DNA of 63,185 bases, counting the filler, from Candidatus Woesearchaeota archaeon (GTDB lineage Archaea > Nanobdellota > Nanobdellia > Woesearchaeales > DATGWN01), in assembly GCA_047603125.1 (NCBI GenBank). It is 6 parts of 5 records of this genome, joined end to end, with 100 filler letters (N's around TTAATTAATTAA, not from the genome) between each part and the next. Parts side by side here need not be neighbours in the genome. Positions count along the whole stretch, not along the records: positions 1 to 8,170 come from JBLKOU010000001.1; 5 more parts are not named here. The stretch is one strand, 5' to 3'. The notes under the pieces were generated by a model. That model ran no database searches. It saw nothing but the letters and a program-made list of their open reading frames with translations, and was not told where the DNA came from. Positions 1 to 63,185 of this stretch are shown here, in pieces. How positions within the stretch are numbered: position 1 is the stretch's first letter; every line of letters begins with the position of its first letter. The translations under genes were made by a program, and so were the position numbers.

Positions 1-75
1 TCCCTGTCATTTTTTATCACCAATTATAGTTTTTTAAACTATAATAAAAAATGCGGGGTTTAACATACAATCATA
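1..75 (-). repeat. Contig-terminal 75-bp repeat identical to 12992-13066; probable end of a multicopy (IS-like) element
   Basis: Exact match of 1-75 to 12992-13066, after which the flanks diverge. On the minus strand it reads TATGATTGTATG...GGTGATAAAAA-ATGACAGGG (RBS plus start codon running off the contig end). Confidence 0.75.
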
Positions 76-154
76 GACGAGTGATAATTGATTGTTGTAT
101 TTAATCTTTGCTGTTTCATGGAAGAGAATATTTATAAAAAAGAAGAAGCTTGTT

Positions 155-409
155 ATGAACATGAGTATTGGACCTGGCGGGGTGGTGGATAAGGGTTTAC
201 AGCCTTTACCTCTTCCCATTGGAATGTTATGGGCACTTTTAGAACCTTCAGGCTACATTGGGCTTCTTGGATTGTTGGTTGTACTTTTTTTGATAAATCG
301 TTATTTTCATACTTGGAAGAAAAAACTTTTTTTTTCATTAGTTTGCATATTCTTATTTATTTTATATTTGATTGAAATGGCTCCAACGCATATGGCCACA
401 TTTATTTGA
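155..409 (+). CDS. Small hypothetical membrane protein
   Basis: ORF 92-409 with two hydrophobic segments; TATA-like TTTATAAA at about 131 favours the ATG at 155. Confidence 0.55.
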   Translation: MNMSIGPGGVVDKGLQPLPLPIGMLWALLEPSGYIGLLGLLVVLFLINRYFHTWKKKLFFSLVCIFLFILYLIEMAPTHMATFI

Positions 410-434
410 TAAAAAATGCAAAGATGTTTTCATT

Positions 435-662
435 TCACAAAAACTCTTTTTTGATAAGTTCCCGCATTGCTTTTTTGGAGAGAGATTTTCCTTTCTGTGA
501 TCCCCATAATACTAGGAGTCCCTCTCTTTTTTTCTTAAGAGCATATTCTCTTAAAAGAGATTTTACAAGATCTTGCATATTCGAATATCCCTCTTTTTTT
601 GCATAGGAAAATGCGTTTTCATACAAACTTTCTGGTATTCGAACATTGAGTATTGGGTTCAT
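435..662 (-). CDS. Ribbon-helix-helix (CopG/Arc-like) DNA-binding protein, antitoxin-like
   Basis: N-terminal strand ILNVRIP followed by helices ESLYENAFSYAKKEGY and NMQDLVKSLLREY. Confidence 0.65.
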   Translation of the reverse strand: MNPILNVRIPESLYENAFSYAKKEGYSNMQDLVKSLLREYALKKKREGLLVLWGSQKGKSLSKKAMRELIKKEFL

Positions 663-738
663 AGTTGCTTGAAGGTTGTTTTTTTTATATAGTTTTTGAT
701 ATCAAATTTCATCAATTTTGCTGAAAATTTTTCAACTT

Positions 739-783
739 TTACGCCCGAAAGTCTATAAAGATGGCGTTTTTAGAGATATTGTG
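739..783 (+). repeat. 45-bp direct repeat copy 1, containing a BRE/TATA-like promoter and internal ACGCC...GGCGT inverted repeat
   Basis: TTACGCCCGAAAGTCTATAAAGATGGCGTTTTTAGAGATATTGTG, identical to 1941-1985. Confidence 0.9.
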
Positions 784-848
784 CTCGTTGAGATAAACGA
801 GTATACTTGAGGAAATATTTATAAATTATTGATTACTATAATAATCGT

Positions 849-1436
849 ATGATTACTAAAATAAGCGAAGTGGAGTTTGCGATGTTGAATTTATTTACAC
901 AAGGATATGATAAAGAACTGTATTTACGCGAAATTGAAAAACACGTTCCGTATAGTTTTCGAACTGTTCAGGTAGTGATGAATCGATTAGAGGAAAAGCG
1001 TGTACTAAAATCAAAAACAAAAGGCAAAATTAAGCTTTATTGCATTGAAGAAAATAGTTTAGCAAAAGAATATTTTATTCTGACTGAACAATATAAACGA
1101 ATTCAGTTTTTTGAAAAAAATCCTTTGATACGAGAAGTATTTGATCAGATTCAGGATTCTATCTCAGGAATATGCATACTTTTTGGAAGCTACGTGAAAG
1201 GTTTGGAAAAAGAGGAGTCGGACTTAGATGTATTTGTCGTCGGATCATATGATGAAAAAAAAGTTATTGAGATTGGAATAAACTACGGGTTTTCTATTAG
1301 TATAAAATCGTATCCAAAAAAAATATTTGATATGAAAATACATGATGATATTTTATTAAAAGAGGTTGTGAAAAATCATATTATCGTAGCGGGGAATGAA
1401 GGATTTATGGGAGTTGTTAAAAAATGGACAAATTAA
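849..1436 (+). CDS. Minimal nucleotidyltransferase (MNT) antitoxin with N-terminal winged HTH
   Basis: Pol-beta NTase motif LFGSYVKG...SDLDVFVV; N-terminal wHTH (LYLREIEK...RTVQVVMNRLEEK). Confidence 0.85.
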   Translation: MITKISEVEFAMLNLFTQGYDKELYLREIEKHVPYSFRTVQVVMNRLEEKRVLKSKTKGKIKLYCIEENSLAKEYFILTEQYKRIQFFEKNPLIREVFDQIQDSISGICILFGSYVKGLEKEESDLDVFVVGSYDEKKVIEIGINYGFSISIKSYPKKIFDMKIHDDILLKEVVKNHIIVAGNEGFMGVVKKWTN

Positions 1437-1888
1437 ATTGGTGCCTACAGCAAAAAAATGGAATTGAATTAATTGAAACAAACCAAAATCTTCAACGTGC
1501 CTATAGAAAAAAAGCAGAGGATGCACTTGAGACAATTCATACATCTAAAAGCAGGGACTGGAAAATTATCGCTGCATATTACACTATTTACAATTCCGTT
1601 TATTCTTTGCTTATGCGAGTTGGTGTCAAATGTGAAATTCATTCGTGTACTATTTTATTGGTAAAAATTTTTTTTAAGACTCATTTTACTTTTGAAGATT
1701 TTGAACTAATGGATAAGGCGTTTTCGGCAAGGATTGATTCTCAGTACTATGTCGACAGAACAATTTCGGATGAGAAAGAAGCTTTCATTTTAAAGAAGAC
1801 GCCTGCGTTTATGGTGAAATGCAAAAATATCCATTTGCGAGAAAAAGAAATTTTAGATGTGAGAAAAAAGATTTCTCAATTACTGTAG
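1424..1888 (+). CDS. HEPN domain protein (toxin of MNT-HEPN pair)
   Basis: W..IAAYY.IY..V.SLL...G..CEIHSC and RIDSQYY motifs; overlaps the MNT stop codon. Confidence 0.85.
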   Translation: MDKLNWCLQQKNGIELIETNQNLQRAYRKKAEDALETIHTSKSRDWKIIAAYYTIYNSVYSLLMRVGVKCEIHSCTILLVKIFFKTHFTFEDFELMDKAFSARIDSQYYVDRTISDEKEAFILKKTPAFMVKCKNIHLREKEILDVRKKISQLL

Positions 1889-1940
1889 TTACCGACGTGC
1901 AAATACAATCTTTTCAAGAAACTTGAAATATTTTCTGTAA

Positions 1941-1985
1941 TTACGCCCGAAAGTCTATAAAGATGGCGTTTTTAGAGATATTGTG
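1941..1985 (+). repeat. 45-bp direct repeat copy 2
   Basis: Identical to 739-783. Confidence 0.9.
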
Positions 1986-2030
1986 AAAGACGTAACACAG
2001 ATAAGTAAGAGTAGTATTACTAATCTTACT

Positions 2031-2294
2031 ATGATTGAAATTACAAAAGTATCATCAAAGGGACAAATAGTTATCCCTCAAAACATCCGGCAAAAACTCT
2101 CATTAAAAACGGGCTCAAAATGTATTTTGCGTCAGGTGGGGAAAAAAATTATACTTATTCCGCATGATGATTTTGAGAAAGAAATGGATTTACTTGAAAA
2201 AGAAAAGAGAGGGTGGGATGTAGTATCCGAAAAATCGCTTCAAAAATTATGGAATAATAAAAAGGATGAGGCTGAGTGGAGCAAGTATTTATGA
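2031..2294 (+). CDS. AbrB/MazE/SpoVT family antitoxin
   Basis: TKVSSKGQIVIPQNIRQKLSLKTG signature; inverted repeat AGTAAGA...TCTTACT directly upstream of the ATG. Confidence 0.85.
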   Translation: MIEITKVSSKGQIVIPQNIRQKLSLKTGSKCILRQVGKKIILIPHDDFEKEMDLLEKEKRGWDVVSEKSLQKLWNNKKDEAEWSKYL

Positions 2295-2422
2295 AACAAA
2301 AAGATATCTGTTTGATTCCATTTCCGTTTTCTAATTTAAAAGGTGAAAAAGTAAGACCTGTATTATTGAATGAAATGTACATAATCCGCTATGTTTTTAA
2401 TCATTGTCTAGAAAATTCCTGA
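2291..2422 (+). pseudogene. Truncated PemK/MazF toxin
   Basis: MKQKDICLIPFPFSNLKGEKVRPVLL is a MazF/PemK N-terminus coupled (ATGA) to AbrB; similarity is lost after about 26 aa and the frame stops at 43 aa. Confidence 0.75.
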
Positions 2423-2990
2423 ATTTTTCTTTGAGTTTTGTACATTTATCCTTATCTTTAATGCAGTAGTACTCTACAATATTTTCTGCTAACTCGCAAT
2501 GATAGTTTTTTTTTGTTTGATCAGATTCTAAAAATTCTTCGGCTTTTTGAAGAAATGATTGAAATTTAGCTTGCGATAAGTTCACTTTTATTGATTGAAA
2601 CGCTGACTCGAAATAATATTCATCAGTTAATTTAAGATATTCAAGATATTTTTCGAATACATCGTCTTTATTCTGGATTAGAGCATAAAAATAATTTCCA
2701 ACATATTTCTCCATGGTGAATTTTCCGATTATATCTTCGTAATTAAAATAGTCATACTCTCTTTGAAAAAGAAAGGAGAATAATTTTTCATAAGCTTGTA
2801 TGGCTTCTTTATAGTTTGCTTTTTTTAGTTCTTGCTCACTCATACGAAAGTATGCTTTTATTATTTTTAGACCTTCTTGACCATATCTGTAATCATATTG
2901 ATACACACCTTTTTTTACATCTCTGATGAATTTATCAATATCTTTTGTGAGTGTTTTTTCACTTAATACGTAAGTTTTTATGATTTTCAT
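2397..2990 (-). CDS. Hypothetical helical (TPR-like) protein
   Basis: 197-aa ORF; no recognised motif. Confidence 0.65.
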   Translation of the reverse strand: MKIIKTYVLSEKTLTKDIDKFIRDVKKGVYQYDYRYGQEGLKIIKAYFRMSEQELKKANYKEAIQAYEKLFSFLFQREYDYFNYEDIIGKFTMEKYVGNYFYALIQNKDDVFEKYLEYLKLTDEYYFESAFQSIKVNLSQAKFQSFLQKAEEFLESDQTKKNYHCELAENIVEYYCIKDKDKCTKLKEKFRNFLDND

Positions 2991-3138
2991 TGTTCTAACT
3001 TTTCCTTAAGCGCTTTTTGCATCTATTTTTTTATTGTTTTCATAGGGGTTATTTCCAAAACCTCATGGGCATTGAAGTCCGATGAGATAAGTTGATTTTG
3101 ATACCATAATGGGAGAATTAGTCGACGACATTAATTTC

Positions 3139-3232
3139 GCATAACTCGGCGATTTCACGACAGCTGTCAAGTTTGCAAAATCAGAGCTGCATGAATCGCT
3201 CTGATTTTTGATTTTACGCCAAGGAGTTATGC
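3139..3232 (+). ncRNA. Structured intergenic element, family copy A
   Basis: GCATAACTC/GAGTTATGC stem, GGCG/CGCC helix, AAG bulge, GAC-AGCT-GTC hairpin, GC, AAAATCAGAGC/GCTCTGATTTT hairpin, TGATTTTA linker; RNA versus DNA nature is inferred. Confidence 0.55.
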
Positions 3233-3294
3233 TTTTCTTTTGCCGCTAACTAAATATAAGGAATATTTATAAGATTAATGCCATAAAATCAGAT

Positions 3295-3627
3295 ATGGAT
3301 TGTTTAATTATCAAAAAAGAGCATCTTGATAAGATTTTTTCGGGAAAGAAGACTTGGGAAATCAGAAGTTCAAGAACTCATAAAAGAGGGAAAATAGGGC
3401 TTATACAAAGTGGTTCTGGAAATATTGTGGGTGAATGTGAGGTAGTCGATTGTTCTGATGAACTAACTTTGGAAGAATATCTAAAGAACAAAGACAAGCA
3501 TTGCTCAGAGAATACGAAATTAACATACAAAAAAACTTATGCGTGGGTTCTCAAAAATGCTAAAAGATATTCCAAACCTCTTAAGTATAAACACCCTGCG
3601 GGAGCTATTATCTGGGTTAAAGTTTGA
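3295..3627 (+). CDS. ASCH domain protein
   Basis: LIIKK...I.SGKKTWEIRS motif (GxKxxExR) and C-terminal YAWVL. Confidence 0.9.
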   Translation: MDCLIIKKEHLDKIFSGKKTWEIRSSRTHKRGKIGLIQSGSGNIVGECEVVDCSDELTLEEYLKNKDKHCSENTKLTYKKTYAWVLKNAKRYSKPLKYKHPAGAIIWVKV

Positions 3628-3662
3628 GTAAAGGTTATAAATGATCTTGAAAAATAAATACT

Positions 3663-4373
3663 ATGCCAAATAAATATGTGGATTTTGTTAGTGATAAGGA
3701 TTTTTTAGAATGTGTGAAGTGGGTATGTGAAGCTTACCCTCAAATTAATGATGTTAATGAAGTAAATATGAAATCTCTTACAAAAAATGCATTAGACCCT
3801 GTGAAAATGGTTTTTGATATTTTTAATGGAGAGATTGATTTTAACCAGTGGATAAAAAATGAGCAAATACGACAAGCAGATAAAACTGTCACAAATAGAA
3901 TAGGTGAGTTTCATCAAAGGTTGCTAGGAAAAGTTGCTGGTTGGGAAGATTTGGGCAGAGGTGATCCTCTAGGAATTGATCTAAAAAAATCAGATAATAC
4001 TATTTTTATTGAATTAAAAAATAAGCATAATACTGTTAAAGGAGAAGATCAGAAACATGTTTTTGATAAATTGAAAAGAGTTTCAAAACAGAACCCTTCT
4101 TCGAAAATATATTACGCGTATATTTTACCTAAAAAACCAAGTTCTGGTGAAAGAGTTTGGAATCCTTCCCAAAGAAGTTCTAAAGTTAATATTCTAGAAG
4201 CATGGGGTGGGAGGGTATATGAAATTGTTACTCAAAAATCTGACTCATTAGAACAAGTTTACAAAGCACTCCCGATTGCAATTGCAACAGTCTTACAAAA
4301 TAAGAGAAAAATTACGCGGTTTGAGAAACAAAAGCTGAAAGAACTTTTTGACTTGTCTCTTGGTACGCAATAG
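3663..4373 (+). CDS. Type II restriction endonuclease, Eco47II family
   Basis: RQ.DKT..N.IGEFHQ, GID and IELKNKHNT PD-(D/E)xK-type motifs; convergent with a C5 methyltransferase. Confidence 0.8.
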   Translation: MPNKYVDFVSDKDFLECVKWVCEAYPQINDVNEVNMKSLTKNALDPVKMVFDIFNGEIDFNQWIKNEQIRQADKTVTNRIGEFHQRLLGKVAGWEDLGRGDPLGIDLKKSDNTIFIELKNKHNTVKGEDQKHVFDKLKRVSKQNPSSKIYYAYILPKKPSSGERVWNPSQRSSKVNILEAWGGRVYEIVTQKSDSLEQVYKALPIAIATVLQNKRKITRFEKQKLKELFDLSLGTQ

Positions 4374-5346
4374 TTTTTCCCTCTAATGAACTAATAATCT
4401 CTTTTCCAATAGCTTCTGCAACTTTTACTGCAACTGCATTCCCAATTTGTTTGTATTGAGAACTAATACTTCCTTGAAATATCCAATTATCTGGAAAAGA
4501 TTGTATTCGAGCATATTCTCTTACAGTAAATGGTCTAGTTTCTTCAGGATGACACCGTTCAGTTTGTTTTTGAGATGGGCTTGTTGTTAAAGTTAAGCAT
4601 GGTTCATCCCAAGAAATTCTTCTTGCCATACCTCTTTTTCCTCCTCCACTATGAAAGCTCTTGCCCATAAATTCTTTTTGAACATTGATTGGTAAGTCTA
4701 TCCAGCAACCTCCTGGAGGAACTAAGTCTAATATTTTCTTTCTTTTATCAGAATATTTCGTCCCTTCTGACTTTGGAACATCCTTTAGAGCTTCTTTTAA
4801 AGTGCAAATATTTTTAGATGGTAACGGGAAAGAAAAATTAAATTCGGGCTTTGTTCCTATGATAATTAATCTTTTACGTTTTTGAGCAACACCGAAGTTA
4901 ACTGCGTTTAGTAATTTGTATTGAACATTGTAACCTAGTTCTTTAAGAACTTCAATCATTGTTTGAAGAGTTTTTCCATTTTCATGGCGTACTAATCCTT
5001 CGACATTTTCTCCAATAAATATCTTGGGTTGAACTTCTTTAATACACCTTGCAAACTCAAAAAAAAGAGTTCCTCTTGTATCTTCAAAACCGAGACGTTT
5101 TCCAGCTAAACTAAATGCTTGGCATGGGAAGCCTCCTGCGACAACATCTGCTTTCATTTTTGAATAATCTACTTTACTAACATCAGCATGGATTACCTTC
5201 CAGTGAGGTCTATTTTTTTTAAGAGTTTCAACACAATCTTTGTCAATTTCAACAAGAGCCTCAGTAACTAGACCTGCTTTTTCTAAGCCAAGAGCCATTC
5301 CTCCAGCACCTGCAAAAAGTTCAATTACTGTGTACTTCTTTTCCAT
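4312..5346 (-). CDS. dcm: C5-cytosine DNA methyltransferase (M.Sau96I/M.Eco47II-like, probably GGNCC)
   Basis: Motifs ELFAGAGG, GFPCQAFS, ENV, QKRKR, TVREYARIQSFP, QIGNAV; specificity inferred from the TRD resemblance. Confidence 0.92.
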   Translation of the reverse strand: MEKKYTVIELFAGAGGMALGLEKAGLVTEALVEIDKDCVETLKKNRPHWKVIHADVSKVDYSKMKADVVAGGFPCQAFSLAGKRLGFEDTRGTLFFEFARCIKEVQPKIFIGENVEGLVRHENGKTLQTMIEVLKELGYNVQYKLLNAVNFGVAQKRKRLIIIGTKPEFNFSFPLPSKNICTLKEALKDVPKSEGTKYSDKRKKILDLVPPGGCWIDLPINVQKEFMGKSFHSGGGKRGMARRISWDEPCLTLTTSPSQKQTERCHPEETRPFTVREYARIQSFPDNWIFQGSISSQYKQIGNAVAVKVAEAIGKEIISSLEGKTIAYQETSQKVLSAFVSQTA

Positions 5347-5474
5347 AAGATAGTCATATATTCAGTATTTTATAAAACTTGTTCTTATCTTTGTCTAGTG
5401 CCTAGTGTTATTTAAATAGACTTTAAATTTCATTACACCCTCCAACATCATCGCCTTTATTAACACATTCTGTT

Positions 5475-5657
5475 ATTAAGAGTTTCGCAGGTATAATACC
5501 TCGGACTTCAGTCCGCAAACTCTTAATTCAAAAGTTCGCTGCTCGAAGCTAATTGAAAAACACAAGTTTTTCAAACCCAGAAAACTAGGAAGTTTTCTAG
5601 GTATACCTGCCTTAAAGAGACGGGATATCACGCTTCTCACCTAATCGCGAACTTTTG
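5475..5657. ncRNA. Highly structured intergenic element with potential pseudoknot
   Basis: Perfect stems 5475-5485/5517-5527, 5502-5507/5510-5515, 5529-5539/5647-5657, 5553-5561/5566-5574, 5579-5586/5591-5598, plus crossing pair GCAGGTATA(5487-5495)/TATACCTGC(5602-5610). Confidence 0.5.
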
Positions 5658-5730
5658 TTATTTTTATTTTCTGAAAATTTTTCAGCTTTTTCGCCTTGAA
5701 ATATATAAGGAGTATTGAATTTCAAAATTC

Positions 5731-6903
5731 ATGTTCCTTGAAATCTTACTCGCAATCCTCATTGGTGTGACTGCCGGGACTTTTACAGGCGTTATACCTG
5801 GACTGCATGTCAATGCCATTGCAGCGGTGAGTGTGACATTTGCAGGTTTGATTGAAACAACACTCTTAGTTGTCTTTATTATTGCAATGTCGGTTACACA
5901 CACTTTTATGGATATTTTGCCCTCAACGTACTTAGGAGCGCCCGGAGAAACCTATCTGATTAGCGCACTCCCTGCACATCAATTACTCATGGAAGGAAAG
6001 GGTCATTTTGCTGTCTTTTTGAGCCTTGTAGGTGGGCTGATGACATTGGTATGGATTCTTATATTTAGCGTCGTTGTCTTTTCTCTTCTGCCCTTTTTGC
6101 AAGGGTTTATAGCTCCCATAGTTGGGTATGTACTCTTAGTGGTGGTTTGCTATTTAGTCTTTAAAGATGGACTGCAAGCATTTCTTGTTTTTGTATTAGC
6201 GGCCGTTCTTGGAATGCTTACCCTTAATGTCGGATTAACACAACCCTTTTTGCCTCTTTTTTCTGGATTATTTGGAGTTTCGTTGTTATTATTGAGTCTG
6301 CAAACTGTCTCTTCTATTCCCAAACAACATCATCAATCATATTCTGTTGGTTTTTTTCAAAGCGCGGGCATGGGTTTGCTTGCAACTATTGGTGGCTTTT
6401 TTGCTGCGTTTCTTCCAGGACTTGGAACAAGTCAGATTGCAATTTATGCATGTCAATTTGTCAAACAAACTGCGCAAAATTATCTTCTTATTACTGGAGG
6501 TTTAAACACCGCAAGCTTTGTCCTCTCTTTATTCACATTTTATATAATCGAGCGAGCAAGAAATGGAAGTTTGGTTGCAATTGAGTCCATAGTTTCATTT
6601 GACTCGCAATTATTTTTTCTTGGTATTGGTGTTGCGCTGCTTAGCTGCTCACTTGCGTCTATTATTACTCTGGTAAGCTCAAAGGGATTTGCGACAATGA
6701 TGAGTAAAATTCCGTATGCATTTTTGGTGTTTAGCGTCATTGGGTTTTTATGCGCTCTTGTCTTTTTTCTTGATGGCTTGTTTGGCTTGCTTTTTTTAGC
6801 AAGTGCAACTTCGCTTGGAATTTACACACAATTGCAAGGGGTTGCCAAGCATCATTTGATGGGAAGTCTTTTAATTGTGGTTTTGCTGTTTTTTCTTTCG
6901 TAA
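5731..6903 (+). CDS. TctA-like (DUF112) tripartite tricarboxylate transporter family permease
   Basis: GTFTGVIPGLHVN, HTFMDILPSTYLGAP, LPAHQLLMEGKG, FLPGLG motifs; polytopic. Confidence 0.85.
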   Translation: MFLEILLAILIGVTAGTFTGVIPGLHVNAIAAVSVTFAGLIETTLLVVFIIAMSVTHTFMDILPSTYLGAPGETYLISALPAHQLLMEGKGHFAVFLSLVGGLMTLVWILIFSVVVFSLLPFLQGFIAPIVGYVLLVVVCYLVFKDGLQAFLVFVLAAVLGMLTLNVGLTQPFLPLFSGLFGVSLLLLSLQTVSSIPKQHHQSYSVGFFQSAGMGLLATIGGFFAAFLPGLGTSQIAIYACQFVKQTAQNYLLITGGLNTASFVLSLFTFYIIERARNGSLVAIESIVSFDSQLFFLGIGVALLSCSLASIITLVSSKGFATMMSKIPYAFLVFSVIGFLCALVFFLDGLFGLLFLASATSLGIYTQLQGVAKHHLMGSLLIVVLLFFLS

Positions 6904-6935
6904 ATTTTAAAAGGGCTAAGCGTTGCAAACACTCT

Positions 6936-7745
6936 ATGAGTTTGCAAGTGCAGGGAGTATCAAAGCAGTATCAAAGAAAATATGCAGTCGATGATGTTTC
7001 TTTTAGCGTAAAAGCGGGAAGTATTGTCGCGTTATTAGGTTCAAATGGGGCGGGAAAATCAACAACGATTAAGATGATTTGTGGTCTGATAAAACCAACA
7101 AAAGGATCGCTGACAATTTTTGACACGACGTATCAGACAAATGGAAAATACATTCGGCAAAATCTAGGATATATACCCGAAGAAAGTGCATTATATGAAG
7201 ATGTGGGAATGCTTGACTATTTAGATTTTTTTAGCTCTGTGTATGCAATTACAAAAGCACGAATAAAATTAAAACAACTCTGCAAAGAATTAGATTTACC
7301 TTACAAGAACGCACAATTAGGAACATTTTCAAAAGGGATGAAAAGAAAGGTTCTTTTAATTCGAGCTGTGTTGCATGACCCTCAGCTCTTAGTATTGGAT
7401 GAGCCCGCCTCAGGTTTAGATCCACAATCGGCGCTTGTTATTTTAGACTGGCTTAAAAAACAAAAAGAGAAGGGAACATGCATTGTTTTTTCCTCGCATA
7501 ATCTTTCACACGTGCAAAAAATTGCAGACACTATTATTTTACTTGATAAAGGAAAAAAGATTTTTGATGGTGATGTCCAGTCATTTGTACATAGACCACT
7601 TCTGGTTACATTTTCTCAAAACGAAAAGATAAAAAAGGTTCATTGTACAACAAAAGAACTTGAGAACTATATTCGAGAAGGTGCTTCCATAATTGAGATA
7701 CAGGCTGCAGGCGTTGAGGATGCCTTTTTTTCACGGATACAATGA
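6936..7745 (+). CDS. ABC transporter ATP-binding protein
   Basis: Walker A GSNGAGKS, signature FSKGM, Walker B LVLDEP, H-loop SSH. Confidence 0.95.
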   Translation: MSLQVQGVSKQYQRKYAVDDVSFSVKAGSIVALLGSNGAGKSTTIKMICGLIKPTKGSLTIFDTTYQTNGKYIRQNLGYIPEESALYEDVGMLDYLDFFSSVYAITKARIKLKQLCKELDLPYKNAQLGTFSKGMKRKVLLIRAVLHDPQLLVLDEPASGLDPQSALVILDWLKKQKEKGTCIVFSSHNLSHVQKIADTIILLDKGKKIFDGDVQSFVHRPLLVTFSQNEKIKKVHCTTKELENYIREGASIIEIQAAGVEDAFFSRIQ

Positions 7746-8170
7746 CGTATTTTGGTTCTATTCGCTTTGAATTGGCAAAACGTCGACAAATGCCACGCTC
7801 ACTTGGAGTTATTATTCTTGTACTCGTCTGTGCGTTTGCACTTTTATATGCATTCGTTCCCTTGCAAGCACAAGCGCCCTATCCTATTTATGAACAACCA
7901 TCATTTGCACAATCACAGTATCGTGAGGGGCTCTCTTCGTATTATTTATTAGAACCGACAAATGTGTTTATTGGCGAAAATACGTTTTATGCTCGTGCGC
8001 TCTTTGATAGAATACGTACGGATCTTCTTTATTTGCGCGTTCCGGATGCGCAACTTCAACTTGGTGTGTTTGTCAATTATGTGCAACGAGAACACGAACG
8101 AGCATTGGCTTTACCACAAAGTACTTTTGATCAATCATCCGAACAATCTCAAGAGCCGCGAGATGTAGGG
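7742..8170 (+). CDS. Probable ABC permease, N-terminal part (cut by assembly gap)
   Basis: ATGA coupling to the ABC ATPase; N-terminal TM helix; runs into Ns. Confidence 0.5.
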
Positions 8171-8270
8171 NNNNNNNNNNNNNNNNNNNNNNNNNNNNNN
8201 NNNNNNNNNNNNNNTTAATTAATTAANNNNNNNNNNNNNNNNNNNNNNNNNNNNNNNNNNNNNNNNNNNN
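8171..8270. other. Artificial contig linker
   Basis: N44-TTAATTAATTAA-N44. Confidence 0.98.
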
Positions 8271-9713
8271 CCATTAGTGGAGACGTTTACGCGTTTAGAG
8301 CGGGCGAATTTTGATAGAAATCTTGAGATGGTGGGTATACGAACAAGCGATTTGGGTGATTTTCCAGTAGAGTTCATAAATTTACAAAATAGTCAACGTT
8401 TGCGAGATGTACAAACACTTGAGCCATCAGTGTATTTTGATTGTTCGGAGGTTGGTTGTACTGTTCGATATGGGTCTCAAGAACAACAATTTTTATTTGA
8501 GTCGGGTGCTCTTAGTAGTGATCAGATTTTTGTCACTCTCTCTCAAATTGCGGGTGTAGAGAATCTTGTGTCATTAACGGTTTCGCGTCCGAGACCTCAG
8601 CAACATGCACTTCCTGCTTCAGATGAAACAATTGTTGATATATTGTATCAGTGTGAAAATGCAGATTGTGCGCTTCAATTTCGTTCACCAAATGAGACGA
8701 TTAGATATAAACCTTCATTTGCTCCTCCTCAACAGACCTTTTTTTGTCATCCACAACAACGAACAAGTGGAAATATCAGTTTAAGTGTTACGGATAAAAT
8801 AACGGGCGAGCCTTTGGAAGGTATCGGTGTTACTTACTATTGTGGTGATGAAGCGTGTCCAATACTTGTTACGAATTCAGATGGTAGCGGAAAGGCTCAA
8901 TTTCCTATTTGCGGCGGTGGTACTCTTGAGTTTTTTGGCGGCGATTATAGAAAAAAATATGTGGATATTTCAACAACTCGTGGGGAAGAGATGCATTTGG
9001 ATGTTGAATTGATTAGACCTGAACAGCGGGAAGCTACTGTTCAGCGATATTTATATGAGAAAGTTCCTGTGCAGGTTGGTCCTATTCACAATCCTCGTAT
9101 TGAATGGGTTTGGGGTAATTTATCTCAAGAGCCAAGAGACTTGCGCATGACATTAGATGGTGGCCATGAAGTTGCATATGTGACATTTGAAAAAGTAGAT
9201 CTGGATCCTCGTGAGGACCCGTTTACGTTTGGTTTTGAATATGATGTTTCAAAAGCTCAAGGGGTTGTCGTGGATGGGCAAAATACGGGAGAGAGTGTTT
9301 TTGTTGATATTTTACCTGGTGAGTATAAGGTAACAGTACTTACTGTCTTGTATGAGGATATTGTTATTCCTGAGTGTTCTTACCGTGAGGGAAGCCGACC
9401 ATTTAGAATAACAGTAGTTGAACCTGAAGTTGATTTTCGTGGTCAATTTCCTAGTGGAGGCGTGACGCTAGATCAAACAACGAGTTTTTGGGAATTTACT
9501 AAAGACGATTTTCAAGAAAGCGATTTAATTATTTTTTCGGCAATAACGGTGGAAATTCCGGAATTATTAGATCAATATAGATTATCTGATGGGACTGTTC
9601 CTAGTTGTCGTGTAAGAGCAAAAGATATGGAAGCAATCGAGCATATTCCGGAACTCACAATAGACAATATTGATAAAGTACTGCCTCGTGCAATAAGGAG
9701 GAATGATGAATAA
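8271..9713 (+). CDS. Hypothetical extracellular protein, 5' truncated, with carboxypeptidase-regulatory-like beta-sandwich
   Basis: Open frame from the contig edge; SVTDKITGEPLEGIGV...TNSDGSG motif; Cys pairs. Confidence 0.65.
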   Translation, partial: PLVETFTRLERANFDRNLEMVGIRTSDLGDFPVEFINLQNSQRLRDVQTLEPSVYFDCSEVGCTVRYGSQEQQFLFESGALSSDQIFVTLSQIAGVENLVSLTVSRPRPQQHALPASDETIVDILYQCENADCALQFRSPNETIRYKPSFAPPQQTFFCHPQQRTSGNISLSVTDKITGEPLEGIGVTYYCGDEACPILVTNSDGSGKAQFPICGGGTLEFFGGDYRKKYVDISTTRGEEMHLDVELIRPEQREATVQRYLYEKVPVQVGPIHNPRIEWVWGNLSQEPRDLRMTLDGGHEVAYVTFEKVDLDPREDPFTFGFEYDVSKAQGVVVDGQNTGESVFVDILPGEYKVTVLTVLYEDIVIPECSYREGSRPFRITVVEPEVDFRGQFPSGGVTLDQTTSFWEFTKDDFQESDLIIFSAITVEIPELLDQYRLSDGTVPSCRVRAKDMEAIEHIPELTIDNIDKVLPRAIRRNDE

Positions 9714-12700
9714 GAGTGTTTTTGTGTTTATGGTGTATTTAGTGTTGTCTTTACCTGTTATCTTTAGTATAAGTATGTCTGTTGAAGTCCGAGGTCAAGA
9801 TAATTTGCCCGTTGTTCGAAGCACGGATGATGTAACGATTCGTACGAAAATAAATGGGTTTGATGGAACGAGTGATGAGGTAAAAGACGCGCTCAGTCTT
9901 TATGTAAGAGATCTTCCTCACTCGTTTTCAAGCTGTCGTTTGGAAGGAGCGGATTCATTTATCTGTACAACAACATTGGAGAATTTTCGTCAGGACGGTA
10001 CCAGAACAGAAGTAGGAGTTCAATTTGAACCAGGTTCTGAGTTTGAATCTGCGAGTGCAACTATATATACTGATCGTGTTGCCCCAGAAATTTCAAATTT
10101 AAATGTTCGTCAGCAATCAACTGATATTGTTGTAAGCTTTCGTGTAAAGGATATATTAGTTTTGGATGTTAATGAATTTCCAGGAATCTGTTCGGGTCTG
10201 GATAGTGTTTCAATTTATATCGATAATGAGCTTGAGCGAACAGTGGATGTTGATCGAAATTGTGAGTGGCAAGAATTCGAAGAGACAATTGATGCCTCAC
10301 ATTTAGAAAGTGGACGCGCGCAAATAAAAATTCGCGCTGTTGATGTTTTTGGAAATAGTCGAACACGACAGATACAACATAATTTTAATTTTGATAGAGC
10401 AGTTCCTTCAAATATTCATATTATTAATGCTCGAACTGGTCAAAATGTCACTTATATTGGAGAGGTATCAGAAAACCATCGTGTTCGATATGTTGTTCCT
10501 TCCCTTGTTGATGGTTCTCGAACAACGGTTACGATTAATGGAAATGAAGTTTCCCAATCGGCTTGTTCCGATTTGTGTACTTCAGGAACATTTCATATAA
10601 CAGAACCAGGTCAACAAACAATTGTTATTAATACAACAACGCGGTATGGCGTACAAGAAACAACAACAAAAACAATTACTGTTGGCCAAGATACCACGCC
10701 GCCAGAAGTGAGTTCTGTTTCGACAAATTTATTTAGCGGCGATACATTATACTTAAGTTCACGTGCGCGTGTTGTTGCTGACTTTATAGAGGAGCAAAGT
10801 GGAATGCACCAAGCAACTTTATATCTTGACGGTCGTGAACATACGGGTTCGTGCGAGCAGGCACGCTGTGTGTGGGAGTTTGATTTTTCTTCACCTGATG
10901 GAAATTATACTGGTGTCATTCAAGCAAGTGATCGTGTGGGAAATCAAATGGATTCCTATGAGGTAGAATTTGTCCGCGATACTGCAAATCCAATGGTTAC
11001 TGACATTGATTTTGAGATTTTAGATGATACATTACGGCTTCGTTCAGGAGGGCAATTGCGTATCTTTTTTTCAATTGATAAGGATGACATAGTAGAGGCA
11101 TATGCTAATTTTAGTTTATTGGGTGGAAATGAGCGAGTTTCTGCTTCACAACATGAACCTGGTGCTTGGTCGGTTTCGAGTGGGAGATTGGGGGATGCGT
11201 ATGCCGAAGAACCAGTATTAATTTTTGTTCGTGACGGAGCAAATCGAACTTCTTGGACGAGAACAGAAGAGTTTGAATTATTGCAAACTGTTGATATGTC
11301 TAATATTACTTATTTTTCACCCTCGTATACGTTATCTCCACCTGCGCTTGAAAAAACAACATCACAATTCGTTGCGCAACGCTTATTTAGTACTATTCAC
11401 GTAAAGCCAAAAGTTTCAGATGTGCGAGTTCTTGATGTTGAGTTTACGGGTCTTTGTCAAACACCAGGGGGTGAATCTGCGCAGGTAAGTAATGTATTTT
11501 CTAGTATAGATACGATGCGAGGAACAAAAGATGACATTTTAACATTAATCTTTGCAACTCGAGCAGTCTCATTAAGGGGTTTAGATGGAATTCGAGTTGA
11601 ATGTTTTTTTGATATTTCTGGGCGAACATCGACAGGGTTTATTGATCGAGAAAGTCATTCAGTACTTATAGAAATACCGTTTTATGAACTTTCCGTTGGC
11701 GAATTAGGGGATTCATATTCGGATGAATTGCAAAAAGCTATCGATGATGCTGAAAATTCTTTAGGAGCCAAAATTAATTCTTTTAGAGAATTTTGGGACT
11801 TAGCAGAGAAAATCTGCTCACTTTTTTTAATGCTAAAGGAGTTATCAGACATTTTGCACAATGTGGGATATATTTTTAGTGGTTTGGCGAAATTGCCTGT
11901 GGTGGGTTGGTTTTTTGAGGGGCCGGAACGCTCGCTTTGTGAGTTAGGTTCAGGCTCGGGCGATGTTTCAGATACGGCAATGATGTCCATTCGTGGTGTT
12001 TGTCAATTCATTACTTGTGAGCGCTCATTGAGTGGCGCAATACTTGGTGCATTCGATGTTCCCGGGTTTGATTCAGAAGGGGCGGTTTCTGTTCAACAGT
12101 GGCTTGGAAATCAAGCAAATAATCCGGATGGATACTTACCGAATCCTACTGATATTAATTTGTTAGAGGACAGAACACCGGGTGGAGATGGGGTAAATCC
12201 TAATGCTGGTAGTGTTGACGATTTTTATGGCTTTAGTAAACTTTCTAATGATAATCTGGTTTGGGCAACAGCGAACTTGTGTATTAGTGGTATTTTGAGA
12301 AATCTAGAGCAATCACGTCAGATTAAATGTCAGTATGCAGTTTGTTTGCGAGATGAAGTTCCTGCGGGTGTTCCTAAGCAAGCTTGTGATGAGCAGAAGC
12401 GATATGCAGGATGTCAATATTTGTGGGGGAATGTTTTTGGAGCATTGCCAATTTTGTCAATGTGGGATTTTTACATGGGACAAATTCAAGCATTGTTTGC
12501 AAATCCTCTTGCGTTAGTTGGTTGGGGAATGTCTGCTCGGTGTAGGTATCACTGTACAAAAACACGTGCGACTGTTCCTATTCATATGAGCTGTAGTGCA
12601 ACGCAGTTATTGAATCAAATTGGTCGTTTGTCTGGTTTGGTCTCAAATGTTGATGATCTGTTCTCTTCAGATCCTGGGTTAAATTATTGTGATATTTTAG

Positions 12701-12717
12701 ATGAGGGGAGTGGATGA
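9703..12717 (+). CDS. Large secreted protein with tandem Ig-like domains and a Cys-rich C-terminal region
   Basis: Signal peptide; repeated D.tpP / A.D..GN Ig-like motifs; many Cys in the last 300 aa. Confidence 0.75.
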   Translation: MMNKSVFVFMVYLVLSLPVIFSISMSVEVRGQDNLPVVRSTDDVTIRTKINGFDGTSDEVKDALSLYVRDLPHSFSSCRLEGADSFICTTTLENFRQDGTRTEVGVQFEPGSEFESASATIYTDRVAPEISNLNVRQQSTDIVVSFRVKDILVLDVNEFPGICSGLDSVSIYIDNELERTVDVDRNCEWQEFEETIDASHLESGRAQIKIRAVDVFGNSRTRQIQHNFNFDRAVPSNIHIINARTGQNVTYIGEVSENHRVRYVVPSLVDGSRTTVTINGNEVSQSACSDLCTSGTFHITEPGQQTIVINTTTRYGVQETTTKTITVGQDTTPPEVSSVSTNLFSGDTLYLSSRARVVADFIEEQSGMHQATLYLDGREHTGSCEQARCVWEFDFSSPDGNYTGVIQASDRVGNQMDSYEVEFVRDTANPMVTDIDFEILDDTLRLRSGGQLRIFFSIDKDDIVEAYANFSLLGGNERVSASQHEPGAWSVSSGRLGDAYAEEPVLIFVRDGANRTSWTRTEEFELLQTVDMSNITYFSPSYTLSPPALEKTTSQFVAQRLFSTIHVKPKVSDVRVLDVEFTGLCQTPGGESAQVSNVFSSIDTMRGTKDDILTLIFATRAVSLRGLDGIRVECFFDISGRTSTGFIDRESHSVLIEIPFYELSVGELGDSYSDELQKAIDDAENSLGAKINSFREFWDLAEKICSLFLMLKELSDILHNVGYIFSGLAKLPVVGWFFEGPERSLCELGSGSGDVSDTAMMSIRGVCQFITCERSLSGAILGAFDVPGFDSEGAVSVQQWLGNQANNPDGYLPNPTDINLLEDRTPGGDGVNPNAGSVDDFYGFSKLSNDNLVWATANLCISGILRNLEQSRQIKCQYAVCLRDEVPAGVPKQACDEQKRYAGCQYLWGNVFGALPILSMWDFYMGQIQALFANPLALVGWGMSARCRYHCTKTRATVPIHMSCSATQLLNQIGRLSGLVSNVDDLFSSDPGLNYCDILDEGSG

Positions 12718-12793
12718 TGATGAAAATTAGACATATGTCTGAAAAATTAGACATTACACGCTTAGTTTATGTTTGGTGTGGGGGTGAGATGTA

Positions 12794-12890
12794 ATGAAAA
12801 GGGGGTTTGTAGTTATAATTTGGATTATGGTTTTACTTGCGATGAGTTCTGTATTTTCTCAGGCATCTTTACCGGTATTAGAAGCGAGAG
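12794..12890 (+). CDS. Start of a secreted or pilin-like protein (cut by gap)
   Basis: GGTGAG RBS, then MKRG-FVVIIWIMVLLA. Confidence 0.4.
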
Positions 12891-12990
12891 NNNNNNNNNN
12901 NNNNNNNNNNNNNNNNNNNNNNNNNNNNNNNNNNTTAATTAATTAANNNNNNNNNNNNNNNNNNNNNNNNNNNNNNNNNNNNNNNNNNNN
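12891..12990. other. Artificial contig linker
   Basis: N44-TTAATTAATTAA-N44. Confidence 0.98.
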
Positions 12991-12991
12991 A

Positions 12992-13066
12992 TCCCTGTCA
13001 TTTTTTATCACCAATTATAGTTTTTTAAACTATAATAAAAAATGCGGGGTTTAACATACAATCATA
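12992..13066 (-). repeat. Contig-terminal repeat, second copy of 1-75
   Basis: Exact 75-bp identity with 1-75. Confidence 0.75.
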
Positions 13067-13152
13067 ACTAGTTGTTGCAGGGTTTGCTTTAAATACGTTT
13101 CTATAGTACATTATCTCAATTTATTTAAAGATCGAATATAATCTTTACAGTT

Positions 13153-13563
13153 ATGAATATACTCCATAAAACAGTCAATCTCAATACCGAATATGGCCTG
13201 ATTGATATTACGCAGCATATTGAACAGCTTGTAACTGAGAAGACACAGATGATTCATGTATTTTGCGCCCATACAAGTGCATCACTTTGTTTTTGCGAGG
13301 GTTTTGACGCTTCTGTGCTTGATGATTTACAATCATTCACACAAGATCTTGTGAGCGAAAAACGCTCCTATATCCACTCATATGAAGGTCCAGATGATAT
13401 GCCTGCTCATATTCGCAGTGTTTTTACACAGACAAGTGTGCATATTCCTGTGCAAGATGGAAAATTATTACTAGGAACATGGCAAAAACTCTTTTTATGG
13501 GAGCATAGAAAGGAACAAAAAACACGAAGTCTTATTGTGTCTTTGTATGAGCTTGAAAAGTAG
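13153..13563 (+). CDS. yjbQ: YjbQ/UPF0047 family (secondary thiamine-phosphate synthase)
   Basis: HTSASL, HSYEGPDDMPAHIRS, LLGTWQ.LFLWEHR motifs. Confidence 0.92.
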   Translation: MNILHKTVNLNTEYGLIDITQHIEQLVTEKTQMIHVFCAHTSASLCFCEGFDASVLDDLQSFTQDLVSEKRSYIHSYEGPDDMPAHIRSVFTQTSVHIPVQDGKLLLGTWQKLFLWEHRKEQKTRSLIVSLYELEK

Positions 13564-13604
13564 AAGGAAAACCACCCACTTATAATAATTTTTGCTAAAA
13601 AGAC

Positions 13605-14147
13605 TCAGCGTTTCTTTGCACGAGTCGTTTTCTTTTTGGTTGTTTTTTTCGCAGTAGTCTTTTTCTTTGCTGCCTTTTTCACAACTTTTTTCGTTGTTTT
13701 TTTCTTAACAGCAGGTTTTGTAATGCTTTTTTGGACAATTGCAGGTTCACTTCGTTGATTAACTGGACTGGTACTCAGTCGAGTATGTGTTGCAAATTGT
13801 TGCCAAATATGTATACCCATAATAACAACTGCTACATGCAAGGCAAGTATGAACAATGCAATAAGATATGTTATTGGATCGCTAATGCCTGTTGAGCGAA
13901 GATGAAATATTCCGGAAAAGCCATCTATTATTCCTACGACATTTAAGACAATGGATGCAATAATGGAAGGTTTATTCTTAATAAGAACACCAAAGCCAGC
14001 CATCGCCATAAAGAGTGCGTAAATAAATAATAATGTCGCAAACTGTGCTGATGCGTACACTCCTGCAAAAATTGCAATAACAAAATACAAAAGTGTGAGA
14101 GCTATGTGTATACCAAATACTCTTTTTAGGAAACGAAATGTTATCAT
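13605..14147 (-). CDS. Four-TM membrane protein with Lys/Thr/Ala-rich H1-like C-terminal tail
   Basis: Four hydrophobic helices, then KKKTTKKVVKKAAKKKTTAKKTTKKKTTRAKKR. Confidence 0.75.
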   Translation of the reverse strand: MITFRFLKRVFGIHIALTLLYFVIAIFAGVYASAQFATLLFIYALFMAMAGFGVLIKNKPSIIASIVLNVVGIIDGFSGIFHLRSTGISDPITYLIALFILALHVAVVIMGIHIWQQFATHTRLSTSPVNQRSEPAIVQKSITKPAVKKKTTKKVVKKAAKKKTTAKKTTKKKTTRAKKR

Positions 14148-14153
14148 GGATAA

Positions 14154-14528
14154 TTACTGGACATTAGTATTTATAAAGGTTTTTTTTGAAAACATTGTTT
14201 GAACATATGCTTGCGCATCAGGATATGTACAAAATTCTTGATAAATTGCCTGCAAGTGTTCACCTTTCTTTAGTCTGTTCTCAAGTTCATATTCAAGAGC
14301 AAAGCGTGTGCAAATTTCTGTTGCAAATTCCTTATTTACTTGCTGCTCTGCGAGCTGTTGGTGTATTTGCTCCATAGTTTTTCCTGAATTTAATTGATTT
14401 TGCAAGTATTCCTTCCATTCGGGTGTGATAATACGGACAAGATTGTGAAGTCTAAATAAGTCAATTTGTCCTAGGGGCTTTGCAATTGGTTTTTGGTCAG
14501 GAGTTTGGCTGTTTATTGTTTGTTGCTC
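14154..14528 (-). pseudogene. In-frame continuation of the giant protease after a single TAA (detached cytoplasmic tail)
   Basis: Same frame as 14529-22697 (offset 375 nt) and open from the stop codon to 14154; no ATG in the first 49 codons. Confidence 0.55.
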
Positions 14529-17500
14529 TTAATCAAGAGGTTTGACCAGTGTTTTTCTCGGACGCTTTTTTGTTACTGCACTTACAAACATATACGTTCC
14601 AAAAGAAACGACGACAAGCGCCATTGCGCCCAGTAAACTAAACCAAACATAATCTTGTAATGAATAACCTTCTGATGGAGATTCTGACGTTTCAGTCATA
14701 TTTGTCTGAGTCGCATTTGTTGTAGTTTGTGCAGTACTTTGTGAGTCTTCTTGTTCATCTTGTTCTTCTGAATCTGTTGTATCTTCAGGTTGTGTATCCT
14801 CGTCTTCAGTATCTGCAGGAGAATCAATGATGTCATCGGGATTGTAAAGAAGTATCGAACCTCCCCCATTCCCATTTGAATCGTCTGAATCATCTTCGTT
14901 AGGAGGGGGTGGAGAACATGATGAGCTTTGATGACCAGAAGCACAACAATATCCGGATGACTCGACGCTTTGCGCACAAATACAGTCCTCTGTTATTTGT
15001 TGTCCTATTGTACATTGCGGGTATTCTTCCACAAGTACAAAGTCTGAAAACGAAGGTGTGGAAAAAGAAAAGAGTATTCCATACGGAGTGTTTTGTTGGT
15101 GAATTGAGACTGGTAATCGTTGTGAGTATGTTTGATTTTTGTCTACGTCGTGATAAATTGCAGGATTAGAAAATGTATCTGCGTAATAGGCATAAATAGT
15201 TGCATTGCCATATGTTGATGCGTTAACAGTATATAATTGTAGTTGTTCTTTTACAAATTCATTGTCCAAGGCAAGTTCATTTGATTGTAATCTTCGCGCA
15301 CTTGCCGATACATCACTGCTATTAAGACCAGTTATGTGTGAAATTTGACTTTCTAAAGGGGTTTGTGTGAAATCTGCAATTCGTTGCAGAACTGAAGTTT
15401 GAATTGTTTGCGTATTATTAATGAATACTTGGAATGTATCTGTTCCTAAATTTCCATATAAATCAATTGCTGCAATTGTCAAATTTGTTTGTCCATCTGC
15501 AAAGAGGCGAGAATTAATGAGGAATTCATATGTGTGAGAGTCTGGATCAAATGAAGTAGGTTCTAATACTAGATCATGTTCTTCTTGCATTTGAGTTGCG
15601 TTTTCAGGGGTCATATTTTCATGCAATGTAATATATTTTGCAAGAGGGTAAGCATATTCATACGTTGATTTATTAATTGTTACTTGTAAGAGAAATGTGT
15701 CCGAAATAATTGCGGGAAGCGTATTTATTTTTTCAATAATAGGGGGTTGGTCATCTAAAAAGTATTCAAAAGTGTATATGTACCGGTCACCCGCTAAACT
15801 TGAGAGATTGAAAGTGATCTGATCAATTATCTCATCAATAGCAACTTGCCCAGAATAATTTTCTAAAGAAGTTTGTGTTTGGTTTAGTACATAATAACTC
15901 TCTGATAAATTTGCATTTGCAATAGTAAAATTAATAGAATTTATGTTTGTTGGAATAAAGCTACTATTTTTCAGGCTTGCTGTTACTATTGGTTGCGAGA
16001 CAACTTCAATAGAAGAGTTTTGCTGATGTACATTTCCAAAAATATCTTCAAACAAAACGGTGTAATTATATATCCCTGTTTGATTTGGACTTAAAAAAGA
16101 ATATGAATACGAGTACATACTTGTAACTAAGGATGCGCTCAACTCCGAAAGTGAATGTATGGTTTGATTAAACATAATCTGTGGGTTAATTGGCTCATAA
16201 TCTGGAGAGTAAATCGTGAAACTTGTGGAAAAAGTTGTGTTTTTTCCTACATTTGTGTGTGGCTCTACTTGTGTGATTTTAGGCTGAATTGTAGCGATGG
16301 AAAAGTCGTATCGCTGCGGCAACTCTAAATTTCCAGCAGTGTCTAGTGAGCGTATGAACAGAGACGTTGAATTATGTACTTGGAAGGGTTCTAAATATGT
16401 TTGCCAAGAACCCCCTGCAAAACGATATTGTGTTTTATTTACTCCGTGCATATCAGACGCTTGTAAATGAATGGTAATTGAATCATTTTGCCATTGGGTA
16501 TAATCGATGAAAATACTATTTATGGAGGCATTAAGGCTTGTAATTGGTGGTTGATTGTCAATGATATGTGGGACATGTTGTTGGTATGTCTGATTATTTT
16601 CTGTTACCTCAAGAGTAAATTCTGATTTTGCAAGTGTATCTACTTGCCAAGTTGTACCTTCAATAAATGTGAATGCCTTTTGATCTAAAGTAATGTTTTG
16701 TAAAGGAGTTGTGTTTTCAATGTCAAGAGTTACTTGCACAGGTACAAAGGATTGTGATATATTGGGTTTGATGGAAATAGAATTGATAGTAAACGCATCG
16801 GGTGTATAGGACTCATTGACTGTAAAGGTAACCGTTGATTGATTGATTATACCCGATGATGAGTTTGCAAATGCAATGAGTGTATTCTCACCATTGGCAA
16901 AGTATCGTGTAATAGGCTGCTCATAAGTATGATTTGTTCCATTCCATGTGTACCATATGGACTGGGCAGACTCGCTTGCATTGAATTCGATGAGAATTGT
17001 TGTGTTTGTATAAAGCTGCTCAATTGGAGAAAGAATTGTTACCCAAACTGCAGTATCCACTTCAAAAGAAACTTGCTCTTGGGAAACTTGTCCTAGCGTA
17101 TTATTCGCCCAAACAGTAAGTGTATGTTCTCCATCAGAAGCGATGAGGGTTTGCGGTGCTTCATATGTTTGATTTGTCTCATTCCAATAAAACCAGATGG
17201 TGTCTATTTGTTCTCCCGTTACTGTAATATCTAAAGGAATTGTGTTTGTTGTATAAACTTGATTTTCTGGCGAGATTATGGTTATTAGTGGCGCTCCTGG
17301 TGATTGGATGGTAAAAGACTCTTGATTGAATGTTTGTGTATAATTTTGTGTGTCAGTTCGGTTAACTGAAAATTGATATGTTCCTGGTTCTAATGACCGT
17401 ACTGAATCATTAGTGATTGGAGTTTCATTTTGGTAGAGTGTGAAGTCACTCGTGCAATCGCTCCAGACTCTGAATGTTTGTGGGTATGTAACTGGTGATG

Positions 17501-20500
17501 TTTCATTAAATTGAACAGTACATGGACTAGTGTCCTGATTGACAACCAGCGTGAATGTGTCTATAGAAGGGTTCGCAGTATAATTCTGACCTCCTGTTGC
17601 ATTAAAAACATAATTATACGTTCCTGCACCTAATACGGTAATATCAGGAATAAATACTTGCTGTTCATTTCTGTATAAAAAGTATGAAATATCATCATCC
17701 CCGACATTTTCAGAAAGCACATTTATATCAGAAACAGCTCCATAGGAAATTGGTGTTGTTCCAGTTATGGTTCCTGTTAGTGCAACATTATTGATAGTAA
17801 ATGTTCCACCAATAAATGTAAAATCATAGTTTTCAATATTATCAATAGAAAGTGTCCCTTGCGTGATATCATATGTTCCAACGCTCTCACCCGTATTTCG
17901 AGTTAGACTGCCAGTAATTGTATCACCATATGCAAGACTGCCACTTGTGATTTGGTATGTTAATGTCGGATCTGAATCTCCAAATGTTTTACTCCTATCA
18001 TCAGCAGTGATTTCAATGCTTCGTTGAGTAATATTGAGATTAAAGATAGTTGAGACACTATCTCCCGAAGTATCATTCACAGATACATTCACATAATACT
18101 CACCAACATGAAGCGGCTGTGTCCAATTCAAGAAACCACTTTGGTTTATGGTGAAGTGGGTGGTGTCGTTGACCCAGAAAGTATCGATAGGCAGAGAGCT
18201 TGACACTTCAAACTGCACGCCTTCCCATACTTGGCCATAAGTAAGAGTTTGATTCTCAGGCATGGTAGGAAAATACATAAAATGCTCAGTCTCATCTTTT
18301 GAAAACCAAGCTGCTATTATACGTGCAAGTATGTCTTTTCCATAATGATTGAAGTGTAAACCATCACGATAAAAAAATTCTTGAGAAGTGCCTTCAAAAG
18401 CTGAATATAGGAAGTAATTTTGAGATATTTCATTTAGATTAATAAATCCTGTCTGCTTTTCCTCAGCAACCGATTGAAGAATAGTAAAAATATTTGGAAC
18501 AGCAAATTCTTGAAAATTATTTCCATTTGCTTCATTTGTTCCAGTCATAATAACAACATCAACATCATACCCATATAATGTACTAATATTATATCGTACC
18601 TTATCAATTATGTCCTCAAATGCGTCAGGAACAGTTGCATATTGCTCGTTATTATTACTCACCCCTCCAAAAATAACCATATCGGGCTGATAATCTAAAA
18701 TAGCTTTTTCAAAATCTAAATCTTTGTCAGGCCAGTTCCAGTTTTGCGAATCATTCCATTGCCCAATGCTTGTTCCCGACCCAACAGCAGAAATAATTTT
18801 CACATTCGAACCAGTATAATTTTGCTCAATGAATTCAGCTAATGGCGAATTACCAATATCAAGCATAATACTATCACCTACAAGCACAATAGTTACATTG
18901 TCACCTTCTTCTAATTTTTCAAGAGTTCGAGGCGTGTATTGGTGTCTAAATGATTCAGGTTCATAATTTAATGAAGGAACTTGCGCGTATAAGCTATCAG
19001 TCCATGTAAGAAGTTCTGCTTTTGAAGATTGCTCAAAAGTAACATTATAAAAATCAACATTTTCGCCACCTATCATAATAGATGTTGTGTTTGCTGTAAT
19101 TGGTGCTTGAACAATTACTTCATATGTTACTATTTCAGAAGGTGGTTGTGAAGAATTAAAAATATTCCAATTCTGAGTAATTAATTCAATTCCATCAGTA
19201 TCAAATGGATTTTCATAATCATAAACATGTAAACGCCCCCAATCTAAGCTTTCATTATAATAAAGTGAGACAATATGTACATTACCAGTTCCATTTGCAA
19301 CGACTGTAATTTTATAATAATCAAATGGTTCGACTTCTATTTGTGGAGAACGCCACATGTATGCGTCAGGCGTCGCTACAGGTTGGGACCATCCTCCCTC
19401 TTCAATGATAGACTGTGGGTAGTGGACATAGTGCCAGCCGAACTGGCGAGGGTCTGAAGAAAATGAGTACGAATACGGGTGTTCAAAATAACTTTGCTGT
19501 ATAGAGTACGCGCTCCAACCTGTTACAGAAAATGTGTAATTATCCTCATTTACATCTATAATGGAACATATTTCTGGAGAACAAATATTATTATTTCGAT
19601 AAATTATTCCATTTAAAACGCCAGTTCCATATAGAGATAATATAGCACTGCTGTTGAATTGCGAATTAGAAGAATTGATGTATGCATAATTTTTACTGAT
19701 GTTTATTTGCTTTAAAACATCTCCCTGCTCAAAGAACGTCTCATTCCAGTCTAAAAAAGTAACGGAACCATTTGAATTAAAAACAGTTACATTAGTATTC
19801 TCAATTGTTCCTTGTTCACTGTATCCAATATGTAATCCGGAGCGTCCTTCCGAAAAAACAGAACTATTTAAATAAAAATAACCTGAACTATTATGCATAT
19901 CTCTTCGATTATACCCTATTAACCCCCCTGTATAGTTAATTGTAGTACCAATAAAACCTGAATTATAAACAGTGATATTAACAATATTTCCATATTGGTT
20001 TCTACCTACCGCTCCACCAGCTGATTCTTCAGATAAAATATTTCCAGTTAAATTTAAAGTAGAACTCAGTAAATAATCACTCATTAAATACCCGATAAAT
20101 CCTCCTGCATTTTTTACTGCAGTAATATTTCCTGAAACAAATACACTAATATTTGTGACAGGAGATTTTCCATTACTAAGACTTCTCGTTCCAATAATGC
20201 CACCCGCATGATCCTGATTCGAACTAATTATACCAGTAATATTAATAATTGCGTTTGAAACTATTCCTGAGCCTAAACTACCCACCAACCCTCCTGCACT
20301 ATTTTGATTTGAGTTAACCTTGCCATTTAGTGTTACATTTACATATTCTAAAATACCATCAGCCAAAAAACCCATAAACCCTCCTGCTGAAGAAGTTGTT
20401 TTAGTTTTAACCAAACCGTTAATTATGGCAGTGGAATTTCTCACATAACTTTCATGATAGGGTATAGAATAACTTGATCCTATAAAACCACCCGCAATAT

Positions 20501-22697
20501 TTTGTTTACTTATGACACTACCATTCACATACACTCGTGAATCAGCAACTCGCCCTAAATTTCGACCAATTACTCCCCCTATCTTTCTTAAACCAGTAAT
20601 ATTTCCAATAACATAAACAGTTGAATTTTCTAATTTTCCAAAATTAGATCCAATTAAACCACCAACTCTTTCATTGCCAGTAATGCTATTAATTTTTAAT
20701 TTACTGTTTTTAATTTGTGTTAAGTGGTGTGTTATTGAAAACAACCCAATATTATCATCAGTACTATTTATTGTTAAATTATGAATTTTGTAATTATTAC
20801 CATCAAATGTTCTCATAAAACGATGAGAATTATTTCCGATTGGTTTAAAACCTTGACAAGAACCGTCATTACAATTCCAATTGGCTGTTTGAGAACAATC
20901 AATATCAGAACCAAGAATATAATGAGATCTTAAATTTTCAGGATAATTATTTATGTTTTGCAATTGTAAACAATTTACAATAACAAAAGGATCTGCATAC
21001 GTTCCCGAACCAGAATAAAAGTCATCATCTTCAAAAAGATCTAAATTAATATATTCTATGAAATTAAGTTCTCCATAACTAATATTAATTTTAAAAATAT
21101 AATTTTCTCCTGATTCTAATAACGTTGCATTTAGGTTTGCAAAAATATTATTTTCTCCAATTATTGTGATTCCTGTAGTATTCCAATTTTCGTCACCTTC
21201 TTTTTGAAAAGAAACATTAATATGATCATAATTTTCATCAAAAACTCCTCGAAATTCGATTCGTTCACTAAAAGCATAAATATGTGAATTATTTGTTGGT
21301 GAATAGTAGTAAAATTCGGAATACGAAGCAGGTTCATTTAACTGGAGTAATGCACTTACATTAATTAATCCCGCACCCTGGTGGATTTTTGTATATCCTA
21401 AATCAGAAGCTGTTGCTCGTATAGAATCTTTAATCTCTTGTGGAGTCCAACTTGGATGTTTTTCTAATAACAGTGCTATTGCACCCGCCACATGTGGTGT
21501 AGCCATTGAAGTACCTTCCATCACTTCATAAGAATTCATTGGTACAGCAGCATTAACATCATGACCTATAGCTAGAATATCTGGTTTCAACGTAATTCGT
21601 TCTAAATTGTTTTCATCAAACCAAATAACAGGACCACGCGATGAAAAACTCATTAATGAATTTGTTTTGTTTACAGCGCCTACTGTTATAGCTTTCAAGG
21701 AAGAACCTGGACTGGTAATAGTATAATTATTTGAACCACTATTACCCGCACCAATCACAGCAGAAACATTTGCCAAAAATGCATTATTTATCGCAATAGT
21801 TGCAGGATTATTTATTGATTCTAAAGTATCCAATCCTAAACTTAAACTCAGAATATCTGCCCCATCAACAATAGCATTCTCCATTGCGGCAACAATATTA
21901 CTTTCTAAACAAGAGCTATAAGTACATGCAGTATATGCTAAAATTGACGCACCAGGTGCAACACCTTTCAATGTTCCATTTCCCGCAGCGGTAGCAGCTA
22001 CATGTGTTCCATGATCTCCTTCAAAATCAAATACATCTGGAGAATCTAAAATATGATGCCAACCACCAATTATTTTTTCACACTCTCCATCTAAAAATTC
22101 TTGTTGAGTACAACCTCCTAAATCTGGATGAGTATAATCAAAACCAGAATCTATGATTGCGATTTTAACTCCTTTCCCGGTTAAACAGGGTTTTTCAGTA
22201 ATAGTACAATCGTTTCCGTCTTCATCTAGCTGACCTGCTTGAATTCCATTTTGAATATGTGGGACAGATTCCTCAAGTAATAATTCAAAATTTCGATTCT
22301 TATGTACTCGTTTCACACCATTTAATTGTGCGATTGCTTTTGCTTGCTCGTCAGTAATGTCCAAAGAGAAGCCGTTAAAAACTGTTTGGTAAGTAAATCG
22401 AGGAACTATTGGCTCAGGAACGCTTAATATCCCAATCCCTTGTTGAGGTGGACTTACTAGCGCAGTAACTTGCTCTAACACAGAATCTTGCTGTGATTGA
22501 ATCGTTTGTAAATGAGAATGTTCATCAAAACTCGACAAACCCATAATACCTAGACCGCCATTTTGTTGTGCTTTTGCTTGTGCAACAACGAGTGGTGGTT
22601 CTTCAAGTTCAATAATATACCCCTGGTATTGTGGACTTGCAAATGTAACTGTTAAAAACAAACTAAAAAGAATTACCCCTACACACCAACCCCTCAT
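14529..22697 (-). CDS. Giant membrane-anchored multidomain S8 (subtilisin/Vpr-like) protease with GLUG-like repeats, SGNH/GDSL hydrolase, MBG and Ig-like domains
   Basis: Signal peptide; I9 propeptide (YQTVFNGFS); triad IIDSG / HGTHVAATAAG / GTSMATPHVAG; GGLIG repeats; VLVGDSI...DGLHFN; acidic linker and C-terminal TM. Confidence 0.9.
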   Translation of the reverse strand: MRGWCVGVILFSLFLTVTFASPQYQGYIIELEEPPLVVAQAKAQQNGGLGIMGLSSFDEHSHLQTIQSQQDSVLEQVTALVSPPQQGIGILSVPEPIVPRFTYQTVFNGFSLDITDEQAKAIAQLNGVKRVHKNRNFELLLEESVPHIQNGIQAGQLDEDGNDCTITEKPCLTGKGVKIAIIDSGFDYTHPDLGGCTQQEFLDGECEKIIGGWHHILDSPDVFDFEGDHGTHVAATAAGNGTLKGVAPGASILAYTACTYSSCLESNIVAAMENAIVDGADILSLSLGLDTLESINNPATIAINNAFLANVSAVIGAGNSGSNNYTITSPGSSLKAITVGAVNKTNSLMSFSSRGPVIWFDENNLERITLKPDILAIGHDVNAAVPMNSYEVMEGTSMATPHVAGAIALLLEKHPSWTPQEIKDSIRATASDLGYTKIHQGAGLINVSALLQLNEPASYSEFYYYSPTNNSHIYAFSERIEFRGVFDENYDHINVSFQKEGDENWNTTGITIIGENNIFANLNATLLESGENYIFKINISYGELNFIEYINLDLFEDDDFYSGSGTYADPFVIVNCLQLQNINNYPENLRSHYILGSDIDCSQTANWNCNDGSCQGFKPIGNNSHRFMRTFDGNNYKIHNLTINSTDDNIGLFSITHHLTQIKNSKLKINSITGNERVGGLIGSNFGKLENSTVYVIGNITGLRKIGGVIGRNLGRVADSRVYVNGSVISKQNIAGGFIGSSYSIPYHESYVRNSTAIINGLVKTKTTSSAGGFMGFLADGILEYVNVTLNGKVNSNQNSAGGLVGSLGSGIVSNAIINITGIISSNQDHAGGIIGTRSLSNGKSPVTNISVFVSGNITAVKNAGGFIGYLMSDYLLSSTLNLTGNILSEESAGGAVGRNQYGNIVNITVYNSGFIGTTINYTGGLIGYNRRDMHNSSGYFYLNSSVFSEGRSGLHIGYSEQGTIENTNVTVFNSNGSVTFLDWNETFFEQGDVLKQINISKNYAYINSSNSQFNSSAILSLYGTGVLNGIIYRNNNICSPEICSIIDVNEDNYTFSVTGWSAYSIQQSYFEHPYSYSFSSDPRQFGWHYVHYPQSIIEEGGWSQPVATPDAYMWRSPQIEVEPFDYYKITVVANGTGNVHIVSLYYNESLDWGRLHVYDYENPFDTDGIELITQNWNIFNSSQPPSEIVTYEVIVQAPITANTTSIMIGGENVDFYNVTFEQSSKAELLTWTDSLYAQVPSLNYEPESFRHQYTPRTLEKLEEGDNVTIVLVGDSIMLDIGNSPLAEFIEQNYTGSNVKIISAVGSGTSIGQWNDSQNWNWPDKDLDFEKAILDYQPDMVIFGGVSNNNEQYATVPDAFEDIIDKVRYNISTLYGYDVDVVIMTGTNEANGNNFQEFAVPNIFTILQSVAEEKQTGFINLNEISQNYFLYSAFEGTSQEFFYRDGLHFNHYGKDILARIIAAWFSKDETEHFMYFPTMPENQTLTYGQVWEGVQFEVSSSLPIDTFWVNDTTHFTINQSGFLNWTQPLHVGEYYVNVSVNDTSGDSVSTIFNLNITQRSIEITADDRSKTFGDSDPTLTYQITSGSLAYGDTITGSLTRNTGESVGTYDITQGTLSIDNIENYDFTFIGGTFTINNVALTGTITGTTPISYGAVSDINVLSENVGDDDISYFLYRNEQQVFIPDITVLGAGTYNYVFNATGGQNYTANPSIDTFTLVVNQDTSPCTVQFNETSPVTYPQTFRVWSDCTSDFTLYQNETPITNDSVRSLEPGTYQFSVNRTDTQNYTQTFNQESFTIQSPGAPLITIISPENQVYTTNTIPLDITVTGEQIDTIWFYWNETNQTYEAPQTLIASDGEHTLTVWANNTLGQVSQEQVSFEVDTAVWVTILSPIEQLYTNTTILIEFNASESAQSIWYTWNGTNHTYEQPITRYFANGENTLIAFANSSSGIINQSTVTFTVNESYTPDAFTINSISIKPNISQSFVPVQVTLDIENTTPLQNITLDQKAFTFIEGTTWQVDTLAKSEFTLEVTENNQTYQQHVPHIIDNQPPITSLNASINSIFIDYTQWQNDSITIHLQASDMHGVNKTQYRFAGGSWQTYLEPFQVHNSTSLFIRSLDTAGNLELPQRYDFSIATIQPKITQVEPHTNVGKNTTFSTSFTIYSPDYEPINPQIMFNQTIHSLSELSASLVTSMYSYSYSFLSPNQTGIYNYTVLFEDIFGNVHQQNSSIEVVSQPIVTASLKNSSFIPTNINSINFTIANANLSESYYVLNQTQTSLENYSGQVAIDEIIDQITFNLSSLAGDRYIYTFEYFLDDQPPIIEKINTLPAIISDTFLLQVTINKSTYEYAYPLAKYITLHENMTPENATQMQEEHDLVLEPTSFDPDSHTYEFLINSRLFADGQTNLTIAAIDLYGNLGTDTFQVFINNTQTIQTSVLQRIADFTQTPLESQISHITGLNSSDVSASARRLQSNELALDNEFVKEQLQLYTVNASTYGNATIYAYYADTFSNPAIYHDVDKNQTYSQRLPVSIHQQNTPYGILFSFSTPSFSDFVLVEEYPQCTIGQQITEDCICAQSVESSGYCCASGHQSSSCSPPPPNEDDSDDSNGNGGGSILLYNPDDIIDSPADTEDEDTQPEDTTDSEEQDEQEDSQSTAQTTTNATQTNMTETSESPSEGYSLQDYVWFSLLGAMALVVVSFGTYMFVSAVTKKRPRKTLVKPLD

Positions 22698-22719
22698 ACA
22701 GTTTCTTCGAAGTTAGTAT

Positions 22720-24819
22720 TTATAAAGGTTTTTTTTGCAAATGAGCCTTTTTTATCGTTATTGATGCGCAATTTTGTGATTGTTCATCTATGAGAAATTC
22801 ATCAATTATGATTTTTTCTTTAAACATTGGTGCATCTAAAACCAAACTTTCATATTCTCCTCCCTCGCCTGCAATATTGAGCCCAAGTGTTTTTTCTAAT
22901 TGTTCTAAGCTTGCTAGATGCTTGTGTGTGAGTGGAGTTGCAAGCCATGTTTTATCAAGTCCGTCTGCTGCAATTTTTGTGAGTATGACTTCAAATCCTT
23001 GATTTATAATGCTGTTAACTTCTTCTTTTTGATTAATATGCCATAATGGCGAATATACTTGAATACCTAGATTTTGTGCAATCGTGTCTATTCTATTTCT
23101 CTGATATGTTGAGTAGAGCGCACCTGTGACAATCCCATCAATATTGTACGTGTCTATTGCTCGCTTGATAAGTTCTTGTAAATCCTCTAACTCAGCTTCT
23201 TTCTCACCCGTGGTTTCTTGATATTCGATTGGAATATCAAGTGCTTTTGCTTGGAGTTTGGTTATATCAATTGCTGGCGTGTGAAACATATAGGAATCTT
23301 GATTCGTACTTTTTATTGTGAGTAGACAAACAATGGGATATTGCTGCTTTGCCATAATATGCATTGCATACACGCTGTCTTTTCCAGAAGAAAATAACAC
23401 TGCTAAGCACTGATTTTGTGGGGGAAAAAAGGTATGTAAATATGCAGAACGGGAAGAAAACCCGTGCTTTTTTGCCAGTTTTTGCAGTGCTTTATCAAAT
23501 CTGCTTCCGTATTGTGCTGCCTTTTTTGGTCGATACGCAAATTGATCAGGTATTCCTATATGTTTTGCTGTGTCTCGCAAAATTTTCTTTTTTATATCAC
23601 CGTCAATTTTATCTTCACCCGGAATGGAGAGTGCATATTCGATAAGTTTCGTATCTAAAAATGGAAGACGCAGTTCTATAGAATGATACATGGTAATAAC
23701 ATCATCTCTGTATAAATCCCGTTCATACATTTTTTGTAATCCACTGACGCATTCTTGATTAATATTTGTGCTATTTTCATGGCGCTGATATCCTGCAAAT
23801 AATTCTTCAGAACCTAGTCCAGAAAATAATACTTTGATGCCATCTTTTTTGGCTTGCTCACAACAAACAAAAAATGGCAAGGCAACACCAACTTTGACAA
23901 CATTGGAACTTTCAATTATAGGAACAACTTTTTTGACATATTCATGCACTTGTTCTTGTGTGATGATACATTCGCGAACATCCAACCCCAATTCTTCTCT
24001 TGCTTTTCTTGCCATGAGTAAATCGCTTGACTCCTCACCCACACTTGCAATATAACAAGGAACGGTATATCCTAATTGTTTGAGTACATAGGCAATATAA
24101 ACAGAGTCAATACCTCCTGAAAACAATAATCCAAATGGTTTTTGCGGGATGCGTACATGAATGGCTTCTTTGAGAAGGTGTGCAATTGTTTCTTGTTTTC
24201 TTTTTTGCGTATCCGATGTGTGCTCAGGGATTTGAAAAAAAGGTCGCAGTATTTTCTCTAACGTATTTGTTTGTATAGTATATTTGAGAATATGTCGCGG
24301 ATAGAGTTCACGAATATAGGCAGGATTGAGTTGCTTAAGAGCTTTTTTCTCGCTTGCAAATGCAAATGTTTTACCATCATAATAATAAAAGAGCGGCTTT
24401 TCCCCTAAAATATCTCGAGCCAGCGTCACTGTATTTTCACTCCAATGGCAAAAAGCATATACACCATTAATATGTTCTAATGGTTTAGATTCTCTTACAA
24501 GCTCAAACAAAAGACCTGCATCATTATCGGCGTGAACGTTATGAATGGTTGCTAATTCTTTCCAGTTATAAATTTCGCAATTTGCAACAAAAAAACTTGT
24601 TTGTTTGTGTAAGGGTTGTAAAACATGGGAAACAACAGAATGGAGACGATGCGCAATTGCGTGGGGTTGATTTTCTAATGATGGGATTTTATTAGACGTG
24701 ACTTGTTTACTTGTCGCTACACCAAATCCGTCCATTCCTCGGTTTTTGAGGAGTGTTAACCCATTTTCAATAAATTCTTTTGTTTGGTTGGAATGAAATA
24801 TTCCTAAAATCGCGCACAT
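22720..24819 (-). CDS. Fusion of glutamine-hydrolysing asparagine synthase (AsnB-like) and diphthine-ammonia ligase (Dph6)
   Basis: Ntn start MCAILG, NCEIYN, ARD.LGEKPLFY, LFSGGIDS, ELRLPFLD; second PP-loop LFSSGKDS, SYMFH, GEGGEYESLVLDAPMF. Confidence 0.88.
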   Translation of the reverse strand: MCAILGIFHSNQTKEFIENGLTLLKNRGMDGFGVATSKQVTSNKIPSLENQPHAIAHRLHSVVSHVLQPLHKQTSFFVANCEIYNWKELATIHNVHADNDAGLLFELVRESKPLEHINGVYAFCHWSENTVTLARDILGEKPLFYYYDGKTFAFASEKKALKQLNPAYIRELYPRHILKYTIQTNTLEKILRPFFQIPEHTSDTQKRKQETIAHLLKEAIHVRIPQKPFGLLFSGGIDSVYIAYVLKQLGYTVPCYIASVGEESSDLLMARKAREELGLDVRECIITQEQVHEYVKKVVPIIESSNVVKVGVALPFFVCCEQAKKDGIKVLFSGLGSEELFAGYQRHENSTNINQECVSGLQKMYERDLYRDDVITMYHSIELRLPFLDTKLIEYALSIPGEDKIDGDIKKKILRDTAKHIGIPDQFAYRPKKAAQYGSRFDKALQKLAKKHGFSSRSAYLHTFFPPQNQCLAVLFSSGKDSVYAMHIMAKQQYPIVCLLTIKSTNQDSYMFHTPAIDITKLQAKALDIPIEYQETTGEKEAELEDLQELIKRAIDTYNIDGIVTGALYSTYQRNRIDTIAQNLGIQVYSPLWHINQKEEVNSIINQGFEVILTKIAADGLDKTWLATPLTHKHLASLEQLEKTLGLNIAGEGGEYESLVLDAPMFKEKIIIDEFLIDEQSQNCASITIKKAHLQKKPL

Positions 24820-24857
24820 ACTTGTGTGAGCTTTAGGGTATTTATAAAGATGGTTGT

Positions 24858-25481
24858 CTACAATATAAAAAATATCGCAATATAATGCGCAAGTGCGCCA
24901 AAAATAACAAAGACATGCCAAATTTCATGAAAACCAAATTGACGTGTGTTGGGTCGCTCAAAGGCAAAAAATAAGAAACCAACAGTGTAAAAAATTCCCC
25001 CTGCAATGATTCCCACTTGTTGTATGAGCATAAGTGACTGCTCAATTATTAGGTAGAGAAAAAAGCCAAACCAACCAAGTGTGAGATAAATGGTGCTGGT
25101 AATATATTTTGGCAAATGTGAATAAAACAAACGCAGAAAAAAACCAATGAGTAAAAGTAGCCACACACTTCCAAATAATGTCCAGCCGATGGGTGTTCGT
25201 GAATATACGAGTAAAAACGGCGTAAAGGTTCCACCAATGAGTAAAAATATAGATGTATAATCCAATGTTTTGAGCAGCGTGGACGCTGGAAAGCTATGAT
25301 GGAGTGTGCTTGCAAAAAATAAGAGAATGAGACTCGCACTATATATACTCATTGCGACAATTACATAGGCGTCTTTTGTCAATGCACTTTGAACAATAAG
25401 AAATGCCCCTCCAAAAACGGCAAGGCAAGTTGCAAATAAATGGGTAATAGTATTTATGCGTTGATCTTGATTCATAGTCAT
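24858..25481 (-). CDS. Hemolysin III / PAQR family membrane protein
   Basis: NTITH, ASTLHH, LD..SIFLLIGGTFTP, FHEIWHVFV motifs. Confidence 0.92.
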   Translation of the reverse strand: MTMNQDQRINTITHLFATCLAVFGGAFLIVQSALTKDAYVIVAMSIYSASLILLFFASTLHHSFPASTLLKTLDYTSIFLLIGGTFTPFLLVYSRTPIGWTLFGSVWLLLLIGFFLRLFYSHLPKYITSTIYLTLGWFGFFLYLIIEQSLMLIQQVGIIAGGIFYTVGFLFFAFERPNTRQFGFHEIWHVFVIFGALAHYIAIFFIL

Positions 25482-25528
25482 AGGGTTTGATGCACAACTT
25501 TATAAATGTGTATGGGATTAAATCAGAT

Positions 25529-25831
25529 ATGTTATTGATTCACAAATTCACACTCGCATGGGCTGGAATTATTGTCCTTGGTATTCTTGTTATTGTTTTG
25601 ACAGGGGGTCGAACCGTGGAAGTTGAGTGTATTGATGGGAGTATCCAGTCAGATATACGACTATGCCCACAGTGTGCAGTCGATGATGATTGTGATATAG
25701 ATCAAGTATGTAATTTGCGTGGACGCTGTGAACCAAAGCAATGTCGTCTTTCTTCAGATTGTGAAGGTCGCTCCAATAGCTGTATTTTTAATCAATGTAT
25801 CAACACAGGTGCAGATACAATTCCGGTTTAA
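25529..25831 (+). CDS. Small membrane-anchored Cys-rich protein
   Basis: N-terminal TM; C..D.DC...QVC....C repeats. Confidence 0.65.
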   Translation: MLLIHKFTLAWAGIIVLGILVIVLTGGRTVEVECIDGSIQSDIRLCPQCAVDDDCDIDQVCNLRGRCEPKQCRLSSDCEGRSNSCIFNQCINTGADTIPV

Positions 25832-25992
25832 TCGTTGTGAAGATCTGCAAGACAAGGTGAACAAACAGGGACAACATATGCATAGACAACTTGTTCTTTT
25901 GCACCACACCAAAAACATTCTTTCATTTTAAGTTCCTCATTTTGACGATTAGTATACTATTTAGTATACTTGTTTATAAACATATGGCTATT

Positions 25993-26838
25993 TCAATCTC
26001 TATTTTTTTGTAGTCTTTTTGTCAGCATCGCAAGGAGTGCGCTGAACATCAGCAATCCAAAAATCAATGGGATGTGAAGTGATTGGTCGTGCGAGTAAGA
26101 GGCAAGAATCACTCCATCTACTTGTATGGAAAATGATTTTTGAGAAATGGCATATGTGTGCGTTCCCTCATAAATTTTATACGGAGTGCCTTGGATACTT
26201 GCAGTAAATGTCGTGTCGCTTCGAATGTGGAGTGCATGTCTGGTTCCCCCTAAAATTTGTACATTTGGAAGGGGTGCTTGTGTTATTGTGATTGTTTTGT
26301 TTTGAGTTATGTTTTGTACCGTAATTTCTATTGTGTGGTTTCCTGGATGCAGTTGATGGGAAAAGTAAAAATTAAGTGTTTGTGTATCAAAGGCCGCAAT
26401 TGTTTTGGTTTGTGTCTGATTAAGGAGGTGTACCAAGATATCTTCCTGGTGGTTTCCTTTATTATTTACCTGTATTTGCAAATGAATATCTTCATACTTT
26501 CTTGTTGGTGTGTGTAAAGTGACATTGGAACTGAGATTTCTTACTATACTATCCGTTGTTTGCACCTGTACTGGCACTTGAACAAAATACTGGGGTTGTT
26601 CTATTTTTGCCAATTGTAGATAACAAGTTGTATTGGCAATATAGGGAACAGTCATATATAACGACGCATTCGTCCATTCGCACGAGTCTTTGACAATAAG
26701 ATCAGTGCTCGAAGTGAGAAGAGGGACTTTTGTTGGAGTGTTTATTGCTACCTCCATCTCAATTTGGGCGGGTGAGACAATGATGGCAAAACTAAGATTG
26801 CAAAGCAATAATATGTAAATTACCCATATAGGTGCCAT
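25993..26838 (-). CDS. Secreted, C-terminally anchored beta-sandwich (CARDB-like) protein
   Basis: Signal peptide, VNNKGN..E motif, C-terminal TM. Confidence 0.6.
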   Translation of the reverse strand: MAPIWVIYILLLCNLSFAIIVSPAQIEMEVAINTPTKVPLLTSSTDLIVKDSCEWTNASLYMTVPYIANTTCYLQLAKIEQPQYFVQVPVQVQTTDSIVRNLSSNVTLHTPTRKYEDIHLQIQVNNKGNHQEDILVHLLNQTQTKTIAAFDTQTLNFYFSHQLHPGNHTIEITVQNITQNKTITITQAPLPNVQILGGTRHALHIRSDTTFTASIQGTPYKIYEGTHTYAISQKSFSIQVDGVILASYSHDQSLHIPLIFGLLMFSALLAMLTKRLQKNRD

Positions 26839-27925
26839 GACTCACCCCCTGTTTTGGCTTGACAATAATTTGTAAATTCATTGAGGTTGCAGGTTTGTGG
26901 TGCTCATATTCTGGAATGATTTGAACGGACTCAAATGTTATTTGAGGCGAATATACGGTATATTCATAGACTTGATTCACTGAGCCCGTGTTTGTTATTG
27001 TAATGTTTTGCCCGAAATGTGTTTGATTAATTTTCTCAAAATAAAATTGAGACTTGACTTGAAGTCCTAAGGATTCCATACGAATAATATCAATATATTG
27101 CGTCTGTGTTTTGGTTTCTCCATCCGTTGCATACCACTCAATTGTATATTCGCCAGCATATGAGGGCACGGGAATTTTAATTGTTTGATTATACGCAATG
27201 GTGTTTTCTTGATTGTGAATTCTATAAACAATAGACACCGTATCAAGGCCGTTTGGATCTGTTATATTTGGCTGTATTTCTAGATATGTGTCCATGCCTG
27301 AAATATGATGCCCGGGTTTTGGACTTCTGTCAGGGGTGAGAATACGATATCCATGAAGCTGCACAGGATAATTTTCAATTGTAAGAGCGTAGGTAATATT
27401 TGCCTGCGTGGGATCTACTTGCAAGTGAGGATCATAATGGGTTGTTTTTGGTTCATAGTGTAATTGTGGCTCAAAGGCTTCCTGGTTATTGGTACTATTT
27501 GAAATTCTCACTAAAGGTCTGTCTCTTGCTGGTGCTGCTGGTTGTTCTTGAAAAAAGGTTTGGTTATCTAAGTCTGCCCAGCCAATGGTTTCAAGAATAG
27601 TTTGGTTATATCGTAATTGAATGGCTCCTCTGACATTTACTAATCGCAGATATGTCTGAAAATCAGCAGGAGTATCATGTTCGGCTACTAGAAAATATCG
27701 GTTTTGTGGTATTGTTCCATGTAATTCTAGACGCTCCCAATCAGTTCGGCCATTTGATTTGTATAATTGATAGTCTTGCAAGTGAATGGTTTGATTCGTT
27801 GGATTATAAAACTCAATCCACTCAAACCCCGCATCTGGACCTGGAGGGTCGTAGAGTATTGCCGTTATTTGTGGGTGCGCTATTGCTATTGTTGTGCTTA
27901 AGAGGATCAGGAGTATGTATCTCAT
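26792..27925 (-). CDS. Lamin-tail-domain (LTD) secreted protein
   Basis: ITAILYDPPGPDAGFEWIEFYNPT..TIHL.DY.L signature. Confidence 0.85.
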   Translation of the reverse strand: MRYILLILLSTTIAIAHPQITAILYDPPGPDAGFEWIEFYNPTNQTIHLQDYQLYKSNGRTDWERLELHGTIPQNRYFLVAEHDTPADFQTYLRLVNVRGAIQLRYNQTILETIGWADLDNQTFFQEQPAAPARDRPLVRISNSTNNQEAFEPQLHYEPKTTHYDPHLQVDPTQANITYALTIENYPVQLHGYRILTPDRSPKPGHHISGMDTYLEIQPNITDPNGLDTVSIVYRIHNQENTIAYNQTIKIPVPSYAGEYTIEWYATDGETKTQTQYIDIIRMESLGLQVKSQFYFEKINQTHFGQNITITNTGSVNQVYEYTVYSPQITFESVQIIPEYEHHKPATSMNLQIIVKPKQGVSHGTYMGNLHIIALQS

Positions 27926-28035
27926 ACAATACGAGTTTGTTTTGTTGTTAAAAAGACCTTAGGTGTGTTTATCGAAAAAGTTTCAATGGTGATTATGTTG
28001 TTCTAGACGAGAATGGTAGGTAGATTTAAATAGTG

Positions 28036-28479
28036 CTATTTTTTCTTTAGACCAACATATCCACCAAGCATTGTCACTGCTACACCGACAAGAAGAGAAA
28101 AGCCATAGCCTCCAATGACGCCGATAATAAAAAAGATATACATGATATCTCCAAAGATTTCTCCTACCTCTTTTATGGGTTCATAGAGTGTTGTGAAAAA
28201 GTAGGTGAGCACCATATTTATTGTTGATAAGAATGCTTGAAATAAACCCAAAATTAAGCCAAAGAGTGCTGCATGTTTGAGCTTTCCTTTACATGTTCGC
28301 GTAACAAGCCAGCCTGCATAAAAATAAATAGCGTATCCTGCAAGTGCAAAGAATCCGGATATAAGATAAAAAATCATATGTTGTGTATGATCTGCTAAAA
28401 AAAAGATAGTCAGAAAAGATACTGCTGTTAGTACAATCATAAATACTGCTGGAAGAAATAATACTTTTTTGTATTTCAT
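28036..28479 (-). CDS. Four-TM hypothetical membrane protein
   Basis: ATG at 28479 downstream of a TATA-like TTTATAAA at about 28501; four hydrophobic helices. Confidence 0.65.
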   Translation of the reverse strand: MKYKKVLFLPAVFMIVLTAVSFLTIFFLADHTQHMIFYLISGFFALAGYAIYFYAGWLVTRTCKGKLKHAALFGLILGLFQAFLSTINMVLTYFFTTLYEPIKEVGEIFGDIMYIFFIIGVIGGYGFSLLVGVAVTMLGGYVGLKKK

Positions 28480-28538
28480 ATGATTGTATTTGTATTTGTG
28501 TTTATAAAAATAACGAGAATTTAGTTGCCGACAATAAC

Positions 28539-28638
28539 AAATTATAATACCTTGGCGCAGAATCAGAATTTTGAGGAGTTGCGCACCGGAGAAATTCGCG
28601 AGATGAACCACTGTTCAAAGATCGCCGTATTATAATTT
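28539..28638 (-). ncRNA. Structured intergenic element, family copy B
   Basis: Minus strand: AAATTATAATAC-GGCG-AT...TGAAC-AGTG-GTTCA...GC-GAATTT...AAATTC-TGATTCTG-CGCC-AAG-GTATTATAATTT. Confidence 0.55.
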
Positions 28639-28817
28639 ACTTATGTCCAAAACTAATTTGGACGTGTTCATAAATTGGTTAGAAGTTAAATAATAAATTC
28701 TCTTGATGCACTTGAGTCTGTAAGCTTAATTTTGTTTCGTATTGGGATTTTTTACTAGTATGCACAAAAAGTTCATGTCATTTTCGGTTACGGTTTGTAA
28801 ACTCATAGTTTATACAT

Positions 28818-28917
28818 NNNNNNNNNNNNNNNNNNNNNNNNNNNNNNNNNNNNNNNNNNNNTTAATTAATTAANNNNNNNNNNNNNNNNNNNNNNNNNNN
28901 NNNNNNNNNNNNNNNNN
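28818..28917. other. Artificial contig linker
   Basis: N44-TTAATTAATTAA-N44. Confidence 0.98.
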
Positions 28918-29057
28918 ACAAAATTACAAAATGCATTTACGTATGCAACACAATCAAGTGCGTATACAATTACACGAAAATGAACCTTGTTAACAAAACA
29001 TTTATAAATATAGTTTCTCAAAAGTATACTATATTCATTTTATGAGGTTTCATAAAA

Positions 29058-29408
29058 ATGGCTGCAAAAAAAAGAACAAGAAAAGCTGTACGAAAAACAG
29101 CAAAACGAGTAACAAAGAAAACAGCTAAAAAGTCAGTACGAAAGGTCGCTAAAAAAGCAACACGCAAAAAAGCGGCTAAAAAGACTGTCCGAAAAGCTGC
29201 AAAAAAAACTGCTAAGAAAGTAGTACGAAAAGCGAAAAAAGCTACGAAAAAAGTTGCAAAGAAAGCTACTCGTAAAAAAGTCGCTAAAAAAGCAACAAAA
29301 AGAAAAGTAGCAAAAAAAGCAACACGTAAAAAAGCTGCAAAAAAGACAACAAAAAGAAAAGCAGCGAAAAAAACAGCAAAAAAACGAGTCGCTAGACGTC
29401 GCAAATAA
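29058..29408 (+). CDS. Histone H1/Hc2-like basic repetitive DNA-binding protein
   Basis: 116 aa almost entirely K/A/R/T/V in pentapeptide repeats (VAKKA, TRKKA); GAGG RBS and TATA upstream. Confidence 0.8.
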   Translation: MAAKKRTRKAVRKTAKRVTKKTAKKSVRKVAKKATRKKAAKKTVRKAAKKTAKKVVRKAKKATKKVAKKATRKKVAKKATKRKVAKKATRKKAAKKTTKRKAAKKTAKKRVARRRK

Positions 29409-29426
29409 TTGCGTTTATTTTTCATC

Positions 29427-29448
29427 TCGGGTACGTAAGTACTCGAGT
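29427..29448 (+). terminator. 3' hairpin with GNRA loop after the H1-like gene
   Basis: CTCGGGTAC-GTAA-GTACTCGAG followed by TTTG. Confidence 0.45.
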
Positions 29449-29481
29449 TTGTCTGACGTTGTTAATTTTTTATAGGTTTGT

Positions 29482-29628
29482 GGCACTATTGCGGTGATTT
29501 GAGACGGCTGTCTAAATGCGAAATCTTCGTTGCATGAAACGTTGGAAAATGATTTTTCCAACGATGTTGAACAAAGATATTGTTCAACAATCACTCGATT
29601 TCTGGTTTCTCACCAAGGCAATAGTGTT
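29482..29628 (+). ncRNA. Structured intergenic element, family copy C (two extra hairpins)
   Basis: GGCACTATTGC-GGTG-AT...AGAC-GGCT-GTCT...GC-GAAATC...GATTTC-TGGTTTCT-CACC-AAG-GCAATAGTGTT; internal CGTTGGAAAA/TTTTCCAACG and TGTTGAACAA/TTGTTCAACA. Confidence 0.55.
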
Positions 29629-29694
29629 TGTACCGATATTTAACATTGTCAGTTTGTCTGAAACTTTTTAAATTCAAGCGCCTCAGTATTAGGT

Positions 29695-30093
29695 ATGGTG
29701 ACTTGGTTATTATATTTGATAGGAGCGTTGTTGCTTTTTTTCCTATTTGTTCGCGTAGTAAAGTTTCTTATAAAAGTGGTAGTGATTGTTGTTCTTCTGC
29801 TTCTTTTAGTCTATATCGGTGTAGGATTATTCGGTCCGCCGCTCTATGTTTTTGAGGATACACGTGCAATTGCATATATGGATGGTAATTTTACCCCGGT
29901 AAATTTAACGCAATCGCAGCTTGAGGCGATAAATGGCAGTTCGATACGTCAGTGGTTTGCTTTTCAAGAGTATGGGCCAGTATTTTCACTCAATCAAACG
30001 CTCTGTGAGAATTGTAGTATTGAGCAGCTATTGCAAAATTCCACAATTACAAAAATAAAAGACGGGTTTTTACAACGATGGCACCAAGATTAG
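29695..30093 (+). CDS. Hypothetical membrane protein
   Basis: Two N-terminal TM helices; overlaps the next gene. Confidence 0.65.
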   Translation: MVTWLLYLIGALLLFFLFVRVVKFLIKVVVIVVLLLLLVYIGVGLFGPPLYVFEDTRAIAYMDGNFTPVNLTQSQLEAINGSSIRQWFAFQEYGPVFSLNQTLCENCSIEQLLQNSTITKIKDGFLQRWHQD

Positions 30094-32741
30094 CATTATT
30101 TTGTATCCTTGTATGTCTGTTTACGACAGCTGTATTTGCACAGTGGTATGTTTCAGGCGAGCGTTTTGAGCTTGATGGTGATATGTATACTGTGCAAATA
30201 TCTTCAAACGGACAGACCATACAGCTTCGAAATGAACAAAATCGCGATCTTTCACGGCTCGTGTCAAAGGGAAGTAGAACAAATATTGGTCCTTATTCAT
30301 TGCATTTTGAGGATTCACGGTTACAAAATAGTTCTCTTACTCCTGGCGAGCAATTTTATCAGGTCTATTTGCAAATAACAAAACAAGAACCGTCCATAAT
30401 TACAGAGTTTCATCCAAAAAAAGATACACTCGTTGTCGGAGATACGCTGGAGTATGAGTTAAGAATAGCTCCAAATGGTTCATTTAGGGCTGAAGATGTT
30501 CATGTGCGAATTCCTACAACACAATTTGAAGTACTCTCAGTATCAGGTTGTGTGCAAAATGCAGATGCCATTACATTTTCGCAAGAGCGATTATCATCTG
30601 CACAGACTTGTCGATTTACTGTTCAATTCTTTGAGACTGCTCACGAGTATGAACTTAAAGCAACACTTTCATATAAGGATTCTTATCGCTCATATGAGCG
30701 AATAATTTGGGCAAGTCGGGTAACTGTTAATCCTGCACTGCAGTTTGAGGTTTCATTGGAGCAAGAAGTGTATGTGACAAATATGACAAATATTACGATG
30801 ACGGCAAAAAATTATAGAAGCTCGTCAGTAAAAATTGAAAACATTACGCTCATTTTACCATCACAACTCCAATCTACTGATTCTTCACAAACGCAGACGA
30901 GTCAAGATGGACAACAATATTTTTTTGCTTCAAGAACGCTTCAGGCAGATGAAACACACATCTTTGAAAAGACAGTTCGCGCACTGCAAACAGGAGAGTT
31001 TCCTATTTATTACCAGCTTCAGTACTCCATCGATGATGTAGTGTTTCAAACACCATTACAGACGCGATATATAAAAGTATTCCGTCCTGGACAACAAGGG
31101 GAAAATCTGAGTTCAGTAACAAAAGATACTGCTTTTGAGTTAGCCATTACTGTACCGGACAGACCTCTTATTTCAGGTTCAACGATTGAAGTAGAAGCTG
31201 ACATAGTGAGTCAATTTGTAGATTCCATTTATGATGCCGATATGGCATTATTACACAATGGACAAATTATTGCAAAACGATTTGCAGAGCAAGTTGATTA
31301 TTCTCACCGACGCAGATTGCCGACAACACAGGTGCAATTATCATCGCAAAATAATGGGACGCACCAACTATTGTTGCAGGTTCGCTACAGAATAGATGGT
31401 CAATATTTTGAGCAGACCAAAGAGAAAAAAATAACATTGGAGCAAAATAAACCCGTTGAGCTAGAAAAAACTGTTTCTCAGGAGAAAGCTGCACCAGGTC
31501 AAACTGTGCAGGTTCGCGTGTATGCAACTCCTTCCTTAAGTTCTCTGAATAGATATGTCACTATTAGTGAATCGTTTTCTTCACCTGTGCAATCTTCGGG
31601 AACTACCAGAAGAGAGCTTTTTGTGCAAAACACTGAGCGACAATTTGTTTATGAGTACGAATTTAGTATGCCTGATTTACAGGATGAAAATAATTCATTG
31701 GAGTTACGTACAAATTCAGAGTATAGAATCGATGACCAAGTTTTTGCAAGCAATATTTCCCAAATGGTTCAAGTACTAGCATCCCAAACACATCTTCGTG
31801 TAGTTGAGGTTGAGCAGTCACAAATACGACAAGGGGATGTGACAACGATGCGGTTTCGCATTCAAAATAATGCATCACAACCAGTGTATGATCTTCACAT
31901 ACGGCCCCTCTCAACAAAGGCGTATGATACAAATATGGATGAATCCATTTTAATATCACAGTTAGACTCTGAGCAGCAGCGTTCTGTTTCATTTGTGTAT
32001 AGGGGTGTCTTGCAGACAAATCAAACGCAACCCCTTCTTCGTGTAACGTATACTGACGTGCATGGTGCGGAGCACACACAGTATTTGGCAAATATTTCGG
32101 ATGTTCGCTCGGGAGGAATACTTGGCCCCATTTTTACAGTGGCATATAATCTTGTATATGACCCTAATACGGAGCAGTTCACATATGAATATATTATGCA
32201 AAATGTTGGCGATACTCGAGGAAGTTTAGAATTAGTGACACAAGAACAACAGCAAACAATGCAATTAGAACCAAATCAGACAAGTACATTCGAATTTACG
32301 AGCAGTATCAATGAATCTGCAACACTTTTTTATTCGTATTTGAATCAACAGTTCATGCCCTATGTTACAGTACAATCAGTGCAAACACTTCCTGTACGTC
32401 AACCGCCTGCAAATCGAACATCATCAACTCAGCAGCCAACCAGTGCAAGCCCACAAGAGCAAATTGAAGAGTCGTGGTTTTCCCCATATCATCTTGTATT
32501 TTTGTTACCGCTTGTTCTTATTGGCCTTGCATTTTATTTGAAGATTACTCCAAAAAAGATACCTCGCGATCGCTCACCTCCAGGTATTTGGGATTCGTTT
32601 AGAAAAAAACAATACGAGACTCAGTCTTCAACTTCAACACTCACATCAACTGGTTTACGTCCTCAAGATATTGAGCAAAAACTCTCACAATCACGTCAGC
32701 GACTCAGGTCGCTGCAGCAAGCTCTAAATAAGGGTCGGTAG
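30078..32741 (+). CDS. Secreted multi-beta-sandwich (BatD/DUF11/S-layer-like) protein with C-terminal TM anchor
   Basis: Signal peptide, repeated Ig-like modules, Pro/Ser/Thr linker, TM, cytoplasmic tail. Confidence 0.7.
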   Translation: MAPRLALFCILVCLFTTAVFAQWYVSGERFELDGDMYTVQISSNGQTIQLRNEQNRDLSRLVSKGSRTNIGPYSLHFEDSRLQNSSLTPGEQFYQVYLQITKQEPSIITEFHPKKDTLVVGDTLEYELRIAPNGSFRAEDVHVRIPTTQFEVLSVSGCVQNADAITFSQERLSSAQTCRFTVQFFETAHEYELKATLSYKDSYRSYERIIWASRVTVNPALQFEVSLEQEVYVTNMTNITMTAKNYRSSSVKIENITLILPSQLQSTDSSQTQTSQDGQQYFFASRTLQADETHIFEKTVRALQTGEFPIYYQLQYSIDDVVFQTPLQTRYIKVFRPGQQGENLSSVTKDTAFELAITVPDRPLISGSTIEVEADIVSQFVDSIYDADMALLHNGQIIAKRFAEQVDYSHRRRLPTTQVQLSSQNNGTHQLLLQVRYRIDGQYFEQTKEKKITLEQNKPVELEKTVSQEKAAPGQTVQVRVYATPSLSSLNRYVTISESFSSPVQSSGTTRRELFVQNTERQFVYEYEFSMPDLQDENNSLELRTNSEYRIDDQVFASNISQMVQVLASQTHLRVVEVEQSQIRQGDVTTMRFRIQNNASQPVYDLHIRPLSTKAYDTNMDESILISQLDSEQQRSVSFVYRGVLQTNQTQPLLRVTYTDVHGAEHTQYLANISDVRSGGILGPIFTVAYNLVYDPNTEQFTYEYIMQNVGDTRGSLELVTQEQQQTMQLEPNQTSTFEFTSSINESATLFYSYLNQQFMPYVTVQSVQTLPVRQPPANRTSSTQQPTSASPQEQIEESWFSPYHLVFLLPLVLIGLAFYLKITPKKIPRDRSPPGIWDSFRKKQYETQSSTSTLTSTGLRPQDIEQKLSQSRQRLRSLQQALNKGR

Positions 32742-34397
32742 AAGGGCTACCATTGCAACAGGAATGATAATACTTAAAATTGCACTAATCCAAATCATTA
32801 TAGCAATATCAAAAAAAGCTGCGTAGGGATTTCCTCCTTCTATAATTTTGAGAATTAACCCGGAGACAAAAGAGTGAATGAGTAAAATAATTCCGACAAA
32901 GAGTAAAATTATATCAAGTTCAAATAAAAAATCAGTGGGGGTTAAATCGCCTACAATTCCTGCTGCTTCACCGCCGATTAGGTTTTCAGAAGGGGCTGCA
33001 AGGATGTTTCCTAGAATTTGTGTGATTTCGGCTGCAATAAATCCTGCAACGGCAAGTCCGGCAAGTGCTCCGTATAAACCGCCGCGTAGTGTTGAGGAGA
33101 GTTGTAATTTTAATTTACGAAGTGAGAGAAGTCGTGTAAAATTTTTACTGATGAGCTCCCCGATTTTTTGTGCACTTCCTCCAAGTGTAATGGCATCTTT
33201 GAAAATATTAGTAAATTGTACAATTAAATTGCTTCCTGATTCTGCGCCAAAAAGCATCCAGGATTTATCTTTATCTGAGCGTGCACGAAGCCGTCGATAT
33301 AAATTAACGGAAACATCATTCATAGAACCAAAATCATGAACTTGCAATGCATGTAGACTTGGAATGACTGCGCCTGAGCGAATTTCGACAACTGTTCCAA
33401 GAGAACGAATGTAGATGGGATATGCGCGATCTCGTTGATAAATTTTATCCTCGAGTCGTTGTCCAGCAATACCGATAATGAAGAGTGGGATGGCAGCAAT
33501 GGCGCTTGAGACAATAAGTGAGAACCAATCTCCCCAGAGTAAAACTAAAAAAACAAGACTGGCAACAGGAATTCCTGCATAGACGATTTTATTGAGTTGT
33601 TTTGCTTCTTGAGAAAGAAAAGAAAGGTTATGTTCTAATGGATCTTTTGGAACAAAACTTTTGACAAAAAATAAGAGTCCGACATCCACAAGTGTAATAA
33701 TTGCAAGCATACCATAAAGGATGGGTTGAATATTATCTCCTGAAATAAGTGGCATAAGCATTCCGACAGTCAACATAAACGCCATGGCCATTGTGAGTGC
33801 AAGAAACACTTCTTGAATCATTTTAATGCGCTCAAGAGATTTGGTATACTCTACAGCATAATCATCCATTATGGCGTCTTGCTCTTCCATTAAAAAGATC
33901 TGTAGGTCTTCACCAAAATCCATTACGACGGCAAAGCGATCAAGAAAGTCAGCAAATATTTTTGAGGGTGAAAGTAACGATATTCTTCGACAACTATTTG
34001 CATATCCGAGATTCCAAGATCTGGCAAGATAAATGATTCGATTCATAACATTGGATATTTCACCGAAACTTTCCTTTTCAGCAATTTTTTTAAAAATAAC
34101 ACCTCGCGGAACATTAATAGTGGAGATTGCGCCTGCAAATGTAATAAATAAATGCATTGTTGAATTAATATCATTTCGTTTTTGTTCAATAAGAATGAAT
34201 GGATAGACACTAATTGCACCAATTCCGATAGTAGCAATGATATACGGTGCCGCAACGGGGAGATCTGGCAAAAAAATAATGAGAATAAAGTATGTGACAA
34301 TGGTTGTTGCAAAAAGAGGAATATAGTATCGAACTAAAAAATCAGGGATATTTCGAAATCCCATGTTTACGGTTATTTTATGTAGTAACCCTGCCAT
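32724..34397 (-). CDS. flaJ: Archaellum membrane platform protein ArlJ
   Basis: 557-aa polytopic two-domain T2SSF-type protein (TPS..F.DFLDRF-like motif) immediately downstream of arlI. Confidence 0.9.
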   Translation of the reverse strand: MAGLLHKITVNMGFRNIPDFLVRYYIPLFATTIVTYFILIIFLPDLPVAAPYIIATIGIGAISVYPFILIEQKRNDINSTMHLFITFAGAISTINVPRGVIFKKIAEKESFGEISNVMNRIIYLARSWNLGYANSCRRISLLSPSKIFADFLDRFAVVMDFGEDLQIFLMEEQDAIMDDYAVEYTKSLERIKMIQEVFLALTMAMAFMLTVGMLMPLISGDNIQPILYGMLAIITLVDVGLLFFVKSFVPKDPLEHNLSFLSQEAKQLNKIVYAGIPVASLVFLVLLWGDWFSLIVSSAIAAIPLFIIGIAGQRLEDKIYQRDRAYPIYIRSLGTVVEIRSGAVIPSLHALQVHDFGSMNDVSVNLYRRLRARSDKDKSWMLFGAESGSNLIVQFTNIFKDAITLGGSAQKIGELISKNFTRLLSLRKLKLQLSSTLRGGLYGALAGLAVAGFIAAEITQILGNILAAPSENLIGGEAAGIVGDLTPTDFLFELDIILLFVGIILLIHSFVSGLILKIIEGGNPYAAFFDIAIMIWISAILSIIIPVAMVALLPTLI

Positions 34398-34399
34398 TG

Positions 34400-36040
34400 T
34401 TAGTCTTCAAGCTTGAACGGGAGTGTATCAGGTCCTCCAGTATTGTAATTTTTCACAATATCCCAAACATCATAATAGTTGAAAATTTTCTTCTCAATCA
34501 TAGTATTAATAATCTTTGTTCTCAGTGCAAGTTCTGTATAAATTTCACGAGTGTCCGTATATCCACGCATGTGTGCAATCTTATCTTCGAGTATATAACT
34601 GTTGAGCATACCACGGAATCGGTGTTGATCAGAATGTGGGTCCCAATCAAAGACTTGTCGCGTAACAACTTTATTTTCCGGTGCGTAATACCTTTCGAGT
34701 TCTGTAATTGAGAGAACACGACGTAAACTTCGTCCATTCTGGTTAATTGCCATTTGAATGAGGCAAATGTTTAAGTTATCGATAAAGGAAATTGGAATAT
34801 TAATAGGGTGTCCTGTTAAACGCTGAATCATAGACGTAACGCTTCCTGCGTGAAATGTAGAGAGAACTGGGTGTCCTGTCTGCATGGCTTGAAAGGCAAT
34901 ATTTCCTTCTACGCCTCGAATCTCTCCTACGATGATATAGTTTGGACGACTTCGAAGCGCAGCAAGTAGGAGAATTTCATAAGTAACGTCTGAGCGTTTT
35001 CCTGCTTCTCGAGTAAGTAAGTGCTGCCAAACATCATGGGGCATGGTGATTTCAGGAGTGTTTTCAACAGTATATACTTTATCTGTTGGTTTGATAAAAA
35101 CACACATGGCGTTCATAGTTGTTGTTTTTCCTGAGGCTGTTTCTCCACAGACAAATAAATTCATTCCGTTTTCTAAACAAAGCCAAAGATATGCTGCAAC
35201 TTGTGATGACATGGTTCCCCAGTTAACAATTTGTGTAATACTTACTGGAACTTCGCTAAACTTTCGCAGTGTGAAACTGGAGCCTTCAAGAGAGACATCG
35301 CGTCCATAAATAAAGTTCGCACGGCTTCCGTCCGGCATCATCGCATCTATAACAGAGTTTGCATCGGATGCTGGTCGCTCAACACGCTCACTCATCTCAA
35401 CCACGAATTTATTGAGTGTGACGTCATCCGGAAAGTCAATATTGGTATATACCATGTCAAAGACTTTGTGAATGAGTTTAATTGTTCCAACACCCGTACA
35501 GTGAATATCCTCTGGATTAGGATCTAAAAAGAGCGGTTCTAATTTTCCATATCCGAGTCGGTTTCGAATGATGAGATATTTAATCGTATTATACTCGTCA
35601 AGGGTGAGCGCTATCTTCGGATTAATCATGCTTTGCAGTTTATTAGTATGGTCGCTTACAGTGACAATTTTATTGAAAATTTTGAGGATGACTGACTCAA
35701 TTTCACGAATATCATTTGGTAATGGATAGGTATTTGCGACCTCAACCATTTTATCTATAACTTGCTCGTATTTTTCAATTTGTTCTTCGCTTACACGTGG
35801 CTCGATCGCATTATAATGAAAAATTCCATTCTTATCTTTGAAAATGTGAATGAAAATTGGGTCTCCAACAGGATAAATGATATTTGGGTTTTTGACTTTT
35901 TTGAGTGCAGGAGTACACTCTACAACATACGTTGGCATAAAACCACCATCTTTAAGCCATTTATTGATATAAGTTCGAAAGTGGTAGAATTTTTTCATTG
36001 CTTCATTAAAGCTTGCTGTTTTTGTTCTTTTTTCTGCCAT
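34400..36040 (-). CDS. flaI: Archaellum motor ATPase ArlI
   Basis: NIIYPVGDPIFIHI, Walker A GETASGKT, LRSRPNYIIVGEIRG, AFQAMQTGH. Confidence 0.95.
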   Translation of the reverse strand: MAEKRTKTASFNEAMKKFYHFRTYINKWLKDGGFMPTYVVECTPALKKVKNPNIIYPVGDPIFIHIFKDKNGIFHYNAIEPRVSEEQIEKYEQVIDKMVEVANTYPLPNDIREIESVILKIFNKIVTVSDHTNKLQSMINPKIALTLDEYNTIKYLIIRNRLGYGKLEPLFLDPNPEDIHCTGVGTIKLIHKVFDMVYTNIDFPDDVTLNKFVVEMSERVERPASDANSVIDAMMPDGSRANFIYGRDVSLEGSSFTLRKFSEVPVSITQIVNWGTMSSQVAAYLWLCLENGMNLFVCGETASGKTTTMNAMCVFIKPTDKVYTVENTPEITMPHDVWQHLLTREAGKRSDVTYEILLLAALRSRPNYIIVGEIRGVEGNIAFQAMQTGHPVLSTFHAGSVTSMIQRLTGHPINIPISFIDNLNICLIQMAINQNGRSLRRVLSITELERYYAPENKVVTRQVFDWDPHSDQHRFRGMLNSYILEDKIAHMRGYTDTREIYTELALRTKIINTMIEKKIFNYYDVWDIVKNYNTGGPDTLPFKLED

Positions 36041-36044
36041 TTTT

Positions 36045-36743
36045 CTAACTCAAACTCGCCAATTCAATACTAAATCCTTTTCCAGGAATCACCTTAAACG
36101 GTGTCATCGTTACAACTTCTCCTATTGCTCGATTAAATCGAACTGCGTTAATAATTCGAAGTAAATTACCCAAAACCATTCGTGCTTCTACATCTAGATA
36201 AACGTCACAAGATGAACGCAGTATGTTCAAAAAATTCGGGTTAAGTTGTTCGGGATTAACTGTAAATAAAATTGTTTTATTGTATGTGTTTATTTTTTTA
36301 ATAAAACTCATTAGCTCAAAACTATTTTCTTTTGTTTGCTTATCATTAACTAATAAAAATGAGAGTGTGTCAAAAATAATGACATCGGAGTCAAATATTT
36401 TTTTTGTTTTGAGTAAATCGTGCATGTAACTTTCTTTTAATTTAAATTTTCCTAGCTGTGGAAATATTGGTATGAATACAAGTCGTTCGTTAAGAATGTG
36501 ATCGCTGACGGGGTAGTCTACTGACTCCATCTGTTCTATGAATCCTTTTAGGTTTAATTCAGAGCTAATGTATGTTACTTTGTAATTTTGCTCAAGCAGT
36601 CCGTACGCAATACGTTGTGAAATAATACTTTTTCCAGCTCCATCTTTTCCTTCTAATAATATGATTGAGTTATGTGGTATGCCACCTCCAAAATTTCGGT
36701 TCAATTCATCCCGCTCCATAAATATAGAAAGTGCTTTTGCCAT
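36045..36743 (-). CDS. flaH: Archaellum KaiC/RecA-like ATP-binding protein ArlH
   Basis: RDEL...GGGIP, GKDGAGKSI.SQR..YG, C-terminal F.V.PG.G..IE. Confidence 0.92.
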   Translation of the reverse strand: MAKALSIFMERDELNRNFGGGIPHNSIILLEGKDGAGKSIISQRIAYGLLEQNYKVTYISSELNLKGFIEQMESVDYPVSDHILNERLVFIPIFPQLGKFKLKESYMHDLLKTKKIFDSDVIIFDTLSFLLVNDKQTKENSFELMSFIKKINTYNKTILFTVNPEQLNPNFLNILRSSCDVYLDVEARMVLGNLLRIINAVRFNRAIGEVVTMTPFKVIPGKGFSIELASLS

Positions 36744-37841
36744 TTAGCTCACCTCCACTGTTGCTGTTTGTTGTATGCCCGATTGTGTTGAAAATGTGAT
36801 GATGTGCGATCCGCTTTCAAGAGGTTTGTAAATATCGATTTGTGCAAATTCTTGCGGATCCCAAAGTCGAGGGTTTTGTATTTCAACAGTTTTTTGATAG
36901 AGTTGCCCGATTTCTTGACTGGTGAGTGTTCGCTGGTAAAAGGCAAATTCGTCAAGAAGTCCTTGATAAAAATTAAATCCGTCAGTTCCTATGTAAAGCG
37001 GTTCACTTGTGCTTGTCATAGTTGTGTCGGTACTAAGTAACTGTTCTCCATCAAGGTACATAGTTATTGTATTATTGGAAAATGTGATTGCAATCATGCT
37101 CCAAGCCTGTTTTGGAATCGTTGCTTGACTCAGTGTTGTTGTTGGTCCGCTTTCTGCACGAAATGCAAGCCGGTCATCTTGAATACTGATTCTATATCCA
37201 TTTGATCCACTTGATTGTGTAAAGATGGGGTGTACATTTTCTGTTACGGTTGGATATACCCAAACAACCCATGTGTAATTAAGAGACGCACTTACGCTTG
37301 GTGCTCCTGTAATTTGACCGTATGCTGATCCGTTGAGTTGGAGACTTTGACCGAAGGGTGCATTTGACGAGTATGTTGTGCTTGTGAGTGTCATATTTGC
37401 AGTGTTTGCATAATCTTTTGCAAGTGTGAGTGTTTCTCCTCGATCTTCTTGATTATTAAAGTGGAATAAAAGCGCAAGTGCTTCTTGTTCAAATTCATGG
37501 CCAAAACCGATTTGACCGCACGGAAGTGTTCGACAAGGACTAATAAGACCCGCTGTTTGACTTCGAGGAATAATTTGAGAATTAACATAAATATCAACCA
37601 TATTTCTATCAATGATACTCGAGCCAGTATTTTGTATTTGAACACTAATAGTGTTGTCTTGGTACATTGTTTGCAGTATTTGAAAATTTGTCATTTTGGT
37701 TGTTTGGAGGAGTTGTAAACTTTGGGCGTTTAAGTCAATCTGGGTACTCAGACTTTGTTGTTGCATGGAGTAGAGATGAAACACAACAATGAAAAAAATA
37801 AGGATGAGTGTCACCTGTCCGATAATGCTTGCCAGTCCCAT
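36744..37841 (-). CDS. flaF: ArlF-like stator protein with an inserted LamG/concanavalin-like domain
   Basis: MGLAS start, NTGS...DIYVN and LWDPQE ArlF/G motifs flanking a LamG-like segment (WVYP...W...AIT...YLDG...G.LDEFAFY..L...EI..LY). Confidence 0.75.
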   Translation of the reverse strand: MGLASIIGQVTLILIFFIVVFHLYSMQQQSLSTQIDLNAQSLQLLQTTKMTNFQILQTMYQDNTISVQIQNTGSSIIDRNMVDIYVNSQIIPRSQTAGLISPCRTLPCGQIGFGHEFEQEALALLFHFNNQEDRGETLTLAKDYANTANMTLTSTTYSSNAPFGQSLQLNGSAYGQITGAPSVSASLNYTWVVWVYPTVTENVHPIFTQSSGSNGYRISIQDDRLAFRAESGPTTTLSQATIPKQAWSMIAITFSNNTITMYLDGEQLLSTDTTMTSTSEPLYIGTDGFNFYQGLLDEFAFYQRTLTSQEIGQLYQKTVEIQNPRLWDPQEFAQIDIYKPLESGSHIITFSTQSGIQQTATVEVS

Positions 37842-38293
37842 TATATACTAAATTCTTTACTTACATCGCTCTGATATGGGGAGACAATGCGAAACGTGTG
37901 CGTTCCAGACTCGAGTGTGATATTAATAACACCGTAGAGCACTTCTGTCGGGTCCCACACGCCGATATTTCTGGTATCGGTATCAGCCACCAGCTCTAAG
38001 AGTCTGTCTGAACTATTGCCAATCCATTGTTGATTGACATAAATTGAAAGTTGCTGGGGGCGCATTTGTGTTGATCCTGTATTTTTAACATAAAATGTGA
38101 GTTGATCATTTTCGTAGTTGAGCAGCTCAATATTCATTGCGGTAAGCAGTTGTTGGTTTAAAAGGTCTTGACGGGTGGAAATAGTTGATGATGTTTGTCC
38201 AAGTTGGTTTTGAAAGACTGTTACAAGAGCAACAGATGCTCCAAGAACTGCTATAAGCAGTATCATTTGTGATGCTATGTCTCCAAAACCCAT
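37841..38293 (-). CDS. flaG: Archaellum stator protein ArlG
   Basis: SQMILLIAV, FYVKNTGS, WDPTE motifs. Confidence 0.85.
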   Translation of the reverse strand: MGFGDIASQMILLIAVLGASVALVTVFQNQLGQTSSTISTRQDLLNQQLLTAMNIELLNYENDQLTFYVKNTGSTQMRPQQLSIYVNQQWIGNSSDRLLELVADTDTRNIGVWDPTEVLYGVINITLESGTHTFRIVSPYQSDVSKEFSI

Positions 38294-38399
38294 TGTTTCA
38301 CCGCAGTATACACTTTAGGATATTAGTGTATGAGAAATGTATCTGAACAAGTTTATAAATATTTCCATTTATTCGATATTACCGAATAAGTGAATGGCT

Positions 38400-39323
38400 T
38401 CATTCATCATGTAAATGATCGCTTAAGATGGCAATGAGTTCTTTTTTATTCTTTGTATTTTGGAGCTGTTTTGCGACATTCTCATTAATATGAACCTGGG
38501 ACCACTTGAATACTTGTTCTTTGAAGGTGTCATAATCCTCTCCAGAAAGCATGGCAAGTTCCCCGATGACTTCATTTACTGCGCTAAGTTTTTTTCCCGT
38601 TGTGGGTGATTCTAGTATGACGGTTTGCTGTTTTGGAGTTTTTTTTGTGTTTTCTTGCTCTTGCGATTCAACAAATGGATTATATTGGTTGATGACAAGT
38701 TCATATAAACTGATAAATTTATCGAGATTTTTATCAATTTGATCGAATTTTTTTTCATATTTTTCAATTGTTTTGTCGATCTGGTCAACGCGTTCTATGA
38801 GTTGGGCAATTTTGCTCGTTGTTTTTGCATTCTCTTCATCTGATTTTTTATCGGCATCTTGCTGGCGTTTGAGAAGCTCTTTCATCTCATCCATGATGAG
38901 CTGAATCATTGAATCATCGGATTCTGGCATGGATTCAATTCGTTGTTGCTGCGCTTTTTGGGGTGAATTGGATTGTTTTGTTGTAGGCGTGGCTTCTGAT
39001 TTTTTTTGTTTTTCTTCTTTTTGTAGTGTTTTTATAATGGGCGTAATTGATTCTTTTCGGGCCACCTTATCAAATAAGAGAAGTAATTGTTCCATCGCCT
39101 GATCATTTGGTTGTTTTTGATCTTTTGCAAGCTCTTTGACAAGCATGACTGCAGCGTCTTCAATTTGAGGAATGTCTTCTTCTTGTATATCTTCTTGTTC
39201 GAGTGCTTTGAGAAGTTCAATAATATCGTTTAAAACATGTTGTGGAGGTTGTGGCGTAATTTGTTCTATGAGCATTTTAGCAATTTGCTCAGGACTCATG
39301 TCTGCCGTATTTGTTACTTTCAT
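38400..39323 (-). CDS. flaC: ArlC(/D/E)-like accessory protein
   Basis: Coiled coil ending in FISLYELVINQYNPFV (FlaC-like LYE.V...NPF); position between arlB and arlG. Confidence 0.6.
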   Translation of the reverse strand: MKVTNTADMSPEQIAKMLIEQITPQPPQHVLNDIIELLKALEQEDIQEEDIPQIEDAAVMLVKELAKDQKQPNDQAMEQLLLLFDKVARKESITPIIKTLQKEEKQKKSEATPTTKQSNSPQKAQQQRIESMPESDDSMIQLIMDEMKELLKRQQDADKKSDEENAKTTSKIAQLIERVDQIDKTIEKYEKKFDQIDKNLDKFISLYELVINQYNPFVESQEQENTKKTPKQQTVILESPTTGKKLSAVNEVIGELAMLSGEDYDTFKEQVFKWSQVHINENVAKQLQNTKNKKELIAILSDHLHDE

Positions 39324-39395
39324 TGAAACCTCTTTTTGAAATGATACTTTGCTTTGTGCACTCTTGCTTTAAATACTTTTTACATTTTTGTGTAT

Positions 39396-40364
39396 TTATG
39401 GCCAGAGGGTGATAAGTGATCGAGGGAATATATATGGTGTATTGAATGAATATTCATCAATCGATCCTCCTTTTGGTGCAAAGTAGAATGTGATTCGATA
39501 ATCTGTTGTGAATTCTTTATCAGACGATAATCGATATCGAAGTGTTAATAATTCACCGGGCTCAAGCATTGAGTCATCATTTCCAAGTCGAGGAACATAA
39601 CAGAATCGATAATTTGGAACAAGGTAATCCCATTGGCAACGATGGAAGTCTGATTCAATTCGAAATTCAGTAAAGTTTCCGTTTTCAACATCAATTTCAT
39701 CATTTCCGTCCGGTGAACCTCTGAGTGTTAAAAACCCGAGGATTTCTGGTACTTCAAGACCGCTATCGTCATGAATTGGAACGCGGTAGATATCTACTAC
39801 TTGTGATGTATTACTAAAATCAATTCCGAGTGGTAAAATGCCACTCTGTCCTGTTGAAAGGTTCATTTGAAATGCGGAAATATTATCTGGTGAATCAGTT
39901 CCTAAGAGTAGTCTGATTGTTTCCCTGATCTCATCATCTTCATAATATTTGAGCGGTTGGCTGGTTTCTTGTGGCGTTTCATTTAGATATGAGATTTCTT
40001 CTACCCAACTATATTGCTCATTATATTGTTGCAATACTAATAGGTGCGAATACTCGGCGGTTGACAAGGTTATCCCCATATCGGCAAGTTGAATATCATA
40101 AGAACCAGTTCTTAGACGGATTAAAAATTCTAAATCGTTAATTGTTTGTGCGGATTTATTTGTATATCCTTGAATATTGACAATTTCTATACCAGTAACA
40201 AGACGTTCTCGCGCTTCATTTCCTACAGCAAGTGCTCGCTGTTGTAATACACTCTGTGTTCGTAGAATTACTCCTGCTGCTATTGCTGCAACGAGTATCA
40301 TTGCTATAAAAATAATGAGCGTTTCAACACCCAAAACACCTTTTTTCGTATGTAATCGTCGCAT
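39396..40364 (-). CDS. flaB: Archaellin ArlB
   Basis: Class III signal KKG/VLGVETLIIFIAMILVAAIAAGVI..TQS.LQQRAL.VG. Confidence 0.95.
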   Translation of the reverse strand: MRRLHTKKGVLGVETLIIFIAMILVAAIAAGVILRTQSVLQQRALAVGNEARERLVTGIEIVNIQGYTNKSAQTINDLEFLIRLRTGSYDIQLADMGITLSTAEYSHLLVLQQYNEQYSWVEEISYLNETPQETSQPLKYYEDDEIRETIRLLLGTDSPDNISAFQMNLSTGQSGILPLGIDFSNTSQVVDIYRVPIHDDSGLEVPEILGFLTLRGSPDGNDEIDVENGNFTEFRIESDFHRCQWDYLVPNYRFCYVPRLGNDDSMLEPGELLTLRYRLSSDKEFTTDYRITFYFAPKGGSIDEYSFNTPYIFPRSLITLWP

Positions 40365-40675
40365 CTGAACCTATGTCACCTATATCGTATTTTTAAATAT
40401 TATGCATTTTTTGCATTTAGTAGTATTTAAATATTTCGCAAAAAGAATTCTTTTTGTCGAGGATTGTGTGTAATTTTTGCTGTTTTGTTATAGTTATGTA
40501 CTGTAAGTAATTTATATTAATTGTTTCTTTTAACAAACTTGATAATTTAGCATGATTACTTAAATGAAGCAAGTGTTTGAGAATCAAAAATTATTTAAAC
40601 CCACTTTTTTAAAAGATACTTACTATAGCTTTATGTATTGATTATTACGGGCTATGGGAAAAAGAGGTTGTTATC

Positions 40676-43600
40676 GTGGGGGGAAAACATTCTGCACGTC
40701 TGGCAGAGCTGCAAGAAAAATATGACGCGTTAAAGCGACTTGCACAATCGCTAGATTCTACACAGGAACAGGCAGTAGATGCCAAAGAGGATTCGCAGTC
40801 AGTTGAATCATCAACTTCGCAAGAACAGTCTACAAAACCTTCACGACTCAAAAATCTTCTTGCAAAACGAAAACAACAATCATCAGACTCACAAACTCCT
40901 TTAGCAAAAAAAGGTCCAGGGGGTGTCACATTTGAAGATTCATTGTCAAAAGATGCACAACAGCTTGATGTTCAAGAAAATGATGCGGATGAATTTTTAG
41001 AAAAAACAGCATTCTTACAGCAAAAAATTGCAAAACCTATTATAACTAAGGAAGACGAAAAAGAATTAGTGGAAATGCAGCGTCGTGTGAAAAAACAATT
41101 GGATCAAGAGGCAAAACTTTCCAAACAAGAATCATTTACTGTTGAACAAGCACAAGAAGAGGGTCAAAATTTCTTGAGCAAAATTCTTTCTAAATCAAAA
41201 CAGCAAGCAAAACAAGTTGCTCAAACAGGACAGGAAGACGCAACAAATGCACATATGGCGGCCATGGTCAACCTTATTCGTGATTTACAACAACAATTGA
41301 GTTCTGAAAAGCAGCGATTATTTGATGATTTGAAGGATCTTGATACGAAACGATTAGATTTATTAAAAAAAGAGCGGGAATTAGCAAAACAGCAAGCAGA
41401 TTTGGTCACATCAAAGCAAGGTGTGGCAGTAGCAAAACACTCGGCTAGTTCTGGTTTGAAAACAGTCAAGCATGATATAGAGTTACATGAACAATCACTC
41501 AAAGAGTTGGAAAAAGATTTGAATGCTCGTTTAGAGCGTGTACTTCGTCGCGAACATGATCTTATCTTAAAAGAGAAATTTATCGATGAGCAGCGCATTA
41601 AAGCAGCAGCACTCTTAAAAGGTGTAGATTTAACTAATAAAAACGCGCGTGATCGTGAGCGCTCTGTTGAGCGGTACCATGCAAAATTACTCAGCTTTAA
41701 ACAGAAATTAGATATTGAAAAATACGATATTCGTCGATTAATACAAGAACTTCATGGCGAGAAAAAGCAGTTTAAGAAACTGCATAAAACAGTTCTGAAA
41801 AAAGAAAAACAATTACTCAAAAAAGAAAAGTATATTGATGATAAATTCCGCGCATATGAGTCAATTGATGTTGATTTAAAAAATAAAAAAGCGCTTGTCA
41901 CTCAAGAAAAAGAAGATTTGCGTATACAAATTAAAACATTACGTTCTGAGCAACAAAAGTATGAGAAAAAATTGCGTGGTATGCGTGCATTGGAACTACG
42001 TGAGCAAGATTTGGATCGCCAGAAAAAAGAATTAGATGTTGAAGTTTCTCGATATAAAGATTTGCAAAATAATTTACAAACTGAGTTAGCACATATAGAA
42101 AAAGAAAAACAAAAATATGCTAAATTAACCGAGGAGTTACAGGCTCAACAAGAACACCTGGATATAACAAAACATCGCTCAAAAACAGACACGTATAAAA
42201 ATCGCATGTTGGAGCGAACATTAGAGAAGAAAAAGCAACAAGTATTATCTCTAGAAGAGCAGCTGACAAGAAAACAATTAGAAGCAGATACACTCATTAA
42301 TGAATTAACACAGGTTCGAACTCTTTTATCTTCAAAAGAAAAAGAAGTTCTTGTCCATAAAAAGGAATTAGATCGGATTAAGCAAGAATATGAAGCCGAG
42401 CTCAAGCAATTACGTTCAAAAGAACTTTCCCACTATAAATACACACAACTCTCAAAACGAGAACAAGATGAATATCGGCGGGCAAAAGAATTACTGCAAG
42501 TAGAATCTCAAACTTTACGTGAACAAGTAAAATCGTTGGAAAATGAAAAAGGGAAATTAAAAAAGCAATATGATGATCTTGCAAAAACACGAAATAAGTT
42601 AGAGCGAAAGCTCAGTGATCTTGCAACACGTGAGCAGACAATTATTCAAAGTGAAGATTTATTAGAGCAAAAAGAAGCACAGTTTCGAGAACGAGAGCGC
42701 TTATTTGAATCCAATGCTGAGAATGAAATAAATAGTGTTCGAAAGTCTCTTGATAAAAAACTAAAACAATTATCAACGCAAGAACAAAGTTTGTTTACAC
42801 TCAAAAAAGATCTGACTATTGAGCGTCATACTTTACAAGCACTTAAAAGCGAATTAGATGGTGAAAAACGTACATTACAAAACCAAGAAAAGCTTCTTTC
42901 AACTGAGTCAAAGCGTGTTGAAAAACTCTCTCGGGAATATGAAAAGAAATTGCAGGAACTTGATGCGCTTAAACACGATGAAAAATCAAAATTAGAACAA
43001 GAGTATCAAAAAATGCTCTTACAAAAAACCAACCTTCTTGAGAAGTCAAAAGCAGAATTGGATAAAAAGCGAGATCAGTTAAATGAAAAAGAAATAACAC
43101 TTTCTGATTATGATTTACAATTACAAAGTCAAGCAAAAGATTTAGATGAAAAACAAAAGGAGTTTGTAAAACTTGAGCGAAAGCTAGATCGCCAACAAAA
43201 ACAAGCACAAAAGCAATTAGAGAAGCTGGATATTGTTTCAGTTTCCATTAGTGATGCTCAGCAAGACTTAGCGCAAAAAGATCAAGAATTATCTATTTTA
43301 TCCCGAGAATTGGCACGAGAGAAAAAAGATTTACAGTTGCAGCAAAAACAATTTGAGAAAAAGTTTACAGCAATACAAAAACAAGAAGGAAATCTTATTG
43401 CTCAACAAGAACAGCTTGTAGAACAACAACAGACACTTGATGTAAATGAGCGAGAAGTGGCAACACAATTGCGAGAACTTTCTTTACAAAAGAAAGAATT
43501 AGATGCACAACATAAGCAATTACTTAAAGAAAAACAATCTTTTGAATCTTCTCGACAGAAAAAAGAGTATGCGCAATCTAAATATGATAAGGATTTGGAA

Positions 43601-44250
43601 GCTCGTGAGCAGGATTTACTTCAAAAACAAAAACAATTACAACAACAAGAACAATTGTTGCAAAAACAACAAGCAGATTATGAAAAACAGCAAAAAGTTC
43701 TTGATCAAAAAGCACAGTCCTTGCAAACATTAGAAGAAAAATTGCGTGATCAAGAGGCAAATGTACAATCATCGCAAAAACAATTGAAGATATTTGAAGC
43801 TGATTTGAAAAAACGGGAAGAACAATTTCATCATGCAAAATCGAATTTAGAAAATGAAAAACTGGACTTTTATCAACAAAAAGATGAATTTGAGCGGTGG
43901 TCACAGAAAGAAAAAACTCGTTTGCAAACTTTAGATGTTGAGCAGACAAATGCTTTGAATAAACAACGAGACACATTTGAAAAGTGGTCTCTTGCACAAA
44001 AAAAGGCTTTAGATGATGAGCGAGTAAAAGTTGAGAAGTATTTGCTAGATAAGGAAAGCTCTTTGGAAAAACAATACGAGAAAAAATTATTATCGCTTGA
44101 TTCAGCATATGACTATAAACGGCAAAAGCTTGAAAAGCAAATTGCAAAGCAGCTTTCTTCAAATGAGAAGGCTTTGGAAAAAACGCAGTCGCAATTGGAA
44201 GAACAATTTAGTGCTCGAGAAAAGCAGTTAGAAGCTGATATGCAAAAAGA
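40676..44250 (+). CDS. Giant coiled-coil protein, N-terminal part (cut by gap)
   Basis: More than 1190 aa of E/K/Q/L heptad-rich sequence; no signal peptide, TM or Walker motif seen; GAGG RBS before GTG. Confidence 0.8.
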
Positions 44251-44350
44251 NNNNNNNNNNNNNNNNNNNNNNNNNNNNNNNNNNNNNNNNNNNNTTAATT
44301 AATTAANNNNNNNNNNNNNNNNNNNNNNNNNNNNNNNNNNNNNNNNNNNN
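44251..44350. other. Artificial contig linker inside a coiled-coil repeat
   Basis: N44-TTAATTAATTAA-N44. Confidence 0.98.
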
Positions 44351-45786
44351 AAAGTCAGTTAGAAGAACAATATCGCTCACGAGAAAAACAGTTCGAAGTT
44401 GATATGCAAAAAGAGCTTTCACAAAAAGTGGCGCAATTAGAATCACAGGAACAAAAATTTAAGCAAAAGCAACAAGAATTAGAATCTGAGTATCTTGCAA
44501 AGAAAAAGCAATTGGCTGCAGATTTAGAAGAACAGTATCAGCATCAATTTGATCTTGTGAAAAAAGAACAACATGAGTTTACAACGTGGAAGAAAGAGCA
44601 GAAAAAACTCTTGAGTAAAGAACAAGCTGATTTAGACAAACATAAACATCAGCTTGACCATGAGCGTGAATTATTGCTAGAAAAAGAGCGATATTTACAA
44701 GAACAGCAGACACAAATTGGCTCGCAAGAAAAACAGGTGGCTGTTGATAAGAAAAACGCACAAACAACGCTTGCAAACGCACAAAAGCTTGAAGCAAAAT
44801 GGCAAAAATATTATCGTACATTAGAAGAGAAGCAGTTGCATCTTGATAAAAAACAAGAAGAACTTTCACAATGGGAAGCGACGCTTAAAGATGAGCAAAA
44901 AGATGTGAAACGACAAAAATCAATTTTGCAGGATGAATTTAAACAACTCCATCAAAAAATACAAGAAGTTGATAAAAGAGAAATTGAGCAAGACCGAAAA
45001 CATGTTCAGATACAACAAGATCTGGCAAAGTTAAATGACCGTCGATCACTGCTTGCAAAAACGCAAAAAGAAATTGATCAAAAAAATAAAGAGCTTACAC
45101 AATTGACACATTCTATTCATACACAGCAAACAGCTTTGGATACACAATCACACCAGTTTGAGCAAAAAATTGAACAAGCGCGTCAAGAGTATGATTTACG
45201 TGTGAGAGCGAGAACTGATTTAGAGTCACAAATTAAAGATTTAGAAAAGCGCCGAAGAAAGCTCATGTCTACTATACATTATAAAGAGCAACAAATACAA
45301 AAAAATGAACAAAATTTAGCGTTTGAAAAACAAGCAATAGAACAAGAAAAGAAACGATACGAAGCTCTTAAACAAGAGATTGAAACACAAAAAGAAGAAG
45401 CAAATAAAGATTTTGTTTCACAAAAACAACAATTAGAAGAGATTAAAGATCAAACGACGCAATTACGCAAAGAGTCAGAACAGTTAAAGCAAACATACAT
45501 GGTTAAATATAAGCAATTACAAATGCAAGAAAAACATCTACAAAACCGTATGGATGAGTATGGTCAGAAAAAAGATTCTCTTGAGGGTCTGCACAAGAAA
45601 GTACTTGCGGTGAGAGATGCTAATATTTCTCTCAAAGAAAAATTAGAACAACGAGCTCAAGATTTGGCAAAAACCAAAGCATTTATAGAGGAACAGACAA
45701 CATTGTTACTGCAAAAAGAGTCTACATTATTAAAACGTGAGTCGCAATTGCAAGAACGGGAAGCACAAATGAGGTATACATCGTGA
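44351..45786 (+). CDS. Giant coiled-coil protein, probable C-terminal part of the 40676 gene
   Basis: Open from the contig edge; begins SQLEEQYRSREKQFEVDMQK, a repeat of SQLEEQFSAREKQLEADMQK that ends the previous contig. Confidence 0.75.
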
Positions 45787-47645
45787 ATATAGATCAATTA
45801 ATGTACATGTTTGTGGATATTGCAAAGGATGGGACTGATGAGCAGATTCAGTCGTATTTATCATTTTTGCAGACTAAGGGATTTATCGATACGAGTCTCT
45901 CACTTACAGATGCAAAAAAATCAATAAAGAAAATAAAAAAATCAGGAGAAACCTATATTTGTGATCAACTCTCGGATGAGGATTTAGAATCAATTATCGA
46001 TTTTTTATTACGCTTAAAAGAAAAAGAGTTTGAAAGTGATCTTTCCTTAGATATAGATGTGGAAGACCAAAAACCTCAAGTTGAAGATTCAATTTTGGAT
46101 GATATTGCAAAACCTGAAAAACCAAAATTGCCAACAGAAGAGAAAAAAACGCATGGGCTGCCAAGTTTGTCAGAACCAAAGCCAACGCAAAAATCAACAC
46201 TTCCTCAATTTGATACAATTGATATTTCGCAAACGTTACCAAAGCTACCCGAGTATAAGCCAGTCGCACCAGTTGCACAAAAACTTGCTGCAAAGTTGTC
46301 CAGTTCTGATTTTGATGGAAACATTCAATCATGGATGGAGCGCATTACAAAACGCCATGATCAGCTCTCATCTTTGAATGAGCAATTGCATCAAAAATTA
46401 GATTTATTTACAAAATCTGCCTCACAAATTGATAATCGGGAGACCGTATTGCTCAAAAAAGAAGAAGATTTGCTTGAGCGAAAACATATTTTAGATGCAA
46501 AAGAAATGGTTTTATTCAAAAATGCGCCAGCTGATGATCCAACTGTGACTGGTGTGGTTTCTTTGATTGATGATAAATATAAGAATTTAAAATTACAAGA
46601 AGATCGGTTGACAAATGCGATTTCTCATAAGCAGTTTTTCTTAGAGCGATTTAAATCTGAGGAAAAGCGTTTACAATCTTCTATTGCGCAATTACAAGAT
46701 CAGTTGAGTGAATTACAAGAGCATGTACAGGCTTTAGATCAGAAGCGAACGCATTTAGAGCATGAGGCGTATGCAAAAGAATCGAAATTACAAGATCTCA
46801 CAAAATTACACGATTCTGTAGAATCAAATTATAAGAGTCTAAATGAATCAGCAGATAAACTAAAACATCGTATGTCCATTGAACAAGAACGCCTTGAGCA
46901 CGAGCGACAAGAAGTTAAAAAAGCACGATTTGATTTGGAGCATACGCGTCAGCAATTACATGAAAGAGAAAAAGAGCTTGAGCGTCAGAAATTTGATTTT
47001 GAGAATGAATTAGAAGAACGACGTGAACGTTTAGAAACAGAACTCGGGCAGCGCTCTGCACAAATTGAGGCGAGGGTTCAGCAGCAACTTGATACCATAA
47101 CTCGTGAGCAGCAGCGACTCCATTCATTACAAGAAGAAGTTCGAATTTCTCAGCAGCAGCTTCAAGACAGAGAAGCACAAATGCGCCACTTATATACACA
47201 ACTCGAGTCCAAACAACGTGATGCGCAGAGTCGAGATCGGGCAATTACAACTCGAGAGGCAGAATTGCGTGAAAAAGAATATTACTTGAAAAGCAAGGAA
47301 AAGGAACTCAAGGAGTATATTTCAACACAATTTGACAGATTAGATGGTGATTTTTCACAACGCCTTGCAGTATTAAAACAATATGAAAAGCCACGGGAGA
47401 GTGCTCAAGCAAATTGGAGTGCAGATCCGACAAGTGATTCATCTTCATTGCACGCAAATGTTTCCACAATAAAAACACTTGTTCACGTAGCAAAAACAGA
47501 AGCCTTAACAAGTGTGGACAAAGCAAAGAAGACATACCAGCATATACAAAAACTCTATGATCAGCTTGATGCTCGATCAAAAAATGCAGTGTATGACCAG
47601 ATAATATCAGTATACCAGGCGATAAAACATGCAAAGTCACAATAA
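45783..47645 (+). CDS. Coiled-coil protein with small N- and C-terminal helical domains
   Basis: 620 aa; overlaps neighbours; long heptad region. Confidence 0.8.
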   Translation: MNIDQLMYMFVDIAKDGTDEQIQSYLSFLQTKGFIDTSLSLTDAKKSIKKIKKSGETYICDQLSDEDLESIIDFLLRLKEKEFESDLSLDIDVEDQKPQVEDSILDDIAKPEKPKLPTEEKKTHGLPSLSEPKPTQKSTLPQFDTIDISQTLPKLPEYKPVAPVAQKLAAKLSSSDFDGNIQSWMERITKRHDQLSSLNEQLHQKLDLFTKSASQIDNRETVLLKKEEDLLERKHILDAKEMVLFKNAPADDPTVTGVVSLIDDKYKNLKLQEDRLTNAISHKQFFLERFKSEEKRLQSSIAQLQDQLSELQEHVQALDQKRTHLEHEAYAKESKLQDLTKLHDSVESNYKSLNESADKLKHRMSIEQERLEHERQEVKKARFDLEHTRQQLHEREKELERQKFDFENELEERRERLETELGQRSAQIEARVQQQLDTITREQQRLHSLQEEVRISQQQLQDREAQMRHLYTQLESKQRDAQSRDRAITTREAELREKEYYLKSKEKELKEYISTQFDRLDGDFSQRLAVLKQYEKPRESAQANWSADPTSDSSSLHANVSTIKTLVHVAKTEALTSVDKAKKTYQHIQKLYDQLDARSKNAVYDQIISVYQAIKHAKSQ

Positions 47646-49416
47646 TCAAACAAGTTTATTTGGAAACTTGAAGCAGACGTATTTATCAAGTGAGGTTCAA
47701 GAGCTTGAAAAACGCCGTAATGTGCTTCATGAAGAGCTTGCGCAATTGCAACAAGAAATTCAAAAGCAAGTTCATGTTCTCAAACAATACCAAGACAGAA
47801 ATATGCAGTTTACGAAAGTTCATGAATCCTTGTCTGGAGATGTGGAGAGTGTTCAAAAGACGGCGCAGCTTTTAGATCAACGTCAAAAAGAATTATATAC
47901 ACTCAAAGAGTTAGCGCTACGAAGAATAAAAGATGCTGAGCATCAAGAGAAAAAGCTCACATATTTAACATCATATTTTGAAAAACGCCATAGTGCATAT
48001 GAGAAGCGATTAGAACAAATTGAGAAAAAAGAAGCTGATTTACAAAAGGTAGAAAAAGAAATTCAAGCAAAGTTTAGTGAAATTTCAAAGCGTGAACTTG
48101 CCCTTGTTAAAGAAAATAAACGTATCTTAACTGCGCAGACGAATTTTAAAGCAGAATTAACAGATACCAGAAAAAAGCAGGAACAGTTAAACCACATGCA
48201 CTCGCACATGGTTAAAGAGCGTGTGCATATAGAACACCAAAAAAAAGAATTGCAAACAAAATTTTCTCATTTAGTTCAGGTTCAAAAACATCTCAAAGAA
48301 AAACAACAAAATTTGGAAGTACAAGAAAAAGAATTACATTCTTTTGAGAATGCACTCAAAAAACAAGAAAAAGATTTACAGATTCGTGAAGATAAAACAC
48401 GCACATTTAACTCCTATGAACAAGAATTACAAGAAGTAAAACAATTGAGAAAAAAAGAACAATCCGCACTTTCTGATTTACAAAAGCAAGTGCAAAAACA
48501 AGAACAGGAACTCTTTGACTGGAAGCAAAAAATTCAAAGCACAAAGACTGAACTTGCTACATTATCACAAGAAAAGGATCTGATTCAAGCGCATACAAAA
48601 TCCTTACATAAACAGCTGGAAAGTCGTGAGGATTTATTGAAAAAATTAGAGCAGCAAATCAGTCAAAAACAAATGCAATTACGCTTAGAGCAAGACAAGC
48701 TTTATGAACTTCGCTTTGAACTCAATGAACAAAAGCGCCGTGTTGATAATGATAAAGCGATTATTGAGCGTAAAAGTCAATTACTTGAGCAAAAAGAGAA
48801 GGAAATGCGTAAGGAGCGAATTTCTTTAGATAATGATATTAAACGCCATCAAAAATTACGTCAGGACTTAGAATCATTTGAGAAGCGAGAAAAAGAATTG
48901 CATGTTCAAATGATTGAATTAGAAAAAGTTCAAGTTGCACTTGAAGACTTGCAAAAAGAACTTGACCGTAGAGAAAAAGAAGTTCAAAAACAAGAAAATA
49001 GTGGTCAGGTTGTGCAATTAAAATCAAAATTACTGCGTGAGCAAAATGATCGGGAACAATTACAACAGCAATTACAACAAATCAGAAAAGAATTTGATCA
49101 AGCAAAAGAGGAGTTCACAGAGTCTAAAAAAATAGCGGATCAGACAAAACAAGTCATGCAACAAAATGAGGCTGTTTCAAAAGACTTAGAAAAAGCAAAA
49201 GAGAGTATAGAGTCATTGAAAAATGATAATTTGCGTCTGCAAGAAGAGTTGAAAAAAGAACAGTTACAAGATAATCCAGAAATAAAAGAAGCATTGGAAA
49301 TTGCGGATCATTTGCTTGAAAAATTACCGCCAAAAGTGCTTGAAGAATTTGTTCAAACTGAAGACTTTAAGAAAATTGAAAAGATATTCTTCCGATTTGG
49401 AATAGGTGTGAAATAG
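47629..49416 (+). CDS. Coiled-coil protein with C-terminal helical domain
   Basis: 595 aa heptads ending EALEIADHLLEKLPPKVLEEFVQTEDF. Confidence 0.8.
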   Translation: MQSHNNQTSLFGNLKQTYLSSEVQELEKRRNVLHEELAQLQQEIQKQVHVLKQYQDRNMQFTKVHESLSGDVESVQKTAQLLDQRQKELYTLKELALRRIKDAEHQEKKLTYLTSYFEKRHSAYEKRLEQIEKKEADLQKVEKEIQAKFSEISKRELALVKENKRILTAQTNFKAELTDTRKKQEQLNHMHSHMVKERVHIEHQKKELQTKFSHLVQVQKHLKEKQQNLEVQEKELHSFENALKKQEKDLQIREDKTRTFNSYEQELQEVKQLRKKEQSALSDLQKQVQKQEQELFDWKQKIQSTKTELATLSQEKDLIQAHTKSLHKQLESREDLLKKLEQQISQKQMQLRLEQDKLYELRFELNEQKRRVDNDKAIIERKSQLLEQKEKEMRKERISLDNDIKRHQKLRQDLESFEKREKELHVQMIELEKVQVALEDLQKELDRREKEVQKQENSGQVVQLKSKLLREQNDREQLQQQLQQIRKEFDQAKEEFTESKKIADQTKQVMQQNEAVSKDLEKAKESIESLKNDNLRLQEELKKEQLQDNPEIKEALEIADHLLEKLPPKVLEEFVQTEDFKKIEKIFFRFGIGVK

Positions 49417-49426
49417 GTCATAAACG

Positions 49427-51640
49427 ATGGGGTTTTTAGAGCGTGCAAAAAATCATTTAGAAAAGGAGCCAACACAAACTCAAGATACGCCTGCGTCTGA
49501 ACAACCATCTGAACAAAAAAATACTTCTTCACAAAGTGATCAACAAAAAAAAGAGCCATCTAAGGATGCTTCTCAGAAGCAAGAACAGGTAAAAAAAGCA
49601 CAGCCTGACAAAAATAAACAAGAGTCATCACCCTCTAAGAATTCATCAACCAAACAATCGCAAGAAGAAACAAAATCGCAACCTTCGCCCCAACCAACAA
49701 AACAAGAACCAAAGAGTCCTGCTTTGGATCATGCTAAAGAAGAACTTTCTTCTTCAGGTAATGTGGAACAAAAACCCAAACATCCACGTGTTATTGAAGA
49801 TTCTGATAGCGTTGCAATTGAAGATCAAAAAATTAAGGAGTTGTTACTCTCTCTTCCATCGGGAAATGCAATTGAAACAGACGCTGATGCATTTGTTTTA
49901 TATGTTCAAGAACAAAAAAAAGCTACATATGCGCAAATTCAGTCTGCTTTAAATATTTCAGCATCGCGAGTAGAATTTTTAGCAAAAGTCCTTTCTAAAA
50001 GGAAAGTTATCGATGTTCATTTTCCTTTAGTATTTTTCGCATCACCGCAAGTTACATTTTTGGATTTGCCAAAAGAAGAGAAGAAAGAATTTTCTTTACA
50101 TAAAGATAAAAAGGAATTGGAGCGCTACACTGTTTTTACCGATTATGTTGTTGCAGATATTATCATCTGGTCTGTTCCTTTTGAAAATACACCCATTTAT
50201 CAAATTGTGCCTCATTATGTGAGTCCGGCAACAGAAGTTGTGCTTCATGAAATTATTGATGAATTGTCCATGGAAATTGATTTGGATGAATCCGTTGTTT
50301 CTGATCCAAGAAAAGTTTTAGTGTATAAGAAAAAGTCATTTGAGCGTGCAAAAGCACTTGTTGAGCGGTATTTTTCTTCTACTTCTCCTGAGATACTTCA
50401 TGTGCTTGCAGGGACGGTTCTTCATAGAACATTTGGTCTAGGGGATATGGAAATTGTTATGTCGGACAATTGGCTTGAAGAAATTGCAATTAATGGGGAC
50501 ACTGAACCAATGTCGGTTTATCATAAACGATATGGCTGGGTAAAGACAACAAAATATTTTTCTAAGGAGTCTGAGATTTACAATTTTGCATCAATGATTG
50601 GAAGAAAAGTCGGAAAACAAATTACTGCACTCAATCCAATAATGGATGCACATTTGCAGACGGGGGATAGGGTTGCAGCAACATTATTTCCAATAAGTAC
50701 TGAGGGTGATACGATGACAATTCGTCGTTTCTCTCGAAATCCTTGGACTGTTGTTCATATGGTTGATGAAAAAAACCATACTATGTCAAAGGAAATGATG
50801 GCCCTTTTGTGGACTGCAATTCAATATGAATTAAATGTGTTAGTCGTTGGTGGTACTGCGTCAGGAAAAACATCCGTATTAAATACCATGGCCTCACTTA
50901 TTCCGCCTACGAACAGAATTATTTCTATAGAAGATACACGAGAGATTTCACTTCCTTCCGCACTTCATTGGAACTGGGTTCCACTATCAAGTAAATCTGC
51001 AAATGCTGAAGGCGAGGGTGAAGTTTCTATGCTTGATTTAATGATTGCATCTTTACGTATGCGACCGGATAGAATTATTGTTGGAGAGATTCGTCGAAAA
51101 CAACAAGCTGAAGCAATGTTTGAAGCAATGCATACTGGGCACTCTGTTTGTGCAACCATGCACGCAGATACGGCTGAGCAAGTAAAACATCGTCTTACGC
51201 AGCCGCCTATTGATATTCCTGAAAACGAATTACAAGCACTGCAACTTGTCATGGTTCAGTATCGTGATAGACGAAAAGGGGTGAGGCGAACATTGGAGTT
51301 GGCAGAATTGCTTCCGGGTTCGGCAGAAGAAAAAATTAATTTGAATTATTTATATCGCTGGCGAGCACGCTCAGACACATTTTCAAAGGACGAGGCGAGT
51401 GTGCGCGTCGTAGAAGACCTAAACCTTCACACAGGTATGACTCAGTTAGAAATAGATGATGAGCTTGCACAAAAAGAATCAGTGCTACAATGGTTACTTG
51501 ACAACAAAATTTTTGATATGGACAAAATCGGTCATATTTTGCGTATTTATTACAAATATCCACAATTACTCCTTGATACAATTCAAGATGAAGGCTCTTC
51601 TGAAAGCCTGTTAAAAGGGGGAGGTTTGCATGAAGGATGA
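49427..51640 (+). CDS. Type IV pilus/Tad assembly ATPase (CpaF/VirB11 family) with low-complexity N-terminal extension
   Basis: Walker A GGTASGKT, ISIEDTRE, LRMRPDRIIVGEIR, AMHTGH. Confidence 0.93.
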   Translation: MGFLERAKNHLEKEPTQTQDTPASEQPSEQKNTSSQSDQQKKEPSKDASQKQEQVKKAQPDKNKQESSPSKNSSTKQSQEETKSQPSPQPTKQEPKSPALDHAKEELSSSGNVEQKPKHPRVIEDSDSVAIEDQKIKELLLSLPSGNAIETDADAFVLYVQEQKKATYAQIQSALNISASRVEFLAKVLSKRKVIDVHFPLVFFASPQVTFLDLPKEEKKEFSLHKDKKELERYTVFTDYVVADIIIWSVPFENTPIYQIVPHYVSPATEVVLHEIIDELSMEIDLDESVVSDPRKVLVYKKKSFERAKALVERYFSSTSPEILHVLAGTVLHRTFGLGDMEIVMSDNWLEEIAINGDTEPMSVYHKRYGWVKTTKYFSKESEIYNFASMIGRKVGKQITALNPIMDAHLQTGDRVAATLFPISTEGDTMTIRRFSRNPWTVVHMVDEKNHTMSKEMMALLWTAIQYELNVLVVGGTASGKTSVLNTMASLIPPTNRIISIEDTREISLPSALHWNWVPLSSKSANAEGEGEVSMLDLMIASLRMRPDRIIVGEIRRKQQAEAMFEAMHTGHSVCATMHADTAEQVKHRLTQPPIDIPENELQALQLVMVQYRDRRKGVRRTLELAELLPGSAEEKINLNYLYRWRARSDTFSKDEASVRVVEDLNLHTGMTQLEIDDELAQKESVLQWLLDNKIFDMDKIGHILRIYYKYPQLLLDTIQDEGSSESLLKGGGLHEG

Positions 51641-52517
51641 TCGAATTTTTCTTGCGATTATTCCTCCAGCAATTGCTGTAAAATTTGGGTTTTTGCGAGG
51701 ATTTGCTCAGTACGTGATTCGATTTGATAAGGCATTTCTACAGAATTATCGTTATTTTCACTCTCGCTATACGCCTGTTGAATATTTGCAAATTGGTTTG
51801 TTTTCTTATTTTTTACTCAGTGGGCTTCTCACATATGTTCTTTTCCAATCATTTTCTAACCAAGTAGATACCGCGCGCGCAATTATACTTGCGATGTGTG
51901 TCGGTGTTACTGCGCTTGGTATCATGTTATTTTTATCGTTGAAACATCCTCTCTCTTTAGCAAAATCAAAGGCTAAAGAAACAGATAAAACATTGTTGTA
52001 TGCGCTGCGAGATTTATCTTTACAAATTAATTCAGGAAATACTGCGTACACTGCGCTTTCCAATGTTGCAAAAAGTAAGTATGGAGGCGCGTCAGAGCAG
52101 CTAGAATTTCTTGTTCGTGACATGCGTGTAGGCAAACCTTTAGAGGAATCAATTCGACATCGTATTACCTTAACCCAATCTGAGTATCTGCGAAAGGCGT
52201 ATTGGCAATTACTCAATAGCTTTCGAGCAGGAAGTAATCTTAAAGAAGGATTAGAATCAGTTATTGCTGAACTTGATAGAAAACAGCGTCACGATATTGA
52301 CAATTATGCTAAGGAGCTGAACTTGTGGTCTCTTATTTACATGTTGTTTTCTGTTGCTATCCCAACAATTGGGTTGACAATGCTTGTTATACTTTCATCA
52401 TTTGCAGGGTATTCAATAACAGAAGGGACATTTTTCTTTTTTATTGGTGCTTGTGTGTTTGTTCAAATTATTTTAATAATACTTGTAAAAATGAGAAGAC
52501 CGGTGGTGCAGTTTTAA
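51630..52517 (+). CDS. TadB/TadC-like (T2SSF) pilus platform protein
   Basis: T2SSF pattern (LYALRDLSLQINSG...YG..SE) with TM helices; downstream of the ATPase. Confidence 0.85.
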   Translation: MKDDRIFLAIIPPAIAVKFGFLRGFAQYVIRFDKAFLQNYRYFHSRYTPVEYLQIGLFSYFLLSGLLTYVLFQSFSNQVDTARAIILAMCVGVTALGIMLFLSLKHPLSLAKSKAKETDKTLLYALRDLSLQINSGNTAYTALSNVAKSKYGGASEQLEFLVRDMRVGKPLEESIRHRITLTQSEYLRKAYWQLLNSFRAGSNLKEGLESVIAELDRKQRHDIDNYAKELNLWSLIYMLFSVAIPTIGLTMLVILSSFAGYSITEGTFFFFIGACVFVQIILIILVKMRRPVVQF

Positions 52518-53500
52518 TGAAATTATTCGATCGTATATTTTTTGGACTTTCAAATTTAGGGCCGAGTTTTTATAAGCAAAATTTCCGTCAAGTATTATTA
52601 TATGCTGCAGAAGAGAAACGATATTCATACTGGGGAGGCATGGCGATTTTTTTAGGGATATTGAGCACGGTGGTTTTACTCGCTTTGCATTATCAAATAA
52701 CAAACACTTTTTTTCGAACAATTGTTTTACTTTTGGGTGCGTTTTCTTTAGTGATTATTCCATTTTTATTTTTTTTGCGCTTTTCTATGATTAGCAATCG
52801 TCGTGCAAATGATGTTTCTAAAGCGCTTCCAAATGCACTTTCTTTAATTGCTGCGAATTTGCGAGCAGGGATGACGCCATTTCAAGCAGTCAAACTTGCA
52901 GCCATTCCTGAGTTTGGAGTTTTAGGTGAGGAATTTAAAATTGCAACGAGCCGTTCACAAAGCACATATGGGTTTGTTTATTATTTAGAGGAAATGAATA
53001 CGCGTGTGAATTCACCTGCACTTCATAGAACGATGCGTTTGTTTGTAACCTCGATTCGTTCAGGTGGGAGAACAGCAGAATTACTTGATCGTTTATCAAA
53101 GGATATTTCAGATAGAAATGAGCTCAAGGCGCAAATGCTCTCAAATGTCAAGACAAATGCAATGTTTATTATGTTTATTATTATAATAGGAACGCCAGTT
53201 TTAATGGCAGTTTCTATTTATTTTGTTGATACGGTTACTGATATTCAGCAAAATTCAAGTTTTGGAACTACCTCGTCTTTGGGTGGTTTTGGTGGAGCGA
53301 TTACTATTACCTCGCAATTTATCGCCTACGTTTCGTACATAGTTTTATTTATCACTTGTATTAGTGCATCTTTATTTTTAGGAACAATAACAGATGGGGA
53401 TCCAAAACAAGGGTTGAGATTGGCTCCAATATTGTTGATATTATCATATGCGGTCTTTTTTATTGCACGATTTTTAACGGCGTTTTTTTTAGGAGGTTGA
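52517..53500 (+). CDS. TadC-like (T2SSF) pilus platform protein
   Basis: LPNALSLIAANLRAGMTP...EFGVL..E; ATG overlaps the preceding TAA. Confidence 0.88.
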   Translation: MKLFDRIFFGLSNLGPSFYKQNFRQVLLYAAEEKRYSYWGGMAIFLGILSTVVLLALHYQITNTFFRTIVLLLGAFSLVIIPFLFFLRFSMISNRRANDVSKALPNALSLIAANLRAGMTPFQAVKLAAIPEFGVLGEEFKIATSRSQSTYGFVYYLEEMNTRVNSPALHRTMRLFVTSIRSGGRTAELLDRLSKDISDRNELKAQMLSNVKTNAMFIMFIIIIGTPVLMAVSIYFVDTVTDIQQNSSFGTTSSLGGFGGAITITSQFIAYVSYIVLFITCISASLFLGTITDGDPKQGLRLAPILLILSYAVFFIARFLTAFFLGG

Positions 53501-53503
53501 TTG

Positions 53504-53935
53504 ATGAGTAACACAAGAGCACAAACTGCAATGGAATTAACAGCGGTCGTTGTTTTAGTATTTGTCTTTTCTCTGATTGTTGCCTTTTCTTTTGAGCAGT
53601 CCCCGTTTTTTTTCCTTAATACGGATGTGCAGACAAAACAGTATTTTTCGTCGTTGCCTGTTGGTATTTATGCAATGAGCACAAATCAAACGCATGTGCA
53701 TGTGGCATTAGTCAATAATTTATTAGAGCCTGTCAATGTGACGCAGTTTGTTTTACAGAATCAGCAGATGGAATTTGAGTCGCTTGAGATTCTGCCTGGT
53801 GAAATTGGCATTATTTCATCTCCTCTTCATGTGCAAGCAAGGAGGTATGCTTTTACGATTGCGATGGAATATACACTCATTGATTCAGATTATCCTGTTT
53901 TCTATTCGAGTCAGGGTATTGAATATGTGATTTGA
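53504..53935 (+). CDS. Type IV pilin-like protein with class III signal peptide
   Basis: MSNTRA/QTAMEL followed by a hydrophobic helix; GGAGG RBS. Confidence 0.8.
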   Translation: MSNTRAQTAMELTAVVVLVFVFSLIVAFSFEQSPFFFLNTDVQTKQYFSSLPVGIYAMSTNQTHVHVALVNNLLEPVNVTQFVLQNQQMEFESLEILPGEIGIISSPLHVQARRYAFTIAMEYTLIDSDYPVFYSSQGIEYVI

Positions 53936-53985
53936 GTTTTTTTGAATTGAGTATTTTAGGCGGCTGTGGGACAAAAGTCCCAAAT

Positions 53986-54144
53986 CTAGTCATTCAAAAC
54001 AATAACATAAAGCCTTTTTCCCATATATTTCTTTGGAATGTCTGCTTTCGCAGAAGTTCCAAACGGTTTCACCGTTCTTTCTAATACTTCTAATACATTA
54101 TCCTCTAAAAGGAATTTTTCTTTATTGATACTAATTTTTCTCAT
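53986..54144 (-). CDS. DUF2080-family transposon-associated small protein (52 aa, below the ORF track cut-off)
   Basis: Hand translation MRKISINKEKFLLEDNVLEVLERTVKPFGTSAKADIPKKYMGKRLYVIVLND. Confidence 0.8.
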   Translation of the reverse strand: MRKISINKEKFLLEDNVLEVLERTVKPFGTSAKADIPKKYMGKRLYVIVLND

Positions 54145-54199
54145 TTTATAAAGATATCTATAGATATATTTATAAAGTTATCTATTCTGTAATATGTGA

Positions 54200-55201
54200 A
54201 TGGTACGAAATAAACAATTAAAGGAACAATTACGGATATTAGATCAGTTGATTGCAGAGTATAAAGAATCAAAAGAGAAGTCTCAACGAGACTTCTGGAA
54301 GTATGAACAGAAATATATGAAGCGACTTCGAGAGGCAATCCGTTTTTTTCAAGAGCTTGTACCAAAAGCTGTGGCATTAACAAATTTTAACGAGCAAAAT
54401 AAAATGGGACGACCAGAAAAATTAAGTCTGGAACAGCGTGTTAAGATAATTCTTATTCAGAGAATTATGCAAAAAAGTAATCGCGAAATATCTCAAATGC
54501 TTGAAATATTCTCATATCTACAAGATGTAGATATTAGTTACAAGACTATTGAACGATTGTATGACGATGAGCGAATTCAAGTAATTTTATTTAATATGAA
54601 TACTCTAATTCGAGATGAATTAGATATAAGAAGTGTCAATTCTTCAGGAGACGGAACAGGATATCTGCTTTCTGTGAAAGAACATTATGCATCTGCAGCT
54701 CAGAAATTGAAAGAAAAAGGAAAGAAAAACGATTCCAAACGTAAAACATTCTTCAGTTTTACACTAATGGATATCCAAACGAGAATTTACATTGCGTTTG
54801 GAACAAGTTATCGGAGTGAAAAAGATGCATATAATAAAGCCATTGAAATGCTAAAAATAACTAATGTGGATCTAGATTCAATAAGGCTTGACAGATATTA
54901 TAGTGGTAAAAATCTAGTCAAATTCTTAAGTCAGAAATATCAGGGGATTAAATGTTATTTAATCCCAAAGAAAAATGCAATTGTTAAGGGTTCTCCAGCG
55001 TGGAAAAAGATGTTAGATGAATTTTGCAACAATATTAACAATTATTTGACAGAATATTTTAAGAGAAATAACTCAGAAAGTGGCTTTTCTGAAGACAAAA
55101 GGCGATTTGGATGGCGAATACCTCAAAGAATAGAAGAAAGAGTCAATTCAGCGTATCACACCATATTTACTTGGCATAATTTATTTTGGGTGGGACAATG
55201 A
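54200..55201 (+). CDS. DDE transposase
   Basis: GRP, SGDGTGY, RLDRYYS, YFKRNNSESGFS..KRRFG motifs; stop codon overlaps the right TIR. Confidence 0.92.
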   Translation: MVRNKQLKEQLRILDQLIAEYKESKEKSQRDFWKYEQKYMKRLREAIRFFQELVPKAVALTNFNEQNKMGRPEKLSLEQRVKIILIQRIMQKSNREISQMLEIFSYLQDVDISYKTIERLYDDERIQVILFNMNTLIRDELDIRSVNSSGDGTGYLLSVKEHYASAAQKLKEKGKKNDSKRKTFFSFTLMDIQTRIYIAFGTSYRSEKDAYNKAIEMLKITNVDLDSIRLDRYYSGKNLVKFLSQKYQGIKCYLIPKKNAIVKGSPAWKKMLDEFCNNINNYLTEYFKRNNSESGFSEDKRRFGWRIPQRIEERVNSAYHTIFTWHNLFWVGQ

Positions 55202-55224
55202 CTTTTGTCCCACAGCCGGAAAAA

Positions 55225-56253
55225 TCATAACATTCCTCCAAAAATCGACCCTAACACAATGCGAAAGAGTATATACGCTAAAAATGAACCTATAGTAAAA
55301 ACCGGAATATATTTGAGCCCGCCCTTGACATTTCCCTTCTCAATCATAGAAACAATCATGGAAGAGAATAGTGCAATCATAAAAATAGTCACTATGGAGA
55401 AGCGCTCAAAAAGCTCTAGATTAATAGCATCCGGGTCAATATCTCCAAACATGGCAACAGGACCAGCGCCACCCCCCGCAGCACCGCTTGCAGCAATCGA
55501 CCCAACAAATGTTTTAAGATAAATCAACAAATTAAACGCAAGCGAAAACAGCCCTGGCGCAATAATAACAACAATTGCACCAATAAAAATCATATAAGTA
55601 ATCACCGATGCAGAAAGCTCGGCTTTGAGTCGCTGTGTTGTTTTCAAATTTGTCACAAGACCATCCAATACATGACTAATCGAACCACCACTATCAATCT
55701 CACCCACAATTAAACTCATCGCACGCTTAAGCGAGGGTGAGTCATATTTTTCTGCCAGAGCAGTTAAGGCCTCACCCAAATCTTGCCCCGCCATAACTCG
55801 CTTGAGAACAATCTCCATTTCAAGTGCCATAATTCCGAAACTCGGCTTTATAGCAAACCACAGAGATTTTTCTAGTGATAACCCACTCTTAACATTTGTC
55901 GAGACCACTTGTAAATAGTCGGGGAGAATCGTTTCAATTTGCTGTGTTCGACGATAAATCTTGACATCCAGCATAAAATAAAAAATGAGTACCAATACAC
56001 CAATAAAAGCAAATGATAAGCCCACGACTGAGCCAAAAATAACTAAGAATAGCACGAATAAATTATCCGGAGAGATTGCAGGATAAATACCAAGCCAGAA
56101 AACAATGAATGTCAAAATCATGCTGGCAAAAAACATCATACCAAAAAAGTCGTATAAATCATGATAAATCCCCGCTTTTGCTAAATAGTTCTTTAAATGT
56201 GGTCGAACCTTTTTGGGAACGAATGCTTTTCCAAATTCTGCAAAAAAACTCAT
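55225..56253 (-). CDS. TadC-like (T2SSF) pilus platform protein
   Basis: IETILPDYLQVVSTNVKSG...FG..A.E motif; TM helices. Confidence 0.88.
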   Translation of the reverse strand: MSFFAEFGKAFVPKKVRPHLKNYLAKAGIYHDLYDFFGMMFFASMILTFIVFWLGIYPAISPDNLFVLFLVIFGSVVGLSFAFIGVLVLIFYFMLDVKIYRRTQQIETILPDYLQVVSTNVKSGLSLEKSLWFAIKPSFGIMALEMEIVLKRVMAGQDLGEALTALAEKYDSPSLKRAMSLIVGEIDSGGSISHVLDGLVTNLKTTQRLKAELSASVITYMIFIGAIVVIIAPGLFSLAFNLLIYLKTFVGSIAASGAAGGGAGPVAMFGDIDPDAINLELFERFSIVTIFMIALFSSMIVSMIEKGNVKGGLKYIPVFTIGSFLAYILFRIVLGSIFGGML

Positions 56254-57059
56254 ATATTCACCTGTGGCCGGATACTTTTAAACACATGTATGAAAAATAT
56301 TTGAATCATCATAACAACACTTCCAATTATTGTATACATTAACACATTAAGCTCAAAGGAAACAAGGTTTAAAACAACAACTATTAATGTCATTCCAAGA
56401 GACGGAATAATAATGGCAAGCAACATGTAAAACAACGCCACTGAGTTGAGTTTTTTTCCATATTTTTCAATCTCTAAATGTTGCTCTTCTTCAATTTCTT
56501 TAATAACAACTTCAAGGTTTTGAGAGACATCAACACCTATTTTAATGGCGTTTGTTATTTGAAAAAGAACTTTTTTAAAAAAGCGAGACTCAGTCATCTC
56601 CATCGCATTTGTGAGTGCTTGTTCTATCGGCGTTCCAAAATTAATATCATCCACAATTTCTTTAAAATACTTGGATGCAACACCATAACTTTGGGATGTT
56701 TCAATAAGTGCATTAAATAATGGTCGACCACTTGTTAATTTAATTAATAAAAAACGAGCTGCAAATAAAACTTCGTTATCAATCTCGCGTGCACGACGTT
56801 TCATAACCACTCTCGGTAATGCAAGTTGGGATTGCAAAATAACAAAAAAAGCTAATAGAGGAACCGCTGGAAGTAAAATAAGTGGAATACCAATTGCCGA
56901 CATCACAAAACCAGCAATGAGCGTTACGACAATCGTATACGTAATAGACGCCTGAAACGATCGCTTAATAAAATCATACACAGAAATATTCATATGTGCA
57001 GCTAAGAGTTCTCGTTTTAGATGCGGGTTTTTCTTGTAAATTGCATGAATAATGTCCAT
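56250..57059 (-). CDS. TadB/TadC-like (T2SSF) pilus platform protein
   Basis: EIDNEVLFAARFLLIKLTSG.PLFNAL...YG; paralogous to 51630-52517. Confidence 0.85.
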   Translation of the reverse strand: MDIIHAIYKKNPHLKRELLAAHMNISVYDFIKRSFQASITYTIVVTLIAGFVMSAIGIPLILLPAVPLLAFFVILQSQLALPRVVMKRRAREIDNEVLFAARFLLIKLTSGRPLFNALIETSQSYGVASKYFKEIVDDINFGTPIEQALTNAMEMTESRFFKKVLFQITNAIKIGVDVSQNLEVVIKEIEEEQHLEIEKYGKKLNSVALFYMLLAIIIPSLGMTLIVVVLNLVSFELNVLMYTIIGSVVMMIQIFFIHVFKSIRPQVNI

Positions 57060-57060
57060 T

Positions 57061-58509
57061 TTATGTTAAAACCAATTTATTTCTGTAGTAGTTTGCGATA
57101 ATTAATCCAATCTCATCAACATCACGAATGTTTTTTGCGACCAACCATTTAAGGATTTCAACTTTTCTATTGATATTATCCTCTAAATCTTTGTCAGTAA
57201 GTCCTGTGTAGAGTTTAATCGTCTCGAGAAAAATCTGCGATTTATTACGTGCAGTTAACTGATCTGTACGAGGGTCGTGTTGAAATAAGATGTTAGCATC
57301 CCCGTTTTCTAATAGTTCTGCAACCTGAAATGTTCGACGAAGCCCTGTTCGACGGTTTCGATTCTGAACTAAAAATAATGATAATGCACTGAGCATCGGT
57401 TTTGCAAGACTAATTGGCGCGTTTGTAAATCGCACAACTGCTTCTTGCGCAGTGTTTGCGTGAAATGTTCCATATACTGAGTGACCTGTATGCATGGCTT
57501 CCATTAAAATTTCGGCTTCTTCTTTTCGACGAATTTCTCCAACGATAATTCTATCTGGGCGCATACGAAGAGAGTTTACCAGTAAATGCAACATAGTAAC
57601 TTCTCCCTTTCCTTCAGGGTTTGCCATTCGTGTTTCCATAGGAACCCAGTGTAAATTCTGTGATAAGCGCAACTCACGCGTATCCTCTATTGATAAAATA
57701 CGCTGGTTTGGTGGGAAAAAGTTTGATAATACATTAAGCATTGATGTCTTTCCTGAACCCGTACCACCGACAATGATAACAGAAAGTTCATTTTCAATTG
57801 CCAGCCACACCATTGCCGCTGCGTAATACGACATTGTCCCGCGTTTTAAAAAATCCGTAATCGTCCAAGGATCTTTGGAAAACTTACGAATCGTCATCGT
57901 GTTTCCAAAACTGGAAACCGGTTTCAATGTTGCGTTGACACGATCACCAGATAATAAGTGTGCGTCCATTAAAGGAGAAAGAAGTGTAATTTCCTTGTTT
58001 ACATCACGCCCGATCATCGTCGAATAATGACGAATTTGTTTATCTGAGCTTACCGTGATATTTGTTTTACACCAACCAAATTGTTTATGATAGACCCAGA
58101 TCGGCTCATGCGAACCATTGACAACAATCTCTTCTAGATGTTCATCATGTAGCAACAATTCTAAATCACCCAGTCCCAAATCCTGGGAAAGGATGTAATT
58201 CATAAGCATTTTTTCGGTTCGCTCATCAATACCTGGGAAATATTTTATCAGAAGTTTTTTCACTTCTGCTGAAAAACGCGATTTAATCTGCTCAATTTCA
58301 TCATTTTCATCGAAGCGTACATTTCCTAAATTTACGCTTGAAATAAATTCTTCACGAATTTTCTCCAAAATAACTTTGGTCATTTCACTAATATTTGCAA
58401 TCGATGAGAAATATTGTGGAACAAACTCCTCATCAGTATTTGCAATTTCTATAGTAACAACAACATCATTTAATGATACTGAATACGTCGCTAAAACCTC
58501 TTTTTTCAT
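57061..58509 (-). CDS. Type IV pilus/Tad assembly ATPase (CpaF family)
   Basis: Walker A GGTGSGKT, SIEDTRE, LRMRPDRIIVGEIR, AMHTGH. Confidence 0.93.
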   Translation of the reverse strand: MKKEVLATYSVSLNDVVVTIEIANTDEEFVPQYFSSIANISEMTKVILEKIREEFISSVNLGNVRFDENDEIEQIKSRFSAEVKKLLIKYFPGIDERTEKMLMNYILSQDLGLGDLELLLHDEHLEEIVVNGSHEPIWVYHKQFGWCKTNITVSSDKQIRHYSTMIGRDVNKEITLLSPLMDAHLLSGDRVNATLKPVSSFGNTMTIRKFSKDPWTITDFLKRGTMSYYAAAMVWLAIENELSVIIVGGTGSGKTSMLNVLSNFFPPNQRILSIEDTRELRLSQNLHWVPMETRMANPEGKGEVTMLHLLVNSLRMRPDRIIVGEIRRKEEAEILMEAMHTGHSVYGTFHANTAQEAVVRFTNAPISLAKPMLSALSLFLVQNRNRRTGLRRTFQVAELLENGDANILFQHDPRTDQLTARNKSQIFLETIKLYTGLTDKDLEDNINRKVEILKWLVAKNIRDVDEIGLIIANYYRNKLVLT

Positions 58510-58518
58510 TTTTTCCCC

Positions 58519-59217
58519 TTATATACAATTTTTTTGTAAATCTTGTTTTGCCGCTAATAACTGGGCGCGAATTTTATTTGCTTTTTGCTCAATCTCATCA
58601 CTATGATTTTGAGAATACGGATCAGGATGTGATGGCATTTCATGGAAAGGTTGATTGTGAGAGTGCATATGATCAGAATAGATTGGTCGATTTTCTTTTG
58701 GCGTGTCTTCATGATGGCCTTTGAGTAAGAAATTATGCACATCAGAGACTTGCGAATTACCTTTTTGAGGAGTTATTGGTTTGTCAGCCTTCGGTTCTGG
58801 TTTAGGAGCGCTTGGCTCTAAGGACGGGAGTGCTGGCGCAGTATCTGACTTGTGTTCAACTGCAGGTTTGGGTTGCGATATAGGAGGAGCAGGTTGTGGA
58901 GAAGGTGCAGGTGGTTTTTGTTCGACTGCTGGTTTAGGTTGCGATATAGAAGCGACAGGTTGTGGAGAAGGTGCAGGTGGTTTTTGTTCAACTGCAGGTT
59001 TGGGTTGCGATGGCGGAGTAGCGGATTGTGAAGAGGAAGCAGGTGGTTTTTGTTCGACTGCTGGTTTAGGTTGTGATATAGGAGGAGCAGGTTGTGGAGA
59101 AGGTGCAGGTGGTTTTTGTTCGACTGCTGGTTTAGGTTGAGATATAGGAGGAGCAGGTTGTGGAGAAGGTGCAGGTGGTTTTTGTTCGACTGCTGGCTGA
59201 GAAGGCTGTTTAATTGG
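58519..59217 (-). CDS. Proline-rich repeat protein, C-terminal part (5' end lost in gap)
   Basis: Open frame of 233 codons from the contig edge: (PAVEQKPPAPSPQPAPPISQPK)n, then a His-rich tail. Confidence 0.7.
   Translation of the reverse strand, partial: PIKQPSQPAVEQKPPAPSPQPAPPISQPKPAVEQKPPAPSPQPAPPISQPKPAVEQKPPASSSQSATPPSQPKPAVEQKPPAPSPQPVASISQPKPAVEQKPPAPSPQPAPPISQPKPAVEHKSDTAPALPSLEPSAPKPEPKADKPITPQKGNSQVSDVHNFLLKGHHEDTPKENRPIYSDHMHSHNQPFHEMPSHPDPYSQNHSDEIEQKANKIRAQLLAAKQDLQKNCI
58853..59196 (-). repeat. 66-bp coding tandem repeat, about 5 copies
   Basis: GCAGGTGGTTTTTGTTC recurs with 66-nt period (58907, 58973, ...). Confidence 0.9.
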
Positions 59218-59317
59218 NNNNNNNNNNNNNNNNNNNNNNNNNNNNNNNNNNNNNNNNNNNNTTAATTAATTAANNNNNNNNNNNNNNNNNNNNNNNNNNN
59301 NNNNNNNNNNNNNNNNN
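59218..59317. other. Artificial contig linker
   Basis: N44-TTAATTAATTAA-N44. Confidence 0.98.
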
Positions 59318-59615
59318 TATTTTTAATAAAAAATAGCCAACTGTCAAATGAAATTCCCGCACTAAATAGTTGACAAACTGTCAAACTTGGGTTTTTAGGC
59401 AAATGTTAATTCCAAACCATGTTTATTAGAAAAGTAATCTTTGTCAGCAGGATAACCACAAAAAAATCAGCAAACAATATAGTAAAAACGTGCAGGTATC
59501 TTCGATACGGGATGCTCTATTACGCAACTATATCATATTCTTCATTTTTTTGATCAATCACCACACAGACATCAAAAACAACAAATTTATAAATGTGTCA
59601 TCACTTGCTAGTTAC

Positions 59616-59903
59616 ATGAGATTTTCAGAATATACCTCACCTAGTATGTACCGGATTACTTTAACAAGAAGTCCCTTCGAGATTCTCGGATATGAAGAAA
59701 CGAAAAAAGGCGAGCAAGTCTATAGAAAAACAATTGATTCCCATATTATTTTTGATTTGCAAACAAAGACTGCAACAAAAATAAGCAGAGGAGAACAAGA
59801 ACCAGTCGCATATAATGACCGTCAAGTTGAACAAATACTAAGCATTCTCAGCCTTGGTTCACAAAGGCTTCTTAAAAAAAACCACTTGGATGATTTACTA
59901 TGA
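59616..59903 (+). CDS. Hypothetical protein coupled to the kinase
   Basis: ATG after TTTATAAA (about 59586); ATGA overlap with the next gene. Confidence 0.55.
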   Translation: MRFSEYTSPSMYRITLTRSPFEILGYEETKKGEQVYRKTIDSHIIFDLQTKTATKISRGEQEPVAYNDRQVEQILSILSLGSQRLLKKNHLDDLL

Positions 59904-60559
59904 TAGAACAAGGAAGTTTAAGTTTTGTTTATGAAGACGAAAACGAACCCTATGTCTACAAGAAAAATGAATCCTCTGTTGATACTGCTGTTCTTGATAC
60001 GCTACTTCAACTAAACGATCCTCGCGTTCTCAGTCCTCTAGAATATACCAAAGGAAAATTTGTTATTGAATTATATCCAAAAATACAGGCACCCCCGCTT
60101 GTCGATTATTTTCACCAAACTCCGGATTTAGATAAGCGTGACATCGCCAACATAATGATCGAATGTTCTCTTGCAACAAGAACACTTCATGAAAATAACA
60201 TATGTCATCGCGATATTCACCTAGGAAATTTTTTTTGGAATAATCAAAAAGCACTCATTTTTGATTACAATCGCTCCTCATTTATGGGACCAAACACACA
60301 CGACTATCGATATTTAACTCCAATACAAATAAGAGAAATTCAAGAATCTTGCCCTCAATATCCACAAGAAGAGTTTCTATTTGGACACCCAATCACAGAA
60401 AAATACGACATCTACTCACTTGCAGTTCTATTTGAAAGTTTAACCACCCCTTGGGCAAGTAATCGAAAGTTAACCAAAATTATTTCTCGTGCAAAACAGC
60501 CATTCCCAAAACGAACCAAAAATATCGAGCAATTTCTTGACGAGTTACACTCAATTTAA
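59900..60559 (+). CDS. Hanks-type Ser/Thr protein kinase-like protein
   Basis: CHRDIHLGN catalytic loop, IFDYN (DFG-equivalent), PQEE, KYDIYSLA. Confidence 0.8.
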   Translation: MIEQGSLSFVYEDENEPYVYKKNESSVDTAVLDTLLQLNDPRVLSPLEYTKGKFVIELYPKIQAPPLVDYFHQTPDLDKRDIANIMIECSLATRTLHENNICHRDIHLGNFFWNNQKALIFDYNRSSFMGPNTHDYRYLTPIQIREIQESCPQYPQEEFLFGHPITEKYDIYSLAVLFESLTTPWASNRKLTKIISRAKQPFPKRTKNIEQFLDELHSI

Positions 60560-62127
60560 CGCTTCAACGCAGCCTGGACCAAACCATAGAACAGCGGCGC
60601 AGGTTTAGAGAGCGAACTTTTCAATTCAGGATGTGCTTGTGTTGCAACAAAATACGGATGCGTAGGAAGCTCAATAAATTCAGCCAATGTCCCATCTGGT
60701 GACAAGCCGCATAACTGCAACCCATGTTTTTGTAAAATTTGATGAAACTCAGGATTGACTTCATACCGATGCCTATGTCGCTCTTCAACCACATCTTGTT
60801 TATACAACGAGTAAATTTTTGATTCCGGATCTAATTTTGCAGGATATGCACCAAGTCGCATCGTGCCCCCTTTTTGCGTTACTGACTTTTGCTCTTCTAA
60901 AATATCAACAACGGGCGTGCACTCCGCCGTAATTTCGGTGCTATTCGCATCAGATATCTGACAAATAGAACGTGCAAATTCAATGACTGCTAGTTGAAGT
61001 CCATAACAAATACCTAAAAAGGGAATATTATTCTCCCGGCAATATTTAATGACGGTAATTTTCCCCTCAACGCCTCGCGTACCAAAACCACCAGGAACAA
61101 TCACCCCATCAACATCTTGAAGAGAGGAAACATCCCCATTACTTGTCTCGATCCACCGTATATTTACCTGACAACCATGATGAAGACCCGCGTGTTTGAG
61201 CGCCTCTACAACACTGGCATATGAGTCTTCAAGCGCCGTATATTTTCCTGCAATTGCAATTGTAATTGCTTTTTGTGGCTTTTTCTCTAATAATGGCCCC
61301 CACGAATTAAACCCTGGTTTATATGATACATCAAGATGCTTTGCAATAAATGTTCCTAATCCCTGCTGATCAAAGACTGCAGGAATTTTATACACTGAAT
61401 CAACATCCACCCCCGTAATGATTGCTTCAGGCTCAACATCACAAAAGGCAGCAATTTTATCACGCACTTGCTCTGTTAGCATCTCACTGCATCGAGCAAT
61501 AATACAATCGGGAAAAATACCTTTTTGCTTAAGTAATGCAATGGATTGTTGCGTCGGCTTTGTTTTTTGCTCATCAACCCCATTTGGAATAGGAACATAG
61601 GTGAGATGAACATAAAAAACATTTTCCCTGCCAACCTTTTTTGGTAAGCTTCGTACAGCTTCTAAATACAGCTCGTTTTCAATATCCCCGACTGTTCCCC
61701 CGACCTCAATGAGCATAATTTGAGCGTTTTTTTCTTTTGCAATATCTAAAAAATGCTGTTGGATATAATCAGAAACATGCGGGATAAACTGAACAGTTTT
61801 TCCTAAATAATCTCCTCGACGCTCTTTTTGTCTCACACCCTGAAACACTTTTCCCATGGTGAGATTAAGATCTCCAGTACAAGAAACATGTAAATATCGC
61901 TCATAATGCCCAAAGTCCATATCCACTTCGCTTCCATCATCTAATACAAACACTTCTCCGTGCTCAATTGGATTCATAGTGCCTGGATCAACATTGAGAT
62001 ACCCATCACATTTAATTGGAATGATGGTGTGTTGCTTTGAGAAAATATTTCCTATACTTGCTGCAGCAATACCTTTTCCCAGACCAGAAATGACTCCCCC
62101 CGTAACGACAATAAACTTTGGTTGCAT
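60556..62127 (-). CDS. pyrG: CTP synthase
   Basis: KFIVVTGGVISGLGKG, NVDPGTMNP.EHGEVFV, GICYG, RHRHRYEVN, TQAHPE. Confidence 0.98.
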   Translation of the reverse strand: MQPKFIVVTGGVISGLGKGIAAASIGNIFSKQHTIIPIKCDGYLNVDPGTMNPIEHGEVFVLDDGSEVDMDFGHYERYLHVSCTGDLNLTMGKVFQGVRQKERRGDYLGKTVQFIPHVSDYIQQHFLDIAKEKNAQIMLIEVGGTVGDIENELYLEAVRSLPKKVGRENVFYVHLTYVPIPNGVDEQKTKPTQQSIALLKQKGIFPDCIIARCSEMLTEQVRDKIAAFCDVEPEAIITGVDVDSVYKIPAVFDQQGLGTFIAKHLDVSYKPGFNSWGPLLEKKPQKAITIAIAGKYTALEDSYASVVEALKHAGLHHGCQVNIRWIETSNGDVSSLQDVDGVIVPGGFGTRGVEGKITVIKYCRENNIPFLGICYGLQLAVIEFARSICQISDANSTEITAECTPVVDILEEQKSVTQKGGTMRLGAYPAKLDPESKIYSLYKQDVVEERHRHRYEVNPEFHQILQKHGLQLCGLSPDGTLAEFIELPTHPYFVATQAHPELKSSLSKPAPLFYGLVQAALKR

Positions 62128-62196
62128 ATGCTATTCTTTATTTAGTATGGGTTTTTAAAATCATGGATAATGGGGTTTTTATATTTGAAACTATAG

Positions 62197-62910
62197 TTAC
62201 TCAAGTATTCTTAAGATGCTTCGTAAACGATTCACTTGTTTTTCAGATTGTGCCGCAGTTTGAGCAGCAAAACTATCTTGAATAGCTATCCCTTGCGAGT
62301 CTACATAGACCTGCTCATTAACAAGTTGTTTTTCAAGCAAAGCAGCTCTTCTCGCCTCTGTAAAATAAGATTGTGCACCGTCCTGCCCACAAACATCAAA
62401 TCTTTTAAAAAAGCGATCTGAAGTTTCGACATAAATTCTCTCACCAATGAGTTTATTCACCAAGCCAGCAAATGCAACTTTTTTTCCAAATGAACAGCGA
62501 GGGCGAGTTCCAGATTTACATATGCCATAAATAGCTTTTGATTCGGTATGCTGTCGACGATTCATACGATATGTGTATCGTACGCATGCATAAAATTCAG
62601 ATGTTTTGGGTTGCCAATACAGATACTCTATTTGTGAAACATCGCCAAAACCAGCGTTTTCCAAAAATTGTCCTAATTTGTGTGTATCATCGCGCTCAAA
62701 ACCCTGATTAACAAAAAATTCATGCCTATCTTTTTCAATACGAGGATCAACCGCCACAGGAATATTAAGAAGAAAGACTCCTAATCCTATGGAGAAAAAA
62801 ACAATGATAATTGAAGCAAAAACATGCTCTCCAGAAAAGACAAGCAAGCTAAATGCCACAAGAACAAGCACCCCAAGTGCAATAAATCTGTGCGAATGTT
62901 TTATGTGCAT
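62197..62910 (-). CDS. Hypothetical protein with two N-terminal TM helices
   Basis: 237-aa ORF. Confidence 0.65.
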   Translation of the reverse strand: MHIKHSHRFIALGVLVLVAFSLLVFSGEHVFASIIIVFFSIGLGVFLLNIPVAVDPRIEKDRHEFFVNQGFERDDTHKLGQFLENAGFGDVSQIEYLYWQPKTSEFYACVRYTYRMNRRQHTESKAIYGICKSGTRPRCSFGKKVAFAGLVNKLIGERIYVETSDRFFKRFDVCGQDGAQSYFTEARRAALLEKQLVNEQVYVDSQGIAIQDSFAAQTAAQSEKQVNRLRSILRILE

Positions 62911-62968
62911 ATCTTTTAATTATGCTTCTGTCTTTTTATATATTCACTTTTCTTTACAGTTTTATTAA

Positions 62969-63078
62969 AAAAAAGAGCACCTCGCATCAAGATTAGAAAA
63001 TTTGGTGACTTTGAGCAGCCTAATTTTCGCACAATTCTCAAAGCGGGACTCTTGAGCAAAATCTGAGTGCTCTTTTTT
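62969..63078 (-). ncRNA. Structured intergenic element, family copy D (divergent)
   Basis: Minus strand: AAAAAAGAGCAC-TCAG-AT...CTCAA..TTGAG...GC-GAAAATT...AATTTTC-TAATCTTG-ATGC-GAG-GTGCTCTTTTTT; same spacing, but only 2 of 4 pairs in the inner helix. Confidence 0.4.
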
Positions 63079-63185
63079 GAAAGGCCATTATTAATTAACC
63101 TTCTTTGCGTAAGTAAAAAGTCTACTATTTCTTAATTTTTAATAAATTTTAGTAAAAACCGAAAGTTTTATAGATTTTGAGTATA

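Follow-up and report, generated by a model that had tools for sequence, protein, structure and literature searches.

The window analysed here is a stretch of 63,185 nucleotides from the genome of a Candidatus Woesearchaeota archaeon. Near its start it carries an ASCH-domain gene (3295-3627) followed by an Eco47II-type restriction endonuclease gene (together 3295-4373, +), and these lie directly downstream of a short structured intergenic element, copy A. The first-pass annotation had described four intergenic loci that share one layout; all four were present on inspection of the window, their limits being corrected to A 3139-3232 (+), B 28539-28638 (-), C 29484-29626 (+) and D 62969-63078 (-). 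It had missed their MITE nature (copies A, B and C lie inside larger elements with terminal inverted repeats and target duplications), their inversion and their likeness to bulge-helix-bulge (BHB) introns. The features are as follows.

3116-3118 and 3253-3255 (+): 3-bp target duplication of copy A
3119..3252 (+): subfamily A MITE, 134 bp, with imperfect terminal inverted repeats TAGT...ACTA; ends match an IS630-like element
3139..3147 (+): outer stem h, 5' arm, pairing with 3224-3232
3148-3151 (+): central 4-bp helix, 5' strand
3152-3154 (+): putative 5' bulge ATT
After 3153 (+): predicted EndA cut, 5' side
3154-3222 (+): predicted excised piece, 69 nt
3159..3168 (+): P2 hairpin, variable module
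3177..3208 (+): P3 hairpin, 11 bp
3188-3197 (+): conserved P3 loop TGCATGAATC, site of optional two-hairpin inserts
3209..3223 (+): 8-nt junction strand, helix 3' strand and bulge
3217-3220 (+): central helix, 3' strand
3221-3223 (+): AAG bulge
After 3222 (+): predicted EndA cut, 3' side
3224..3232 (+): outer stem h, 3' arm
3266..3273 (+): TATA-like box, 13 bases past the MITE end, upstream of the ASCH-domain gene
28522..28655 (-): subfamily B MITE, 134 bp, TAGT-type ends, 3-bp target duplication; core 28638-28539
29455..29650 (+): subfamily C MITE, 196 bp, GAC...GTC ends (IS6-like)
29484-29626 (+): core of C; its P3 loop bears a two-hairpin insert
62969..63078 (-): decayed subfamily D core, helix TCAG/ATGC, bulge GAG

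The TATA-like box at 3266-3273 is the host promoter and lies outside the element, and the arms of outer stem h are the inverted repeats that flank an inversion of the core in relatives. The C copy of the window has a 9-bp target duplication; three of four other C copies have one of 8 bp. No recognisable terminal repeats or duplication were seen around the D copy, whose helix is a decayed GCAG/CTGC and not GGYG/CRCC. A strict pattern (GGYG...CRCC-RAG plus an outer stem of at least 6 bp) accordingly matched three of the four loci and missed D. Window 29058-29408 (+) encodes a 116-aa Lys/Ala/Arg-rich repeat protein that is histone H1-like and has no Pfam match.

Genome-wide, the strict pattern gave 39 matches, of which 38 were family members by inspection and one was not, and it matched nothing in any of 10 dinucleotide shuffles. 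The expectation that many more copies would be found was borne out by 117 covariance-model matches in the 1.12-Mb genome, drawn from 150 scored candidates of 745; the model used in all such searches was built from 27 host copies and is biased toward host-like forms. A looser descriptor, with 70-80 matches in shuffled sequence, served only for parsing copies, and 93 of its 158 rows were kept as family members.

The core is about 95-100 nt long. Its outer stem h, of about 10 bp and closed by C-G, leads into the 4-bp helix H, a strand of 5-7 nt that mostly starts ATT, hairpin P2 and a strand ending in C; then come the 11-bp P3, whose loop is TGCATRAATC, a strand of 8 nt that begins TRA, H', the AAG bulge and the 3' arm of h. 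In H, 95-97% of cells are paired by at least 10 compensatory sequence types, and the GGYG/CRCC helix noted earlier does covary, although among 221 cores it is only one of these types. A 3-nt 3' bulge was present in 151/175 structure-free parses (many of them found by a pattern demanding it) and in 64/64 relatives found by the model, 58 of which have AAG. The first base is A in 152/221 of the 5' bulges and in 217/221 of the 3' bulges, the P3 loop is exactly TGCATRAATC in 135/221 cores, the junction strand has 8 nt in 201/212, and P3 keeps tandem pyrimidine mismatches across families. One building block recurs in the loop: in 44/44 matches an insert of 42 nt with two hairpins, 86-100% identical, directly precedes AATC, in six subfamilies whose stems are unrelated and whose shared anchors are only about 4 nt. 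The insert ends near TTCAA. Long forms also occur (G000:C48:3504-3651, L092, L096), with a P2 insert bearing small IS200/IS605-like hairpins; the P2 and loop inserts are possibly mini-inserts delivered by Y1 into exposed loops.

The proposal that selection acts on a branched fold is supported by strong stem covariation. Over 96 distinct copies 89.7% of cells are paired and the covariation score is 0.798, against 0.205 in shuffled alignments and at most 0.134 with slid partners; an independent set of 62 gave 90.8% and 0.786, both alignments being fitted to the model. From 22 sequences and no given structure, RNAalifold arrived at outer stem h, a bulge of 3 nt, the 4-bp helix and long hairpin P3, and single-sequence folding gave z-scores of -2.4 to -6.5 on both strands. 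RNAalifold favours a 2-bp mini-hairpin in the junction strand over h', the mean ensemble probability of the 4-bp helix is only 0.46, and no association was detected that would indicate kissing of the P2 and P3 loops. The earlier argument that G-U pairs single out the GGYG strand as the folded one is unsupported on two counts. The main stems of 221 distinct cores hold 56 G-U and 80 A-C against 3656 Watson-Crick pairs, and the mirror strand folds equally well or better, the given strand having the lower energy (RNA parameters) in 55/212 cores. Strand polarity is evident from the loops, which are never flipped relative to the bulge: P2 loop motifs are forward in 97 cases and reversed in 0. The loop-inversion classifier was noisy, with many rows scored as both, and the statement that no loop is inverted draws on row reading and on these motif counts. 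Since the loops never flip relative to the bulge, the object that is kept is a single-stranded fold of fixed polarity. Its absence from Rfam was confirmed, with 0 matches over the window at the gathering score; a search of 3000-3400 gave a best E of 0.54, far below gathering.

The core spreads as cargo of MITEs. These vehicles are non-coding, have terminal inverted repeats and measure 134 bp (A), 119-255 bp (D), 151-256 bp (C) and 145-187 bp (E). Target duplications of 3 bp bound 19/19 A copies, exact ones of 9 bp bound nine of 21 D copies, and E copies have about 9 bp as judged by eye. Duplications of the same types are found in G005, G006, G007, G046, G150 and G246, and the MITE end types of the host, plus further ones, recur in relatives. 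At four loci the core lies, by eye, within IS200/IS605-like hairpin ends.

TAGT-type ends begin a transposase fragment (HTH_33) at three contig ends, and TAGT...ACTA ends bound whole elements of about 1.0 kb in G007 and G246, two genomes that both have TAGT-type MITEs. We take this partner to be an IS630 relative from its Pfam HTH_33 match and its DDE motifs. The usual IS630 target duplication is TA, unlike the 3-bp duplication outside TAGT...ACTA seen here. Individual IS630-like elements (G000:C36:6032-6585, L402, L403) are about 1.0 kb long, encode their transposase in two frames and apparently duplicate 3 bp of target other than TA; their MITEs insert exactly 13 bases from TATA boxes. The GAC (C-type) end begins a DDE_Tnp_IS240 ORF (IS6 family). 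No autonomous partner was found for GG-type ends, a search for DDE_Tnp_1 gave no match, and half-elements around a long ORF, as in an autonomous core, were likewise not found. IS630-like, IS6, IS110 and Y1 loci were searched and held no model match inside; the one strong match near IS loci is a separate A copy beside an IS6 end. At least five unrelated end types carry the same core, whereas autonomous IS are without it. The first-pass annotation had held that a match to an IS-end family would remove the novelty, and such a match exists for the outer ends, which are IS ends, but not for the core, which is not part of those IS. An IS110-family transposase (DEDD_Tnp_IS110, Transposase_20) lies at G000:C64:126-1139 with no core nearby.

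Copies are intergenic, with overlap of a called ORF in 2/93 host and 1/91 other copies, at an ORF end or a doubtful ORF, and the sites of spread are the upstream edge of promoters and gene gaps. In 14/19 A copies the end is 8-18 bases away from a TATA-like box (nearly always exactly 13), and the same holds for 13/21 D copies, against a background of 12%; this test was run after a modal gap of 59-77 bases from copies to start codons had been seen. The promoter-edge position reflects transposase targeting, and hot spots shared in this way would give new IS ends a simple route to repeated capture of a resident core.

Distribution of the family is patchy, as for a mobile element. Model matches were obtained in 6/9 genomes of the same family and in 1/51 others, and in 5/150 genomes sampled from the order and 7/150 from the phylum, where 27 candidates were scored per genome and a zero does not equal absence. 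Besides the host there are 15 carrier genomes in five families of the order, among them G008 with 46 copies. A motif scan of one genome per species returned at least 105 loci, of which 77 are model matches in records titled, going by titles only, Woesearchaeota or, for some automated assemblies, uncultured Methanosarcinales; 27 bacteria-titled motif loci included 0 model matches. Metagenomes contributed 55 model matches in the first 80 of at least 120 listed loci, and viral contigs one pattern match and no model match. Aragorn placed no tRNA or tmRNA at copies, and no neighbour gene was shared among 157 flanking proteins. The element is order-restricted and apparently undescribed: no description was found in the literature consulted, which included PMC12918454, PMC4090602, PMC10085705 and 10.64898/2026.05.13.725050, and supplementary ncRNA or MITE lists may hold one.

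The core also outlives its vehicles. In G008 and other genomes, copies without recognisable ends occupy gaps of 10-50 bases between housekeeping genes. Among 24 such copies of G008 the P3 arms are 40% alike between copies, yet 188/192 P3 pairs and 143/144 h pairs are Watson-Crick; across the other genomes every end-less copy is different, yet their pairing is 98% Watson-Crick. The two genes bordering one such gap are adjacent without a copy in G003, G005 and G007, and judging from this gene order the copy arrived after the genes had become neighbours. The element then persists at orthologous sites whose flanks are 70-89% identical. Five orthologous pairs retain a related outer stem. Four of them (L203/L311, L231/L384, L196/L228 and L366/L387, the last two resting on one flank) have the same orientation, and in at least three of these four P2 or P3 has been replaced. 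In the pair L118/L302 the core shows a clean inversion between its outer arms, which differ by a single compensatory pair; the P2 loop and H are unchanged, P3 is replaced, and the flanking proteins are 69% and 81% identical. A sixth pair, L127/L360, is inverted with only one flank to identify it and with differing arms. In the host, the core is found in either direction with respect to the unequal TAGT arms, 19 copies facing one way and 1-4 the other. Orientation was always the same in about 104 near-identical locus pairs, so active switching in a population is not demonstrated. Inversion and module exchange are thus observed as outcomes, and template switching or conversion would be their cause; published work ascribes both the perfecting of arms and the inversion of spacers to template switching (PMC8604942, PMC8794818). 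Many host copies are decayed or internally deleted. Five short D forms are deletions between GAT repeats and other short forms deletions between CTGCA, AAATT or TGCG repeats, and the host genome yielded neither spliced DNA copies nor empty hairpins with a 7-nt loop for any subfamily. A replication-strand bias was rejected as an account of orientation, both orientations occurring within a few kb on single contigs. At G008:C192:388-579 (L119) two cores stand back to back, with 5' outer arms overlapping by a few bases.

Our preferred reading, which we put at a probability of about 45%, is that the core is a BHB-type substrate of the host EndA and RtcB from which a circular RNA of about 70 nt is released. 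The mobility beneath it is demonstrated: the core was captured by the ends of several unrelated IS, and the resulting non-autonomous MITEs are copied by DDE transposases, IS630-like enzymes acting on TAGT ends, IS6 enzymes on GAC ends and others on GG ends. Over time the ends are lost, whereas the core persists, turns round between the arms of h and swaps its inner modules with those of other copies. At its base, the AAG strand of the core would form a bulge-helix-bulge or the relaxed hBH, and once that strand is transcribed EndA would cut after the second base of each bulge and RtcB would ligate. The predicted products are a circle of about 66-79 nt (108-121 with inserts) showing the UGCAUGAAUC loop and a short hairpin left in the transcript; the circle would most likely be a decoy or scaffold for a loop-binding protein. 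Such an element would need no gene to interrupt, and on the AAG strand it may be a mobile intron-like RNA.

Both enzymes are encoded by the host, the EndA (contig C36) aligning to 1A79 and 5X89 over the catalytic Y, H and K stretches. Its five tRNA introns are themselves loosely built, with h' of 1, 1, 2, 2 and 5 bp and two with 3/4 helix pairs. In the core, a 5' bulge of 3 nt gives the most pairing of registers 0-6; at register 3 the share of copies with at least two h' bp is 0.33 against 0.25+-0.02 when shuffled, and hBHBh' with at least one bp is present in 123/212. A single h' pair occurs at 0.69 against 0.67 expected from composition, and this, together with the mini-hairpin preferred by RNAalifold, means that only the hBH half is firm. 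The adenines that lead the bulges here match the flipped first-bulge adenine described in PMC5829648, and the same paper states that relaxed motifs are cut only by (alpha-beta)2 and epsilon2 EndAs; no second EndA subunit was found in the host (best other match E=0.069). The EndA reading leaves unexplained the invariance of AAG, the C-G/G-C pairs around it and the loop.

Between co-oriented genes, sense copies outnumber antisense ones by 55 to 32 (p=0.018). Copies antisense to the host transcript are nevertheless as intact as sense copies (Mann-Whitney p=0.34), and the BHB form is present in 77% against 68% of the two orientation classes (32/87 tandem copies being antisense; p=0.44); in non-host genomes it is present in 76% of 25 sense against 40% of 15 antisense copies (p=0.04), and the host shows the reverse. 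In metatranscriptome contigs (three runs of one study, depth 2-6) an A copy is spanned unspliced and no joints were seen, in assemblies that drop short circles. The runs X1-X3 contain 5-9% of the words, and their contigs cover element copies and one AT-rich stretch, not the genes between; because DNA carry-over in the libraries is possible, contig coverage cannot show expression. The equal integrity of sense and antisense copies, the lack of G-U enrichment, the folding of the mirror strand and the unspliced contigs all count against a reading at the RNA level alone. Flipping of the whole core would reconcile free orientation with a role as RNA, and copying of arms at the DNA level would do the same for the pure Watson-Crick stems. 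We consider improbable the fuller version of this reading, in which a gene-free BHB intron is caught by many transposon ends, EndA makes small circles with one loop, the flipping of arms is an on/off switch for the cutting of operon transcripts, and hairpins are traded under the guidance of structure. A BHB search in the host pre-rRNA stems gave one 16S candidate that pairs equally well as a plain duplex. At L268 (G000:C7:8440-13900) the precursor stems of 16S and 23S read as almost perfect duplexes in which no clear BHB stands out, and a 23S motif found about 800 bases beyond its expected place points to an insert. An intron-containing tRNA with a TAT anticodon (tRNA-Ile UAU) lies at G000:C39:32618-32725; intron-containing tRNA-Ile UAU is also known in a few other reduced archaea.

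The main rival, which we hold to be somewhat unlikely, takes the core to work as folded DNA, on the single-stranded lagging strand or as an extruded cruciform, that serves as a structure-specific site of recombination or binding and whose intact copies an enzyme would refresh, invert and exchange in attC- or REP-like manner; the likeness to BHB would be incidental. Orientation that is nearly free relative to transcripts at equal integrity accords with this, as do the inversion at an orthologous site and the shared 42-nt insert in subfamilies with unrelated stems; the modest sense bias speaks the other way. IS200/IS605-type MITEs, which require single-stranded targets, sit right behind the core in 7/22 cases; a Y1 gene, however, is present in just 2/15 carrier genomes and broken in the host. 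No tyrosine recombinase was found in the incomplete genomes G008, G150 and G240, while non-carriers have them, and there is no reverse transcriptase (no RVT_1 match in the host) and no shared neighbour gene. The idea of a single-stranded substrate for a recombinase or HUH transposase, raised in the first-pass annotation, belongs to this main rival, although HUH (Y1) and tyrosine recombinase genes do not track the carriers. The near-pure Watson-Crick stems (188/192 in P3 with arms 40% alike) would also suit a folded-DNA site, but template switching alone can give perfect stems and inversions in RNA genes (PMC8794818, PMC8604942).

That process underlies a further alternative, a quite improbable one in our judgement, in which these are plain parasitic MITEs with a functionless core, whose apparent covariation would arise secondarily as template switching and gene conversion act on quasi-palindromic DNA. 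Target duplications, IS partners, patchy distribution, decayed or internally deleted host copies and stems that are Watson-Crick only would all follow; the unpaired AAG, the 8-nt junction, the P3 mismatches and the loop, however, are kept across families although repair would erase them, and loops never invert while the whole core does. Nor does it sit well with one core under at least five unrelated end types and missing from autonomous IS, or with end-less copies that persist at orthologous sites.

It appears very improbable that the MITEs carry a new ribozyme that cleaves itself, or some other RNA that catalyses without protein. Known small ribozymes do occur dispersed near mobile elements, and the multi-stem junction with invariant unpaired bases and optional arms is reminiscent of them, but no Rfam ribozyme matched even at E=10, inspection showed no covariation in the candidate pseudoknots (YGC of the junction with GCA of the loop; AATC of the loop with GATT), whose linkers are too short, the arguments from orientation and G-U pairs apply here as well, and the core is spanned uncut by RNA contigs. 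Compared by eye, the layouts of twister, twister-sister, hatchet, pistol, hammerhead and HDV misfit in helix order or conserved bases. Equally hard to credit is a domesticated cis-regulator, be it a terminator, an insulator or an element of stability or translation, that works via some host protein and not via EndA. Copies do stand at a distance of 13-15 bases from TATA boxes or, within operons, 10-50 bases ahead of start codons, with ribosomal-protein and grpE-dnaK gaps among the sites, and they persist long where they are, yet their neighbours have no functional theme, either orientation occurs, the same gaps in relatives are without them and the promoter-edge position is accounted for by transposase targeting.

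Set against known systems, the core under the EndA reading comes closest to the BHB introns of tRNA, rRNA and cbf5 mRNA processed by EndA and RtcB. It shares with them the 4-bp helix, the adenine-first 3-nt bulge on the 3' strand (with a putative counterpart on the 5' strand, each 3' of the helix), the variable helix and the outer exon-like stem, in a host that has both enzymes, and excised BHB introns circularise (PMC5829648, PMC12558985 and PMC12918454). It differs in that it interrupts no gene, occurs in up to 117 dispersed copies per genome as DDE-moved MITE cargo and is often antisense; its inner junction has a conserved loop, its 5' bulge is weakly closed, and its cleavage is a prediction. 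With IS630-like, IS6 and other MITEs the vehicles share a size of 130-200 bp, terminal inverted repeats, family-specific duplications, intergenic position and a partner IS in the same genome; what sets them apart is that at least five unrelated end types have one covarying fold in common, which the partner IS lack and which persists by itself in many genomes with all copies different. The element spreads like a MITE, and its processing probably resembles that of a BHB intron, yet it is a member of neither class as defined, because its interior is not derived from an IS, it survives without ends and it interrupts no gene.

Correia/NEMIS, ERIC/YPAL and BOX are small intergenic repeats of bacteria, mobile now or in the past, whose transcripts fold and can be cleaved by a ribonuclease of the host, BOX being modular. 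They are long simple hairpins of conserved sequence that RNase III or E cuts, whereas here sequence is free and structure fixed, and the candidate enzyme would splice. In attC sites and REP/RAYT systems (REPtron), structure is kept while sequence varies, with extrahelical bases and strand polarity. RYYYAAC...GTTRRRY ends as in attC occur only in subfamily A, other outer stems being unrelated, and copies lie in mixed orientation between housekeeping genes rather than in same-direction cassette arrays near an integrase; the host has a single XerA-sized recombinase. Unlike REP/RAYT there is no GTAG foot or intact Y1 gene flanked by copies, and the fold is three-way where REP is a simple hairpin; unlike retron ncRNA there is no linked reverse transcriptase or recurring neighbour. 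The circular omegaRNAs of haloarchaeal IS200/IS605, TnpB guide scaffolds at whose circles PMC12558985 found no BHB, share the trait of a transposon-derived archaeal RNA proposed or shown to be circular; the core here is not tied to tnpA/tnpB.

Known EndA substrates are almost only tRNA, rRNA and rare mRNA introns. If the EndA reading is correct, a transposon-borne, gene-free BHB module present in up to about 100 copies would offer a concrete way in which archaeal introns could have spread, a matter long debated; it would also define a large new class of circular RNAs in archaea and tie transposition directly to tRNA splicing. Were the core folded DNA, it would be a structure-defined DNA site with module exchange and inversion. 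In both cases the element is a strong natural example of stems that stay perfect as their sequence changes, and it shows that members of several archaeal transposase families insert at a set distance from TATA boxes.

Further repeats and gene clusters were noted in passing. A second repeat family, of about 200 bp with IS200/IS605-type hairpins, begins at window 5478 (+) and has 22 copies in G000; it always lies 3' of TTATT-like bases and in 7/22 cases directly behind the 3' arm of a core. At L001 (G000:C25:37764-38320) a broken IS200-type Y1 transposase gene is interrupted by a 261-bp element with a small ORF, of which two further copies are found at C15:10846 and C44:64. Three serpin-like paralogues, two of them in tandem with a repeated small membrane gene, are located at G000:C45:19945-23000 and C68:12041-13360.
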